From an uncultured Gaiellaceae bacterium (GTDB lineage: Bacteria > Actinomycetota > Thermoleophilia > Gaiellales > Gaiellaceae), in the NCBI GenBank assembly GCA_963763755.1, contig CAVXQE010000002.1:184576-248575 (forward strand): DNA of 64,000 nt, read 5' to 3'. A program made the position numbers and the translations under genes. How positions within the stretch are numbered: the first letter of the stretch is position 1; the number at the start of each line of letters is the position of its first letter. Shown piece by piece: positions 1 to 64,000 of the stretch. The notes beneath the pieces were generated by a model. That model saw nothing but the letters and a program-made list of their open reading frames with translations, was not told the DNA's origin and did not search any database.

Positions 1-1194
1 TCCCCGAGGATCGCGCTCGGCCATGCCCTCGACGTCGTCCGGCCGGACGAGCATCGCGTGCCCGGCCTCGCTGGAGGATGTCGCGAGCGTCGCCCTCGGG
101 GACGGCCGCCGAGGATCGGCGTGCCGGACGCGAGGTACTCGTAGGTCTTACCGGGCACGATCGTCGCCCGCACTCCCGGCCGGGAGGTTCTGCATCGGCA
201 GAAAGAGCAGCTCCGCGGTGCGCATGAGCTCGATCGACTCGGCGTGCGACATGTAGCCGTGGAGCGTCACGACCGGGCATGCGTCGGCGACCTCCCGGTC
301 GGCCTCGCTCAGTGACGCCCGCGAGGTGAAGCTCGAGGACGTCTGCGAGGTATGGGTCGCGGGCGAGCAGCCGGTTGATCGCCTCGACCAGGTAGACATG
401 AGAACGGGTCAGGATGTCGACGCCCCGCGACGCTCCGCCCAGCGCGCGCCGAGCGGCCGCGCTGCGCCGTGCTGCAGGCCCAGGGCGGTGTGGAGGTAGC
501 CGGTGTGGACGATGCGGAACTTCCCGTCGTGCGGGCGCTCGGCTCGCCCGCGAAGTCGGCCGCGTCGAAACCGTTGGGGATCGCGACGACGGGCCGGTCG
601 CCGAGCTCGGGGAAGTCGGCCAGAGCCGAGCACCGCCTCGCGCGTGCTCATCACGATCGCGGACGCCGTGCCGAGCAGCGCTCCGCATCCGCCTGAGCTC
701 GCGGCGCCGGTGGAGCGCCGTCGGGTAGATCATCATCTCGTCGAGCGCCCAGGGATCACCGAGATCGGCGACCCACGGCTTGTCGAGCGCGCGGAGAGCG
801 CTGCGCCGGCCTCGGCCGAGGCGTACGGCTGCATCCAGACGTAGATCAGGTCGGCGTCGGCGCCGACCTCGCTCGCCGAGCCGGTAGCTGCGTCTGTCCA
901 CCATCGCTCCACGGCTCGCGCAGCCCAGAGCCAGCGTTCCGCCCGGCCGACGCCAGCGCGAGCGTTCGGGCTCTCCGGACCGCGGGAACCCGACGGACCT
1001 CGAGCTCGCGCGGGATCTCGGCGCTGAGCGTCGCGTCCTCGGGAGCCCAGCGGTCGGTCGTCGCCGCCGCCGCCAGTCACGACGATCGACTCGTAGCCGA
1101 GCTCAGCGAGCTCGCGGACCATCTTCAGCGGCCGCTGCGCGCCGGAGCCGCCGATCGGCGGGAAGTGGTACGAGTGAAAGAGGAGCTTGGTCAT
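1..1194 (-). CDS. GT4-family glycosyltransferase (3' end runs off the window; frame broken by indels)
   Basis: N-terminus MTKLLFHSYHFPPIGGSGAQRPLKMVRELAELGYESIVVTGGG (ORF 733..1224, internal Met at 1194). C-terminal piece VVTLHGYMSHAESIELMRTAELLFLPMQNLPAG (ORF 148..399) looks GT-B/GT4-like but lies in another frame. Confidence 0.6.
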
Positions 1195-1220
1195 CGAGGC
1201 CCGCGGGCGCAGGCGCAGAA

Positions 1221-2400
1221 TCATCGGACTTCGTGGGCGCCTGCGTCGGCCCGCTTGCCCTTGGGCCGCTTCCTGCCGTCGATGTCCCGACTGGGGTGGC
1301 TCTTCGGGTCACCGCGATTGATCGCCACAGCGCTGGGCTTGTAGGTGCAGGTTGGTGAGCGGATCGACGAACCCACTTGGAGCGTTTCGATCAGTGGCGC
1401 CGCACGTGCCGCCGTCGAGGACGTTGTAACGCCAGTTGATCGGCACGCCGCTGCTCTCGGCGCCGCAGGCTCCGAAGCGCATGATGTTGCTGACGAAGTC
1501 CATGTCGGTGCCGGGGCCGGAGCGGTCCCAGATCATGATCGGACCGGAGATCGAGTTGTAGCGGAGGTCGACGTTCGCATAGTCGTCCATCTGGATCGCG
1601 TAGGCGTTCCCGGAGGGATAGAAGAAGTTGTTCTCGATCAGGATGTTGCGTGTCATCGGTCCGTTCCCGAGCCACGCGATATGGAGGTTCGCGGTGGCGC
1701 CGCGTCCGTTGTCGGCCGTCCCGCAGTTCCGGAAGACGGAGTTTCGGATCGTGATCCGATCGCCGGCGAGGATCTGCAGGCACTCGACGTGCTCTCCCGC
1801 GATCGAGCGCCAGTCGTGGAAGTAGACGCCGTCGAACACGATGTCTCGCGGCGGCCGGTAGTCGGGCGCCCCGCCGTCGTCGAGATGGGAGTGGTAGTCG
1901 CACGACGGAGCAGGTGACCTCCCCGCCGATGAACGTGATGTTTGACGCTCCCTGCGTGAAGACACCCCGGTTGCGGACATTCCGGAAGACGAGATGATGC
2001 GCGTCGCGCGGGAGCTCGAGGTCGTTCAGAGCCATGCTGCGCACCTCGACGTATGACGCGAACACCTTCAGGGCGGCAACCAGCACCTTTTGGTTGCCGG
2101 TTGGGCGGAAGATCACGTTCGGCTGGGAACGGCCGGTGCGAGCATTGATTATCTGTTCGCGATAGGTGCCGCCGTCGACGTTGACGATTGCGCCCGGCCG
2201 CGCGAGTGCATAGGCGCGGTCGAAGCTCGCGCATGGCGTTGAGCGCCCGCACCGGCTCGCATCCGAGCCCGCTGGACTGATGTACAGCAGCTGAGGGGAC
2301 GGCGCGGCCGACTTCGACGCGGCGTCTCCGGCCGGGAAGGCGACGACCACCACGAGCGTGGCAAGAAGGAGGGGCCAGCCGAGTGAGCGCCGCGCGACGA
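1221..2400 (-). CDS. secreted right-handed beta-helix (pectate-lyase-fold) protein, paralogue family; frameshifted
   Basis: ORF 1391..2353 gives LLYISPAGSDASRCGRSTPCASFDRAYALARPGAIVNVDGGTY. ORF 1309..1980 gives EHVECLQILAGDRITIRNSVFRNCGTADNGRGATANLHIAW...NNFFYPSGNAYAIQM. The family-typical C-terminus AINRGDPKSHPSRDIDGRKRPKGKRADAGAHEVR* is in a third frame with its stop at 1221. The 5' end is uncertain. Confidence 0.6.
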
Positions 2401-2484
2401 TCGGGGCAGAGTACCAGCGTGTTCCGACTGATCTCGCGGGCCGGGGTCGTCAGGCCACCTGGTTCGAGAGCGCGTGTGCGCTGC

Positions 2485-3209
2485 TCAGGAGGGCTTGACG
2501 GCGACGGCGTAGGTGCGTCGTCCCAGGAGATTCGGCATTCGCGTTTCCGCGCGCTTGTAGAAGGCCGACGAGCGCCCGTCGAGCCGTTGCCCGATCTTCG
2601 GCGTGTCCGCGAGGAACGCGCCTGCGTAGCCGTGAACGTCGGCCTCGAAGCCGGCTTGGGTGAGCATGCGGTGCATCGTCTTCGGCGTGAAGAACCGAAT
2701 GTGCGGATCGCGCCAGGGCTCTTGGATCGACTTGTCGTCGCCGAGCGGATCGAAGCGACCGAGCAGAAGGAGCTCGAGCCGGCGGCGCCAGTACGCGACG
2801 TTCGGAAGCGACAGGAACAGAATGCCGCCAGGTTCGAGGACGCGGTAGAACTCCGCCGCGGCCTTCTGCGGCTCGAACAGATGCTCGAGGACTTCGATTG
2901 CGAGAAGGCCGGCGAACGAGCTGTCGGGGAAGGGCAGATCGCAGGCGTCGGAGATGACGCTCGCATCGAGCCCGTTCGCCTGGGCCTGGGCGACCGCGGT
3001 TTGGGAGATGTCGACGCCGTGATAACGGCACCCGTGGTCTCTCAGCCAGATTCCAGACGTGCCCCCGTCCCCGCAGCCGACGTCCAGCCAGGCCTCGTCG
3101 GGCCGGGCGTGGCGTTCGAGGACAGCCGCCAGTTCGGGGAAAGGTCTCGACGGGTGGGGTTGAAGCCGTCCGCGGTCCAGTAGCGGTCGTAGTAGGCCTT
3201 CGTCGTCAC
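2485..3209 (-). CDS. class I SAM-dependent methyltransferase (one N-terminal frameshift)
   Basis: My reverse-complement translation gives PELAAVLERHARPDEAWLDVGCGDGGTSGIWL...LLAIEVLEHLFEPQKAAAEFYRVLEPGGILFLSLPN...MHRMLTQAGFEADVHGY, with a GxGxG SAM motif. The GTG start at 3209 (VTTKAYYDRYWTADGFNP) is one base out of frame. The junction is at the run ctttcccc near 3140. Confidence 0.75.
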
Positions 3210-3325
3210 CTACTTGACGATGTCGGAGTGGAGTCGGAGTGCCACCCCCGAAGGAATAGTCGAACGGTCAGAGCGCCTCGGGTTCCTCGCCCCGCGACGC
3301 GTCTCTGCTCTGTAGACGCTTCGAT

Positions 3326-4500
3326 ATGCACGTTCTCTACAGCTTCCCGGACGCTAGGGCGGCCGGTATCGGCACGACCGCCTACCATCAGGTCAGGGAG
3401 GTAGCGGCGCAGGGCGTCGAGCGTCACGCTCTACTGCACGAGCCTGCAAGCCGAGCTGCCGCCGAAGGCGTGCGGGTCGTGCAGACCCTGTCGCTCGCGG
3501 GGCGGCGCATTCCGCACCGCGTGCTGGGCATCGACCGCAGCTATCGCTACCACGATCGTCGCGTCGCCGCTGGCCCTGCGCCGTCTCGGATCGAGCATCG
3601 ACGTGGTTCACACGTGGCCGAAGGCCAGCGTTCATACGTGTCGGGCCGCACACAGGAATGGAATCCCGTGTCTTCGGGAGGTCCCGAATACGCATACCGG
3701 GCACGCTTTCGACGTGGTGGCGCAGGAGATCGAGGCGCTGGGCTGGCTCCGCTCCGTGGCCACTCGCACACGTTCGACGCCGCCGTGCTCGAGCGCGAGG
3801 TGCTGGAGTACGAGACTGCCGACGCGCTGCTCGTCCCCTCCGAGTACTCCCGGCGGACGTTTCTCGAGCGCGGAGTGCCGAGCGAGAAGCTCGTGCTGCA
3901 CAGCTATGGCTTCGACGCGGGACGTTTCTTCGCTTCCGGCAACGAGCACCGCCCGAAGGGCAGGCCGTTCACGGCTATCTTTGTCGGACGGTGCGAGCCA
4001 CGGAAGGGCCTGCACCACGCGCTGCGCGCCTGGCTCGACTCGGGCGCCTGCGAGGGAGGCCGCTTCGTCGTGTGGGGTCGTTCGCTCCGCGTATCGCGAG
4101 GCGATCGAGCCGCTGCTCGCGCACCCGAGCATCGAGGTCCGTGGGTTCGTGGCCGATCCGTTCGCGTTGATGAGGGAGAGCGACGTCTTATTCTCCCCTC
4201 GATCGAGGAAGGCAGTGCGCTCGTCACGTACGAGGCGCGCGCGTGTGGGTGCGTCCTCGTGGTATCGGAAGCTACGGGTGCGCGTTGCCGGATGGTGTCG
4301 ACGGCCATGTCCACCCGCCGGGCGATGTCGCGATGCTGACGGAGCACCTGAGGCGTCGCCTTCGCGATCCGGAGCTCTTCGCGCGCTTCCGCGCCGCCAC
4401 GCTGGCGGCGACCGAGCGATCTCACCTGGGAGGCAGCCGCGCGGGAGCTCGTGGAGATCTACAGAGGGCGGGTCGGCGAAGACGAGAGCCCTGATCGAGA
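3326..4500 (+). CDS. GT4/GT1-family glycosyltransferase (frameshifted; 3' end approximate)
   Basis: MHVLYSFPD...GIGTTAYHQVREV...HSHTFDAAVLEREVLEYETADALLVPSEYSRRTFLERGVPSEKLVLHSYGFD...FVGRCEPRKGLHHALRAW...LPSIEEGSALVTYEARACGCVLVVSE...ELVEIY, spread over ORFs 3326..4339, 3603..4553, 4243..4494 and 4451..4678. Confidence 0.6.
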
Positions 4501-4521
4501 GTCGCGGGGCCCCTCCTCAGG

Positions 4522-7035
4522 TCAGTACGCGCTCGCGTCGGGACCGCGCGTGAACCGGCCGGCCGGCGGCGTCCAGCCGCTGGGTGCGCTGCCGGTGTTG
4601 CCGCAGAAGGTGTTGCCGGTACCGATCGGGGCGTCGAATCGCGCTACCGAAGTGGTAGTTCGTACCTTCCGGCATTGACCGGGGCGAGGTCCCTGCGGTC
4701 TGCCGCGATGTAGGTCCCGTCATGCTCTAGTGCCGACCGGGGGGCCGAAGCGTTGCCCGGGCGCGACACGTTCCCGTCCGTCGGGCGGGAGGGCGACCAC
4801 CAGTCCGGGTACTTGAAGAACACGTCCATCACCGCGCAGTTCCGGAGGTGGAGTTGCGGATGATCAGCCCTCCGGCACCTCGATGTCCGCGCACTCGGTG
4901 TGCACGCCGCTGGTCTTGAGGACGACGTCGTGGAAGAGGACGTTGTCGAAGACGATGCCGGCGCCATCGACGAGCGCGCCCTTCTGATCGGCGACGTTGC
5001 CGATGCTGCGTTCTTGAACGTAAACGGCTCGCCGCCGTTCTCGAACAACGCACCATCGGAGCCACCGAGCATCGCCATCTGCGCATCAACGTTGATCCCG
5101 TCGAAGATCAGGTTCGGCGAACGGAAATGGATCTGCCGAACAGCGTTACCCGGCTGACCCTTGAACGTCAGCGCCTTCGCTGCCACCGCCCTGAGAGGAG
5201 CCCGTGCCGCCAGCAAAGAACTGGGTCGGGTACACGCCCGAGCCGACCGACACCGTATCGCCCGAACCCGCAACCTCATAGGCACGAGCGAACGAGCGGC
5301 ACGGAGCAGCCTGCGTGCAGGCAGCCGCATCAGAACCACTCGGCGACAGATACAAGTTCGCCGCAGGAGCCGCAGGGAGGCGGCGGAGGCGGCGTACAAG
5401 CAGCCGTGGTAGCAGACATCGAGGCCTTGGCGGAGCGATTGCCTGCCGCATCGAACGCGTCGACGGCAAGCCCGTAGTTCGTCCCACAGGACAGGCCCGA
5501 GAACGTAAACACCGTTCCCAGAGCGCTCGAAACCAATGACCCACCGTTGTAACGTCGATACCCGGTCACGGCCACATTGTCGGTCGAAGCATCCCACGCG
5601 ACCGACGACGACGTCTGCGTCGTCCCGGTCCCGCGCAGGTTCCCGGCCACGGACGGGGCCTTGTCCGACGGCGGCGGGCAGGGGCTCGTAGCGGCGGTGA
5701 GCGTCGCCTTGTTCGAGCGGTTGCCGCGGCGTCGTAGGCGTCGATGGCGAATGTGTAGCTGCTGCCGCAGGCAAGGGCGGTGTAGGTGTGGCTGGTGGCG
5801 GTGGTGTTGGCGATCAGGCTGGTGTTTTGGTAGCGGCCGTAGCCTGTGACGGCGGTGTTGTCGGTGGAGGCGTTCCAGCTGAGTGCGAGGCTGGTGGTGG
5901 TCGCACTTGTCAGTGTCAGGTTGGTCGGTGCTGTCGGCGCTGTCGTATCGCCACCCGCTGCACAAGCGCTGGTCGAACTCGTCGCGCCGTCTTCCCGGAG
6001 CGGTTACCCGCCGCGTCATAGGCATCCACCGCAAGCGTGTAACTCGTGCCACAGGCAAGACCGGTGTAGGTGTAGCTGGTGGCGGTGGCGCTTGAGAGCA
6101 GGGTGGTGTTTTGGTAGCGGCTGTAGCCGCTGACGGCGGTGTTGTCGGTGGAGGGGTTCCAGGCGACCGCGAGTGAGGTTTGGGTTGCGCTGGTGGTTTG
6201 GAGGTTGGTGGGTGCGGTTGGGGCCTGGGTGTCGGCCGGCGGCGGCGGGGGGGTTGTGCTGGTGGCGACCGGGGTTGCCATGTCGGTTTTGACCTCGGTG
6301 GGGGTGAGGGCGCGGTTGAAGACGCGGACGTCGTCGAGTGAGCCGTTGAACCATTCGGGCCAGACGGCGTTTCCGCCAGGCGTAGCGGCGAGTTGGAGGT
6401 GCGATCGCGCCGGTCTGGGCGCGGGTTGCGACCTGGACGCCGTTGCGTAGACGCGGATCGTGACGCCGTCATCGGTGGTGGCGAGGCGTGTCCAGCTGTT
6501 TTTGGGTAGTGCGGTGGGCGCGTTGGCGCGCTGATCGCCACCGACTTGGACGTGGCCGCTCGGGCCGGAGGCGCCGTTGTGGGCGTAGAGGGCGTAGGCG
6601 AGGTTGCCGGGCTGCTCTTTGATCAGCGGCGGTTCTCCAGCGGAGCCGAGGCTGCTGGGGGGACCCAGGCCTCGAGCGTCATCGCGCTCGAGAGGTCAAG
6701 CTCGCGGAGTCGGCTACGGTGACCCAGTCGTTGACACCGTCGAAGCGCAGAGCGGCCCGTTCTTGCCCGCGGTTGTCCAGGCGGCACCGGAGATCGTGCC
6801 CGTGTTCGCGTTGCCGGAGTCATCGCGGAGGCTGCGCCGCTGCCGGCATCAAAGCCGTAGGCGGCAACCAGTTCGGAGCGGCTGCGCTGGCGAACGAGCC
6901 TGCGCCGGCAGCACCGGCCAGACAGACAACGAGAAAACACCCGAGCAGCAGGCGTGCGCCAGGAACCAGCCTGACAATCCTCGAACGCGGATCAGTCGCA
7001 GTGCTACCAGTCACTTGCGGAAGCGTGCTGTGCAT
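4522..7035 (-). CDS. secreted LamG - 3x FN3 - beta-helix protein (paralogue P1; multiple frameshifts)
   Basis: Signal-peptide-like start MHSTLPQ...RLVPGARLLLGCFLVVCLAGAAGAGS (ATG at 7035). The LamG-type block is LVAAYGFDAGSG...MTLEAWV...WFNGSLDDVRVFNRAL. There are three FN3 units (LAVAWNPSTDNTAVSGYSRYQN...GLACGTSYTLAVDAYDAAGNRS and similar). The beta-helix part is LYLSPSGSDAAACTQAAPCRSFARAYEVAGSGDTVSV...FDGINVDAQMAMLGG. Confidence 0.65.
5703..6064. repeat. about 360-nt segment nearly identical to 13261..13624 (FN3-coding part of paralogues P1 and P2)
   Basis: Line-by-line comparison of 5701-6070 with 13261-13630 shows only a handful of substitutions and three 1-nt indels. Confidence 0.85.
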
Positions 7036-7103
7036 TGAGAAGTTCCCTTCGTCTTGGCGAGCCGCCCAGCACGCAGTGGTCTTACTTCGAAATCGAACTC
7101 GGG

Positions 7104-7167
7104 CCAACTAGGCCCTGCTTGATCGGCCAGCTAGGTCCTCTTTGGGGTGTCAGTAGGCCCTCTTGTG
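7104..7167. promoter_or_regulatory. three direct repeats with 22-23 nt period in a divergent intergenic region
   Basis: ccaaCTAGGCCCTgcTTG (7104-7121), ccagCTAGGTCCTcTTTG (7127-7144), tcagTAGGCCCTcTTGTG (7150-7167). TAGG starts at 7109, 7132 and 7154. The site lies between the P1 start (7035, minus) and the GT2 start (about 7269, plus). Confidence 0.3.
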
Positions 7168-7268
7168 TCGTTTGTCGGTCAGGCGAGCCGAATACTTGAG
7201 ACCCGAATGCCTCGCTGGAGGGATGCCATAGCGGGGCAAAGCGAACCCCGCGGGGTCGCGAAGCCCGG

Positions 7269-8170
7269 TTGTTACGCTCGAAACATGTCGCCGTCGACGT
7301 CGTTGTCGTCTCGTACAACAGCCGCGACGAGCTTCGCGGCTGCGTGGAGCCGCTCTCGGCGCTCCCGGCGCGTGCACGTCATCGTCGTCGACAACGCGTC
7401 GCCCGACGGGAGCCTCGAGGCGGTCGGCGGACCTGCCGGTCGACCGCGATCGCGCTCGAGCGAAACGGCGGCTTCGCGCACGGCTGCAACGCCGGCTGGC
7501 GAGCGGGGTCGGCGCCCTACGTGCTCTTCCTGAACCCCGACGCGCGCATCGACGCCGAGTCGCCTCGACGCGCTCGTGCGGGTGCTCGAGGAAGCACGCG
7601 GAGGTCGGCGCCGTCGCGCCGCGCATCGTCCACGCCGACGGCAGCCTCGACTACTCGCAGCGCCGGTTCCCGCGACTGCGCTCGACGTACGCCCGGGCGC
7701 TCTTCCTGCACCGGGTCTTTCCGGCGGCGTACGTGGACGGACGAGCTGGTCCGCGAGCCGGCAGGCCTACGCGCGCCGAGCTACGCCCGACTGGGTCTCC
7801 GGCGCCTGCCTCCTCGTGCGCCGCTCGGCGCTCGAGGAGCTCGACGGGCTCGACGAGGGCTTCTTCATGTACTGCGAGGACATCGACCTCTGCCGGCGGC
7901 TTGCGCGCCGCCGGCCACGAGCTGGTCTACGAGCCCGACGCGCGGTCGTCGCGCACGAGGGCGGCGCCTCGGCGCCACGGCGCGTCGCTGCTGCCCGTCC
8001 TGGCGGCGAGCCGGATCCGCTACGCGACGAAGCACCGGAGCCGGCTCGGCTGCGCTGCTCGAGCGCGGCGGCGTCGCGCTCGAGGCGCTGACGCACGTCG
8101 TCGTCTCGCAGGGCGGCCGGCGCTGCCCGGGCCGGCCACGCGCGGTCGCTGCTGCTAGCGCGTCACGAAC
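7269..8170 (+). CDS. GT2-family glycosyltransferase (rhamnosyltransferase-like; frameshifted, ends approximate)
   Basis: [25 protein letters not shown] / [19 protein letters not shown] / [33 protein letters not shown] / [39 protein letters not shown] / [11 protein letters not shown], distributed over three frames. Confidence 0.65.
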
Positions 8171-8268
8171 CGGTCGCAGAGCTAGCCGTCCGGCTAGGTC
8201 CGCACGACGGCGCTCTGGCCGAACGGGCGTCGCCGCGGCTGCGGTGCGCGACTAGCGTTCGACGAGCT

Positions 8269-10204
8269 GTGTGCGGAATCTGCGGAGTCATTCAGGTGCG
8301 GGGCGAGCCCCGCCCCGTCGTCGCGCCGGACGTCCTCGACCGGATGACCGACGCGATGACGCATCGCGGGCCGAACGACCGCGGGACGTACGCGCGCCGA
8401 CGGCGTCGCGCTCGGCGTCCGCCGCCTGAGCATCGTCGACGTCGAGGGCGGCCACCAGCCGTTCGCGAACGAGGACGGCACGCATCTGGGCCGTCCAGAA
8501 CGGCGAGCTCTACAACCACGACGACGATCCGCGGCGCGCCTCGGCGGCCGCGGGCCACCGCTTCCGAGACGCGCTGCGACACGGAGATCATCCCGCACCT
8601 CTACGAGGACGCGGGCACCGCGCTTCCCCGAGCAGCTGCGCGGCAAGTTCGGCATCGCGGTCTGGGACGGCCGCGAGCGGCGCGCGGTGATCGCGCGCGA
8701 CCGGCTCGGCGTCAAGCCGCTCTACTACGCCGAGGTCGGCGACCTGCTCGTCTTCGCGTCCGAGCTGAAGAGCGTGCTCGCGAGCGGGCTCGTCGAGCAC
8801 CGAGCTCGACTACGAGGCGATCGACGCCTACCTGACGCTCGGCTTCGTCCCCGGCCCGATGACGCCGCTCGCGCGGCGTCCGCAAGCTGATGCCCGGCCA
8901 CCGGCTGATCGTCGATCGACGCGGAGTCGCGCATCGAGGCGTACTGGTCGTACCCGGAGCCCGCGCCGGTCGAGATGACGCCTCGACGAAGCCGGCGAGC
9001 GCCTGCTCGCAGGTCTCGACGAGTCGGTGCGGCTGCGGCTGATGAGCGACGTCCCGCTCGGCGCGATGCTGAGCGGCGGCCTCGACTCGAGCGTGATCGT
9101 CGGGCTGATGGCGCGGCACATGACGCGAGCCCGTCAAGACGTTCTCGGTCGGGTTCGCCGAGGCGGGCGAGGGCAACGAGCTCGCCGACGCGCGATTCGT
9201 CGCCGAGCACTTCGGCACCGACCACCACGAGCTCGAGCTCTCGTTCGCGGAGCAGACCGTCGACCTCGCGGAGCTCGTCTGGTTCATGGACGAGCCGCTC
9301 GCCGACCTCTCGTCGCTCGGCTTCCTCGCGCTCTCCGAGCTCGCGGCCAGCGACGTGACGGTCGCGCTGTCGGGCCAGGGCGCCGACGAGCTGCTCGGCG
9401 GCTATCGCAAGCACCGCGCGGCGGCGATCGCGGGCACCTGGTCGCGCCTGCCGGGCCCGGTGCGCGTCGGTCGGGAGCCGCGGCTTGCGACGCGCGCCGG
9501 CGCGGTTCGGCCGTGCCTCGCGGACGCTGAACGCGGCCGATCCGGCCGAGCGGCTGCTCGCGGCGAGCGGCAGGATCGAGCCCGGCGCTTCGGCAGCGAG
9601 CTCGTCCGCGGGCCGCTCGCCGAGCTCGACGGCGGACGCCGCGCTCGCGGATCGCGCGCGAGCGTCTCGGCGGCGTCGGCGACGACCCGCTGCCCGCCGC
9701 GCTCTACCTCGACGCGCAGCTCGGCCTCGTCGACGACATGCTCCACTACTTCGACCGCGCGTCGATGGCGCATTCGCTCGAGGTGCGCGTTCCGTTCCTC
9801 GACCACCAGCTCGTCGAGTACTGCGCGACGATTCCCTCGCGCCACAAGGTGCGGCGGCTCGACACGAAGCACGTGCTGAAGCGCGCCGCCCGCGGGCTCG
9901 TCCCCGACCGGATCATCGACAAGCCGAAGATCGGCTTCTTCCACACGGCGGTCGACGCCTGGTTCCAGGCCCAGACGCGCGGCGCGATCAGCGACTACCT
10001 GCTCGGGCCGAGCCCGCGCTACGCCGAGATGCTCGACCGCGGCGCGGTCGAGCGGCTCGTGCGCGGACCACGCAGCCGGAACCGACACGAGCAACGGCCG
10101 CGTCCTGCTGTCGATCCTGATGCTCGAGGTCTGGCTGTCGTCGTACCTGCCGCGCGCACTCGGCGCCGGCGCGCCGGTGCGCGAGACGCGTCACGGTCAG
10201 ATGA
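8269..10204 (+). CDS. asnB: asparagine synthase (glutamine-hydrolysing)-family amidotransferase (frameshifted)
   Basis: Starts MCGICGV (N-terminal nucleophile Cys). Also [25 protein letters not shown], the PP-loop [40 protein letters not shown]...[14 protein letters not shown] and [27 protein letters not shown]. The stop overlaps the next ATG (ATGA at 10201-10204). Confidence 0.8.
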
Positions 10205-11097
10205 TCCGCTCGTACGCAGTCGTCACGCCGGCCCGGGACGAGGCGGACAACCTGCCGCGGCTGGCGGCGAGCCTCGCAGCGCAGACGATCGTGCCGCGAG
10301 TCGTGGTACGATCGTCGACAACGGGTCGACCGACGGGACGCTCGAGGTCGCCAAGCGCGCTCGCGGCGGAGCACGACTGGATCAACGTCCTCTCGCTGCC
10401 GGGCGCGTCCGCGCCCGACCGCGGCGCCCCGATCGTGCGGGCGCTGCAGGCCGGCATCGCGGCGCTCGAGCACGACCCGCCCGAGATTCTCGTCAACGTC
10501 GACGCGGACATCTCGATCGAGCCCGACTACTTCGAGCGCCTGCTCGCGAAGTTCGATGCCGACCCGGCGCTCGGGATCGCGAGCGGCAGCGCGTTCGAGC
10601 TGCGACGCGGCGCGTGGGAACAGCGCTTCGTCACCGGGAGCACCGTCTGGGGCGCGTCGCGCGCCTATCGCTGGGAGTGCCTCCAGGAGCTGCTGCCGCT
10701 CGAGGAGCGCGTGGGGTGGGACGGCGTCGACGAGTTCAAGGCGAACTCGCGCGGCTGGCGCACGATCGCCTTCGAGGAGCTTCCACTTCCGGCACCACCG
10801 CCGCGAGGGCGAGCGCGACGGCACGGCCTGGCGGGCGCGGCGCGAACCAGGGCAAGGCCGCCCACTACCTCGGCTACCGGCCCTGGTACCTCGTGCTCCG
10901 CGCGCTCTGGAACGCGCGCCGCGAGCCGGCGGCGCTCGGGATGGTGTGGGGGTATGCGGCCGCAGCGTCGACGGCGCGCCGAGCGGAGCTCCGACAACGA
11001 AGCGCGCGCGTACCTGCGCCGCCAGCAGAGCCCGCGGAACCTGCGGCGTCGCGCGCTCGAGGCTGCGGGCCGGCGCAACCAGCCGGAGCTCAGATGA
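10201..11097 (+). CDS. GT2-family glycosyltransferase (compensating frameshifts)
   Basis: [29 protein letters not shown], then IVDNGSTDGTLEVAK in another frame, then AAEHDWINVLSLPG...NVDADISIEPDYFERLLAKFDADPALGIASGS. The stop TGA overlaps the next ATG at 11094. Confidence 0.7.
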   Translation: MIRSYAVVTPARDEADNLPRLAASLAAQTIVPRVVVRSSTTGRPTGRSRSPSALAAEHDWINVLSLPGASAPDRGAPIVRALQAGIAALEHDPPEILVNVDADISIEPDYFERLLAKFDADPALGIASGSAFELRRGAWEQRFVTGSTVWGASRAYRWECLQELLPLEERVGWDGVDEFKANSRGWRTIAFEELPLPAPPPRGRARRHGLAGAARTRARPPTTSATGPGTSCSARSGTRAASRRRSGWCGGMRPQRRRRAERSSDNEARAYLRRQQSPRNLRRRALEAAGRRNQPELR

Positions 11098-11578
11098 GCC
11101 GTGTCGCACCGAGCCGGGCCGACGTCCTGCTCGTCTGCTCGTCGGGAGGGCATCTCCAGCAGATGCTCGCGCTGAAGCCGGCCTGGGAGCCCGTACTCGC
11201 ACGTGTGGGTCACATTCGACAAGAGCGACGCCCGGTCGCTGCTGCGGGACGAGCACGTCGTGTACGCGCACTCGCCGACGAACCGGAGCCTCAAGAATCT
11301 CGCTACGCAACCTCGTGCTCGCCTGGCGTACGCTCGGAGCGTCCGTCCTCGCGTTCTGCTGACGACGGGCGCAGGCGTCGCCGTTCCCTTCGCGTGGCTC
11401 GGCCGGCTGCAGAGGCGTGCGGATCGTCTACGTCGAGAGCTTCACGCGGATCGAGGGGCCCTCGCTCACGGGCCGGCTCGTCGGCCCGATCGCGCATCGC
11501 GCCTACGTGCAGTGGCCCGAGATGGAGAGTCTCGTCCCCAAGGCGCGCTACGCCGGGAACGTGTTCGCTCGGCCATGA
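11094..11578 (+). CDS. Alg14-like membrane subunit of a split glycosyltransferase (frameshifted)
   Basis: ADVLLVCSSGGHLQQMLALKPAWE, WVTFDKSDARSLLRDEHVVYAHSPTNRSLKNL, RVLLTTGAGVAVPFAWLGRL, IVYVESFTRIEGPSLTGRLVGPIAHRAYVQWPEM. The stop overlaps the next ATG (ATGA at 11575-11578). Confidence 0.65.
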
Positions 11579-12010
11579 TCTTCGTCTCCGTCGGCACACA
11601 CGAAGCGCCGTTCGACCGCATGCTCCGAGCGGTCTACGACCTCGAGCTCGACGAGGAGCTCGTTGTCCAGTACGGCCCTTCGACGATTCGGTCGGAGCGG
11701 GCGCTGGAAGCCGAGTACCTCTCGTTCGACGAGGTCGTCGAGCTACATCCGGCAGTCGCGTGCCGTCGTCATGCACGCGGGCGTCGGCTCCGTGATGATC
11801 TCGCTCGCGAACGGCAAGCGGCCGATCGTGATGGCCCGGCGGCAGCGAGTTCGGCGAGCACGTGGACGACCACCAGCTCGAGCTCGCGCGGCGGATGGAG
11901 GCGAGCGGGCTCGTCACCTTCGTCGACGACGCCGTGCCGCGTTGGCGGACGGCGCTCGCAGGCGACAGTCAGCCCGCGGGGCGGATGAGTGGCGTTCCGT
12001 GGCTCGGCGA
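11575..12010 (+). CDS. Alg13-like / Glyco_tran_28_C catalytic subunit of a split glycosyltransferase (frameshifted; 3' end uncertain)
   Basis: MIFVSVGTHEAPFDRMLRAV...EELVVQYGPS...VVMHAGVGSVMISLANGKRPIVMARR...HVDDHQLELARRMEASGLVTFVDDA. Confidence 0.65.
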
Positions 12011-12113
12011 CGACCTCGCGCGGTATCTGGCCGAGCAGCTCGGTGCGCCGAGCCTCTCGGCGACGCCTGCGCATCTCCTAGCTCTTCGCCCGATCGGCGG
12101 CTCAGGTCGTCGT

Positions 12114-12250
12114 GGGTTTGGTTCAGCCGGCTTCGTCGGCGCCGGCGTCGGGTGCGGTGCCGGTGGGGCGGGTCTGGCCGTCGATGTCGCGGTTGGGGTA
12201 GTTGGTGGGGTCGCCGGCGTTGATGGCGGCGGAGCCGGCTGGCGAGGTGG
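12114..12250. repeat. about 135-nt segment roughly 95% identical to 14904..15044 (3' ends of beta-helix paralogues)
   Basis: gggtttggttcagccggcttcgtcggcgccggcgtcgggtg... is shared. I counted about six mismatches by eye. Confidence 0.8.
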
Positions 12251-14792
12251 AGGTTGTTGTTGAGGTCGAGTGAAGCCGGGGGCGGCGTTCTTGTCGGTGG
12301 CGCCGCAGGTGCCGCCCTGGATGACGTTGTAGCGCCAGTTGATCGCGGAGCCGTTGTCTTCGGCGGTGCAGTTGCTGGCGCGGAGGATGTTGCCGATGAT
12401 GTCCATGCCCGGTGCCGGGACCCGACCCGTCGAAGATGAGGATCGGGCCGGCGATGCGAGTTGTAGCGGAGGTCGATGTTGGCGAAGTCGTCTCATCTGG
12501 ATCGCGTAGGGGTTGCCGGAGGCGTAGAAGAAGTTGTTCTCGAGCAGGATGTTCTTGGGTCATGCGCCGGCTGCCGGTCCAGGCCGATGGTGCAGGTCGG
12601 CGGTGGCGCCGAGGCCGCCGTTGCCGGTGCCGCAGTTTTTGAAGGTCGAGTTGCGGATCGTGACGTCGTCGCCGCCGAGGATCTGCAGGCACTCGACGTG
12701 CTCGCCCGAGACTGCGAGTGCCAGTCGTGGAAGTTGACGCCGTCGAAGAGGATGTTGCGTGGCGCGGCGGTGTCGGAGCCGCCGTTTTGGAGGTGTGAGT
12801 GGTAGCCGCAGGCGCCGCAGGTGATCTCGCCGCCGATGATCGAGATGTTCGAGGGCCCTTGCATCCACATGACCGTGGTTGATCACGTTGCGGAGCGTGA
12901 TGTCGTCGGCTGGAGCGGGGGAAGTTGACCTGGTGCGATGGTCATGTCGCGCACCTCGAAGTGCGCCCCGTTTGCCTCCAGCTCACCCGTCATCGTCACC
13001 GCGGCACCACGTGCGCCGGCCGGAAGACGACGTCGTTGGCCGAGGTCTTGGAGCCGTCCGGGTTGATCGGCTGGCCCGGGTAGGAGCCGGCAGCGACCTC
13101 AACGGTCGCCCCCGCCGCCGCGACCCGGTAGGCACGATCGAAGCGAGCGGCAGGGCGCAGCCTGCGTGCACGCGCTCGCGTCCGAGCCCGAAGGCGAGAT
13201 GAAGACGCTCGCCGAGCCCGAAGGCGGCGGCGGGCAGGCGCTCGTCGCGGCGGTGAGCTGTCGCCTTGTTCGAGCGGTTGCCGGCGGCGTCGTAGGCGTC
13301 GATGGCGAGTGTGTAGCTGCTGCCGCAGGCAAGGCCGGTGTAGGTGTGGCTGGTGGCGGTGGTGTTGGCGATCAGGGCTGGTGTTTTGGTAGCGGCCGTA
13401 GCCTGTGACGGCGGTGTTGTCGGTCGCGGCGTTCCAGCTGAGTGCGAGGCTGGTGGTGGTCGCACTTGTCAGCGTCAGGTTGGTCGGTGCTGTCGGCGCT
13501 GTCGTATCGCCACCCGCTGCACAAGCGCTGGTCGAACTCGTCAGCGCCGTCTTCCCGGAACGGTTACCCGCCGCGTCATAGGCATCCACCGCAAGCGTGT
13601 AACTCGTGCCACAGGCAAGACCGGGGACGGTGGAGCGTGTGAGCGTGGTCGAGCCGACGAGGCTGCCGTTTCGGTAGACGCCGTAGCCGGTCACGGCGAT
13701 GTTGTCTGTGGCGGGGTTCCAGCTGACCGTGAGGCTTGATTGGCTGGCGGCGCTGACGAGCAGCCCGGCTGGTGTAGCTGGTGGGAGCACATCGCCACCA
13801 CCACCACCACCACTACCGCCACCGCCACCGCTGCCGCCGCCGCCGGTGCAGGTGCTTGTGCCGGCGGTCTTGCTGGTGCGGGTTGAGTGGTTGCCGGCTG
13901 TGTCGAAGGCTTCGACCGCGAAGCTGTAGCTGTTGCCGCAGGCCAGGTTTGTGATCGTCAGTTGGGTTGTTGTGAGGGTGATGCTGAGGAGGCCGTCGCG
14001 GTAGACGCGGTAGCCACTGAGGGCGAGGTCGTCGCGGGAGGCGCCCCAGCTGAGGCTGATCGAGTTTGCTGTTGTGGCATTGATGCTGATCGCTCCGGGC
14101 GCGCTTGGTGGGCTTGTGTCGGTGAGGGTGGCGATCGTCTTCGTCTTGGTCTTGGCGCGAGCGGCCTTGGCCAGGGCCAGATAGCTGCTGAGGCTGGGCT
14201 GGCTTGTGGAGCCGACAGTGACGAGCAGATCGAGGCTGGGATCCTTGGCGGCGATCTGGATGGCCGGTGTCCAGGCCTTGCGGTCGAGTCGGGCAGCGGC
14301 CGGCCGCGCGAGCGCGAGGATGTGCGTCTTTGTCTTCAGACCCTGCAAGAAACGAAGCTGGCCCAGGCCGCTGAGGCGGAGGACGACGAAATCGGCGAGA
14401 TTGCGGCGCGCAAGCTTGACCGCCAGCTTCGGCGAACCCGCACGCAGAGCACAACTCCGCCCCAGACCGCGCCGCTCAGCACGACACTGAGCCGCAAGCG
14501 CGGCACCAGCAGGCCGCGGCAGCGCCACAAGCAACCCCGCCCGCCGCGCCAAACCAGCCAGTCTCGCCTGCTCCCGCACACCAACCCGCGCCGGATCAAC
14601 AACGACAACATTCACGCCCTGCTTGTGCAACCGCGTGAAATCAGCCAGCGCCGCAGGCTTGCCGGCCGACAACTCCACCCCCCACAAAGCAGATGGTGTC
14701 GCGGCAACAGCAACATTCCAACACAGCGACAGCACTGCGACCAAAACACTCGCAGCAACCAAAACGCGCTTGCAACTGGGTGCGGCTCCCAT
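12123..14792 (-). CDS. secreted protein: unknown N-terminal domain - 3x FN3 - beta-helix (paralogue P2; frameshifted)
   Basis: ORF 12996..14792 starts MGAAPSCKRVLVAASVLVAVLSLCWNVAVAA (signal-like), followed by about 200 aa of unknown domain. There are three FN3 units (SISLSWGASRDDLALSGYRVY...; SLTVSWNPATDNIAVTGYGVY...; SLALSWNAATDNTAVTGYGRY...) and a Gly-rich linker. The beta-helix part is GGEITCGACGYHSHL...EHVECLQILGGDDVTIRNSTFKNCGTGNGGLGATADL. It ends ...AINAGDPTNYPNRDIDGQTRPTGTAPDAGADEAG* at 12123. Confidence 0.65.
13261..13624. repeat. partner of the 5703..6064 near-identical segment
   Basis: See 5703..6064. Confidence 0.85.
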
Positions 14793-14851
14793 TGCACGCT
14801 CCTAGATCATCGAATGACGGCAAAGACATCGGTCATCCGCCACCCACCCGG

Positions 14852-14873
14852 CGATCACTCGATCGAGTGATCG
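14852..14873. promoter_or_regulatory. perfect 22-nt palindrome upstream of P2
   Basis: cgatcactcga|tcgagtgatcg has no loop. It lies 60-80 nt upstream of the P2 start codon (14792) and 40 nt downstream of the remnant gene's stop (14913). Confidence 0.3.
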
Positions 14874-14903
14874 AACCGCGGCGGCCAGCGCTGGTCTGCG
14901 TCG

Positions 14904-15044
14904 GGGTTTGGTTCAGCCGGCTTCGTCGGCGCCGGCGTCGGGTGTGGTGCCGGTGGGGCGGGTTTGGCCGTCGATGTCGTGGTTCGGGTAGTTGGTGGGG
15001 TCGCCGGCGTTGATGGCTGGGGAGCCGGCTGCGAGGTGGAGGTG
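14904..15044. repeat. partner of the 12114..12250 repeat
   Basis: See 12114..12250. Confidence 0.8.
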
Positions 15045-15202
15045 TTTTGGGTCATCGCGCCGACTCCGGTCCAGGCGATGTGCAGGTCGGCGGTGGCGCC
15101 GAGTCCGCCGTTGCCAGTGCCGCGTTTTTTGAAGATCGAGTTGCGGATCGTGACTCCGTCGGCGCCGAGGATCTGGAGGCACTCGACGTGCTCGCTCGGC
15201 AT
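14913..15202 (-). pseudogene. 5'-truncated, internally deleted remnant of a beta-helix paralogue
   Basis: It contains only PSEHVECLQILGADGVTIRNSIFKK.GTGNGGLGATADLHIAWTGVGAMTQN joined (in another frame) directly to LHLAAGSPAINAGDPTNYPNHDIDGQTRPTGTTPDAGADEAG*. The N-terminal half and roughly 110 central residues present in P2 are missing. Confidence 0.55.
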
Positions 15203-15407
15203 AGCGGCCCGAAGAGTTGAGGACCACAGCGCAAAACACGCAAGAGGTCAGCCCGTGACCGGGCACGGCGTAAGCACCGCTCTTGGCGAGCGAGGCGTGC
15301 GATGCAGTGAAACAGACCCCTTGCGACCCGCGGAACTGGGCGAAGCGAATCGCTATCGGATTAGAAGGTCGGCAACCTAGCCGTCCTTGGGCCGAGCGTC
15401 AAGCGTT

Positions 15408-18400
15408 CTACGAGTACACGGCTTGATACGTGGCAGTGGCGGCCGTGAAGACGGCGTACTCCACGCCCTTGATCGTCTGCACACGTACAGGGCACCGGGG
15501 TGCCGCCGAGCGTGATCGCGCTCAGCGTCCCGGACGGGCCCTGGATCGGCAAGCATCGTCTGCAGTCCGTTGGCGCCGGCGCCGACGGTCGTCGCGAAGG
15601 TCAGCGTGCCGGCGTTCCAGTTGAGGCCGCGGATCGTGGAGTCGTTCGCGTCCGTCGACCCAGTCGAGCAGTCTGCTTGTACGAGATCACCGGCACGCCT
15701 CGGGCCTGAGCGGCCGCGACGATGGCCTCGGCGCCGGCGTGCGGCGCCGGCGTAGTCGGTGTGCATGTTGGCGCCGAAGGCGCCGTAGTAGCCGTGCGGG
15801 CCGACGGCGTTGTCGAGCAGCGGCGTCGATCGTGGTCGGGATATTCGTTGTCCGACTCGTCGGTGAGGTTGGTGTTCTGCTGGTAGACGTCGATCGAGCG
15901 TTCCGTCGAGGTCGGCGAAGCGCATCGGGAAGCCGCCGCCGTTCATGAAGCCGGGCTTCGCGCCGATCCAGGTGCCGGGGTAGTGGTAGTAGTTCGCGTC
16001 CATCCGGATGCCGTGGGCGAGCTCGACCTTCGCGTTCGACGCCCAGTCGGGCCAGTAGACGCAGTGGGTGCGGCTCGAGACCGGCGGCGGCACGCTCGTG
16101 TACTTGGACTGGAACTGCGCTGAGCTGGGTGTCGTAATACGTGCGCGAGCTGCGGCCGCGGTGATCGGCGTCGGTCGGGCAGGACGCGACGACGGGTGGA
16201 GCGCGACCTCGAAGCCGTCCGACGTGGTAGGCGGCTGCCTGGGCGTTCGTCAGCGGGCACTTCGGGTAGAGGTACGAGGTCGAGCGCACGCACTCCCAGT
16301 CGGCGACCGAGCAGCCGGGCGGGCTGAGCGCCTTGAAGCGATCGAAGTTGCTCGGCGGTGCCGCCGGGAGCCTGCGGGCGAGTGGTCGTCGCCGCTCATC
16401 ACGACGACCGCCTTCTCGCCCCGCGGCAGGTACCAGAAGCGCGGCAGCGGCATCTTGTCGGCGTTCATCGACGTGATCAGGTTGACCAGCAGTCGCTGCT
16501 GCTCGTCGGCCTGCGGGATCGCGATCTTGCTCGTGTCGCAGCCAGCGTGCGAGTAGAACATGTCATCGGGGCGAATCCCGGCGACCCCGTCCCGCTCCGT
16601 CCCGGCCCAGGACGGGTTGCCCTGGCGGGTGTAGACGACCGAGCGCGCGAGGTCGAACGTGAACGCGGCCGCCTGGCCGCCGCTCGATCCCACGGAGCGG
16701 AGCGTCACAGCGGGGTTCGTCGTCGCGGTCGTGCTGTTCGAGTACAGCGTCGCGACTGCCGTGGCGCCGTTCAGCGTGTAGTTGTCGGCCGTCCCGTGGT
16801 ACTGCATCGTGCTGTCGACGATCCCCGCTCCGGGCGGAACGGTTGCATCGACCTTGAGGTAGGCGTTCGAGCGGGTACCGCTGGCCGCTGTGAGCCCGAG
16901 CAGGCCGGCCAGCTGCTTGTCCGGCCGCATCGCGATCAGGTTGCCCCCGCCGTTGACCCAGCCGGTCAGCGTCGTCACCTGCGACGCGCTCAGCGGCGCC
17001 TCTCCGAGCACGACGACGTCGAAGCCGCTCAGGAGCGCAGGCGACAGGAAGGAGACGTCGATCGTCGTGAAGGCGTTCAGGCCCTCGTTGCGGAGGATCT
17101 CCCCCAGGTAGGTGCCGAACGGCCTCGCGGTGGAGGTCACCACGAGCAGCTGCGGCGGTGACGCCTCGATCGTGAACGACCAGCACGACGCTGGCGGCGA
17201 GTGCGTTGCCGGCGACGTCGGTGACGCCGCCCGCGCCGCCCTTGACGGTCGCGGTGTACGTCACGCCGTACGCGAGAGCGCTCTGCGGCGTCAGCGTCGC
17301 CTTCTGGGTGGTGGCGTTGTAGGCGACGGTGGCGGGTACGACCGCGTTCGACGCGTCCTTGAGCTGGAACGTCGTCGACGTGATCGAGCTCGCCTTCATC
17401 GGCTCGTTGAACGTCGCCGTGGGCGCGGTGCCGGCGTTGACTCCGCTCGAGCCGGCGGCCGGTGTCGTCCCGGTCACGGTCGGCGGGATCGACTCGGGCT
17501 GGATCGCGGACGCCATGTCCGCCTGGATCTCGGCGGGGCTGAGGGCGCGGTCGTAGATGCGGACGTTGTCGATCAGCCCGTCGAAGAAGCCCGTCGGGCT
17601 GCCGCCGTAGGCACCGAGCCGCCAGTTGTTCGAGCTGCCGACGCCGGAGGTGAACGTCGTGCTGGCCACCTCGACGCCGCCGACGTAGAAGCGCGCGACG
17701 CTGCCGTCGTACGTCGCGGCGACGTGCTCCCACTGGCCGACGGTCGGCGTCCGCCCGGAGTCGAGGTAGGACGCCATGCTTCCCCCGAGCGTCAGGTAGT
17801 AGTGGCCCGCGATGTGGTCGACCCAGATCATCGGCCCGTTCCCGTTCCAGGAGCCGAGCACCGCGACGTCCTTCTTGGACGTCTGCTTGCGCACCCACGC
17901 CTCGTAGCGTGAAGCCGGTCGTGTAGAAGGTGCCGAGGGCAGGTACGTCGATGCGGTCGCTGACGCCGTCGAACGACGCGGCGCCGCCGAACTGGCCGCT
18001 CGTCCACGTGGTGCCGACCGTCGTCGCGGTCAGGTTGTTGCCGGACGAGTCCGTGGCGAGCGTGCCCGAGGTCTCGTTGAGGGCGTACGCGACGCGCAGG
18101 CCGGCGGGGGAGGCGCCTGTGTTGGTGACGGTGACCGTCACCGAGCTGGATGTCGTGGTGTTTCCGCTCGTGTCGCGCGCGACGGCGGTCAGCGTGTGGG
18201 AGCCGTTGAGCTGCGCGCGCGTGTCCCAGGAGATCGAATAGGGCGCGGTCAGATCCTCGGCGCCGACGTTGACGCCGTCGACCCGGAACTGCACGCCGGC
18301 CACCGCGACGTTGTCGGTGGCGGTGGCGCTGATGGTCGTGAGTCCCGGACACGGTTGCGCCAGCGGCCGGAGCGGTGATCGACACGGTCGGCAGCGTCGT

Positions 18401-20306
18401 GTCGGCGGCGGTCACCGACGCGCCGGCCTGATTCGAGGCGGGGCCGACGTTGCCGGCGCCGTCCTCGGCGGTGACCTTGTAGTAGTAGGTGCCGGCAGCG
18501 AGGCCGGTGTCGGTGTAGCTCAGGCCGGTCGGCTGCGCGATCCGGTTGCGCCACCGCAGGGGTGAAGCCGGACGTCGTCGAGCGGTGCACGTTGTATCTG
18601 GTGACGCCGACGTTGTCGGTCGCGGCACCCCAGCTCGAGCGCTGACCTGGCCGAGGCTTCCGGTCGCGGTCAGCGTGCCGGGCTGGCTCGGCGGGGTCGT
18701 GTCCGTCGGCGGGACCGGCGGTGTCACTCCGTGGTCGCGGTCGAACTGGATTTCGCCGGCGCTGAGCGCGCGGTTGTAGATGCGGACGTCGTCGACCACG
18801 CCGTCGAAGAAGCCGCCCGGGCTGGCGCCGTAGGCGCCGATCCGCCAGGTGTCCGAGTTGCCGACGCTGCCGGAGACCGCGCGCGAGGCCACCACGGCCC
18901 CGTCGATGTAGTAGCGGGCGGTCGTCCCGTCGAAGGTGGCCGCCAGGTGCTGCCACTGCCCGACGAGCGGGCTCTGCCCCGAGTCGAGGTACGAGGAGAG
19001 GCTGCTGCCGAGCGTCGCGTAGTGATGGCCGGCAAGGTGGTCGACCCAGAGCATGGGCCCGGTGCCGGTCCAGGTGCCGACGACCGCCGACGTCCTTCTT
19101 GGCCGTGGTCTTCTGCACCCACGCCTCGAGGGTGAAGGCGCTGTTGTAGAAGGTGCCGAGGCTGCCGAGCGCGACGTTGTCGTCGACGCCGTCGAACGAG
19201 AGCGCGCCGCCGCTGTGGCCGGTCACCCATGCCGCACCGCCGCCGATCGCCCCGTTCTTGCCGTTGCCCGACGCGTCGTTCGCGGTCGGCACCGGATCCC
19301 TCGTCGAACGCGTACGCCGCGACCAGGCCCGTCGTGGCTCCGCAGGCCGTCGTGGAGCCGCTCGACCGAGGCGCGCGGGGAGGTGTTGCCCGCCGCGTCG
19401 AAGGCCTCCACCTCGAGCTGGATGGCCGGTGGAGCAGGCCAGGCCGGTGACGGTGAACGAGGTGGCGGTCGTCGTCCCGGCGGCAGCGCCGTCGACGTAG
19501 ACGTTGTAGCCGGAGACGCCCGTGTCGTCCGTCGACGCTGTCCACCCGAGCGAGATCGAGGTCTGCGTGCTTCCGGTGACGGCGAGATTTCCGGGTGTGG
19601 TGGGTGCGCCGGGGTTGGTGATCCCGAGCGGCTGGCTCATGTCGGCCTGCACCTCGGCCGCGCTCAGCGCGCGGTCGTAGACACGAATCTCGTCGATCAC
19701 GCCGTCGAAGAAGCCGCCGGGGACGCTGCCGTAGGCGCCGATCCGCCAGGTGTTCGACGTGCCGACGGCGCCGGAGACCGTCTCGTGACGCCACCTCGGC
19801 GCCGTTGATGTAGAAGCGCGCCGTCGTGCCGTCGAAGCGTGGCGGCGAGATGCTGCCACTGCCCGACGAGCGGGCTCTGCCCCGAGTCGAGATACGAGGA
19901 GAGGCTGCCGCCGAGCGTGAGCTGGTGGTGCGTCGCCAGATGGTCGATCCAGAGCATCGGCCCGTTGCCGGCCCACGTGCCGACGATCCCGACGTCGTTC
20001 TTCGTCGTTGCCTTCTGCACCCAGGCCTCGAGCGTGAAGGCCGATGTTGTAGAAGGTGCCGAGGGCCGGAAGGCCGACGTAGTCATTCGTGCCGTCGAAC
20101 GAGAGTGCGCCTCCGTAGCGGCCGGTCGCCCACGTCGCTCCGGTCACCGCTCCGGTGCGCCCGTTGCCGGATGCGTCCGTCGCGGTCGCCCCGGAGCCCT
20201 CGTCGAATCGCGTACGCCGCGACAAGGCCTGGCGCAGGCGCCCCAGGCAGGAGCAGCGACCGCAAGGCCGAGCCAGGCAGAACACCATCGCCAATCCGAA
20301 ACGCAT
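15408..20306 (-). CDS. giant secreted multidomain protein X1: SP - LamG - FN3 - LamG - FN3 - Ig-like - LamG - Big_5-like Ig - about 600-aa C-terminal module (many frameshifts)
   Basis: Start MRFGLAMVFCLA (ATG at 20306). Three LamG-type blocks read LVAAYAFDEGSG...ALSFDG...FTLEAWVQK...GPMLWVDHL...WRIGAYG...FFDG.IDEIRVYDRAL. FN3 motifs are TASTDDTGVSGYNVY and YNVHRSTTSGFTP...GTYYYKVTAEDGAGN. The Ig-like unit is VQFRVDGVNVGAEDLTAPYSISWDT...HTLTAVARDTSGN. The C-terminal module runs ARPFGTYLGEILRNEGLNAF to ...TVQTIKGVEYAVFTAATATYQAVYS*, with the stop at 15408. Confidence 0.7.
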
Positions 20307-20456
20307 CAGTTCAGTCCCGCTCCCCGCAGATTGTCCAGCAGCCCGGCGCCGCCCCAGCGCCGACTCCCGGATCAGCCTCATTCTCCGCTGCGTGTCGCCT
20401 GCCGGGACAACGGGCGTCAGTCCAGGATCTGCCTAGCCGACCGATGAGGTCGGTTT

Positions 20457-23400
20457 CTATGAGTACGTCGCCACGAACGTCGCTGTGGCCGCGGTGAACA
20501 TCGCGTATTGGATGCCCTTGATCGTCTGCACCGTGTACGTGACGGGCGAGCCGGCGCGCGTGATCCCGGTCAGCGTGCCGGTGCGGCCCTGGATCGGCAG
20601 CATCGTCTGCAGGCCGTTCGCGCCCGCGCCGACGGTGGTGACAAAGGTGAAGGTGCCGCCGCTCCAGCTGAGGCCGCGGATCGTCGAGCTGTTGCGGCCG
20701 TCGACCCACGTCGAGCAGCTGCTTGTACGAGATCACCGGCACGCTGCGGGCCTGCGCGGAGGCGACGATCGCCTCCGCGCCCGGGTGCGGCGCGGTGTTG
20801 TCGGTGTGCATGTTCGCTCCGAAGGCGCCGTAGTACCCGAGCGAGCCGATCGCGTTGTCGAGCAGCGCGTCGATCGACGTCGGGTAGTTCGTGGTCGACT
20901 CGTCGGTCATGTTCGTGTTCTGCTGGTAGACGTCGATCAGCGTCCCGTCGAGGTCGGCGAAGCGCATCGGGAAGCCGCCGCCGTTCATGAAGCCGGGCTT
21001 CGCGCCGATCCAGGGCCCGGGGTAGTGGTAGTAGTTGGCGTCCATGCGGATGCCGCGGGCGAGCTCGACCTTCGCGTTCGAGGCCCAGTCCGGCCAGTAG
21101 ACGCAGTGCGTGCGGCTCGACACCTGAGCCGGCACGCTCGTGTACTTCGCCGGGAACGCGGCCAGCTGCGTGTCGTAGATACGTGCCGAGCTCTGCCTCG
21201 GTGATCGGCGTCGTCGGGCACGACGACGACGAGCGGGATGCGACGCCGACCTCGAAGCCCTCCGCGGTGTACGTCGGCCGCCTGGGCATTCGTCAGCGTC
21301 GCGTTCGGATAGATGTAGCGAGGTCGAGCGGACGCAGTCCCAGTTGACGACCGAGCAGCCCGCCGGGCTCAGCGCCTTGTAGCGGTCGAAGTGGCTGGCG
21401 GTGCCGCCCGTGCGCCGAGTCGGCGAGTGGTCGTCGCCGCTCATCACGACGACCGCCTTCTCGCCGCGCGGCAGGTACCAGAAGCGCGGCAGCGGCATCT
21501 TGTCGCGCTCCATCACCGTGATCAGGTTCACGCAGCAGCCGCTGCTGCTCGTCCGCCTGCGGGATCGCGATCTTGTTCGTGTCGAGCCAGTCGGGCTGCA
21601 CGTCGCCGGCCTTCGCGCCGTAGAACAGGTCGTCCGGGCGGATCCCGCGACACGCCGTCCCGCTCCTGGCCGGCCCAGGCCGGATTGCCCTGGCGCGTGT
21701 AGACGACCGAGCGCGCGAGGTCGTAGGTGAACGCCGCTGCCTGGCCGCCGCTCGAGCCGACCGAGCGCAGCGTCACGGCCGGATTCGACGTCGCTGTCGT
21801 CGCGTTCGAGTAGAGCGTCGCGACCGACGTCGCGCCGTTCAGCGTGTAGCGGTCGGCGGTGCCGTGGAACTGAATCGTGCTGCCGACGATCCCGACGCCC
21901 GGCCCGGATCGCCGTGGCGACCTGCAGATAGGCGTTCGCCAGCGTCGTAGCCCGCGTCCGTCAATCCCGAGCAGGCCGGCGAGCTGCTTGTCCGGGCGCA
22001 TCGCGACAGGTTGCCGCCGCCGTTCACCCAGCCCGTCAGCGTCGTCACCTGCGCGGCGTTCAGCGTCGTGTCTCCGAGCACGACGACGTCGAACTGCGCC
22101 AGCAGCGCGGGCGAGACGAACGCGACGTCGATCGTCGTGAAGGCGTCCAGGCCCTCGTTCCGCAGGATCTCGCCCAGGTACGACCCGAACGGGTTCGCCG
22201 GTCGAGCCGACGACGAGGATCGGCGGCGGAGACGCCTCGGTCGTGAACGACCAGGTCGAGTCGGCCGCGAGCGGGTTGCCGGCGAGAGTCTGCGACGCCG
22301 GTCGAGCCGCCCTTGACCGTGACGGTGTAGGTCGCGCCGTACTGGAGCGCTGCCTGCGGCGTCAGCGTCGCGGTGCTCGTCGCCTGAGTCGTACGTCACG
22401 TTCGCCGGGACGAGGACGTTGCTCGCGTCCCTCAGCTGGAACGTCGAGGACGTGATCGATGCCGGCGTTCATCGGCTCGTTGAACGGACCGTCGGCGAGC
22501 TCCCGACGTTGATGCCGGCGCGACCCGGGTGCGGGCGTTCGGCGCAGATGATCGTCGGCGCCGTCATGTCAGGCGTGACGCTGCGGTTCATGTCGATCTG
22601 GATCTCGGCGGCGCTGAGCGCGCGGTTGTAGACGCGAACCTCGTCGATCGTGCCCGCTGAACCACTCGCCCCAGACGCTGTTGCCGCCGATCCGGAGCGG
22701 CGCCGGTCGAGGTCGGATCGCGCCGGCGGCCGCAAGCTGCGCGACCTGCGTGCCGTTGACGTAGAGGCGCAGCGTCGCGCCGTCGTACGTCGCGGCGAGG
22801 TGGCTCCACGTGCCCGGTGGGCAGCTGGCTCGTGCCGTTCGAGCGATCCGGAGCGCTCCCGCCGATGACGATCTCGACCGCCGGGCGAGTTGCGTGCTCG
22901 TGTTCGCGTAGAGGCCGTAGACGAGGTTCGCCGGCCTGCTCCTTCAGCACGCCGGTGCGCCAGTTGCCGGTGGTCGTCGGCCGCACCCACGCCTCGAGCG
23001 TCATGCCGGTCGTCAGGTCGAGCGTGGCCGAGTCGGGCACCGATGACCCAGGCGTTCGTCCCGTTGAAGGAGAGGGCGTTGTTGAACTTGCCGGCCGTCG
23101 ATCCAGGCCGCGTTCGCCGAGCGTGCCGTTGTTGCCGCGGCCGGACTGGTCGGCGGTCGTCGAGCCGCTGCCCTCGTCGAACGCCCACGCCGCCGACGAG
23201 GCCCGGCGAGCGGCGGTGTTCTGACACCGTGACCGCGACACTTGGCCGACGGTCGTCGTGTTGCCGGCGGCGTCGCGCGCGACCGCGGAGAGGGTGTGCG
23301 GGCCGTTCGGCAGCCGAGAAGGTGTCCCAGCGCGATCGAGTAGGGCGCGGTCGTGTCCTCGGCGCCGAGGTTCGCCCCGTCGAGCCTGAACTGGACGCCG

Positions 23401-26400
23401 GCGACGGTGCCGTTGTCGGACGCGTTCGCGCTGACGCGTGACAGCGCCGGTGACGGTGGCGCCCGGCGGCCGGCGCCGTGATCGAGACGGTCGGCGGCGT
23501 CGTGTCCGCGGTCGACGAGCGCCGTCGCCTCGTTGCCCGCCGGGCCGACGTTGCCGGCCGCGTCCTCGGCGGTGACCTTGTAGTAGTAGGTGCCGGCGGC
23601 GAGGCCCGTGTCGGTGTAGCTCGTGCCGGTCGGCTGCGCGATCCGGTTGCCCGACGACGGCGTGAAGCCCGGCGGTCGTCCAGCGGTGGACGTTGTAGCG
23701 GGCGACGCCGACGTTGTCCGTGGCGGCGCCCCAGCTGAGCGCGATCTGGCCGAGGCCGCCGGTCGCGGTCAGCGTGCCGGGCGCGCTCGGCGGCGTCGTG
23801 TCGGGCGCGCTGATCGACGTGTTCATGTCGGCCTGGATCTCGGTCGCGGTGCAGGGCGCGGTTGTAGATGCGGACCTCGTCGATGTCAGCCGTTGAACCA
23901 TTCGCCCCAGATCGCTGTTGCCGCCGATCTTGAGGGCGCCGGTGGAGGTGGTGATCGAGCCGCTGGCGAGGAGCTGTGCCGGCCTGGGTGCCGTTGACGA
24001 AGAGCCTCGAGCACGGTTCCGTCGTAGGTGGCGGCGAGGTGCGTCCAGGTGTTGAGCGGCGAGCTGGTGCGGTGCCGCGCGACCGTCGCGGACGCCGCCG
24101 TTGAAGATGTTCGCCTCGGGCACCTTGTCCGGTCGGTGTCCGGTCGGCGTAGAGGGCCGTAGGCGTAGGCTGCCCGGGGCGCTCTTTCATGATCGCGGTG
24201 CGCCACCGTTGGCCGAGCGGCGTCGGCGCACCCAGGCCTCGAGGGTCATGCCGTTTGTGAGGTCGAGGCTGTTGCGCGTCGGCGACGGTGACGAGGTCGT
24301 TGAGTGCCGTTGAAGCGAGAGCGCGTTGCCGAACTTGCCCGCAGTCGCGTCCAGAGCGGCGTTCGCTGATCGTCCCGTTGTTGCCGTTCCCGGACTGGTC
24401 GGCGACCGTCGTACCGATGCCCGCGTCGAACCCGTACGCAGCGACGAGGCCGACGGCGGGCGCGGTCGGGACGCACTGGCGGTCGCCTCGCTGGACGCGG
24501 GGCTGATGTTGCCGGCTGCGTCCTCGGCGGTGACCTTGTAGTAGTAGGTGCCGGCGGCGAGCCCGGTGTCGGTGTAGCTCGTCCCGGTGGGCTGCGCGAT
24601 CCGGTTGCCCGCGCTGGGCGTGAAGCCCGCCGTCGTGCGCGCGGTGGACGTTGTAGCGGAGTGACGCCGACGTTGTCGCGTCGAGGCGGTCCAGGTGAGC
24701 GCCGCCTGGCCGGCGCCGCCGGTGGCGGTCAGCGCGCCCGGCGTGCTGGGCGCCGTGGTGTCGAGCGACGGTGGCGCTTGCCGTGTTCGAGACCGGCCCG
24801 ATGTTGCCGGCCGCGTCCTCGGCGGTCACCTTGTAGAAGTAGGTGCCGGGAGCGAGCGCCGGGGTCGGCGTAGCTCGTGCCGGTCGGCTGCGCGATCCGG
24901 TTGCCAGCGATGGCGTGAAGCCTGAGGTGCTGCCGCGGTGCACGTTGTAGCGAGCGACGCCGATGTTGTCGGTCGCGGCGGTCCAGGAGATGTTGATCGT
25001 GCTGCCCGCGGCGATTGCGCGCTGACCGCGGTGGGCGCCGTCGGCGGCCGTGCCGTCGGCCACGGTCGCAGGCGACTCGTTCGACGGTCGCGCTGATGTT
25101 GCCGGCCGCGTCTTCGGCCGTGACCTTGTAGTAGTAGGTGCCGCTCGCGAGCCCGGCGTCGCGTAGCTCGTCCCTGTCGGCTGCGCGATCCGGTTGCCGG
25201 CTGCCGGAGTGAAGCCGGCTGTTGTCGCCGCGGTGCACGTTGTAGCGGACGACGCCGACGTCGTCGGTGGAGCTGCGTCCAGGTGAGGTTGACGGTGCTG
25301 CCGGTGACGGAGCCTGCGAGCCCGCTGGGTGCGGTCGGAGCGGTCGTGTCCGCGCTCACCGTCGCCGACGCCTCGTTCGAGACCGGGCCGATGTTGCCCG
25401 CGGCGTCCTCGGCGGTGACCTTGTAGGCGTAGGTGCCGGGGGCGACCGTATCCGACGTAGCCGGTGCCGGTCGGCTGCGCGATCCGGTTGGCAGCCGACG
25501 GCGTGAAGCCCGCGGCTGTCCGCGGTGGACGTTGTAGCGAACCACGCCGACGTTGTCAGTGGCGGCGCCCCACGCAAGCGTCGCCTTGCCGATCGCCGCC
25601 GACGAGCACTCAGCGTCCCCGGTGCTCCTGGCGCCGACGTGTCGCCGACGACGGCGCTCGCCTCGTTCGAAGCCGGCCCGATGTTGCCGGCCGCGTCCTC
25701 GGCCGTCACCTTGTAGAAGTAGGTGCCGGCGGCGACGGATCGGTGTACGTCGTCCCGGTCGGCTGCGCGATCCGGTTCGCGGCCGACGGCGTGAAGCCGG
25801 CGTCGTCGATGCGGTGGACGTTGTATCGGACGACGCCGACGTTGTCGGTGGCCGGCCCCCAACTCAGCTGCGCAGAGCGTCAGCGCTGCCGGTTGCCGAC
25901 GAGCGTGCCCGGCGCAGACGGCGCCGTCGAGTCCGGGTTCGTGACCGGCCGGTTCATGTCCGCCTGGATCTCGGCTGCCGGCGAGCGCGCGGTTGTAGAT
26001 GCGGACTTCGTCGATGTCGCCTTGGAACCATTCGCCCCAGATCGTGTTGCCGCCGATGCGGAGGGCGCCGGTGGAGGCGGTCATCGAGCCGGTGATGAGG
26101 AGCTGTGCGGCCTGGGTGCCGTTGACGTAGAGCGCGAGCACGGTGCCGTCGTAGGTCGTTGCGAGGTGCGTCCAGGTGTTCAGCGGCGAGCTGGGCGGTG
26201 CCGCCGACGTCGCGGTAGCCGCCGCTGAAGACTTCCGCCGTCGGGCACCGTTGTCAGGTCGGTGCCGGTGGCGTAGAGGGCGTAGGCGTAGGCTGCCCGG
26301 GGCGCTCTTTCATGATCGCGGTGCGCCACGTCGTTCCGAGCAGGCGTGGGGCGAACCCAGGCTTCGAGGGTCATGCCGTTGTGTGAGGTCGAGGCTGTTG

Positions 26401-29400
26401 GCGTCCGCGACGGTGACGAGGTCGTTCGACTGCCGTTGAAGGTGAGCGCGTTGCCGTACTTGCCCGCAGCTGCGTCCAGCCCAGGTGGCGTTCGCTGACC
26501 GTGCCGTTGTTGCCGTTCCCGGACTGGTCGGCGACCGTCGTGCCGATGCCCGCGTCGAAGCCCCAGTAGGCGGCGACGAGCCCGGCGGCGGTCCCGTCGG
26601 GACGAGCGCGCTCGCTTCGCTCGGAGGGCGCGCCCTACGTTGCCGGCGGCGTCCTCGGCGGTGACCCGGTAGTAGTAGGTCCCACCGGCGAGGCCGGTGT
26701 CGACGTAGCTCGTTCCGGTCGGCTGAGCGATCCGGTTGGCGGCGCTCGGCGTGAAGCCGGCAGTCGTCCCGCGGTAGACGTTGTAGCGCGCGATGCCGCC
26801 CGCAGTCCGTCGAGGCGCTCCACGAGAGTCGACGATCTGCCCCGGCGCCAGCCGTGGCGGCCAGGTTCGCCGGTGCCGTGGGCGGGGTCGTGTCGGCTGT
26901 CGCCGTGCCGCTCGCCTCGTTGCCGGCCGGACCGACGTTGCCGGCGGCGTCCTCGGCGGTGACGCGGTAGTAGTAGATGCCGGCGGTGAGACCGGTGTCG
27001 GTGTAGGTCGTGCCGGTCGGCTGCGCGATCCGGTTCGCCGCGCTCGGCGCGAAGCCCGCGGTCGTGCCGCGGTGCACGTTGTAGCGGGCGACGCCGACGT
27101 TGTCTGTCGCCGCGCCCCAGGTGAGGCTGACCTGACCGAGGCCGCCAGTCGCGGCGAGCGTGCCGGGAGCTGCCGGCGCGATCGCGTCGGGCGAGCTGAT
27201 CGACGCGGTTCATGTCGGTCTGGATCTCGGCGGCGCTGAGCGCGCGGTTGTAGATCCGCACCTCGTCGATCAGGCCGCTGAACCACTCCGACCAGATCGA
27301 GTTGCCGCCGATCCGGAGCGGCGATGCCGACGTCAGGATCGTGCCCGGCGACCGCGACCGTGGCGCACCTGCGTGCCGTCCGACGAACAGCCGCTCGGTC
27401 GTCCCGTCGTAGGTCGCTGCGATGTGCGTCCAGGAGCCTGCCGGGCACCTGCGCCGTGCCGTCGAGACAGGCGCGCCGTGCCGCCGACCGTCACCTGCGA
27501 CTGCGGGCGGTTCGCCGCCGTGCTCGAGTAGAGCCCGTAGACCAGGTCGCCCGGCCGCTCCTTCACGACCAGTGTTTGCCAGCTGTTCGACGACGGTTGG
27601 CTGCACCCAACCCTCGATGGTCATCCCGCTCGTCAGGTCGAGCGCGTTCGAGTCGGCGATCGTGACCATCGCGTTCGTGCCGTTGAAGGAGAGCGCCTTG
27701 CCGAACTTGCCCAGTCGTCGCCCAGGTTGCGTTCGACAGCGTGCCGACATTGCCGTCCACCGGACTGGTCGGCCGTCGTCGTGCCCCGGCCCTCGTCGAA
27801 CCCGTACGCGGCCACGAGGCCCGGCGGCGGCCCGGCCGCGACGCGTTGCATTCGCCTCGTTCGACGCTGGGCCCACGTTGCCGGCGGCGTCCTCGGCGGT
27901 GACGCGGTAGTAGTAGGTGCCGGCGGTGAGTCCGATGTCGGTGTACGTCGTGCCCGTCGGCTGCGCGATTCGGTTCGCGGCGCTCGGCGTGAAGCCGGCA
28001 GTCGTGCCGCGGTGGACGTTGTAGTGGTCGATCCCACCGGCATCCGTCGACGCGCGTCCAGGCGAGCGCCACCTGACCCGGCCCGGACGTCGCCGTCAGA
28101 CTGCCCGGCGCCGTCGGCGGGGTCACGTCGCCTGCGGTGGAGATCCGGATCATCGACGCGACCGACGGGACGCCGTTCGTGTCGACGCACGAAGAGCATG
28201 TAGTCGCCAGGCGGCGCCAGGTTCGCGTTCGCCGGAGCGCGTCACCGTCAGCTTGCCCGGCACCGGCCGTGAAGTTGAGGAACTGGAAGCGCTGGTTCAT
28301 GTCGAACGCATGCGTCACCGACGGCAGGCGGATCAGCGAGACCTGCGCGATCGAGGCCGCGTTCGGAGTCGTGACGTCGAAGTCGACGCCGTAGGCGGTC
28401 GCCGAGGGTGCCGCGGTGATGGTCGGCCTGGTGCCCTTGAAGAGATACGGCGGCGAGTAGATCTCGGCGTTTCGTCTGGTTGACGGCGATCGAGCGCCGG
28501 CAGCTGGCCGCCGCCCGCCATCAGGACGCGGCCGTCGGGCAGCAGCAGCGCCGTTGAGTGGTAGAGGCGCCCGTTCTGGAGCGAGTCGACCGTCGTCCAC
28601 GTCTCCGTGTCCGGATTCCAGATCTCTGCCGGCAGCACCGAGTTCGCGATGTCGACGCCCGTCGGACCTCGAGCCACCGCCGCTCGCCAGGACGGTGCCG
28701 TCGGGCAGCAGCGTCAGGTTGTGGTACGACCGGCCGTGTGCCATCGGTGCCGTCTCGCGCCACGCGGGCGTCGGCAGCGTTCATGTCGATGACCGCTGTG
28801 CGCCCGTGTCGATGCATACGAGCGTGCGCCGCTCGAAGTCGGGGTCAGCCCAGGAGCCTGACTTCATGATCTTGTTCGGCCGGTACATGACCGCGCTGTG
28901 CCCGTCGAACGGGCTCGTCCCCACGGTCGTCCAGGTCGCATGTCGCAGGGTCGAGGGTGCGCGTGATCGTGTCCGGGCCGGCGTCGAAGACCGACCGTCC
29001 GAGAGCACGAACATGAACGGGTAGAGCGGCGAGGTCAGCGTCGCGCTCGTCAGGTCGGTCCACGTGTTCGTCTGGCGGGTTGTAGATCGGACGGCAGTGA
29101 GTTGACGGACGCATCGTAGAAGGGCGGGTACCGCGCCCGGACGGTCCTGGACGATGTTGTCGCCGGCGAACGTCGAGCACCCTGCCGTCAGGAAGCTGCG
29201 GTGGCTGTCGGATACCAGCGGCCGACGCTCATGTCGGGCCCGCGGAAGTAGGTCTTGGTCATCGGGTTGAAGAGCGTCGTGTCGGCGAGCCCTTCGTTCG
29301 CGTTGATGTGACCGCCGACGAGCAGCGTCCGGCCGTCGGCGAGCTGGATGTGGCCCGAGCAGAAGAGGTTGCGCCCGTACGGGACCGGCGTGAAGGCTCC

Positions 29401-29679
29401 CGTGGCCGGATCCCAGAGGCGCTCGGAGTTCGGGTCCGCGGCGAAGCCGTCGAGCGCGAACACCTGTCCGGTCGGCTCGAGCGACATGTGCACGGCGACG
29501 AGCGGCCACGCGACGGGCGCGCTCCAGTCACCGATGACGCTCGGCGGGTCGCCGGGGGCAGCGCTAGAGCCACCGAGCTGCACGAGCGCGACGAGCACCG
29601 CGATGGTCGCGAGCACGCTGCGCTGCCACGAGGGAATCCCTCGCCAGAGTCGATTGGTATGTGCTGCAGTTGTCCGCAT
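20457..29679 (-). CDS. giant secreted multidomain protein X2: SP - glyoxal/galactose-oxidase-like Kelch propeller + DUF1929-like - 9 FN3 and 4 LamG modules - Ig-like - Big_5-like - the same about 600-aa C-terminal module as X1 (many frameshifts)
   Basis: Start MRTTAAHTNRLWRGIPSWQRSVLATIAVLVALVQL (ATG at 29679). The propeller part is WSAPVAWPLVAVHMSLEPTGQVFALDGF...NLFCSGHIQLADGRTLLVGGH...GRWYPTAT...YHNLTLLPDGTVLASGGG...RLYHSTALLLPDGRVLMAGGG...AEIYSPPYLF...SLIRLPSVTHAFDMNQRF. Repeated YNVHRG..GFTPS..NRIAQPTG.SY.D.GL..GTYYYKVTAEDAAGN units and LamG blocks follow. The C-terminus ...TVQTIKGIQYAMFTAATATFVATYS* has its stop at 20457. Confidence 0.7.
24480..25950 (-). repeat. tandem array of five FN3-coding units, about 290-300 nt period, inside X2
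   Basis: The reverse-complement motif for G-T-Y-(Y/F/A)-Y-K-V (..accttgtag.agtaggtgcc..) recurs near 24530, 24826, 25116, 25416 and 25706. Further single copies lie near 23572, 26660, 26950 and 27900, and in X1 near 18473. Confidence 0.8.
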
Positions 29680-29765
29680 GGTCAGTCCATCCGGCTGCTG
29701 TACGCCGGAGTCCTTGTTATCCCGTGCAGCGGCGAAGCGGACAAGGGCCGGAAGTTCAGACCGGC

Positions 29766-30927
29766 CTATCCATGCGTCGGGGTTCGACGAAACCCGGCGA
29801 GCCTGCGCGCCAGCGCCCCGTCGCGCTCGGCGAGGCGGGCCGCCACACGCTCGGCGGTCAGCGCGACGCCCCACGCGGCCATCGGCACGAAGACGAGCTC
29901 CAGCCGGAACGCGCTGAAGACCGGGGCCGCAAGCACATAGCCGAGCGCGAGCACGGCCGCGGCGGTCATCAGCGTCGTCGTCGTGTCGCGGATCTCGCGC
30001 CTGCGCCAGACGAGGAGCAGGAGAGCGAGGACGCCGCCGACGAGGAAGAGCGCCGTGTACCACTCGCCGCGGCGGAGGAAGCCGACGTTCGCCCGGAGCA
30101 GCTCGACGAGCGCGCCGGGATAGTGGCTCGCGATGAATCCCCAGCGAGGTGTCGGCCGAAGGCTCGGAGTCGTTCACGAGCAGCGCGAGCAGGTCGCGCA
30201 CCGGGGTCGAGAAGAGGAGGAGGGCCGGCAGTGCCGCCGCCACGCCGGTCGCGAAGAGCGTCACCGGCGTCCGGGAGCGGCTGCGCAGAGCGCACCAGCC
30301 GACGGCGAGGATCGGGATCCACATGCTGTCGCGCGTGAAGGCGAGCAGCGCGATCGCGCCGATCCAGAGCGGCAGCCAACCGAGCCCGCGCTCCAGCGCG
30401 AGGATTGCGGCTCCGAGCGCGACGATCTCGAGCGCGAGGCCCCAGCTGTCGGTGAGCGGGAAGGACGAGTGGTGCGTCAGCGGCGGCAGCAGCGCAGCAC
30501 CGACTGCGACCATCGCGGCGACCGCGATCCGGAAGCGCAGCAGCAGCAGGCCGAAGAGTGCCAGCACCGCCGCGATGTAGCCCACGAGCGAGAGGTCGAG
30601 GAGCGAGCGCTCCTCGGTCACCGGGTAGAGCGCCGCGGCCGCGAGCGGCACGGCGACTCGCCGCTCGTAGAACGGCTCGTTGTACTCGACCCACGTCTTG
30701 TTGCCCGTGTGCCCCGGGTCGCGCTTGCGCAGCTCAGCTGCGAGCGGCCCCTCGAACACCTTGTCGACGGTGTTGTCCTCGCCGCGCAGCTCGAGAACCC
30801 GCGCCTGGTAGTAGAGCGCGTCGGGAGTCCACTCGACGGGGTCGTGGAAGGCCGGCCAGACGGCGAGGCAGGACAACGCGGCCAGTGCGGCCGCGATGAT
30901 CCCGATTGCTGCCCAGCGTGAGCTCAC
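29766..30927 (-). CDS. polytopic integral membrane protein of unknown function (possible GT-C-like; one frameshift)
   Basis: ORF 29188..30927 starts MSSRWAAIGIIAAALAALSCLAVW and has many hydrophobic segments (LVGYIAAVLALFGLLLLRF, AMVAVGAALLPPL, LALEIVALGAAILAL, LPLWIGAIALLAF, WIPILAVGWCAL, LFATGVAAALPALLLF). The C-terminus continues in ORF 29766..29969 (MTAAAVLALGYVLAAPVF...). Confidence 0.5.
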
Positions 30928-30955
30928 GTTGCCTGCCCCCCGTCGAGTGCCGGTC

Positions 30956-31948
30956 TCAGGCCCCGGCCGCGCGAGCGTCCAGCAGCCGCTGCTCGCGGTG
31001 CCAGTCGATCGTGCGCTCCAGACCGTCGTCGAGCGAGACCTTCGCCTCGAAGCCGAGGAGTGCCTGAGCCTTCGTCGTGTCCGGGATGCGGTGGCGGACG
31101 TCCTGGTAGTTGCCGGGCATCTCGTCGTAGCCGATGAAGGTGGCGCGAAGCGGCTGCGGGATCTCGAGCTTGTCCTGGATCTTCTCCGCCAGGCACCTGA
31201 TCGAGAGCGCGTCCGTCGAGCCGACGTTGATCACCTCGCCGCGGGACTCCGGTGTTTCCAGAGCGCGCATGAAGCCGTCGACGGTGTCCTCGACGTAGGT
31301 GAAGCTCCGCGTCTGCATGCCGTCACCGTGGATCTCGACGGCCTCGCCGTTCAGCAGCGACTCGATGAAGGTCACGGTCGGTCCGCCCCACCAGGTGAGG
31401 TGGTTGCGGGGGCCGTAAACGTTGAAGAGCCGCAGGATCGTCACCTTCAGGTCGCGCTCGTCAGCGAGCGCCAGCGCGTGATGCTCGTCGTACATCTTCG
31501 AGACCGCGTACGCCCAGCGCTTCGACGTCGGCGGGCCGATCACCAGCTGACCGTCCTCGCGGTACGGCGGCGTGCCGTCGCCATACACGTCGGAGGTCGA
31601 CGTCACGATCACGTCCGCGTCGAGTGCGAGCGCCACCGAGCACGCCGCGTTGACGCCGGTGACGTTGACCTCGAGCGTCGCAAGCGTGCCGCCGTAGCGC
31701 GGGATCTTCTTCGCCGCGAGGTGCATGATCGCGTCGCAGCCGTCGAAGGCCGCGCGCAGCGGTCGCCGCTGGGTGCAGTCGAGCACCTCGAACTTGAAGC
31801 CGCGGTGGTGCAGGAACGGCTCCATGTTCGCCATCGAGCCGTATGACATGTCGTCGACGCCGACGACCTCGTAGTCCTCCGCAAGCAGCCGCTCGCACAA
31901 GTGCGAGCCGACGAAGCCTGCGGCTCCGGTCACTCCGATCTTCTTCAT
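30956..31948 (-). CDS. NAD-dependent epimerase/dehydratase (extended SDR, UDP-sugar type)
   Basis: Intact 330-aa ORF with MKKIGVTGAAGFVGSHLCERLL (GxxGxxG), TSTSDVYG, the YAVSK catalytic YxxxK and LRLFNVYGP. Confidence 0.9.
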   Translation of the reverse strand: MKKIGVTGAAGFVGSHLCERLLAEDYEVVGVDDMSYGSMANMEPFLHHRGFKFEVLDCTQRRPLRAAFDGCDAIMHLAAKKIPRYGGTLATLEVNVTGVNAACSVALALDADVIVTSTSDVYGDGTPPYREDGQLVIGPPTSKRWAYAVSKMYDEHHALALADERDLKVTILRLFNVYGPRNHLTWWGGPTVTFIESLLNGEAVEIHGDGMQTRSFTYVEDTVDGFMRALETPESRGEVINVGSTDALSIRCLAEKIQDKLEIPQPLRATFIGYDEMPGNYQDVRHRIPDTTKAQALLGFEAKVSLDDGLERTIDWHREQRLLDARAAGA

Positions 31949-31985
31949 GGGACCCTCCTCTTGGGCCTGGGAAAGTCGTTGCTGG

Positions 31986-33305
31986 TCATGCCGCCGCCTG
32001 CCGAGCGGCCGGAAGCCGCTCGAGGATCCCGGGAACGACCTGGTTCGAGACGCCGATCACGGCCTGCCCGCTGACGATCTCCGGGTAGACGTGCGCGGTC
32101 GAAGCGAGCGAGAGCCCCGGCACCGAGAACATCTCGGGCAGCCGCTTGGCGCCGCCGACGAGGTGCACCGGCTCGGTCACGCGCGCCCGCTGCACGACGG
32201 ACGAGACGATCTCGTCGTCGCGCAGGTCGGGGAAGATCGTGCGGGCGTACTCCATGTACTTCCGCTCGACCTCCTCCGGCGAGGCTTCGTGATCCGGGTG
32301 CCCCGGGTCGACGTACTTCGAGACGTAGAGCAGGTGCCCCCCGACACGCTCCGGATCGACCACGTGCGTGGTCTCTACCACCGTCGTCAGCGGGACTCGC
32401 CGGTCCGTGATGTTCAGGTGGTAATACGGGCTGAGGCTCCGCTTGAGGCGGAGCAGCAGGCAAATGACGCCGAGGTACCGGCAGTGATCGGCCGGCGCCT
32501 GCTCGGCGAGCTCGGGTGCGAGCACGCGGCGCGCCATCGGCGGCGCCAGCGAGCAGAGAACATGATCGAAGCGCTGGAGGCGACCGTCGACCACGACACC
32601 GACGGCGCGGCCGCCTTCGGCGGCGATCTGCTCGACGGTCGCCCCTGCGTGTACCACGCCGCCGAGGGCGACGATCTTGTTCTCGAGGGCGTCGATGATC
32701 GTCTGGTAGCCGCCATCGAGCCAGCCCATGACCTCGCGGCCGCTCTTGTCGCGCGTCGAGCCCATCCGGCGCGTGCGCGCCCAGATGTAGGTCGCGGGCA
32801 GGTCGTCGAACTCGCCGTCGAACTTGGAGTCCAGGAGCGGCTTCCACAGCTTCTCGACCACTCCCCGCCCGCAGTGCCGCTCGAGCCACTCGAGCAGGGG
32901 CTCGTCGTCGAGCTTGTCGTGCTCCTTCGTCAGCTGGCAGCGGGCGACGAATGCCGCCAGCCGCACCCGCTCATGCGGGCGGAGCAGCGGAAAGGTGAGG
33001 AACTCCTTCGGCGAGGTCATCGAGAAGAGCCGCCCGTCGCCGTAGAAGCCGACCTTCGTCGGCTGGAAGCGCCACTTGTCGCCGACGCCGAGCTCGTCGG
33101 CGAGGCCGAGGACCCGGTCGTCGCTCGGCAGGACGACGTGGTAGAAGCGATCGGCGGCCGTCCCGTCGAAGTCGAAGGACCCGACGAGCCCGCCCAGGTC
33201 CGGCGCGCGCTCGTAGAGCGAGACGGCGACGCCTGCCTGCGCGAGGCGATATGCGGCGGTCATCCCGAGGATGCCGCCGCCGACAATCCCGACGCTCGGC
33301 TTCAT
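31986..33305 (-). CDS. FAD/NAD(P)-binding oxidoreductase (amine-oxidase / phytoene-desaturase-like fold)
   Basis: Intact 439-aa ORF with MKPSVGIVGGGILGMTAAYRLAQAGVAVSLYERAPDLGG, a dinucleotide-binding motif. It overlaps the upstream GT2 gene's stop by 4 nt (its start at 33305, the GT2 stop at 33302-33304). Confidence 0.8.
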   Translation of the reverse strand: MKPSVGIVGGGILGMTAAYRLAQAGVAVSLYERAPDLGGLVGSFDFDGTAADRFYHVVLPSDDRVLGLADELGVGDKWRFQPTKVGFYGDGRLFSMTSPKEFLTFPLLRPHERVRLAAFVARCQLTKEHDKLDDEPLLEWLERHCGRGVVEKLWKPLLDSKFDGEFDDLPATYIWARTRRMGSTRDKSGREVMGWLDGGYQTIIDALENKIVALGGVVHAGATVEQIAAEGGRAVGVVVDGRLQRFDHVLCSLAPPMARRVLAPELAEQAPADHCRYLGVICLLLRLKRSLSPYYHLNITDRRVPLTTVVETTHVVDPERVGGHLLYVSKYVDPGHPDHEASPEEVERKYMEYARTIFPDLRDDEIVSSVVQRARVTEPVHLVGGAKRLPEMFSVPGLSLASTAHVYPEIVSGQAVIGVSNQVVPGILERLPAARQAAA

Positions 33306-34124
33306 GCGCCGAGTGCGCCTTCGGGTGCAGCAGGAACCGGTTCGGGTGCGCCCTCGCGTGCGCGGAAGAGCATCCGCCAGTAGGCGAGCATCGTCTTGAA
33401 GACCGGCATCTTGCTCTCGCCGTTCCGCTTGCTCCAGTCGAGCGAGACGGGCACCTCGACGATGCGGGCGTTCATCGCCGCCAGCTTCGCGAGCAGCTCT
33501 GCCTTGCAGGCGAAGCCGCGCTCGCGGATCAGGCGCTCGCCGTAGCGGTCCGACGCATCCTGGAGCGTCGATGCCCGGTAGACGCGGAAGAAAGAGGAAA
33601 CGGTGGTTGCTTCGAGCCCGAGGCTGTGGCGCACGACCCAGCCGGCAGCCGCGCTCAGCAGGCGCCGGTGAGGGCTGACGCCCTCCATCCGCCAGTCAGC
33701 GAGCACGACGTCGGCACCGCGCCGAACCTCGTCGAGCATCTGCGGCAGCGCGCCGAGGTCGCCGGTCGTGTCTGCCTCGAGCGTGACGATCAACGCATCG
33801 GGGTCGGCGCACTGCAGCGCCGAGGTGAAGCCAGTCCGAAACGCCGCGCCGGGGCCCTGGTTGACCTCGAGCCGGACGAGCTCGACCGGCAGCGGGCCGG
33901 AATACGCCTCAACGAGCGCGGACGTGTCGTCCGCCGAGCCGTCGTCGACGATGAAGATCCGCGAGCCCTCGCCGAGCAGGTCGCTCGTCTGCGCCAGGTC
34001 GGCGAAGAGGTTCGGCAGGTTCTGCTTCCTCGTTGAAGGCGGGGATGACGAAGAGGAGTTGTGGCCTGCTCTCGGCCTGAGTCCCCTCGTCCACCGCTCT
34101 CGTTGTCATCTCCAAAGTGCTCAC
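33302..34124 (-). CDS. GT2 polyprenyl-phosphate glycosyltransferase-like (DPM1/ArnC-like; one frameshift near 34020)
   Basis: PQLLFVIPAFNEE, then after a 1-nt shift QNLPNLFADL...RIFIVDDGSADDTSALV...LEVNQGPGAAFRTGF, continuing into ORF 33302..33793 (LIVTLEADTTGDLG...FFRVYRAS...GFACKAELLAKL). Confidence 0.75.
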
Positions 34125-34337
34125 GTGCGTCGCTCTCCCACCGTCGAAGTCGGTCGTGCCCCCGTTGCAAGGAGCCTAGGAGGGGCGCAGCGAGGCTTCC
34201 AGGCCAGAGCGGCAATCCCCGTCGGGGGTTGGGGCAGCTAGCCCTTCGGGGGGCTGACATGTCTAGAACGGTCCGCGCAAAGCCTGACCCGAAGGGGATT
34301 TATCCCGAGGGCCTCGGCAGCGCATGATTCGAGACGT

Positions 34338-35699
34338 GTGGCGAGGACAGCTTCGAATCCGGTTCTGCCGGTGTTCGCCGGTGGTGCCGGCGTGACTGAG
34401 ATGGCGGTCAATCCGTCCGTCGCGACCGAACGCGCCGTCAGGGCACCTCGAAGCTTCGACGGCGCGGTGCTCCTCTCGGGAGCGACCGTCGCGTCCGGGA
34501 TTCTCGCCTACGCCTACCACGTGCTGGCCGCACGCGTGCTCGGCCCAGAGGCCTACGGTCTCGTCGCCGTTCTCTGGGCAGCGTTGTTCCTGCTCGTGGT
34601 CGTGCTCTTCCGGCCGCTCGAGCAGACGACGTCACGGGCGCTCGCCGACCGGCTGGCTCGAGGACATGAGGTTCGCTCCGTTCTGCGGGCGATGTTCTGG
34701 ATCTACCTGGTGCTCGCCGTCGCGATCGGAGTCGTCGGCGCGCTCGGTTGGGGGTTGATCGGCGACCGGCTCTTCCTCGGCGACTCCTTCTATACCGCGG
34801 CGCTCGTGATCGGCCTCGCCGCCTACGGCGTCGCCTACGTGGCGCGCGGCGTGTTCGCCGGCGCCCGCTGGTTCAACGGCTATGCGCTGCTGCTGGTCTC
34901 TGACGGCGCCGTCCGAGTCGCGGTCGTCGTGCCGCTGCTCGTTCGTCGCGTCGCGCGATCTCGCTGCGGCAGCGATGGTCGCCGCCGCGGTCGGGAGTGT
35001 CGCGCTGCCGGTTCTCGTCGGCCGCCGCGTGCTCCGCCCGCTGGTCGCCAGGGGAGAGGGATCGCCGTTCCACGTCGGCGCCGCAGTCGCCTTCGCCTGG
35101 CCGGCGGCCGTGATCGCGGTCGCTGACCAGGTGCTCGTCAACGGCGGCCCGCTGCTCGTGATGCTCGGCGGCGGCGAGAACGTCGGCAAGATCGCCGGTC
35201 TCGTCTTCGCGGCCACGATGCTCGTCCGGATCCCGGTCTTCGTCTTCCAGGGCATCGCAACCTCGATGCTGCCGAACCTGACGCTGCTGCACGCGACCGC
35301 CGAGCGCGCGCTCTTCCGCCGCGCGGTGCTTCGCGCAGCGGGAGGCCTGGCCGGCGTCGCAGCGGTGATCGTGGTCGCGCGCGGCGGCGATCGGGCCGCG
35401 AGGCGCTACAGGCGGTCTACGGCTCGGAATACACCGCCGGCAGGCTCGAGCTCGCGCTTCTCGGAGTGGGCGTCGGCTGCTACCTCGCGACCTCGACCTT
35501 CTCGCAGGCGCTGCTCGCGCTCGATCGCGGGCGCATCGCGGCGCTCGGCTGGGTCGTCTCCGCCGTGGTCTTCCTCGTCGCCTATGCCGTCATTCCGGGT
35601 GAGGCGCTCTTCCGCGTCTCGACCGCGTTCGCCCTGGGCACGGCGGTTGCGGTGCCTCTCCTCGGCTACGCGCTCGTTCACTGCAGGAGGGACGGATGA
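34338..35699 (+). CDS. polysaccharide-flippase-like (MOP/Wzx-type) polytopic membrane protein (frameshifted; start uncertain)
   Basis: Hydrophobic multi-pass sequence across ORFs 34338..35126, 34882..37002 (first part) and 35466..35699, for example LLSGATVASGILAYAYHVLAARVLGPEAYGLVAVLWAALFLLVVVLF and LVFAATMLVRIPVFVFQGIATSMLPNL. The stop overlaps the next ATG (ATGA at 35696). Confidence 0.5.
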
Positions 35700-36739
35700 G
35701 AACACCGGTCACAGTCGGCGTGGTCTGCGGCGTCTCCGGCCTCGGCGCGACGCTCGCGCGGGCGTTCGACGAGCTGCCGCAGTCGAGTCTGCGCTGGATC
35801 TGCGACCAGGCGCCACGGATTGCGAGCGTGGGCTACGGCCCCGCGACCGCCTGGACGAGCGACTTCGACGAGCTGTTGCAGGACGAGGATCTCGACGTCG
35901 TCGTCTTCGCGTCCTCCGAGCTCGCGGGGTCTGGGCGAGCGCTGGCGGCGCTCGCCGCAGACAAGCACGTCTTCGTCGACGGCCCGCTCGCCTCCGGCTC
36001 GGTCGAGGCGGACGCGATGGTGGCGGCCGCAGCCAAGCGAAACCGGCACCTGATGGCACATTCGCCGGCGCTGCTGCGCCCCGGCGTGCTCCGGCTGCAC
36101 CGCCTGATCGACCGCGGCGCGCTCGGCGAGATCTTCTACGTGCACGCGCGGCGCTTCGCGTTGCGGGCCGAGCACCAGGACGTCGACGTGCTCTGGGACC
36201 TCGGTGCCGACACGATCGCAACCGTGCTCGACCTCCTCGGCGACGAGCCGGTCGAGGCACACGCGAGCGGCGTGTCCTACCTCGGTCGCCAGGCGCCCGA
36301 CGTGATCTTCGCCAAGCTCGAGTTCGCCACCGGCATCGGCGTCTACGTCCATCTCTCCTGTCTCGAGGGGGAGACCGCCGATCACATCTCGGTCGTGGGC
36401 TCGGAAGCCACTGCGGTGCTCGACGCGAACGAGCCCGAGCACGAGCTCTCGATCTTCGTCAACGGGCCGACGCCGGCCGAGTTCGACGACCTGACGGTCG
36501 AGCAGGGCGACAGGGTCAGCTTCCGGCTGCCGGCGGCAGACTCGCTTCCGGTCGCCTGCGCCCGGTTCCTGACCGCCGTTCGCTCGCAGAGCGAGGTTCA
36601 GTACGGACGCGAGGCATCGACTGCGTTGGCGGTCACCGAAGCGCTCGAGCTCTCGTGTGCGAACCGGGGCACCGTGGAGGCGATCGCGCCGCGGCCGGGA
36701 CGGCTCGAAGAGAACGTGATCGCGTTCCGCGCACGCTGA
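35696..36739 (+). CDS. Gfo/Idh/MocA-family oxidoreductase-like protein
   Basis: Intact 347-aa ORF. The N-terminal Rossmann-like part (VTVGVVCGVSGLG...DLDVVVFASS...HVFVDGPLA) and the C-terminal alpha/beta part fit the family. The assignment is by overall pattern only. Confidence 0.6.
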   Translation: MRTPVTVGVVCGVSGLGATLARAFDELPQSSLRWICDQAPRIASVGYGPATAWTSDFDELLQDEDLDVVVFASSELAGSGRALAALAADKHVFVDGPLASGSVEADAMVAAAAKRNRHLMAHSPALLRPGVLRLHRLIDRGALGEIFYVHARRFALRAEHQDVDVLWDLGADTIATVLDLLGDEPVEAHASGVSYLGRQAPDVIFAKLEFATGIGVYVHLSCLEGETADHISVVGSEATAVLDANEPEHELSIFVNGPTPAEFDDLTVEQGDRVSFRLPAADSLPVACARFLTAVRSQSEVQYGREASTALAVTEALELSCANRGTVEAIAPRPGRLEENVIAFRAR

Positions 36740-37167
36740 GTCGACGGCCGCCCCCCGACCAAGTGGAGGCGGCCGCCGCCTCACGCCAAGATGACCGCTC
36801 CAGGGGCCATCGCGCATCCGCCAAAAGGGTGATTTTGCAGGGCAAGTGCCGGGCTTCCTGCTTGGTCTCAGGAAGTCCGGCGACTCACCCTCGAGCGCAG
36901 GCGATAAAGCGTCCGCTGCGCTTCTGCGCGCGTGTAAGCGGCCTCACAACGCGCAGGAGAGACGTTACGCCCGGCCCGCCGCCACCGCCACTAGCCGATT
37001 GAGCAGATCTCCGATTGCGAGAAGTTCGACACCTTTTCTCCAGAAAAATTCCACACAAACCTTCACTTTCATCACGAACTGCGCTAGGTTGAGCGGAGGG
37101 TAAAGGCGGGCGTGGAGGTTGGAGCACCACACGCAAGACATGTGAAGACGAAAGGCGGCCCTTTCGA

Positions 37168-37849
37168 ATGAGTCAGTACAACGGGCGTACGGCAGTACTC
37201 GTAGATCATCATCCGCTTTGGCTAGACGCAGTCAGTCTGGTCGTGGCGGATCTCGGCTTGACGGTCGTCGGCACAGCGACGTCCGGGCGCGATGGGCTTG
37301 CGCTCGTGACCGAGCATCGTCCCGACGTCCTTGTCACCGGCATTCAGATGCCGGAGGGCGACATCGACGGGATCGAGCTCGTGCGCAAGGGGAACGAGAT
37401 CGTCCCCACGCTTGCGCGGGATCGTCCTCTCGGTGTACGACGACACGAAGCACATCGACGCGGCCCTTGCGGCGGGCGCAGTCGCGTACGTGATCAAGAC
37501 GGCGCATCCGGATGACCTTCGCTCCGCCATCCGGCAGGCGTTCGCACACTCGGTCTATCTGCCGGGCAGCCGGCCGGCCGCGGCGCAGACGTCGCGCGCC
37601 GCGACCGAGGATCTGCCCGATCTCACGCGGCGCGAGCTGGAGATCCTCCAGCTGGTCGCGGAGGGACACTCGAACACGCAGCTCGCGAAGATGCTGTGGG
37701 TGACCGAGCAGACCGTGAAGTTCCACCTGTCCAACGTGTACCGGAAGCTGGACGTGGCGAACCGGACCGAGGCGAGCCGCTGGGCTCAGCTGCACGGTCT
37801 GCTGGGTTCGCCGAAGCACGACCAGCTCGCCGGAGCGTCGGTCGGCTAG
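37168..37849 (+). CDS. LuxR/NarL-family response regulator with atypical receiver (one frameshift near 37410)
   Basis: The receiver is TAVLVDHHPLWLDAV...PDVLVTGIQMPEGDIDGIELV, then after an extra g in cgcggg IVLSVYDD...AVAYVIK. The C-terminal HTH is LTRRELEILQLVAEGHSNTQLAKMLWVTEQTVKFHLSNVYRKLDVANRTEA. Confidence 0.8.
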
Positions 37850-37912
37850 AGAAACACCGCTCCCTCGCGCGCCCGTGTGAACGGGCTGCGCGGGGGAGCT
37901 ACTCGTCTGGTC

Positions 37913-38719
37913 CTAGTGGCAGGCCCCCGAGCCGCTGTCGCTGTAGGTCGAGCCGGCGACGGGGACGAAGCGCCAGTCGTACGCTTCCGGATGCAGTGTC
38001 AGCCTGAGGACGCCGTAGGTCAGAAAGTTGACTGTGACGCTCTTGGGCCGCGACAGGCGGAACAGCACCGGATAGTGGCTCCGGCCGCCGGTGCCGACGA
38101 CGAAGGTCCGGATGCCCTCGAACGGGGCGAACCGCTCGTAGTGGTGGTCGTGGCCGGCGAGGACGATGTCGGCACCACCGCGGCTGAGCGTCGTCCACAG
38201 CGCGCCGAGGGTGGTGTCCGAGCCGTGGAGGCCGGAGCTGAAGCGCGGGTGATGCATGTACGCAACGGTGCAAGAGGCCGGATTCGCAGCGAGGTCCGCG
38301 GCGAGCCAGCGTTGCTGCGGCGATCCGCGCCCGCAGCCGCCCGCGGGGCGGCAGTTGGAGTTGAGGACGACGACGTGCCAGTCGCCGAGGTCGTAGGAGT
38401 AGTAGCCCGAGCGCGGGAGGTGGAAGTAGGCGATCGCAGCCTTCGCGTCGCCGGAGCCGTACTCGTGATTGCCGAGTGCGGCGCGCGTCCGGCCGCGGAA
38501 ACGGCCCCACGAGTAGCAGTCGCGGAACTCCTGTGCGGTTCCGCGTTCGTACACCGCGTCGCCGAGGACAGCGACGGTTCCGGGGATCCGGGCGACGAGC
38601 GCCGCGGTCCGCTCGTCGCCCGACGAGCGGCAGGAGGCGATGTCGCCGGCGGCGATCAGCGTGGTGGGTTGTGCGGGTGCGAGCAGCGAGAGCGCCGTCG
38701 CGATCGTCGCGAGAATCAA
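37913..38719 (-). CDS. secreted calcineurin-like metallophosphoesterase
   Basis: The TTG start overlaps the asd stop. [18 protein letters not shown] is signal-like. Motifs are AAGDIAS, VLGDAVYE, GNHEY, YSYDLGDWHVVVLNSN, MHHP and LAGHDHHYERF. Confidence 0.8.
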   Translation of the reverse strand: MILATIATALSLLAPAQPTTLIAAGDIASCRSSGDERTAALVARIPGTVAVLGDAVYERGTAQEFRDCYSWGRFRGRTRAALGNHEYGSGDAKAAIAYFHLPRSGYYSYDLGDWHVVVLNSNCRPAGGCGRGSPQQRWLAADLAANPASCTVAYMHHPRFSSGLHGSDTTLGALWTTLSRGGADIVLAGHDHHYERFAPFEGIRTFVVGTGGRSHYPVLFRLSRPKSVTVNFLTYGVLRLTLHPEAYDWRFVPVAGSTYSDSGSGACH

Positions 38720-39669
38720 GCCGCGACGCGCTGCTGTGCCAGCAGAAGCTCGGCGATCTGGATTGCGTTCAGCGCCGCGCCCTTGCGCAGGTTGTCGCCG
38801 ACGATGAACAGTGCGAGCCCGTTCTCGATCGTCGGGTCCTTGCGGATGCGGCCGACGAGGACGTCGTCGCCGCCTGCAGCGCCGCCCGGAGTGGGGAACT
38901 GCTCGAGCCGGAGACCCGGCGCGCCGCCGAGGATCGATGTCGCCTGCTCGGCGGAGAGCGGCTCCTTCGTCTCGATCCACACGGCCTCGGCGTGCCCGAC
39001 GAGGATCGGCACGCGCACGCAGGTCGCGCTCACCGGCAGCGCCGGCAGCTCGAGGATCTTCCGTGTCTCCTCTCGCAGCTTCTCTTCCTCGTCGAACTCG
39101 ACGCCGTCGAAGCTCCAGTCCATGCGCAGGTCGTTCTCCTCCGGCGTTTGCGCCCGCAGGCGCTCCATCGCCTGCGCGCCTGCCCCGGAGACCGACTGGT
39201 AGGTGGCGACACGGATGCGTTCGAGCCCGACAGCGTCGTGCAGCGGCTTGAGCGCACACGTGAGCGGGATCGCGCAGCAGTTCGGGTTCGCGACGATCCC
39301 CTGGTGCTCGGCTGCGCGAATCCCGTTCACTTCGGGCACGACGAGCGGAATCCCGGGCTGGAGCCGGTAGGCAGCTGACTTGTCGACGCACACGGCCCCA
39401 CCGTGGACGGCGTGTGGAACCAGCTCGAGGCTCGCCGAGGTGCCGACCGAGAAGAGACAGAGATCGAGATCGCCGGCGGAGAGCACCTCCGGCGTCGCCT
39501 CCTCGACGGTCGTCCCGCCCAGCTGCTTCCCCGCGGAGCGCGCGGAGGCGAAGAGGCGCACGTCGCGGTAGCCGCGCTCGCGCAGAAGCTCCAGCGTGAT
39601 CGTCCCGACCGCGCCGGTGGCGCCGACGACGCCGATACGCGGGTTGCTAGCCAAGCTCGAACGCCTCAT
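38716..39669 (-). CDS. asd: aspartate-semialdehyde dehydrogenase
   Basis: Intact ORF with [12 protein letters not shown], the active-site [20 protein letters not shown] and [12 protein letters not shown]. It is adjacent to ask, as in other Actinomycetota. Confidence 0.9.
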
Positions 39670-40876
39670 GGAGGGCCTGGACGGCCCGGTCGACGTCGGT
39701 GGAGGGGACGTGGCACGCGATCTTGATCGGCGAGGTGGAGACGATCGACGCCTCGATTCCGGCCTGCTCGAGCGTGGCGAACGTCTTCGCGGCGACTCCT
39801 GGGTGGCTCTTCATTCCGGCCCCGACGAGGCTGACCTTGCCGAGGTCGTCACGCGAGGTCCAGCTGACGCCGAGCGCGTCGAGCGTGCGTGAGGCGTCGG
39901 CGCGATCCTCGACCGGGGCGGAGAAGACGATCTCGGCGTTCGTCTGCACGATCGTGTCGACGTTCACGGAAGCCTCGGCGAGCGCGCCGAAGAGCTGCGC
40001 GGCCGTGGTGCCCTCGACGCGGTAGACGGTCTCCTCGCGCTGGTGCACGACGCCGGAGATCAGTGCCTTTTCGAGCATCTCCTTCTCCTCCTGCTGGATC
40101 CACGTGCCGTCTCCTTCTTCGAAGGACGAACGGACGTGGAGACGCACATTGTGACTACGCGCGACCTCGATCGAGCGCGTGGCCATCACGCCGGCCCCGG
40201 AGGAGGCCATCTCGAGCATCTCGTCGAAGCTGACGTGGGTCAGCTGGCGGGCGTTGGACACGACCCGCGGGTCGGCGGAGTAGACGCCGAGGACGTCGGT
40301 GTAGATCTCGCAGTGATCGGCGCCGAGTGCCGCCGCGAGGGCGACCGCGGTCGTGTCGGAGCCGCCGCGGCCGAGCGTCGTCACCTCGAATGCGGTCGAG
40401 ACGCCCTGGAAGCCGGCGACGAGGACGATCGTCCCCTCGTCGAGCGCCTCGTGGATCCGGCGCGCGCGCACCTCGACGATCTTTGCCTTTCCATGCACGG
40501 TGTCGGTGACGATCCCCGCCTGCGAGCCGGTGAGCGAGATCGCCTCGTGCCCGAGATCGTGGATCACCATCGCCGCCAGCGCACAGGAGATCCGCTCCCC
40601 GACCGAGACGAGCATGTCGAGCTCACGGGGATGTGGCGCGTCCGAGATCTGGTGGGCGAGATCGAGCAGCTCGTCGGTCGTGTGCCCCATCGCCGAGAGG
40701 ACGCCGACGACGCGGTGCCCTTCGTCACGGGCGGCGACGAGACGAGCGGCGACGCGCTTCAGCTTCTCCGGGTCGCCGACGGAGGTGCCGCCGAACTTCA
40801 TCACGACCGTGCCGAGGTGGGCGGCCTCCGCGTCGGCATCGACCGCCGGGACGGCTTCGTACTCGGTCGCGGCCAT
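39647..40876 (-). CDS. ask: aspartate kinase
   Basis: [73 protein letters not shown] and C-terminal ACT repeats. The ORF track extends to 41152, but Met at 40876 (or 40801) is the plausible start. Confidence 0.9.
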
Positions 40877-40943
40877 GCCGATGAGTGTAGACACGAGCCC
40901 GGAACCGGCCCCTGAAACGGAAAAGGCCCCCGACAGGAGGCCA

Positions 40944-40986
40944 TAAAAAACACTGAACCGACGAACCCGAAGGCCCGTCGGTTCAG
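40944..40986 (-). terminator. intrinsic-terminator-like hairpin with U-tract, 67 nt upstream of the ask start
   Basis: Minus strand reads CTGAACCGACGggccttcgggttCGTCGGTTCAG tg TTTTTTat (11-bp stems plus a further G:U/G:C pairs at the loop end; T6 tract). Confidence 0.5.
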
Positions 40987-40994
40987 ATGGGAGG

Positions 40995-41023
40995 AATGTA
41001 GAAAACCGGGTGGGCGTCGTCAA
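40995..41023 (-). promoter_or_regulatory. sigma70-like promoter candidate for ask
   Basis: Minus strand reads TTGACG (41023-41018), a 17-nt spacer, then TACATT (41000-40995). Confidence 0.3.
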
Positions 41024-41174
41024 GCAAGCCGGAGGCGAAAAGTCGCTCTTTGCAAGAAAATCGTGAGAGCCGAGAGCCGCGATCGGTGCCGTGTACGCCG
41101 ATGAGCGATCCGAGCGGACTAGAGCGGTGAACGAGCCCCGAGTCCGACGCACGCAGCTTCAGGGGTCTTGGCGC

Positions 41175-41206
41175 GAACCAGAATCTGCTTCCGCAGATTC
41201 TGGTTC
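41175..41206 (-). terminator. perfect 14-bp hairpin just downstream of recR (no U-tract)
   Basis: GAACCAGAATCTGC ggaa GCAGATTCTGGTTC on the minus strand, starting 16 nt after the recR stop. Confidence 0.45.
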
Positions 41207-41222
41207 AAGGTTGCGCCACGAA

Positions 41223-41816
41223 TTAGATCGCGCGCCTGCCGGCCAGTGCCCGGCCGAGAGTCACCTCGTCGGCGTACTCCAGGTCGCCGCCCACGGGCAG
41301 CCCGCTCGCGAGCCGGGTCACGGTGACCCCGTCGCGCAGCCGGTCTGCGAGGTAGGCGGCCGTCGCCTCGCCGGTCATGTTCGGGTTGGTGGCGAGCACG
41401 ACCTCCGTGATCTCCCCGTCTGCGACCCGGCGCAGCAGCTCGCTGATCCGCAGGTGCTCGGGCTCGACTCCATCGAGGGGCGAGAGCGAGCCGCCGAGCA
41501 CGTGGTAGAGGCCGCGGTATTCGTGCGTGCGCTCGAGCGAGATGACGTCCACGGGCTGCTCGACGACACATACGACCGTTCGGTCGCGGCGGCTGTCGAG
41601 GCAGATCGAGCAGACCTCCTCCTCGGTCAGGTTGCCGCAGTCACGACAGAACCGAACGCGCTCCTTGACCTCCTCGATCGCCGCTGCGAGCGCGCTCGCT
41701 TCCTCCTTTCCGGCTGATAGAATGTGGAACGCCAGGCGCTGCGCCGTACGTGATCCGATCCCCGGTAGGCGGGTCAACTGCGCAACGAGATTGTCCACCG
41801 ACGGGCTCAGCACGAC
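41223..41816 (-). CDS. recR: recombination protein RecR
   Basis: [24 protein letters not shown] (HhH), the zinc finger [16 protein letters not shown] and the Toprim part [14 protein letters not shown]...GLYHVLGG...[23 protein letters not shown] start at 41816 is assumed. Confidence 0.9.
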
Positions 41817-41995
41817 CTGAGCGTACCCGTCGGTTTCGGACGTCCCGAGGTTGCGTTTTCGTGAACTGGCGTAAGGGTTGTGTACGGATTGGTGTTTTTG
41901 GGCAGAAACTTGGCACTGTTTGACGTTGTCATCTCTGAGCAGCGCGAAAACCGCGCGGCTCTCTGACACGAACAGCCTTCGAGAGGAACTTTTTG

Positions 41996-43085
41996 ATGAG
42001 TACGGATGTTGCTTTGGGCACGGATGCCCTGAATACGAATGCGGCTGTGACCGGCTTCCTCCATGAGGCCGGCGACCGCGGCGTGGTCGCAGCTACCGAG
42101 CTCGAGGCACTGCAGCTCGAGCACGAGCTCGACGACGACACCCTCGACGAGGTGCGGGCCGCGCTTGCCGCGGCCGACGTCGAGATCGAGGAGGCCGTCG
42201 ACGCCGGGGATGCCCCCGTCGAGCTCGACCTGCGCCCGTCCGGTGTGGTCACCGACAGCCTGCAGCTCTTCCTGAACCAGATCGGCCAGCACCCGCTCCT
42301 GAACGCTGCCGAGGAGGTCGCGCTCGCGAAGCGGATCGAGCGTGGCGACGCCGCGGCGAAGGAGAAGATGGTCAACTCGAACCTCCGCCTGGTCGTCTCG
42401 ATCGCCAAGCGCTACCAGGGCCACGGCCTGCCCGCTGCTCGACCTGATCCAGGACGGCACGATCGGGCTGAACCGCGCGGTCGAGAAGTTCGACTACCGC
42501 AAGGGCTTCAAGTTCTCGACCTACGCCACGTGGTGGATCCGCCAGTCCTGCCAGCGCGCGGTCGCGAACCAGTCGGACACGATCCGCATCCCGGTGCACG
42601 TGCAGGAGCGCCGGCTGAAGCTGAAGCGCGCGCGCCAGAAGCTCGAGGCGACGCACGGCCGCCCGCCGACGCTCGCCGAGCTGGTCGCGGAGACCGAGCT
42701 GAAGCCGCACCACGTCGAGGAGGCTCTCGACGCCGTCGAGGCGTCGGTGTCGCTCAACCAGACCATCGGCGACGGGGACGGCGAGCTCGGCGATCTCTTC
42801 GCCGACCGCACCGTCGAGGAGCCGATCGACCTGGTGGAGATCTCGCTCGAGCAGGAGCGCGTGCGCGAAGCCCTCGAGCGGCTGCCCGAGCGCGAGCGTC
42901 AGGTGATGGAGATGCGCTTCGGCTTCACGGGCCGCGAGGCGGTCAGCCTCGAGGAGATCGGCCGCGAGCTCGGCGTCACGCGGCAGCGCGTCCGCCAGCT
43001 GGAGACGAGCGCGTTCGCGCGTCTCGCGCAGCTGCTCGGCACCAGGCCGCTGCCGTCGGACGAAGCGCTCGCAAGCGTCGCGTAG
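41996..43085 (+). CDS. RpoD/SigA-like group 1/2 sigma-70 factor (one frameshift near 42430)
   Basis: RBS gagagga lies 7-8 nt upstream of ATG 41996. An acidic region-1.1-like N-terminus is followed by [31 protein letters not shown]. After an extra c (ctgcccgctg), the sequence continues [44 protein letters not shown] and the region 4 segment [19 protein letters not shown]. Confidence 0.85.
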
Positions 43086-44029
43086 TAGCCGCTAACCCTC
43101 GGCTCCGATGTGATCCCGGCGTAGAGGACGCCCTCGCCGAACTCGGCGAGGCGCCTCTCCGCCAGGTCGAGGAAGGCGCGAGCGGCCGGGGAGACCGGCG
43201 CGCCGCGCCGCGCGATGAACGCAAACGTGTCGTAGAGCGGCTCGGCGAACGAGATCGAGCCGAGCGATCGGAAGCGGCGGCGGTGCGTGAGCGCCGCCCG
43301 CGGCGCGATCGTGTCCCCGAGCCCGCTCGCCGCCAGCTCGAGAGCGGCTTCCATGTCCTCGATTTCGATCACCGGCTTGAGCTGGACGCCTGCCTGCTGC
43401 GCCCGCTCCTGGAGCTGGCGGCGGGTCGGGTCGCTCCAGCCGTAGTGGGCGTCGTAGAGGATCAGCGGCGACTCGGCGAGCCGCTCGATCGTGATCGGCT
43501 CGTGCACGCGCTCCGGCTCGCGGCTGATGTACACGACTTCCTCGCGCCGCGCGGGCCGGACCTCGAGGCCCTCGTCGTCGACCGGCAGGACGACGAGCGC
43601 CGCCTCGAGCCGACCGCGGCGCACATCCTCGGCGACCTCTGAGGAGTTCTGACCGACGAGCCGCAGCGAAACGCTCGGGTGCTGCGAGCGGAAGTCGGCG
43701 ACGAGGCGCGAGAGCAGGAAGCCGGACGCCGTTCCGAACATTCCGATGCTGAGCGTGCCGCCGCGCAGCTCACGCACGTCGACTACGGCCTCGCGGGCCG
43801 CTGTGAGCGCTGCGAGCACGCGCTCTGCCTCGGGCCGGAACGCCCGCCCGGCCTCGGTGAGGACGACGCCGCGGCCGGCCCGCGCGAAGAGCGCAACGCC
43901 GAGCTCCGATTCGAGGGCGCGCACCTGCTCGGAGAGCGAGGGCTGCGCGAGGTAGAGCGCGCGGGCGGCCCGGCTGAACGAGCCGTGCTCCGCGGCGGCG
44001 AGGAAGTAGGTGAGTTGCTGGAGAGTCAT
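42899..44029 (-). CDS. LysR-family transcriptional regulator (ORF coordinates; the last about 70 codons overlap the sigma gene antisense and are probably not real)
   Basis: [50 protein letters not shown] is the wHTH, followed by a typical LysR substrate-binding domain. A normal length would end near 43100. Confidence 0.8.
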
Positions 44030-44044
44030 AGGTTCATCCTATCG

Positions 44045-44055
44045 ATCTTGAAGAT
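44045..44055. promoter_or_regulatory. candidate LysR box (11-nt palindrome) in the LysR/EamA divergent region
   Basis: ATCTTgAAGAT lies 16 nt upstream of the LysR start and about 40 nt upstream of the EamA gene. Confidence 0.3.
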
Positions 44056-44090
44056 ATCTCAGTCTTTCCTTCCGCTCAGTCTCCCTTACC

Positions 44091-45047
44091 GTGGGAAACA
44101 TGGGTTTCGACTGGACGCAGGAGCGGATCGGAGCGGCTCTTTGCCTGTTGGCGGCTGCGTCCTTCGCGGTGCAGCCGCTCCTGGCCAAGGTGGCCTTCGA
44201 CAGCGGGGCGAGCATTGCGTCCGTCGGCACGCTGCGATTTGCGCTCGCGGCGGCTCTCCTCGCCGCGCTCGCGCGGCGCACCCTGGCCGTCGCTCCCCTG
44301 CGCGTCCTGCTCCCCCCGTTCGTGCTCGGATTGACCCTCTACGGTCTCGAGACCGGGCTCTTCTTCGCCTCGCTCGATCGGATCGACGTCTCGCTCGCTT
44401 CGCTCCTGGTGTGCAGCTATCCGGCGCTCGTCGTTGCCGGCGCCGTCCTGCTCGGGCGCGAACGGGCGTCGAAGAGGCGGGTGGTGGCGCTCGTCGTCGC
44501 GCTCGCCGGCGTGGCGCTGGCGCTCCTCGGCGGGGTCGGCGGCGCGCTCGATCCAATCGGGATCGCGCTCGCGCTTGCGGCTGCGGTCGTCTATGCGTCG
44601 TACGTGCTCGTCTCCGACCGCTTGCTGGGAACCACGGAGCCGCTGGTGCTCGCAACGATGCTCTGCGCGGGCGCTGCGACCGCCTTTGCGCTCGGCGGCG
44701 CGGCGACGGGGTCGCTCGTCGTCGCGCAGCCTTCGCGCACGTTGCTCCTGATAGCGGCGATCGCGCTCGCGGCAACCGTGCTCCCGATCGCGGCCTTCCT
44801 GGGTGGGGTGCGCCGCCTCGGCCCGTCTCGCGCGACGATCCTCGGCACGGTCGAGCCGCCGTTGACGATCGGCCTCTCCGCGCTCGTCTTCGGCGAGCGG
44901 CTGACCCCGGTCCAGCTCCTCGGTGCGGTGCTCGTGGTCTCGGCCGTCGTGATCGTCCAGGCCCGGGCGCGGACGAGGCCACGACCGGTTCTCGTCACCG
45001 CTGCCGGCCCCGCGCCGGGGCCTGAGCCCGAGCTCCTCGCGGCCTAG
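44091..45047 (+). CDS. EamA/DMT-family transporter
   Basis: Intact 318-aa ORF with about 10 hydrophobic segments and a duplicated EamA-like pattern. It is divergent from the LysR gene. Confidence 0.8.
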   Translation: MGNMGFDWTQERIGAALCLLAAASFAVQPLLAKVAFDSGASIASVGTLRFALAAALLAALARRTLAVAPLRVLLPPFVLGLTLYGLETGLFFASLDRIDVSLASLLVCSYPALVVAGAVLLGRERASKRRVVALVVALAGVALALLGGVGGALDPIGIALALAAAVVYASYVLVSDRLLGTTEPLVLATMLCAGAATAFALGGAATGSLVVAQPSRTLLLIAAIALAATVLPIAAFLGGVRRLGPSRATILGTVEPPLTIGLSALVFGERLTPVQLLGAVLVVSAVVIVQARARTRPRPVLVTAAGPAPGPEPELLAA

Positions 45048-45154
45048 TCCCCACGCGACGAAAAACCCTGGACTTTCGGTCATTACGCGGTAGCTCACTC
45101 CGAGCCAAGGTGAGTGCACACGAACGGTGATCGCTCTGGGAGAGGGGTATCGCC

Positions 45155-45373
45155 ATGAAGGTCCGGGTCAGTCATCCTGCGCTCGTCAAGGATCTCGTCG
45201 AGTTCCTCGGTCGAGCGCGCTGCGAGACGGCGGACGTCCACGGTGCGGTGTTCGACGTGGTCGTGCCGGGCGTCTTCGACACGTCGATCATGCGGCGGGA
45301 TTTGAACCTCTATCTGGCGGCGTGGGGAGGTCTGCATCCGCCCGCCGAGGCGCGGATCCTCGACATCGACTAG
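45155..45373 (+). CDS. small conserved hypothetical protein (72 aa), paralogue of 55542..55757
   Basis: RBS gggagagggg lies 7 nt upstream of the ATG. MKVRVSHPALVKDLVEFL...RRDLNLYLAAW aligns with MRIEVSDPQLVPSLLAFL...RRLELDLMLQVW. Confidence 0.5.
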   Translation: MKVRVSHPALVKDLVEFLGRARCETADVHGAVFDVVVPGVFDTSIMRRDLNLYLAAWGGLHPPAEARILDID

Positions 45374-45376
45374 CTG

Positions 45377-46378
45377 TCAGAGGGCGTGTCGCTCCTCGAG
45401 ATAGCGGGCGACCGGCCACGCTCCATCGGACGTGTTCGAGATCACGGTCTCCGTCCGGGCGGAGTGGGGGTCGTGCGTTGACCGGAACGACACGCCTGCG
45501 TCGTAGCCCTCCAGGATCACGGCGTCGGTCGATGCATGCAGCCAGAAGCCGAGGCCGTACCGCTTCGACTCCGACGGCACGTCGTGTCGCGGGCGCACCA
45601 TCTTGGCCACCCATTCCGCCGACACGATCCGGCCGGCGAGGAACGCGCTCCAGAGGGCGCTGATGTCGGCGGCGGTGGAGTAGACCCCGCCGTCCCCGCT
45701 GCCGCGCACCGGCAGGTGGAACACGTTGCTCCGCCAGCTGCCGTCGATGAGGAGGTAGCCGGCAGCGGCACGCGCGGGAAGCTCGTCGGAGCGGAGGAAC
45801 GCCGTGTCGCCCATCCCGGCCGGCTCGCAGACACGCCGGTGCACGAGGTCGTAGAACGGCAGTCCACTCGCTCGCTCCGCGATCAGGGCAAGCACGACGA
45901 AGCCGCCGTTGCAGTACGAAAAGCGCTCACCGGCAGCGAACTTCGCCGGGTAGCCGCCGAGCACCGTCACGTATTGCTCGGTCGTGGCGAGCTCGTGCAC
46001 CGGCACCGGCAGCACGTAGTCGCTGATCTCGCGCCCCTCGTCCTCGTCGACGTAGTCGCCGATGCCGGACGTGTGTGACAGGAGGTGCTCGATCGTCACG
46101 TCGTCGCCGATCAGCGGGAGATCGGGTCCGAGCAGCGAGCGCGCGGTCGTGTCGAGATCGAGCGTGCCGTCCTCGATCAGACTCACGACCGCAAGCGCCG
46201 TCAGGCCCTTCGCGCCGCTCGCGAGCCCGAACTGCGTGTCGGGCGCGTTCGGAATGCCGTAGCCGCGGTGCGCAAGCCCGTACGCCCTCGTCAGCTCGAG
46301 CCCATCTCCGTCCTCGACCCGGACCACGCCGGAGAACGTCGTCTCGGACGCGATCGCATCGAGCTCGTCAGTGAGCAT
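45377..46378 (-). CDS. serine hydrolase, beta-lactamase/PBP (class C-like) family
   Basis: SxxK motif in FGLASGAKGLTAL, YxN in FSYCNGGF, and a length of about 333 aa from MLTDELDAIA. Confidence 0.85.
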   Translation of the reverse strand: MLTDELDAIASETTFSGVVRVEDGDGLELTRAYGLAHRGYGIPNAPDTQFGLASGAKGLTALAVVSLIEDGTLDLDTTARSLLGPDLPLIGDDVTIEHLLSHTSGIGDYVDEDEGREISDYVLPVPVHELATTEQYVTVLGGYPAKFAAGERFSYCNGGFVVLALIAERASGLPFYDLVHRRVCEPAGMGDTAFLRSDELPARAAAGYLLIDGSWRSNVFHLPVRGSGDGGVYSTAADISALWSAFLAGRIVSAEWVAKMVRPRHDVPSESKRYGLGFWLHASTDAVILEGYDAGVSFRSTHDPHSARTETVISNTSDGAWPVARYLEERHAL

Positions 46379-46388
46379 GCGGGTGGGT

Positions 46389-46715
46389 CTAGAGACCGGG
46401 CAAGCCGAGGCCGCCAAGTCCGCCGGGAAGCATTCCCTGCATCTTCGACTCCATCAGCGCGCTCGCGGAGCGAAGCGCTTCGTTGACCGCCGCGAGCACG
46501 AGGTCGGCCAGCATCTCCGGGTCGTCCGGGTCGATCGCCCTGGGGTCGATCGTGATTCCGACGATCTCGCCGCCGCCCGTCGCCTTCACGATCACCATGC
46601 CGCCGCCGGCGGAGGCCTCGACGACCTCGTTGGCGGCCTCCTCCTGCGCCTGCTGCATCTGCGACTGCATCTGCTGGGCCTGTTGCATCAGCTTGTTCAT
46701 GTCCATCTTGCTCAT
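46389..46715 (-). CDS. ybaB: nucleoid-associated protein YbaB/EbfC
   Basis: 108 aa: MSKMDMNKLMQQAQQMQSQMQQAQEE...GGGMVIVKATGGGEIVGITIDP...LVLAAVNEAL. ATGA overlaps the dnaX stop. Confidence 0.9.
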   Translation of the reverse strand: MSKMDMNKLMQQAQQMQSQMQQAQEEAANEVVEASAGGGMVIVKATGGGEIVGITIDPRAIDPDDPEMLADLVLAAVNEALRSASALMESKMQGMLPGGLGGLGLPGL

Positions 46716-48339
46716 AGCGTCTCCTCGACTTCCTTGGCGTCGAACGTGTCCTTGAACATCGAGATCAGCGCGTCCTCGGTCAGCTCCTCGTCCTCGTCCT
46801 CGGCAAGCTCGTCGTCGTCGGCCGCGCCGAGGGCGAGCGTGACGGCCAGTCGGTGGCCGGTGACCTCGTAGAGCGCGTCGCGGATCACGCCGACGTTCTT
46901 CGGCTCCTCCGCCTGGCGGCGGTGGAAGTCGGCGCTCGCCGGGAACTCGAGCGTGAGCATCTCTGCCTCGAGGGCCGCCGGCCGGGCCTCGCCGAGAAGC
47001 GACGCGACGGGGATCGAGCGTGACTGAACCGCGGGGAGGACGGTGCGCTGCCATGCGTCCTGGAGCTGCTCGAGCGCGAGCGGTGGTGTCTCGGCTGCGG
47101 TCGCCGGTCTCGGCTGGTGGCTGCGGCGCCACGGGCGTCGGCTCCTCGGATCTCGCCGCGGGTACCGGCGCCGAGGCCGGCCGCGGGGGCCGGTGCACCG
47201 CCGGCGCGCTGCTCGAGTTGCTCGACCCGGAACGCGAGCGACTCACGCGAGAGATCGGAGGCGGGACTCGTCACCTTGACCAGCGCGAGCTCGAGTGGCA
47301 GCCGCGGATCGGCGCCCTGGCGCGAGTCCTCGACCGCGACGGCGAGCAGGTCGCACAGCCGCAGCACCGTCGGCGACGGCAGCTGGTTCGCCTGCTCCCG
47401 CAGCCGCTCGCGCGTCTCGTCGGTGACGGGCAGCGAGTCCGGCACGTGACCCATGTGCTGGACGAGCAGGAGATGGCGTAGGTGCTCGAGCAGGTCGGTG
47501 ACGAGGCGGCCGAGATCCTGCCCCTGCTCCGCGAGCTCCTCGAGGAAGACGAGCGCGCCGGCCGTGTCGCGGTCGACGATCGCGTCGCAGAGCCGGAAGA
47601 GCGCGTCCTCCTCGACGGCGCCGAGAAGCTGGAGCACGGACTGGACGTCGATCGTGTTCCCGGTCGCGGAGGCGAGCTGGTCGAGTGTGGAGACGGCGTC
47701 GCGGAACGAGCCGCGCGCACCGCGCGCGATCAGCGCCAGCGCTGCGTCGGGCGCCTCGATCTTCTCGGCATCGGCGATCCGCCGCAGCACGCGGACGAGC
47801 TCCGGCAGCCGCGGACGGGCGAAGACGAACGTCTGGCAGCGCGACCGGACGGTCTGAAGGACCTTGGCGAGGTCGGTCGTGCAGAAGACGAAGACGAGGT
47901 GGGGAGGCGGTTCCTCGATCAGCTTCAGGAGCGCGTTCCAGGCGGCGTCCGTGAGCTGGTGCGCCTCGTCGAGGATGTAGACCTTGTAACGGCCCTCGGC
48001 CGGCTGGAGGATGACCCGGTCGCGGATCTCGCGGATGTCGTCGATCCCGCGCTGCGAGGCGGCATCCATCTCGACGACGTCCAGCGACGTGCCGGCGGCA
48101 ATCGAGACACACGCGTGGCAGACCTTGTCCGGCGTCGCCGTCGGTCCCGTCTCGCAGTTGAGCGCCTTGGCGAGGATCCGCGCCATCGAGGTCTTGCCCG
48201 TGCCGCGCGGGCCGGCGAAGAGGTAGGCCTGCCGGAGCTGGCCGAGCTCGATCGCGTTCCGCAGCGTCCGGACGACCGCCTCCTGGCCGACGACGTCGTC
48301 GAAGTCCTGCGGCCGGTATTTGCGGTAGAGCGCAGTCAC
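46712..48339 (-). CDS. dnaX: DNA polymerase III subunit gamma/tau (frameshifted in the linker, about 46960-47250)
   Basis: GTG start. MTALYRKYRPQDFDDVVGQE, Walker A GPRGTGKTS, the zinc module CETGPTATPDKVCHAC, YILDEAH and SRCQ. The C-terminal piece MLTLEFPASADFHRRQAEEPKNVGVIRDALYEVTG... is in another frame (ORF 46712..46960). Confidence 0.85.
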
Positions 48340-48439
48340 GCTTCGATTGAATCAGGAATCGTGGCGGCTGCGCGATCGGCGTTTGCGGTTCTTCGCTCTA
48401 AGCGCGGAATGGTCTTTCCCGTGCCCTATCGTCCGGGTC

Positions 48440-48829
48440 ATGAGCAAGGCCTTGCGTCTCGACCATTGCGTGATCGCGGTCTCCGACTGGGAGACGTCGA
48501 ACGCGTTCTACCGTGACGTCGTCGGCGCCGAGATCCTCGACGTTGGAGCCGGCCGGTTCGCGTATCGCCTCGGCGACACGCAGCTGAACGTGCACGGCCC
48601 TGGTGTCGACGTCGGCAGCCTTGTCGGGCGGCTTCCCGTCCAGCCGGGTAACAGCGACCTCTGCTTCGTCTGGGCGGGGTCGATCGAGGAGGCAGTCGCG
48701 CATCTCAGGGTGCAGGGCGTCGCGGTCGAGTCGGGCCCGATGGACACCTTCGGCGCGGCTGGTCCCGGTACCAGCGTCTACTTCCGCGACCCGGACGGCA
48801 GCCTGCTCGAGTTCATCTCGTATGGCTAG
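48440..48829 (+). CDS. VOC (glyoxalase/bleomycin-resistance/dioxygenase fold) family protein
   Basis: MSKALRLDHCVIAVSDWETSNAFYRDVVGAE...YFRDPDGSLLEFISYG, 129 aa. Confidence 0.8.
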   Translation: MSKALRLDHCVIAVSDWETSNAFYRDVVGAEILDVGAGRFAYRLGDTQLNVHGPGVDVGSLVGRLPVQPGNSDLCFVWAGSIEEAVAHLRVQGVAVESGPMDTFGAAGPGTSVYFRDPDGSLLEFISYG

Positions 48830-49886
48830 CGAGCGCGTCCTGAGCCGGCGCGAGCTGAATCGCGCGCTGCTGGAACGGCAGCTGCTCCTGGAACGGAAGC
48901 CGCTCAGTCCGGTGAAGGCGGTGGAGCGGCTCGGTGGCCTGCAGGCGCAGTCCACGACGAGCCCGTACCTCTCGCTCTGGGCGCGCCTCGAGGGCTTCGA
49001 GCGCGAGCAGCTCGTGCGGGCGCTCAAGGGACGCCGGCTGGTAAAGGCGATCATCCAGCGCGGGACCCTGCACATCGTCACGCCGTCGGACTTCTGGGCG
49101 TTCGCGACCGCGCGCCGCGAGCTGGGAGGGATTCTCTGGCCGCCCTCGTACGCGGCACGCCTACCGACGGCCCGGCTCGCCGAGCTCGCGGCCTCGGTCG
49201 CAGCCACGCTCGAAGGAGTCGAGCTGACGTTCAAGGAGGTGCGCGCCCTGCTCGAGCCGTACGAGAAGCCGGGGCTCTCCCCGACGTTCATCTGGCGCCG
49301 CATCCAGGGTCACGCCTACATCGTCCACGTCCCGCCGTCGGGGATCTGGGGCTACGGCGGCCACGGTGTGTACACGGCCGCCGAGGGAACGCTGGCCGGC
49401 GGTCCGCCACCACCCGAGGAGGCATTCGACCGGCTCGTCCGCAGCTATCTCGCGGCCTACGGGCCGGCGACCAAGCAGGACATCGGGCAGTGGGCCGGCA
49501 TCCCGCGCGTGGCGCCGATCACCGCCTCGCTCGAGCGGCAGTCGCTGCGAATGTTCCGCGACGAGCAGGGACGCGTCCTCTACGACCTACCGCGGGCGCC
49601 GCTGCCGGACGCCGGGGCGGTCGCCCCCGTGCGGCTGATTCCCCGCTTCGACAATCTCGTGCTCTCGCACGCCGACCGGTCGCGAATCCTGGGCGACGTG
49701 CCTCCGTCGCGCATCGTCACGAACAACGGGATCGTGCACGCGACGATTCTCGTCGACGGCTTCGTGGCGGGAACGTGGCAGCTCGAGCAGGGTCGCGTTG
49801 CGCTCGAGCCGTTCGCACCGCTCGCTCGGAGCTCGCAGCTCGCGCTGAAGGACGAGATCGAGCGCCTCGAGACATTTGTTGAGTAG
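48822..49886 (+). CDS. winged-helix DNA-binding domain protein, AlkZ/YcaQ-like DNA glycosylase family
   Basis: MASERVLSRRELNRALLERQLLLERKPLSPVKAVERLGGLQAQS...VKAIIQRGTLHIV...RLVRSYLAAYGPATKQDIGQWAG...RLIPRFDNLVLSH...ILVDGFVAGTW. The start overlaps the VOC gene by 8 nt. Confidence 0.7.
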   Translation: MASERVLSRRELNRALLERQLLLERKPLSPVKAVERLGGLQAQSTTSPYLSLWARLEGFEREQLVRALKGRRLVKAIIQRGTLHIVTPSDFWAFATARRELGGILWPPSYAARLPTARLAELAASVAATLEGVELTFKEVRALLEPYEKPGLSPTFIWRRIQGHAYIVHVPPSGIWGYGGHGVYTAAEGTLAGGPPPPEEAFDRLVRSYLAAYGPATKQDIGQWAGIPRVAPITASLERQSLRMFRDEQGRVLYDLPRAPLPDAGAVAPVRLIPRFDNLVLSHADRSRILGDVPPSRIVTNNGIVHATILVDGFVAGTWQLEQGRVALEPFAPLARSSQLALKDEIERLETFVE

Positions 49887-50062
49887 CGAGATTTGGCTTG
49901 TTTATGCGGAAAAACCGTGCTAGAGTCTCGTTTGTCGCGTGCCAAAGCGAGTGGCGCCGCGTGAATCGACCGCCCTCAGCAAAGCAGGTCGGGTTCCAGG
50001 GCCGGTGGAGCCGTGCCGCCGGCGATGACCGCAGGCTGGGGTTGAAGGGTCGAGAGAATGAC

Positions 50063-50446
50063 ATGGCAGACGCGATTGAGCGGAACGCCGAGACGCAGAA
50101 CCTCTACCGCGAGGTGAACGAGCGCGTGGCCGAGGTGTACAGCCAGTTTGGCGGTGTCACGGGTGACCGAATGTCTGAGCTGATCGAGCTCTTTTGCGAG
50201 TGCGGGCAGCAGGCTCCCTGCGAGGAGCGAGTCAACATCACGGCGGCGACGTACGAACGAGTCCGCGCGGACCCGACGACGTTCATCCTCCTGCCTGGGC
50301 ACGGAATTGCGATCGTCGAAGAAGTGATCGAGCGGGGCGACGGCTTCCTCATCGCCCGGAACATCGGGCGCGCTGCCGACATTGCTCGCGCTGCAGATCC
50401 CCGCCGCGATGACGTCGACCCGGGAGCTCCACCGGCCGCTGCCTAG
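50063..50446 (+). CDS. hypothetical protein (127 aa) with a CxC...C cluster
   Basis: MADAIERNAETQNLYREVNERVAEVY...FCECGQQAPCEERVNITAATYERVRADPTTFILLPGH. It is preceded by a 175-nt lower-GC leader. Confidence 0.5.
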   Translation: MADAIERNAETQNLYREVNERVAEVYSQFGGVTGDRMSELIELFCECGQQAPCEERVNITAATYERVRADPTTFILLPGHGIAIVEEVIERGDGFLIARNIGRAADIARAADPRRDDVDPGAPPAAA

Positions 50447-50483
50447 AAGCGACCACGCTCAGGAGGTCTGCCCCGACCGGCGG

Positions 50484-51512
50484 CTAGACGAGAGTCGTCA
50501 GGTACTCCTCCAGGCCGCCGCTCTGTGCGAACGACTCGAAGGTACCGGCGTACGCCATGTCGGGGTGGGCGACGTCCGAGAAGGCTGTCGAGATCCGAGT
50601 CGCGGCCTCGAGGGCCGACACGCCCTCGTGGTTGACGGCGAAGAGCGAGCGGATCGAGTTGCCTGAGCTGGCGAGAAGCTGGAGGAGCCCCGAGTCGAGC
50701 CCGCTGTATCCGACCGAGAGAATGTTGAGTCCATCTGTCGCGCCCAGCCGGTTGCGGATGAAGTCCAGGTGACTCTCGGGGCAGTTGAACTCGTCGTCGG
50801 GTCCGAGAGGCACGGAGATCGCGGGGTAGTAGAGATGAGGCGGGTCGCGGCGCAGAAGCTCGACGCTCGTCCGACGCAGCTCGATCTCGTCCGAGAGCTC
50901 CGGCACGTCGTCGAGGCTCGCCACGAACTCGCTCAGATAGAGGTCGGACTTGTCGACGGCTGCGTGATCGACGCCGACGATCCGGCGCGCCCAGTCCACC
51001 GACCCGTGGAGCTTGATCAGCGACCACGCGAAATCCGGACGGATGTAGTCGCTCAGCGACCGAACGTGAGCGTGCTGTTCGAGCCGGCTGTCGAGGATCG
51101 TGTCGTAGTTCAGCGTGAGGAAGATCACCTCGTTCGCCGAGCGCAGCACGCCGTTGATCAGGCGGTCGTAGTTCACGGGATGGGTGGTGTAGTGCTCGCT
51201 CACCTCGTGCAGCAGGTGCTGCAGGTAGAGCGGGATCGCGCGGTAGCGCCGGCGGTCGTAGGCCGCGGGTGAGCGCAGGACCTGATCGCGCAGATACGTC
51301 TCGAGGCCGACCGAGCCGGTACGGGTCGCCACGCGGAGGTCGGGTGCGAGCGTCTGGGCGTCCGGGTAGAAGTCGAGGATCGGGTGGAACGCGGTTCGCT
51401 CGGCGAAGAGCTCCTTCACGAGCGGCGGCTGCCAGTTCAGATCGCGCGGCTCGATCCCCGTCGAGTCGTACGAGGCCCCGGCGCCTGTGATCACGATCAG
51501 CTGCTCAGTCAC
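50484..51512 (-). CDS. stand-alone SIR2-like (SIR2_2 type) NAD-binding protein
   Basis: Intact 342-aa ORF with a GTG start. It carries the ordered sirtuin-type motifs ITGAGAS (res 8-14), TLNYDT (132-138) and KLHGS (167-171), and later ILSVGYSGLD. Confidence 0.8.
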   Translation of the reverse strand: MTEQLIVITGAGASYDSTGIEPRDLNWQPPLVKELFAERTAFHPILDFYPDAQTLAPDLRVATRTGSVGLETYLRDQVLRSPAAYDRRRYRAIPLYLQHLLHEVSEHYTTHPVNYDRLINGVLRSANEVIFLTLNYDTILDSRLEQHAHVRSLSDYIRPDFAWSLIKLHGSVDWARRIVGVDHAAVDKSDLYLSEFVASLDDVPELSDEIELRRTSVELLRRDPPHLYYPAISVPLGPDDEFNCPESHLDFIRNRLGATDGLNILSVGYSGLDSGLLQLLASSGNSIRSLFAVNHEGVSALEAATRISTAFSDVAHPDMAYAGTFESFAQSGGLEEYLTTLV

Positions 51513-51576
51513 CTACAGACCATAGGCGACTATTGCCACTTGTGTTGACAATCGGCGGACGTGATGGGCGTGATGC

Positions 51577-52347
51577 TCAGACGGTGCGGGGTCGCCATGG
51601 CTCGTGCTCGTGCGCGAGCCAGACAAGCTCGGGGTCGAGCGCGCGCACCCGCAGCTGGCCTTCGGTGTGCGGCTCGTCGAGCTCGCCGAACCAAACCGCC
51701 ACGTCGCCGCCGACGACGACCGGACGCCCGCCAGTCTCGACGACGACCACCTGCATGCCGCGTGTGTGGCCCGGCGCCGGGACGAGCCGGAGCCCGGGAA
51801 GCAGCTCGAGCTCGCCGTCGACCGGCACGTACCGCACGCCGGGCGCCTCGACCCACTCGCGAATGGTGTAGTCGTCCTCGCTGCGCGCGTCGTCGAGCTC
51901 CCGACGCTGGACGTAGATCGGCCTGCCGGTGAAGAGGTGGTTGCCGCCGCAGTGGTCGAAGTGCAGGTGTGTGTTGACGACGATGTCGATGCCGGCGAGG
52001 TCGAAGTCCTGCTTGCTCAGTGGACGGAGGCGGGGATCGAGATCGGCCACCGCCGGGTGCAGCTCCGTCATGCCGGTGTCGACCAGCACACGCGCATCGG
52101 GATGGTCGATGACGTGCACGTTGACCGGCATCCGCTCGCCCTCGGCGAGCAGGTCGGCAACGCGGACCGGCGTGATGGTGACTCGAGAGCGGGGGCGCTC
52201 ACTGTGTACGGACCGCCGCGGTGGCGGTTGCTCCTCGAAGGCAGTCGACAGGTCGGTGAGCGACTCTGGGCTACCGGCAGACGCCGGTATGCTGGCGGAT
52301 CCCGCGTTCGGAACGATCGTCGGCCAGTCATTGTCCTCGCTGTTCAT
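51577..52347 (-). CDS. MBL-fold metallo-hydrolase (lactonase-like); true start probably downstream of 52347
   Basis: VLVDTGM...DIVVNTHLHFDHCGGN (HxHxDH) ...VPAPGHTRGM...GGD. The first about 55 residues are low-complexity. Confidence 0.8.
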   Translation of the reverse strand: MNSEDNDWPTIVPNAGSASIPASAGSPESLTDLSTAFEEQPPPRRSVHSERPRSRVTITPVRVADLLAEGERMPVNVHVIDHPDARVLVDTGMTELHPAVADLDPRLRPLSKQDFDLAGIDIVVNTHLHFDHCGGNHLFTGRPIYVQRRELDDARSEDDYTIREWVEAPGVRYVPVDGELELLPGLRLVPAPGHTRGMQVVVVETGGRPVVVGGDVAVWFGELDEPHTEGQLRVRALDPELVWLAHEHEPWRPRTV

Positions 52348-52417
52348 CAGCGGTGCGAGTGCAAAGACCGCGCGAACCAGGCGGTGTTGCCGGCGTGCAG
52401 TCGCGATCTGGCGTGAG

Positions 52418-52489
52418 TGGGCGCACCTGGGATTGAACCAGGGACCTCTCGCGTGTGAAGCGAGCGCTCTCCCGCTGAGCTATGCGCCC
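52418..52489 (-). tRNA. tRNA-Val (anticodon CAC)
   Basis: GGGCGCA TA GCTC AGCGGGA GAGC G CTCGC TTCACAC GCGAG AGGTC CCTGG TTCAATC CCAGG TGCGCCC A folds as a 72-nt cloverleaf. CCA is not encoded. Confidence 0.9.
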
Positions 52490-52530
52490 GGGAGTCAGGA
52501 CAGGATAGCGCCGGTGCTACGCTGCGTTTG

Positions 52531-52806
52531 CCCGGTCGCGCTAGGTGGGGAGTTAGCGGTTCCTTGAACCCGAAATCCGCTCCAGCGGGGCCGAACGCCG
52601 TCCGAGGGCGGCTTCAACGGGATCAGGTCTCGCGCACGTGGCGTCGATGGTCGGGTTCCGCGCACTGAGAGCATCCGAACCGCGTCAGGTCCGGAAGGAA
52701 GCAGCGCTAAGGATTCCCTCTCAGGTGCCGCGGTCTCGCCTGGCCGGAGCCGGCGACGTGAGCGCCCCCCGCGGAAGCAACTCGAAGACGGAGCGCGTGA
52801 CCGGGC
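52531..52806 (+). ncRNA. ffs: signal recognition particle RNA, long (Bacillus-type, Alu-domain-containing) form
   Basis: The domain IV core GTCAGGTCCGGAAGGAAGCAGC lies at about 52684-52705. The 5' part GCTAGGTGGGGAGTTAGCGGTTCC...ATCCGCTCCAGCGGGGCCGAA closely parallels B. subtilis scRNA GCTAAGCGGGGAGGTAGCGGTGCC...ATCCGCTCTAGCAGGGCCGAA. The termini cccggtcgcgct / agcgcgtgaccggg pair. Confidence 0.85.
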
Positions 52807-52807
52807 A

Positions 52808-53227
52808 TTACGTTCGGCCTTCCGGGTAACGCGGCAGGCCGTCGTCCGGGATCTCCTCCCAGGACGCGGCGTAGGCGACGTACTGCCGCCACTGCGGCCG
52901 GATACCTGGATCGGAGTCGAGCGACCCGAACCGCACGCCGATCGCGGGCGGATCACCGGCGCTGCGGCTGAAGACGGCCGAGCCGCACAGCCCGCAGAAG
53001 ACCTTCTCCGCGCCGCCCTCCGGCGCCCACGCCTGGAGGTGCTCCTCGCCGGAAAGGAGCTCGAACGAGCCCGGGGCCGTTCGCCCGTTGGCAGACGCCG
53101 CGGTGCCGGTTCGCCGCTGGCAGCGCGTGCAATGGCAGTAGTTGGCCGAGGCGAACGGCTCGCGGATCTCGAAGCGCACGGCACCGCAGCCGCAGCCTCC
53201 GGTCAGTGGGAAGGAAGGCTCACCCAT
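52808..53227 (-). CDS. GFA (glutathione-dependent formaldehyde-activating / CENP-V-like) family protein
   Basis: GGCGCGAVRFEI...ANYCHCTRCQRRTG...FCGLCGS are Cys-rich zinc motifs. 139 aa. Confidence 0.85.
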   Translation of the reverse strand: MGEPSFPLTGGCGCGAVRFEIREPFASANYCHCTRCQRRTGTAASANGRTAPGSFELLSGEEHLQAWAPEGGAEKVFCGLCGSAVFSRSAGDPPAIGVRFGSLDSDPGIRPQWRQYVAYAASWEEIPDDGLPRYPEGRT

Positions 53228-53230
53228 GGC

Positions 53231-54448
53231 CTAGGTGAGCTGCCAGACGTCGCCGCGGAGGATCGGCACGGCAGTGCCGCCCGTCTCGATCCCGTCGACC
53301 TCGACCTCGGGACCGCCGATCATGAAGTCGGTGTGGATCGACGAGTTGTTGAAGCCGAGCTCGTCGAGCTCGGCCTCGGAGAGGTCGGTCCCGTTCGGGA
53401 TCGCCTCGAGGATGCCGGCGCCGTACGCGATGTGGCACGTCGCGTTCTCGTCGAAGAGCGTGTTCAGGAACGTGAGGCCCGAGCGGCCGACGCGCGAGTC
53501 GCCGTCGACGAGCGCGACTTCGCCGAGCATCGTCGCGCCGTCGTCCGCGCGCAACTGCTCGCGCACGACGTCCTCGCCGGAGCTCGCGTTGGCCTCGACC
53601 GCGCGGCCGCCCTCGAAACGAATCTCGAGGTCGCGAATGACGGTGCCGGCGAGTGCGAGCGGCTTCGTCGAGCGCACGGTTCCCTCGGTGCGCCGCTTGC
53701 TCGGGCTCGTGAAGACCTCCTCGGTCGGCATGTTCGCCACGTAGCGGCGTCCGTCGACCGTCTCCTCGAGCGCCGTGCACCACTGCGCGCCGGGAATCAG
53801 GCCGACCGTCAGGTCCGTCCCCGGGCCGCGGAAGTGAAGGCTGTCGAAGCCGCGGTCGTTCAGGATCCGTGCGCGCTCGACCAGCTTCTCGATGTGGAGC
53901 CGCCAGGCCTCGACCGGGTCGGGCTCGTCCAGCCGGACTGCCGACGCGACTGCATCCCAGAGCCGTTCGACGTCCGGCTCGCCGAAGACGGTCCGCGCCC
54001 AACCTTCGTTCGGGTACGCCACGATCGACCAGTTGAGCAGGCGCTGGTTCAGGACCTCCACGTATCGCTCGGCGAGCTGGCGCATCCGCGTCTTGCCGAC
54101 ACGCGTGCCGTCGAGGTCGGCGAGCAACTCGGGCTCCGGGTCGCCGACGATCTGGATCAGCGCACCGCGCTCGCCGGCGACATAGGCCATCTTCTCCAGG
54201 ACCCACGGAGGGGTCCAGTCGAGCGTGTCTTCCTCGGCGAGCTGGATCCGAGCGCGCCGGACGTGCTGGTCCGAGTAGTCGACGTCCACGTAGCGTGCGC
54301 CACGCTCGTAGGCGCACCGCGCGACCGCACGTGCGAGCGGAGCGTGCTCCGGCAGGGCGGAGAGCCACAGGACCTGACCCTCGCCGACATTGGAGCCCAC
54401 CTCGACCGCGAGGCGTGCGTAGCGATCGAGCCGTTCCTCGGGTGACAT
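53231..54448 (-). CDS. M29-family aminopeptidase (AmpS/PepS-like)
   Basis: Intact 405-aa ORF with LDRYARLAVEVG.NV..GQ, NMPTEEVFTSP, LFDENATCHIAYG and HTDFMIG. Confidence 0.85.
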   Translation of the reverse strand: MSPEERLDRYARLAVEVGSNVGEGQVLWLSALPEHAPLARAVARCAYERGARYVDVDYSDQHVRRARIQLAEEDTLDWTPPWVLEKMAYVAGERGALIQIVGDPEPELLADLDGTRVGKTRMRQLAERYVEVLNQRLLNWSIVAYPNEGWARTVFGEPDVERLWDAVASAVRLDEPDPVEAWRLHIEKLVERARILNDRGFDSLHFRGPGTDLTVGLIPGAQWCTALEETVDGRRYVANMPTEEVFTSPSKRRTEGTVRSTKPLALAGTVIRDLEIRFEGGRAVEANASSGEDVVREQLRADDGATMLGEVALVDGDSRVGRSGLTFLNTLFDENATCHIAYGAGILEAIPNGTDLSEAELDELGFNNSSIHTDFMIGGPEVEVDGIETGGTAVPILRGDVWQLT

Positions 54449-54487
54449 TGGAGAAGCCTAACCGGCGGCGTTGGTAGCGTCCGAGCG

Positions 54488-54787
54488 ATGAGCCCGGCCA
54501 CCGAAACGCCCGTCCGCAAGCCGCGGATCGACGACCCCGGCGCAGACCGCGACGCGCCCTGGCAGGTGATCGTGATGAACGACGACCACAACACGTTCGA
54601 CGGCGTCGCCCACGCGCTCGCGACAGTGCTGCCCGGAGTCGGCTTCGAGCAGGGCATGGCGTTCGCGAACCGGATCCACTCGAGCGGCCGGGCGGTCGTC
54701 TGGTCGGGCCACAAGGAACAGGCCGAGCATTACTGGAGCCAGCTCAAGGATCATGGTCTGACGATGGCCCCCCTCGACCGCGTGTAG
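54488..54787 (+). CDS. clpS: ATP-dependent Clp protease adaptor ClpS
   Basis: 99 aa: WQVIVMNDDHNTFDGVAHALATVLPGV..EQGMAFANRIHSSGRAVVWSGHKEQAE. Confidence 0.9.
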   Translation: MSPATETPVRKPRIDDPGADRDAPWQVIVMNDDHNTFDGVAHALATVLPGVGFEQGMAFANRIHSSGRAVVWSGHKEQAEHYWSQLKDHGLTMAPLDRV

Positions 54788-54806
54788 TCCTGTTAGGTTC
54801 CGGCGC

Positions 54807-55349
54807 GTGCTGCTGGCGATCACGAGTAACGGGAAAATCGGGCTTGGGATACTCGCCGGGCTCCTGATCGTCTTCGCGATCCTCTCCGCGTTCTACTTCC
54901 CGCGCCGCAACCCGGACTTCCCGGGGAACCGGCTCGGGCTCTTCATCCTTGTCTCGGTGGTGCTCTTTGCCGGGACGATGGTTGGGGTCGTCGTCTTCGC
55001 CGCCGAGGAGGGGGAACCGCACAGCGAAGAGGCAACCCAGCCCCAAGGCGGCGAGGAGCCGCCTGCGAGCACCGAGCAGGCGACGACCGGGACGAGCGAG
55101 GCGGCGGGCGACCCTGCCGCCGGCGAGGCGGTCTTCGCATCGGCCGGGTGCGTCTCGTGTCACACGCTCAAGGCGGCGGGGGCGTCGGGAACCGTCGGGC
55201 CGAACCTGGACGAGGCAAAGCCCGACGTCGAGCTCGTCGTCGACCGGGTGACGAACGGAAAAGGCGTGATGCCGTCGTTCAAGGGGCAGCTCGACGAGAA
55301 GCAGATCCAGGACGTTGCGGCCTACGTGGTCGCGTCCACGCACGGCTAG
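54807..55349 (+). CDS. membrane-anchored c-type cytochrome
   Basis: Two N-terminal hydrophobic segments, a Glu/Pro/Thr-rich linker, then the haem motif CVSCH with GVMPSF (Met ligand context). Confidence 0.8.
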   Translation: MLLAITSNGKIGLGILAGLLIVFAILSAFYFPRRNPDFPGNRLGLFILVSVVLFAGTMVGVVVFAAEEGEPHSEEATQPQGGEEPPASTEQATTGTSEAAGDPAAGEAVFASAGCVSCHTLKAAGASGTVGPNLDEAKPDVELVVDRVTNGKGVMPSFKGQLDEKQIQDVAAYVVASTHG

Positions 55350-55382
55350 TCCGCGCGCTCCTCGGATACCCTGTGCCCGCCC

Positions 55383-55471
55383 GGAGAGGTGTCCGAGCGG
55401 CCGAAGGAGCGCGACTGGAAATCGCGTAAGCGTCGAAAGGCGTTTCGCGGGTTCAAATCCCGCCCTCTCCG
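55383..55471 (+). tRNA. tRNA-Ser (anticodon GGA)
   Basis: GGAGAGG...CGCGA CTGGAAA TCGCG... has a long variable arm and the T-loop GGGTTCAAATCCC. The acceptor CCTCTCC is followed by G. 89 nt. Confidence 0.9.
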
Positions 55472-55475
55472 TCGA

Positions 55476-55512
55476 CCAAAGACTCCGCCACGCGGGGTCT
55501 TTGGTGTCTTTC
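55476..55512 (+). terminator. intrinsic terminator after tRNA-Ser
   Basis: CCAAAGACTCCGC cac GCGGGGTCTTTGG followed by TGTCTTTC. Confidence 0.5.
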
Positions 55513-55541
55513 AGCCCGGTCGCGCCCGAGCGGAGCCTTCG

Positions 55542-55757
55542 CTAGACGACGATCGACGCGCTGGCGTCCGTGTTCGACGCACGCCACACCTGCAGCATGA
55601 GATCGAGCTCCAGGCGCCGCCCGCGCGCGTTCATCGAGCCGAGCTGGGAGATCTCGACCTCCCGCGGCCCGACCTGCTCCGCGTTCACGTGCACGTGCCC
55701 GGTGAGGAACGCGAGCAGGCTCGGAACGAGCTGTGGATCACTGACTTCGATACGCAT
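55542..55757 (-). CDS. small conserved hypothetical protein (71 aa), paralogue of 45155..45373
   Basis: See 45155..45373. It lies 88 nt downstream of, and co-directional with, the collagen-like gene. The RBS is weak. Confidence 0.45.
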   Translation of the reverse strand: MRIEVSDPQLVPSLLAFLTGHVHVNAEQVGPREVEISQLGSMNARGRRLELDLMLQVWRASNTDASASIVV

Positions 55758-55844
55758 GTCTGCCGCAGGGCTGACCGCATCCGTTGCTCAGGTGGGGCAG
55801 GCACCTCGCCGCCCGAGGTGCCCGCCCCGTGAGCTGGCTGCAGG

Positions 55845-56840
55845 CCTACTGCTTCACGAGCCTCAGCCAGACGAGGTAACCGAAGAAATTGCTGGACGCG
55901 GCGTTCTTCGCGTCGGTGCGCACGCGGAGCGTGTGCATGCCGGACGTCGCCACGGCGATGCTCGGGAGCGTGGCCTGATCGTTCTGCTCGATCGCCGCGC
56001 GATACGCATCGACCGTCCGATGGTCGGCTCGCGTCGAGCGAGAAGGTCAGATCGCCGGCATCGTCGGAGACTTGACGTACGTGACCTCGAGGGCCCACGT
56101 TCCCGGCTGCGAGCGGCACGCTGCCACTCGAGGAAGCTCGTCTCGTCTCCGGTCGGGTACGACGAGCGATACGCCGTGGTTCCATGCGACTCCGCCGTTG
56201 ACGATGACGTCGTCCCAGACCTGTGCGACGCGCTGGCGGCGGAACCGGGTTGACGTCGACGAGTGCGGGATAGACCGACGCCGCCCGCAGGCCCCTGTCA
56301 CCTTGGCTCGCCCGTTGCGTCGCCGTTGGTCGCCCTTGTCGCCCTTGTCGCCGGCGGCTCCGTTGGTTCCGTTGGTTCCATCGGTGCCCGGGCTCGCCCT
56401 TGTCGCCCTGGTCGCCCGGCGGCTCCGTTGGTTCCGTCGGTTCCGGCTCGCTTGCCCGGGTCGCCCTTGGCCCAATCGCACCGTCGGCGCCTGTGCAGGC
56501 CCTTGGCCCTTGCGCGCCAGTTGCCCCATTGGCGCCTGAGGCGCCAGGAGCGCCCTGGAGTCCCTGCGGCCCCTGCGGTACCTGCCGGGCCGGCCAGGCC
56601 GACGGCCTGACGGCTCGCCGGAATCACTGCGGCCGGGAACTTCCCGTTCGCATTGAGCGGGACGAGCATGCCGGCTCGCGGCGTCTTGGACGCCCCGATC
56701 TTGTTGACGGTGTTCGCATTTCCTGCGGACTTGGCAAAGGCCACAACCTGTGCCGCGACTGCTGGGCTGCCTGCGGCAACAGCGCCAACGATGGCTGCGA
56801 CGACGATCGTGCCGCCGCGCTTTCTCAATGAACCGAACAT
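55845..56840 (-). CDS. collagen-like (Gly-X-Y repeat) surface protein with N-terminal anchor/signal and unknown C-terminal domain (frameshifted)
   Basis: MFGSLRKRGGTIVVAAIVGAVAAGSPAVAA, NKIGASKTPRAGMLVPLNANGKFPAAVIP, then G-X-Y runs (GLAGPAGTAGAAGTPG..., GTDGTNGTNGAAGDKGDKGD...) over about 56290-56620 in three frames. The C-terminus reads ...ATLPSIAVATSGMHTLRVRTDAKNAASSNFFGYLVWLRLVKQ*. Confidence 0.6.
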
Positions 56841-57020
56841 GGACTCCTCTCCCACTTGTAACCCCCTGGCGATGAGTCGCAGCCGTACTTCCAGCTACCG
56901 ACTCCTGAGATCACCGTAGGTCGGGATCGGCGTTCGCGACAGTCCGGAGTCAGGGACTGAATCGCACCTAGCTGAACGGTTAGGAGGTGATGCAAATGGG
57001 CCTGGCGCCTCCGGTGAGGA

Positions 57021-57853
57021 TCACCGGGCCTGCTTGGCGACTACGAGTTTTGCGCTCACAGTTGGCTTGGCCGACTGCTGCTTTGTGCGCTTGGAAATCA
57101 TCCACACGTACCAGCGGTAGCTTCCAGGGAGAAGCGCGTGCGGGCGTCCGTCCTGCCGCCATCGGCCGGGCAACTCGAGGCGGGCTTCCTGTACGCGCGC
57201 GCGATAGACGCGCTCCCCGCCCTGGAACAGCTGGAACTCGTACGCAGCTGCATCCGGGGCTGCGACCCAGACGAACGTTTGCCCGGGAACTGCGGTCGCG
57301 TGGGACGGCGGCCGACGTCGCAGGCGTCGGTGACGTGCCGGCCGGCTTCGCCGGTCTGACGGGCGTGGGTGTTGTGCGCTCCGGCTCGGTGACCGTGTCC
57401 TTCGGCGGGGAGACCGCGGGCGCGACCGACTGAGTCTGCTGCGCGTCTCGGGCGGGTCGTCCCTCGCGACCGACGACCAGCGTGAGCAGCACCCCGAGCG
57501 CAATGACTCCCGCAGCGGACGCGAGCAGGGCGAGTCGGACGCGGCGGCGACGCGGTGCGGGCTCGAGCACCGGAACCGGTGCGAGACTGGTGCGCACGGG
57601 GCTCGATGCGCACGGGTTGTTCGGCGAGCGGAACCGGCCGAGGTGGGTCGGGCAGCCGTTCCCGCGCGGCGCGAGCAAGCTCGGGATCGATGAGAGCGAG
57701 CTCCGGGCTGACAGGCCCGAGTTCCGGTGCCGCCGACGTAGAGGGCTGGACTTGCCCTACCGGGGGCGATCCGTGGTGGAGCGGGATGACGCTACCGCCG
57801 GCCGCGATCTCATCGGGCGACGGCATGCGCGCGATGCCCTCCATCGCGGACAT
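57021..57853 (-). CDS. single-pass membrane protein with Pro-rich linker and small extracytoplasmic C-terminal domain (frameshifted)
   Basis: MSAMEGIARMPSPDEIAAGG..., the TM segment VRLALLASAAGVIALGVLLTLVV, a P/T-rich linker, then GQTFVWVAAPDAAAYEFQLFQGGERVYRARV...LLPGSYRWYVW. Confidence 0.45.
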
Positions 57854-58040
57854 GCCATTCCCGTTCGCCCGACTGCGCGTGATCCCTCTGCTTATCCGCA
57901 TTTCCAAAGCTCTCTCTCCGCCATACGTCCATTCTCTAGGTGTGCGCGGCCGGTGCCACCGGCAAACCCACAGGTTTCTGGGTGAAGGTTCGTCGTTTCC
58001 ATGGTCTACTGGCAAAGAGTCGTTGTCGACAGGGGTACCC

Positions 58041-58952
58041 GTGATTACGTCTTGGGCTCGACTGAAATCGCTTTTCCGCGCGGGTTCGCCCGTGCTCGTG
58101 GCAGCGCTCGTCGCGTGCGTTCTACCCGCGACCACAGGTGGAGCGGACGGGAGCGCCAAGGCAGATGGGCTGCAGCACGTGACGCTGATCGGCGACTCTG
58201 TCGCGACCGCGCTTCCCATCGACGACGTCGCGCTGCAGACGCTCCGCTCGGGGGTCGACCTGGATCTGGAGGTGGCGCCGTGCCGGCGGCTTGTGAACCC
58301 GAGCTGTCCTCCGAGCCCGCCCAACACGATGGAACTGATTCGGCAGCGCGGCGCGGCGCTCGGTCCGAACATCGTGATGGTGGTGGGCTACAACGAGTAC
58401 GCGGATGAGTGGGCCGACTCGGTCGACACGACGCTGGACGCGTTCGAGCACATCGGCGTCGAGCACGTCTTCTGGCTCACGATGATCGGCCACGTTCCGT
58501 ATCTGAAGATGAACGACGAGCTGAAGGCCGCGGCAGAGAAGCACCCGAAGCTGACCGTCATCGACTGGTACGTGTACTCGCGCAATCACCCTGATTGGTT
58601 CCAGGACGACGGGTTGCACCTGGGCGGCATCGGTCCTCAGGCGATGGCGAAGCTGATCCGCAAGAAGCTCGTTGACGCCGGCGTGGCGGTGCCGCCGGTC
58701 GTCGTGAAGACGCAGACGCTGCCCGACGCGCGGCATGGAAAGTCATACACGGCTCGGCTCCAGGCCGTATCCGGACGCCGTCCGTACTCGTGGTCAGCCG
58801 TCGGACGGCTCCCGCTCGGACTTCACCTGCGTCCGTCCGGCGTCGTCTGGGGGGTCGCCCGCGCGCGTCCCGGCCGGTTCGTCTTGACCGTGCGGGCGAA
58901 GGATGCGGTCGGTCAGGTCGACACTCGCAAGCTCGTGCTTCGCCTTCGCTAG
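58041..58952 (+). CDS. secreted SGNH/GDSL-type hydrolase-like protein with C-terminal Ig-like domain
   Basis: GTG start and the signal LVAALVACVLPATTGGADG. HVTLIGDSVATAL is the block I GDS. The last about 90 aa (TLPDARHGKSYTARLQAVSGRRPYSWSAV...) are Ig-like. The N-domain is paralogous to 61414..62481. Confidence 0.65.
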   Translation: MITSWARLKSLFRAGSPVLVAALVACVLPATTGGADGSAKADGLQHVTLIGDSVATALPIDDVALQTLRSGVDLDLEVAPCRRLVNPSCPPSPPNTMELIRQRGAALGPNIVMVVGYNEYADEWADSVDTTLDAFEHIGVEHVFWLTMIGHVPYLKMNDELKAAAEKHPKLTVIDWYVYSRNHPDWFQDDGLHLGGIGPQAMAKLIRKKLVDAGVAVPPVVVKTQTLPDARHGKSYTARLQAVSGRRPYSWSAVGRLPLGLHLRPSGVVWGVARARPGRFVLTVRAKDAVGQVDTRKLVLRLR

Positions 58953-58964
58953 AGCGCCGGGAGC

Positions 58965-60392
58965 GTGCTCTTTCCGACAGTCACCTTCGCGATCTTCTTC
59001 CTGATCGTTCTGCCACTGTCGTGGGCGCTGATGCCGCACCGGCGGGCGTGGCAGGCATGGATCCTGCTCGCGAGCTATGTCTTCTACGCGTGGTGGGACT
59101 GGCGGTTCGTCCTCCTGCTCGGCGCCTCGACGGTCGTCAACCATGTCCTCGCCGTCGCGATCTTCCGAACGAAGCCGATTCGGACGCGGAAGACCCTGCT
59201 CGCGTCGGCGGTGACGTTCGACCTCGCCCTGCTCGGCTACTTCAAGTACGCGGGCTTCTTCGTCACCTCCGCCGAGAACACCCTCAGCAACCTCGGCCTC
59301 GCGGACGCGACCTGGATCGTGAGCGTGACGCTGCCGGTAGGGATCTCCTTCTACACGTTCATGGCGCTCTCGTACGTCATCGACACCTATCGCGGCGAGC
59401 TCGTCCCGGCCTCGTTCATGCGCTTTGCCGTCTTTCAGGCCTTCTTCCCTCACCTCGTTGCCGGTCCGATCGTGCGCGCCAGCGAATTGCTGCCTCAGCT
59501 CGAGTCGCCGCGCGATCCTCGCCGGGTCGACTCGGGGCGAGCGTTCCTCCTCATTCTCAGCGGCCTCTTCCTGAAGGTGGTGATTGCGAACCACCTCGCG
59601 ACCGCCATCGTCGACGACGTCTTCGCCGCGCCGGAAGCGCACTCGTCGCTCGAGGTCCTCGTCGGGGTCTACGCCTACGCCGTCCAGATCTTCGCCGACT
59701 TCTGCGGCTACACGAACATCGCCATCGGAGTCGCGCTGCTGCTGGGGTTCCGGTTTCCGCAGAACTTTGCCTCGCCGTACACGGCGGTTTCGCTGCAGGA
59801 CTTCTGGCGCCGTTGGCACATGACGCTGTCCCGCTGGCTCCGCGACTACCTCTACATCCCACTCGGGGGCAGCCGGAAGGGTCGGTTGGTGACGTACCGG
59901 AACCTGATGATCACGATGCTGCTCGGCGGTCTCTGGCACGGGGCCGCGTGGACGTTCGTCATCTGGGGCGGCATCCACGGTGTGGGGCTCGCGTGCGAGC
60001 GTTTCGTCCGCGACCGCCGCGCGGCTCGGGGCCTCCCCGAGCCGCCGGACACCGCCCGTCGCCGGTGGGTCGGCCGGATCGTCACGTTCCACGTCGTCTG
60101 CTTCGCGTGGATCTTCTTCCGCGCGAGCTCGTTCGAACGCGCCGGTGAGGTGATCACGCAGCTGTTCACCGCGTGGGGCCGGCCTTCACCGCTCGTCACG
60201 ACATCCGTCCTGGTTGCGATCCTGGTCGGTATCGGCGGCCAGTACGTCCGGCCGACGACGTTCGCCCGGGTCATGCAGGGATTCCAACGCCTGCCGGCCG
60301 TGGCGCAGGCAGCTTCTCTCGCCGTCGGGCTGATGGTCATCGACACGCTCGGTCCGCAGGGCGTCGCCCCCTTCATCTACTTCCGGTTCTGA
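58965..60392 (+). CDS. MBOAT-family membrane O-acyltransferase (AlgI/DltB/PatA-like)
   Basis: Intact 475-aa ORF with LPVGISFYTFMALSYVIDTYRG, FFPHLVAGPIVRA, DFWRRWHMTLSRWLRDYLYIPLGGSR and LGGLWHGAAW (conserved His). Confidence 0.9.
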   Translation: MLFPTVTFAIFFLIVLPLSWALMPHRRAWQAWILLASYVFYAWWDWRFVLLLGASTVVNHVLAVAIFRTKPIRTRKTLLASAVTFDLALLGYFKYAGFFVTSAENTLSNLGLADATWIVSVTLPVGISFYTFMALSYVIDTYRGELVPASFMRFAVFQAFFPHLVAGPIVRASELLPQLESPRDPRRVDSGRAFLLILSGLFLKVVIANHLATAIVDDVFAAPEAHSSLEVLVGVYAYAVQIFADFCGYTNIAIGVALLLGFRFPQNFASPYTAVSLQDFWRRWHMTLSRWLRDYLYIPLGGSRKGRLVTYRNLMITMLLGGLWHGAAWTFVIWGGIHGVGLACERFVRDRRAARGLPEPPDTARRRWVGRIVTFHVVCFAWIFFRASSFERAGEVITQLFTAWGRPSPLVTTSVLVAILVGIGGQYVRPTTFARVMQGFQRLPAVAQAASLAVGLMVIDTLGPQGVAPFIYFRF

Positions 60393-60395
60393 GCG

Positions 60396-61433
60396 ATGAA
60401 CATCCGCCTCAACGCTGCCAGTCGTGCCATCGTCGTCTACGTGCTCGCGCTCGCGTTCGCGTCGCTGCTGAACGCGGAAGGGATTCGCAAGACGGCCCAA
60501 ACCCAACCCGACGGGGCCCGTCGCGATCTGGCACTCCGCGCCACGTCTCCACTCGTCCAGGTCAGCCGCTTTCTCCACGTGACGACGCCGCGCCACGAGC
60601 TGAATGCGGCGATCGGTCGTGAGCACGAGGATGAGATCGATACGGACGTCCACTTCGCGGCGCCTCCCGTCCCGATCGCGCCACACGATCGCGTTCCCGT
60701 CGACCGGGCGCCGAGCCGGCCCGGGAAGACCGCTCCGGCCGCCAATGCCCCAACCCCCCAAAGACCGGTGTTCGATGCGACGCGGCCGCTGCGGGTGTGG
60801 ATCGCCGGCGACTCGCTGATCGAGGTGCCTGGACAGGCGATCCAACGGGCGGCAGGGCCGGAGACAGCGGTCAAGGTGCTCGGCGTGGAGAGCCGTCTCT
60901 CCACGGGGCTCAGCCGCCCCGACCTCTACAACTGGTTCGGGCGTTTCGGCGAGGCGATCTCGGAGTTGCGCCCGTCTGTGGTGGTCTTCTCCTTCGGCGC
61001 CGACGACGCCCACGATTTCATGGCCGGCGTGCCCGGGGGGCGCAAGCTCGGGCCGCTCGGCAGCCCGAGCTGGAACGCCGAATACCGACGTCGTGTCGAC
61101 GGCGTCACCCGGGAGTTCGGAGCGTCGGGGATCTCGACCGTGTGGCTCGGGCTCCCGATCCCCTCCGGCAGCGGCTACGCGCGGAGCTTCCCGGTCGTCA
61201 ATGCGATCCTGCGGTCCGTCGCCAGGGCGCATCCGAAGACGTCGAGGTACGTCGACACCTGGCACCTGCTCGACAGCCCGAGCGGGAAGTACACGCAATA
61301 TCTCCGTCTCGGCGGTAAGGTCACCCTCTTGCGGTCGGCGGACGGCATCCACTTCACGGACGCTGCGGGGGATCTGATCGCCGTGGAGGTGATGGAGGCA
61401 TTTCGGGAGCTCTATGACCTTCCCCGGCCGTAG
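60396..61433 (+). CDS. DUF459-like SGNH hydrolase/acyltransferase partner of MBOAT
   Basis: N-terminal anchor AIVVYVLALAFASLL, then LRVWIAGDSLIEVPG, VVVFSFGADD and ADGIHFT (SGNH blocks I, III, V). It starts 4 nt after the MBOAT stop. Confidence 0.75.
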   Translation: MNIRLNAASRAIVVYVLALAFASLLNAEGIRKTAQTQPDGARRDLALRATSPLVQVSRFLHVTTPRHELNAAIGREHEDEIDTDVHFAAPPVPIAPHDRVPVDRAPSRPGKTAPAANAPTPQRPVFDATRPLRVWIAGDSLIEVPGQAIQRAAGPETAVKVLGVESRLSTGLSRPDLYNWFGRFGEAISELRPSVVVFSFGADDAHDFMAGVPGGRKLGPLGSPSWNAEYRRRVDGVTREFGASGISTVWLGLPIPSGSGYARSFPVVNAILRSVARAHPKTSRYVDTWHLLDSPSGKYTQYLRLGGKVTLLRSADGIHFTDAAGDLIAVEVMEAFRELYDLPRP

Positions 61434-62481
61434 CTCGCTGATCGCTCTCGGCGCGTGCATCGCGATCAGCCTTGCGTTCGCACCGACGGCAACGGTCGCC
61501 GCCGATCAGGTGGTGCCGCGGCCGAACCACGTCACGCTGATCACCGACTCGGTCGGCGGCATTCTCTTCTGGGCGACCGGGCCGCGCGAGCAGCTGGCCG
61601 AAGACATCGATCTCGATCTTCAGGTGAAGACGTGCCGCAAGCTTGCGAGCCCGGGCTGTCCCGCCCTCGGGGACGCCGCGCCCGAGAGCGCGCTCGCGAC
61701 GATCCGCCGGCTGGGAACGAGCCTGGGTCGGACCGTCTTCGTCGACGTCGGTTACAACGACTTCTCCTCCACCTACGCCGACGGCCTCGACGAGGTCATG
61801 GCGGCACTGGTCGCCGCGGGCGTCGAGCGTGTCGGTTGGATCACGCTCGAAGAGTTCCAGGGGACGTGGAAGGAGATCAATGACGTGATTCGCGCCGCGC
61901 CCCAGCGCTGGCCACAGCTGACGGTGGTCGACTGGGCAGCCGCCTCAGCAGGGAAGCCGTGGTTCGTCGACATCGCGCACATGAACTACGACGGGGCCAT
62001 CGGCTTCGCCTCGTTCCTGCGTCCGTACGTGGTCGGCGCCTGCGGTCCGCCGTGCGCCGCGCCGCGGTTCTGTGGACTCGTTCGCAGCGCGCAGGTGTTC
62101 GTGCCGGCGAGCGCCACGGGCGAGATCGCCTGCAGCGAGACCCTGAGCGCGGCCGCGGCGATCAAGCGGGGAGAGCCGGGGGAATGGGACTGCTCGCCCG
62201 TCGGAATCGGGTCCGAGCTCGACTGCTGGCGCGGAGCCGTGAAGGTTCGTCTGCACGAGCGCGCACCGGTCGCGGCCGTCCGTCAAGGCGGTGTCGTCAA
62301 ACTCGCGAACTGGTCGTTTCGCGTGTCGCGCGACGTGCTCCAGGGCCGGCGCGACGGGCGGAGCTGGATCGTGCTGGGGCATCGGCCCTTCTGTGTGCCC
62401 GTCGCGCCGCGCGGGGTGCTCGCGGCACTTCGACTCAAGGCGCTGCGAGCGAACGCCAACTGCTTCGTCCCGCGCGGCTGA
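61414..62481 (+). CDS. secreted SGNH-like protein, paralogue of the 58041..58952 N-domain, with Cys-rich C-terminal domain
   Basis: Signal LIALGACIAISLAFAPTATVAA. HVTLITDSVGGIL...DLDLQVKTCRKLASPGC...VGYNDF... parallels HVTLIGDSVATAL...DLDLEVAPCRRLVNPSC...VGYNEY. Confidence 0.6.
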   Translation: MTFPGRSSLIALGACIAISLAFAPTATVAADQVVPRPNHVTLITDSVGGILFWATGPREQLAEDIDLDLQVKTCRKLASPGCPALGDAAPESALATIRRLGTSLGRTVFVDVGYNDFSSTYADGLDEVMAALVAAGVERVGWITLEEFQGTWKEINDVIRAAPQRWPQLTVVDWAAASAGKPWFVDIAHMNYDGAIGFASFLRPYVVGACGPPCAAPRFCGLVRSAQVFVPASATGEIACSETLSAAAAIKRGEPGEWDCSPVGIGSELDCWRGAVKVRLHERAPVAAVRQGGVVKLANWSFRVSRDVLQGRRDGRSWIVLGHRPFCVPVAPRGVLAALRLKALRANANCFVPRG

Positions 62482-62730
62482 CGCCGGCGGAAACCCGCCG
62501 GGCGGACGTTGAGCACCGCAGCAGTCCGCCTGAGGAGCCCTGAAACCCGGAACTCGCCAGCCGACGCCAGCGCCGGCTGACGTTCAGTCCGCCCCGGGCT
62601 CAGACCTGGCCGAATTCCCTGCGAGAACAGTCAGGACAGTAGAACGCGAGCGCGGCAGGCTCGAAGGAGCTTGCAGATACGCAAAAAGCCTCCGCGTCAC
62701 CTCCGCTGCCACCGTCTGAACGGCCGGTAT

Positions 62731-63933
62731 CTACGTGCGGCCGCGACGCGCGTAGCCGGCGACGGCCAGCATCAGCAGCAGCGCGACACCGACGAGGAAA
62801 AGGTTTCGGGCGAGCAGAGCCCACGAGACGGGCTCGAGCCCGACGAGGTCGCCGTAGCGATCTTGCGACCAAATCTGGGTCGCCACGCAGGCGAGGAGCA
62901 GCAGGAGGGCAGCCGCGAGGCCGCGCCGTCCACGCGCGAGGGGAACCAGCGGTATCAGCCAGATCAGATACTGAGGCGAAAGGACCCGGCCGAAGGCGAC
63001 GTACGCGGCCAGCGCGGCCGCAGAGGCGGTGAGGAACTCGGCCGGACCGCGTCGGCTCCGCGCGAAACACGCCCAGATCACGCAGAGAGCGACGAGCGCG
63101 ACGAGCGAGCTGACCGCGGCGAGCGCGGCGGCACTGGGTCCGGCGAGATTGTGAGAGCTGTGACTTGAGAACACGCGCGGCTGGTAGAGACCGAGTTCTC
63201 CGAGCGCGAGCAAGACGGAGCTGCCGAGACTCTCGATCTGTGGGGGCCGCCGTAGCTGGGACGTGAGCGAGAACCACAGGCCTCCGGCGCCGACGACCGC
63301 CAGTGGGACGAGAATCGCTGCCAGCACCGCTGTGAAAACGCCGAGGGACTGGAGCGCAGCTCGACGACCGCCGTCGCGAGCCGCTCGAAGGAGGAAGATC
63401 GGCAGCAGCACGACCGGGTAGACCTTGGCCGCGGTGGCCGCCGCTAACGTCGCCGACCCGAAACGGTCGCGTCCGCGCATGGCGAGGACCACGGCGGCCA
63501 ACGTCAATACGGCCGGCCAGAAGTCGTAGCGGGCGAACGTGATCCGACCGAGCAAGACGGGCGTGACGGCGAAGAGCAGTGCGGCGACGTAGAGATCACG
63601 CGGTCGGCGGGCGACTGCCGTTGCGGCGACGACGACGAGGACGAGACAGATCGCGCCGAGCACCAGCTGAAGAACCTTCGAGTTGCGCGAATAGTCGCGC
63701 CGATCACCCACCGTCGGCGCGACGAAGACGGGTGCGGCCCCGGGCGGGTACTCCATGTAGAAGTCGGCGTAGGGGATCAGTCCGTCCCTCATGTTCTCCC
63801 CGTACCGCTGGTACAGGGGCGTGTCGCCGAGGTTGGCTGAACGTCCGAGCTGGGCATTCGGCGATGCCGACGCGAGGGCGAACACGAGTAGGCCCACGAG
63901 AACGGCGTAGACGCTATGTCGGCGAAATCTCAA
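62731..63933 (-). CDS. GT87/DUF2029-like polytopic membrane glycosyltransferase
   Basis: Intact 400-aa ORF with PYADFYMEYPPGAAPVF, FARYDFWPAVLTLAAV, AKVYPVVLLP and about 10 TM segments. Confidence 0.7.
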   Translation of the reverse strand: MRFRRHSVYAVLVGLLVFALASASPNAQLGRSANLGDTPLYQRYGENMRDGLIPYADFYMEYPPGAAPVFVAPTVGDRRDYSRNSKVLQLVLGAICLVLVVVAATAVARRPRDLYVAALLFAVTPVLLGRITFARYDFWPAVLTLAAVVLAMRGRDRFGSATLAAATAAKVYPVVLLPIFLLRAARDGGRRAALQSLGVFTAVLAAILVPLAVVGAGGLWFSLTSQLRRPPQIESLGSSVLLALGELGLYQPRVFSSHSSHNLAGPSAAALAAVSSLVALVALCVIWACFARSRRGPAEFLTASAAALAAYVAFGRVLSPQYLIWLIPLVPLARGRRGLAAALLLLLACVATQIWSQDRYGDLVGLEPVSWALLARNLFLVGVALLLMLAVAGYARRGRT

Positions 63934-64000
63934 TCGTCGGTACCTTCCCCGAGACGGCGATCCAGACGTGGTCGAACACCCGGCCGAGGCTACCGCTGCC

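Follow-up and report, generated by a model that had tools for sequence, protein, structure and literature searches.

Bacterial SIR2 NADase effectors that have been characterized and that our literature and structure searches recovered each come with a recognizable sensor or partner, the known couplings being to SLOG, HerA, pAgo/APAZ, STAND, the DSR C-terminal domain or KomA/KomB. The window analysed here, a 64,000-nucleotide stretch of DNA from an uncultured Gaiellaceae bacterium (contig CAVXQE010000002.1), encodes a SIR2-like protein from a large family without any of these. A preliminary description made from the sequence alone had left two alternatives: a minimal single-gene SIR2 effector, or a module of the SIR2 gene with the neighbouring MBL-fold hydrolase and possibly a small protein. 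Which of the two holds, and what might a SIR2 domain do by itself?

Table 1. Positions of the SIR2 gene and surrounding features in the window
Feature	Position	Strand	Basis or remark
Convergent 127-aa hypothetical ORF	50063..50446	+	Longest ORF from 49898
Stand-alone SIR2_2/SIRim-type gene	50484..51512	-	ORF, GTG start, 342 aa
Conserved upstream element, ~45 bp	51513..51557	-	Six-genome alignment; travels with SIR2
Variable slot, tRNA-Val 3′ end to SIR2 upstream element	51559..52416	.	Holds the MBL gene alone here
MBL-fold hydrolase	51577..52347	-	Lactamase_B, E 7e-21
tRNA-Val(cac)	52417..52489	-	ARAGORN

Identity and base composition of the SIR2 gene

The reading frame is intact, as first described (Table 1), and its sirtuin-type motifs follow one another in the reported order: ITGAGAS at residues 8–14, TLNYDT at 133–138 (not 132–138, as originally given), KLHGS at 167–171 and GYSGLD at 268–273, all falling in invariant or near-invariant columns of a 71-sequence family alignment. 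Within them lie the NAD loop, G10-A-G-A-S14, and the catalytic residues N135 (TLNYD) and H169 (KLHGS); GAGAS, N135-Y-D137 and K-L-H169-G-S are invariant among the 71 homologues. Other invariant residues, P29-P30-L31, E71, Y96, W174, P230, P235, P245, H248 and G268, are specific to the family. The family profile aligns N135 and H169 with N112 and H152 of ThsA and with the TTNYD and KLHGS motifs of 8w9l, so the catalytic Asn and His on which the preliminary description had made its call depend are both in place.

Profile searches with the protein itself were less telling. Its sole Pfam match was SIR2_2 (PF13289; E 0.0012, residues 130–179), at 19.4 bits short of the Pfam gathering score of 24.5 bits, and PF02146 was not matched at E ≤ 0.01. 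Of the two Pfam families against which the preliminary description had proposed a check, SIR2_2 is thus sub-threshold for the window protein and matched by 67 of the 71 homologues (best E 4.8e-11). A single-sequence search against the PDB gave zero matches; the family profile was needed, and it matched the defence SIR2 structures 8w9l (E 1e-6), 8j4u and ThsA 6lhx. PADLOC models behaved similarly: SIR2 models were matched weakly by the window protein (E 7e-4 for the ‘SIR2’ model; family best ~1e-9 to 1e-10), and the described architectures were not fitted. Because the protein’s own SIR2_2 match is weak, its assignment rests on family-level and structural evidence.

The AlphaFold2 model (pLDDT 96.2, pTM 0.93) is a single compact domain with a helical subdomain at approximately residues 43–125. 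The top 22 Foldseek matches each came either from the SIR2 subunit of a SIR2-HerA complex or from PsSIR2 by itself (8w9l), the best at E 8e-7 with a TM of ~0.5; ThsA matched more weakly, and the canonical sirtuins CobB and SIRT5 ranked behind the SIR2-HerA subunits. SIR2_2 being the only Pfam match and the model having one domain, the earlier statement that no sensor domain is fused to the protein held up. The features of the SIR2_2/SIRim subfamily were found both in sequence, as the NAD loop and catalytic Asn and His, and in the predicted fold, as a helical small subdomain without a zinc-binding module; the 342-aa translation contains a single Cys. Alignment and model together show a predicted SIR2 fold, with a Rossmann NAD+-binding core, an all-helical small subdomain, no zinc module and a conserved active site. 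With invariant motifs, SIR2_2 matches in nearly all homologues and the predicted structure in agreement, the SIR2 call appears secure at the family level.

The gene had also been singled out for a GC content below that of its surroundings. The direction of this difference was correct and its magnitude overstated: GC is 66.1% in the gene and 69.2% in the window, ranging from 62% to 72% per 60-nt line within the gene, which ranks third-lowest among 35 genes encoding 150 aa or more (mean 69.0 ± 2.4%). GC3 is above average (0.89, rank 28/35) and no gene has a lower GC2 (0.42), so the deficit is due to amino-acid composition. Horizontal transfer, considered on the basis of low GC, was rejected because GC3 and codon usage are native; the lower GC is no sign of foreign origin.

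Inheritance, neighbours and upstream element in Gaiellaceae

Six Gaiellaceae genomes carry the SIR2 gene at the same chromosomal site, with 91–96% identity in five relatives (L001, L002, L003, L004 and L078), and the core genes beside it in this clade run AlkZ-glyoxalase-dnaX-ybaB-recR-ask-asd. Against the five orthologues its dN/dS is 0.08–0.10, comparable to that of the M29 peptidase, and its dS equals that of backbone genes, values that mark it as a functional gene. In this clade SIR2 is inherited vertically under purifying selection. The ‘small accessory block’ next to tRNA-Val in which the preliminary description had placed the locus is accordingly an apt term for the MBL gene and not for SIR2, which is found in the same place in all five relatives. 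Fixation in a core context with no link to mobile or defence genes, which the preliminary description had said would refute a defence role, is what the Gaiellaceae clade displays; it does not extend to the family as a whole.

Around this stable gene the neighbours change. As described, SIR2 lies 64 nt downstream of the co-directional MBL gene and converges, across a 37-nt spacer, on the small ORF. In L003, L004 and L078, blastn synteny breaks at window positions 52416–52418, the exact 3′ end of tRNA-Val, and it restarts at 51552–51558; since synteny ends at the tRNA and resumes ~45 bp before SIR2, the MBL gene is interchangeable cargo. The corresponding slot differs in length (L078, 0.6 kb; L003, 4.9 kb; L004, 6.6 kb). 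Its cargo is unrelated (MFS, a LuxR-type AAA_16-GerE regulator, SnoaL), and none of the three slots drew a defence-system call. The tRNA-Val 3′ end behaves as an insertion hotspot, and the L003 slot contains a second, partial tRNA-Val copy. An island delimited by tRNA-Val att repeats was considered and rejected, as the window has no tRNA-derived repeat of 14 nt or more.

An MBL homologue was found within ±10 kb of SIR2 at none of 77 genome loci (tblastn), including the five relatives, and the window MBL protein showed lactonase similarity only far below threshold. With no MBL gene at the 77 loci and variable slot content, the hydrolase was rejected as a SIR2 partner. The small ORF matched nothing in Pfam, NCBIfam or PADLOC. 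Its homologues adjoin the SIR2 locus in L001, L003 and L078 only, with a cupin gene in between; it is missing in L002 and L004 and lies 4–9 kb away in L064. As no homologue stands beside other family members, it too was rejected as a partner. The small ORF is lineage-specific, and both it and the MBL gene are incidental to SIR2. A two- or three-gene module of MBL and SIR2, with or without the small protein, would account for the co-directional pair with its 64-nt gap and the convergent ORF, an arrangement seen in the window alone; the 77 loci, the other slot cargo at five orthologous loci and the missing or displaced small ORF refute the proposal, to which we attach next to no credence. In annotating the window, neither gene should be labelled a system component.

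What does travel with SIR2 is the short element immediately upstream (Table 1). It contains GATTGTCAAC (51553–51544), a −10-like TATGGT at 51524–51519 that ends 6 nt ahead of the SIR2 GTG, and an in-frame TAG at 51515–51513 upstream of that start; it has no Shine–Dalgarno sequence. TTGTCA, CCTAT and GGTG are invariant columns in the six-genome alignment, and farther upstream the sequences are unrelated. A strict sigma-70 scan detected no promoter, the spacer being 21 nt long, and hence it is conservation and geometry that suggest that the element is SIR2’s own promoter, probably giving a leaderless or near-leaderless transcript. The window has no other copy of the element, and no regulon was seen there. 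Because only these ~45 bp are conserved and the genomes differ beyond them, SIR2 would be transcribed alone, as its own unit.

A widespread family of solitary SIR2 proteins

At a cut-off of E ≤ 1e-30 the family comprises 1,899 representatives (clusters at 50% identity). The best 150 of these are 262–431 aa long and matched end to end, with no fused sensor. Members occur in Actinomycetota, Chloroflexota, Patescibacteria, Nitrospirota, Acidobacteriota and other phyla, in a patchy distribution over at least 10 phylum-level groups, and species-representative genomes hold no orthologue at 53%–91% identity to the window protein. Plasmid and phage collections gave no family match, 2.9 million viral contigs gave one full-length match, and a BFVD search returned canonical viral sirtuins only.

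No gene recurs beside these proteins. Among 119 immediate neighbours no Pfam family occurs more than four times, phmmer all-against-all comparison of immediate neighbours gave no cluster of more than three loci, and BLAST clustering of neighbours within ±5 kb found no common gene beyond chance. An 11-locus neighbour cluster apparently consists of short-chain dehydrogenases (adh_short was called at the corresponding positions) and looks compatible with chance for so common a family. The orientation and spacing of flanking genes also differ among loci. Apparent ‘second SIR2’ neighbours in Pfam and PADLOC output (L046, L066 and L051) proved to be fragments of the same gene; the only true tandem paralogue is at L009. 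A Cupin_2 gene convergent to SIR2 in all five relatives is missing from the window, and L089 and L093 carry a sub-threshold cupin-like 138-aa gene in convergent orientation; jackhmmer linked no further cases, and the cupin was treated as a coincidence rather than a hidden recurrent partner. The family thus has neither a fused domain nor a conserved neighbour, and of the two alternatives first offered it is the minimal single-gene SIR2 that survives. The accompanying remark that the locus matches no described architecture likewise stands, against ThsA, DSR1/2, SIR2-HerA, SPARSA, Avs5 and Kongming.

The contexts themselves are mixed. By raw count, the commonest immediate neighbour is a phage integrase (4/119), and rve, IS66 and IS21 transposases also occur. 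One member adjoins a phage tail-fibre-like gene at a prophage end (L080), another lies on a viral contig, within an integrase/ParB/DnaB element (L088), and a third sits between DDE transposases, with HicB (L092). Some members adjoin TacA/TacT or PemK and others HNH/ResIII, and a few neighbours match type IIG RM, MADS, DISARM or PDC-S models (raw counts). In Solirubrobacterales, SIR2 is placed tightly between thiolase and class IV aminotransferase genes in an operon-like arrangement, and L089 and L093 share a conserved DsbD...DinB...NadE context. Mobile or defence contexts make up a minority of loci, with metabolic or core contexts in others, again as raw counts.

Candidate functions and known SIR2 systems

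We tentatively favour the explanation that the SIR2 protein is a self-contained latent NADase of the immunity-type (SIR2_2/SIRim) sirtuin subfamily, gated within one polypeptide; it may be so, with a chance not far below even. The protein would hydrolyse NAD+ as a latent glycohydrolase, or might act as an ADP-ribosyltransferase, its activity held in check most likely by the need to self-assemble into a higher-order oligomer or filament, or else to bind a trigger. The helical subdomain could provide the trigger site, as could a family-specific patch, Y-P230-A-x-S-V-P235 ... C-P245-x-x-H248. Once active, the protein would use up NAD+ and growth would stop, a response of the abortive-infection or stress type. 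A role against phages is plausible.

In arriving at this assessment, we counted in favour of the immune leaning the parallel with FAM118 filaments, the mobile, toxin–antitoxin or defence neighbours of some members and the enrichment of the subfamily; one report puts the enrichment of SIR2_2/SIRim proteins as a whole in the vicinity of antiphage systems at 12-fold (bioRxiv 10.1101/2024.09.18.613514). Counted against the favoured explanation were the closest solved relatives, which require the partner HerA, and the lack of an identifiable sensor; the core-gene fixation in the clade, with native codons, housekeeping-like selection and ordinary slot cargo; and the metabolic contexts, the near-absence from plasmid, phage and viral collections and the weak PADLOC matches.

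We consider it somewhat unlikely that the protein is instead a housekeeping or regulatory NAD-dependent enzyme, one that serves normal physiology by modifying a cellular target, constitutively or conditionally, through ADP-ribosylation or deacylation, or by turning over NAD(P), and has no part in phage conflict. Such an enzyme would suit a gene kept in one position beside core genes in six Gaiellaceae genomes, with backbone-like dS, selection resembling that on the M29 peptidase, native codon usage and no defence genes in the adjoining slot, and both the thiolase–SIR2–aminotransferase IV and the DsbD...DinB...NadE arrangements point in the same direction. It is harder to reconcile with a protein that has one Cys and a helical small subdomain and is missing the zinc module required for canonical deacylation (PMC12700824), and whose nearest relatives in sequence and structure are defence NADases rather than CobB-type sirtuins. 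The patchy spread without conserved context, the members at a prophage end, in an integrative element and between transposons, and the empty interval between 53% and 91% identity also count against it. Were the housekeeping reading nonetheless correct, the family would be a non-immune branch inside a subfamily presently assumed to be immune.

That the best structural matches are SIR2 subunits dependent on HerA activation raises another possibility, that the protein is an effector activated in trans, by a partner or small-molecule signal encoded elsewhere (for example, by a HerA-like ATPase or a nucleotide-signal synthase), and would be an orphan in appearance only. Small molecules do switch on the SIR2 effectors KomC and ThsA, and the 342 aa hold no recognizable sensor domain, but SLOG, SAVED, CARF and other ligand-sensor domains are all lacking, and the TM to the SIR2-HerA subunits is only ~0.5 at 14–17% identity. 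Prokaryotic defence partners are nearly always encoded adjacently, yet none recurs in the 119 neighbours or in 12 annotated contexts, and activation in trans seems to us quite improbable. Very unlikely, in our estimate, is the toxin of an addiction-type element, a growth-arresting NADase restrained either by its own regulation or by a small antitoxin that varies and evolves quickly. Selfish stability would explain why SIR2 is retained amid neighbour turnover, small hypothetical ORFs frequently flank family members, and TacAT, PemK and HicB beside some of them mark regions rich in toxin–antitoxin genes or resembling islands; however, no flanking small-protein family is common beyond single lineages, and in the clade the MBL, cupin and small ORF genes come and go while SIR2 persists, so that none of them is an essential antitoxin.

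The favoured explanation, a latent NADase gated within its own chain, can be taken further: the family may constitute the smallest self-contained sirtuin immune system, in which sensing, gating and NAD+ destruction would all be accommodated in one partnerless SIRim domain of ~345 aa activated by self-assembly. We judge this larger claim unlikely. If true, the family would parallel the vertebrate FAM118 sirtuins in function on the prokaryotic side, and in some lineages, this Gaiellaceae clade among them, the gene would have settled into stable chromosomal inheritance. Should the proteins prove to be active NADases, they would reveal how a SIRim domain with nothing attached stays silent and then switches on.

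Among known systems, SIR2-HerA (Nezha; 8sub, 8su9, 8j4u, 8wld and 8w9l, PsSIR2) comes closest, leading both the profile search (8w9l, E 1e-6) and the fold search (E 8e-7 to 1e-4). Its SIR2 is likewise a stand-alone polypeptide, of ~340–415 aa, with a helical subdomain, and the two have in common a GAGAS-type loop, TxNYD and KLHGSxxW, although TM is only ~0.5 and identity 12–17%. A HerA-type ATPase gene is absent beside the window SIR2, none recurs in the 119 flanking genes and none occurs in the 12 Pfam-annotated family contexts. Thoeris ThsA (SIR2-SLOG) is also a SIR2_2 member, its catalytic Asn and His aligning with N135 and H169; unlike ThsA, the window protein has neither a SLOG (or Macro/TM) domain nor a ThsB/TIR neighbour, ThsA ranks lower as a fold match (7uxt, E 1e-2), and the PADLOC ThsA model was matched by 1 of 71 family members (E 8e-4). 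DSR1 and DSR2 are likewise single-gene systems with a SIR2 NADase effector, but in them an N-terminal SIR2 is followed by large sensor domains in the middle and at the C terminus (PDB chains of DSR2 are ~950 aa), whereas the window protein has 342 aa and nothing outside the SIR2 domain; three of the 71 members matched the Dsr2 model (E ~5e-5). Homology to the SIR2-APAZ protein of SPARSA is remote: the Aga_SIR2 models are the PADLOC models matched by most family members (47/71, best E ~1e-9), but the window protein has no APAZ domain and no pAgo neighbour in the window. SPARSA and Kongming KomC were among the fold matches, KomC weakly (E 4e-3 to 3e-2), and KomA/KomB neighbours, as found in Kongming, are lacking. 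Avs5 (SIR2-STAND) adds a STAND NTPase and a C-terminal sensor, in contrast to the one domain here. With CobB and SIRT5 (PF02146) the protein shares the Rossmann NAD-binding core and catalytic His (fold E 3e-4 to 1e-3); it differs from them in lacking a zinc-ribbon (Cys4) module and a PF02146 match and in being ~90–120 residues longer.

Outside bacteria, vertebrate FAM118A and FAM118B (SIRal) are of the same size class (~350 aa) and have one SIR2_2 domain. No FAM118 structure was among the top 50 fold matches, and FAM118 reportedly forms a clade confined to vertebrates, with distinctive surface patches (PMC12700824). NAD processing by FAM118A/B depends on filament formation, as it does in ThsA and Avs5 (PMC12700824), and, if its members are active NADases, the family could serve as a bacterial model for these stand-alone vertebrate sirtuins.

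Sequence, structure and size of the SIR2 family

The gene under study encodes a SIR2 protein, an assignment that became clear once family and structural comparisons were used. Gene calling reproduced exactly the open reading frame (ORF) of the preliminary description, all of its quoted motifs (ITGAGAS, residues 8–14; TLNYDT, 133–138; KLHGS, 167–171; GYSGLD, 268–273) and the neighbours it had named: an MBL-fold gene, a convergent small ORF and a tRNA-Val. The SIR2 assignment made there was also correct, although the single HMM match proposed as its evidence is sub-threshold when the protein is taken alone: PF13289 (SIR2_2) matched only residues 130–179, with 19.4 bits (E = 0.0012) against a Pfam gathering score of 24.5. 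The best PADLOC SIR2 model reached only E ~7e-4, and neither NCBIfam models nor a single-sequence PDB search returned a match. At the family level the SIR2_2 call held. A word-indexed search yielded 158 homologues, nearly all of 320–430 aa; 67 of 71 full-length members matched PF13289 individually (best E = 4.8e-11), and the invariant columns of their alignment include G10-A-G-A-S14, N135-Y-D137, K167-L-H169-G-S171 and W174. The family profile matched solved defence sirtuins (PsSIR2, 8w9l, E = 1e-6; E. coli SIR2-HerA, 8j4u; ThsA, 6lhx), with N135 and H169 falling on N112 and H152 of ThsA, so the catalytic Asn/His pair is present. An AlphaFold2 model (pLDDT 96.2, pTM 0.93) predicted a single compact domain in which approximately residues 43–125 form a helical subdomain; with just one Cys, the protein has no zinc module. 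The 22 highest-ranking Foldseek matches in the PDB were PsSIR2 alone or SIR2 subunits from SIR2-HerA complexes (E 8e-7 to 1e-4, TM ~0.5), followed by the canonical sirtuins CobB and SIRT5, with SPARSA, KomC, ThsA and DSR2 lower.

Low GC content had been taken as a hint of foreign origin, a suggestion that did not survive: the contrast is small (66.1% versus 69.2% for the whole window and 69.0 ± 2.4% in 35 window genes of ≥150 aa). Second-position GC (0.42) is the lowest among all genes and third-position GC (0.89) exceeds the window average, so the deficit stems from amino-acid composition rather than from foreign codon usage.

An exhaustive profile search across 1.84 billion cluster representatives returned 1,899 proteins at E ≤ 1e-30, 3,136 at E ≤ 1e-10 and 7,408 at E ≤ 1e-3. 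All of the 150 best-scoring sequences among the 1,899 representatives were 262–431 aa long and matched end to end; as judged from these sequences, the family is a substantial set of stand-alone SIR2_2 proteins without a sensor domain. Every genome match came from an uncultured organism: Gaiellaceae, Solirubrobacterales, Chloroflexota/Dehalococcoidia, Patescibacteria, Nitrospira, Acidobacteriota, Gemmatimonadota, Planctomycetota and one Bathyarchaeota. Orthologues at 91–94% identity occur in four Gaiellaceae species representatives, and the next-best genome match is 53% identical. The only genuine tandem pair was found in a Solirubrobacteraceae locus, in which a second, more divergent SIR2_2 gene (L009:11040-12221, 393 aa, PF13289 E = 1.8e-13) begins 4 bp after the family member on the same strand. 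Several members from MAGs (L046, L066, L051, L064, L040 and L010) are either truncated or broken into two ORFs, L064 matching as two HSPs without the N-terminal 100 residues; these may be pseudogenes or assembly indels.

Features at the SIR2 locus of the window and at orthologous loci of Gaiellaceae relatives (L001–L004, L078)
Feature	Coordinates	Strand	Remarks
SIR2 gene	50484..51512	-	GTG start, 342 aa
Conserved upstream element	51513-51557	-	~45 bp long, directly upstream of SIR2 start
MBL-fold gene	51577..52347	-	Lactamase_B, E 7e-21; 64 nt upstream of SIR2, co-directional
Small ORF (127 aa)	ends 50446		convergent with SIR2 stop; 37-nt spacer
tRNA-Val(cac)	52417..52489		
Window counterpart of Cupin_2 position	50447-50483		37-nt spacer only
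Cupin_2 gene, L001	L001:11036-11626		
Cupin_2 gene, L002	L002:6865-7404		
Cupin_2 gene, L003	L003:11026-11568		
Cupin_2 gene, L004	L004:11031-11582		
Cupin_2 gene, L078	L078:11026-11379		

A conserved gene between variable flanks

Comparison by blastn with the five orthologous loci of close relatives revealed that upstream collinearity ends at the tRNA-Val 3′ end (window 52416-52418) and resumes at window 51552-51558, ~45 bp before the SIR2 start. In the window, the MBL gene occupies an intervening slot of 858 bp. The slot spans 0.6, 4.9 and 6.6 kb in L078, L003 and L004, respectively, and the entire upstream 10 kb of L001 is unlike the window. The relatives' cargo (an MFS transporter, a 1,085-aa AAA_16-GerE regulator, SnoaL, VanY, an RTX protein and a glyoxalase) matched no defence-system model, the only PADLOC match being that of the regulator's GerE HTH region to a CARF-type model. 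L003 carries a normal tRNA-Val (L003:4957-5029) and, 2.9 kb on and inside the slot, a second partial copy (L003:7926-7994; 50 nt, 92% identical to the 3′ part, window equivalent 52418-52467), an att-like trace suggesting that tRNA-Val was the insertion site of an integrative element; no tRNA-Val-derived repeat of this kind occurs in the window. Downstream, collinearity ends 16 nt past the SIR2 stop. A convergent Cupin_2 gene (~180 aa) directly follows the stop in all five relatives and is missing from the window, and the 127-aa ORF, which the window shares with L001, L003 and L078, is absent from L002 and L004. In L089 and L093, an unrelated syntenic pair, SIR2 likewise faces a convergent cupin-like gene (138 aa, sub-threshold). 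Because jackhmmer found no link between this gene and the relatives' cupins and joined no others, the presence of cupin-like genes beside SIR2 in separate lineages is probably coincidental.

Across the family, the orientation, spacing and size of flanking genes are freely variable. A tblastn search with the window MBL protein found no homologue within ±10 kb of SIR2 in 77 genome loci. Clustering of ORFs within ±5 kb found none shared except one 11-locus cluster, which appears to comprise short-chain dehydrogenases; all-against-all phmmer of neighbours gave no cluster of more than 3 loci, and the commonest Pfam family among immediate neighbours reached at most 4 of 119. The 'non-canonical partners' of the preliminary description are therefore mistaken, whereas its alternative of a single-gene SIR2 stands. 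The MBL ORF itself has a Pro/Ser-rich N-terminal extension of ~70 aa ahead of Lactamase_B (residues 73–217), and its true start codon may be internal. Its best named similarity, to AiiA-type N-acyl-homoserine lactonases, scores 97.5 bits, far under the curated cut-off of 375; its annotation should go no further than MBL-fold hydrolase.

Against its five orthologues, SIR2 has a dN/dS of 0.08–0.10 and a dS of 0.35–0.49, the latter in the range of backbone genes (0.27–0.53), indicating vertical inheritance with the dnaX-ybaB-recR-ask-asd neighbourhood. Backbone dN/dS values are 0.09–0.10 for the M29 peptidase, 0.17–0.20 for AlkZ and 0.02 for dnaX; SIR2 is a functional gene on which purifying selection matches in strength that acting on housekeeping genes, despite indel hotspots on both sides. 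A second hotspot lies at the 3′ end of tRNA-Ser(gga) (window 55382-55543 versus L078:2547-6278), where L078 carries two insertions relative to the window: ~1.5 kb with a FUSC_2 gene immediately behind the tRNA, and another 2.2 kb (MFS_1, ChrB_N, ChrB_C) past a 77-bp conserved piece. The long ORF of the AlkZ-like DNA glycosylase (48603-49886, 427 aa) overlaps a glyoxalase ORF (48347-48829) in the window; since relatives align only from residue 102-103 and the Pfam domain begins at residue 107, its real start is probably near 48906-48909.

Conservation immediately before the SIR2 start extends to all six genomes, with differing sequence farther upstream. The conserved element holds GATTGTCAAC at 51553-51544 and a TAnnnT-type (-10-like) hexamer, TATGGT, at 51524-51519, ending 6 nt before the GTG; an in-frame TAG lies directly upstream of the start. 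No Shine-Dalgarno sequence was found in the element, a strict sigma-70 scan was negative owing to a TTGTCA-to-TATGGT spacer of 21 nt, and the 64-kb window contains no other copies. Leaderless transcripts are common in Actinomycetota, and we infer that the element is the SIR2 gene's own promoter, yielding a leaderless or near-leaderless transcript; it may act as such a promoter, as an operator for a regulator, or as both. The relatives' element contains three ATTGTC repeats whose starts are spaced by 19 and 10 nt; in the window these repeats are degenerate (ATTGTC, ATAGTC, ATGGTC).

Genomic contexts and competing explanations

Pfam-annotated contexts from twelve look-ups of diverse members included core or metabolic settings (L078, which is window-like; L079; L091; L089 and L093, both with DsbD...SIR2...DinB...NadE; and L090). 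In the Solirubrobacterales loci L012, L016 and L090, a thiolase, SIR2 and a class IV aminotransferase are co-directional (for example, L090:6835-9890, a tight arrangement with gaps of ~5 and 54 nt around SIR2), an operon-like, metabolic organization that sits uneasily with a defence role. Other settings were rich in mobile or hypothetical genes. In the identical L080 and L081, a SIR2 homologue (55% identical) lies ~4.5 kb from a gene for a 505-aa protein with a phage tail-fibre-like C terminus (L080:917-2434; phrog_24210, E = 1.8e-21), at the edge of an unannotated, co-directional gene block that abuts rny-recX-recA; this block is probably a prophage end, where accessory or defence 'moron' genes are typically located. 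HNH and ResIII genes accompany SIR2 in L082, hypothetical genes abound in L083, L088 (an IMG/VR contig) carries an integrase/ParB/DnaB/DUF5131 element, and L092 has DDE transposases and HicB; TacA/TacT and PemK toxin–antitoxin pairs also adjoin members. Phage integrase was the most frequent immediate neighbour (4 of 119), with rve, IS66 and IS21 transposases also represented, and a few of the 119 matched type IIG RM, MADS, DISARM or PDC-S models. Plasmid and phage collections contained no family matches and BFVD only canonical viral sirtuins. A minority of loci show a genuine association with mobile and defence genes, which is suggestive only.

The protein combines a SIR2 NAD-binding fold and an intact Asn/His pair with the lack of a zinc module, extra domain or obligate neighbour. 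Our leading, still tentative, reading is that it would be a latent NAD+ glycohydrolase, or instead an ADP-ribosyltransferase, gated within its single domain by self-assembly or by a trigger acting on the helical subdomain or on the conserved, family-specific patch (P230, P235, P245 and H248); activation would deplete NAD+ and arrest growth. SIR2_2 proteins do not have the zinc module that canonical deacetylation requires, and filament formation is needed for NAD processing by ThsA, Avs5 and the stand-alone vertebrate FAM118A/B (PMC12700824).

A housekeeping NAD-dependent enzyme, a reading that the thiolase–aminotransferase loci favour, is rather unlikely. Stable, core-like inheritance weakens the case for defence in the Gaiellaceae clade, whereas a patchy distribution and occasional prophage, integrative-element, toxin–antitoxin and defence-gene neighbours keep it alive, and antiphage defence is a reasonable but unproven hypothesis. 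SIR2 could also be an effector whose partner or signal is encoded in trans, which we judge improbable. A toxin of the toxin–antitoxin kind is very improbable. A module of MBL, SIR2 and perhaps a small protein retains practically no credence and is ruled out by the lack of an MBL homologue within ±10 kb of SIR2 at any of the 77 loci and by the absence or displacement of the small ORF among relatives.

Comparison with known SIR2 systems

All antiphage sirtuins known so far belong to the SIR2_2 ('SIRim') subfamily, whose bacterial members reportedly show a 12-fold enrichment near defence systems over canonical sirtuins (bioRxiv 10.1101/2024.09.18.613514). The window protein is a SIR2_2/SIRim member within an uncharacterised stand-alone clade and resembles antiphage SIR2 effectors in its domain and probable chemistry. 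However, the defining architectural feature of each of these systems is missing: HerA of SIR2-HerA, SLOG and ThsB of Thoeris, the C-terminal sensor of DSR, APAZ and pAgo of SPARSA, STAND of SIR2-STAND systems and KomA/KomB of Kongming-type systems. Its nearest structural relatives, the SIR2 subunits of SIR2-HerA, reach only TM ~0.5 and 12–17% identity; its nearest architectural analogue, vertebrate FAM118, is not a close relative, and no FAM118 structure appeared among the top 50 fold matches. An orphan SIR2_2 gene would not surprise a specialist; the size of its family makes this partner-less SIRim protein a worthwhile candidate.
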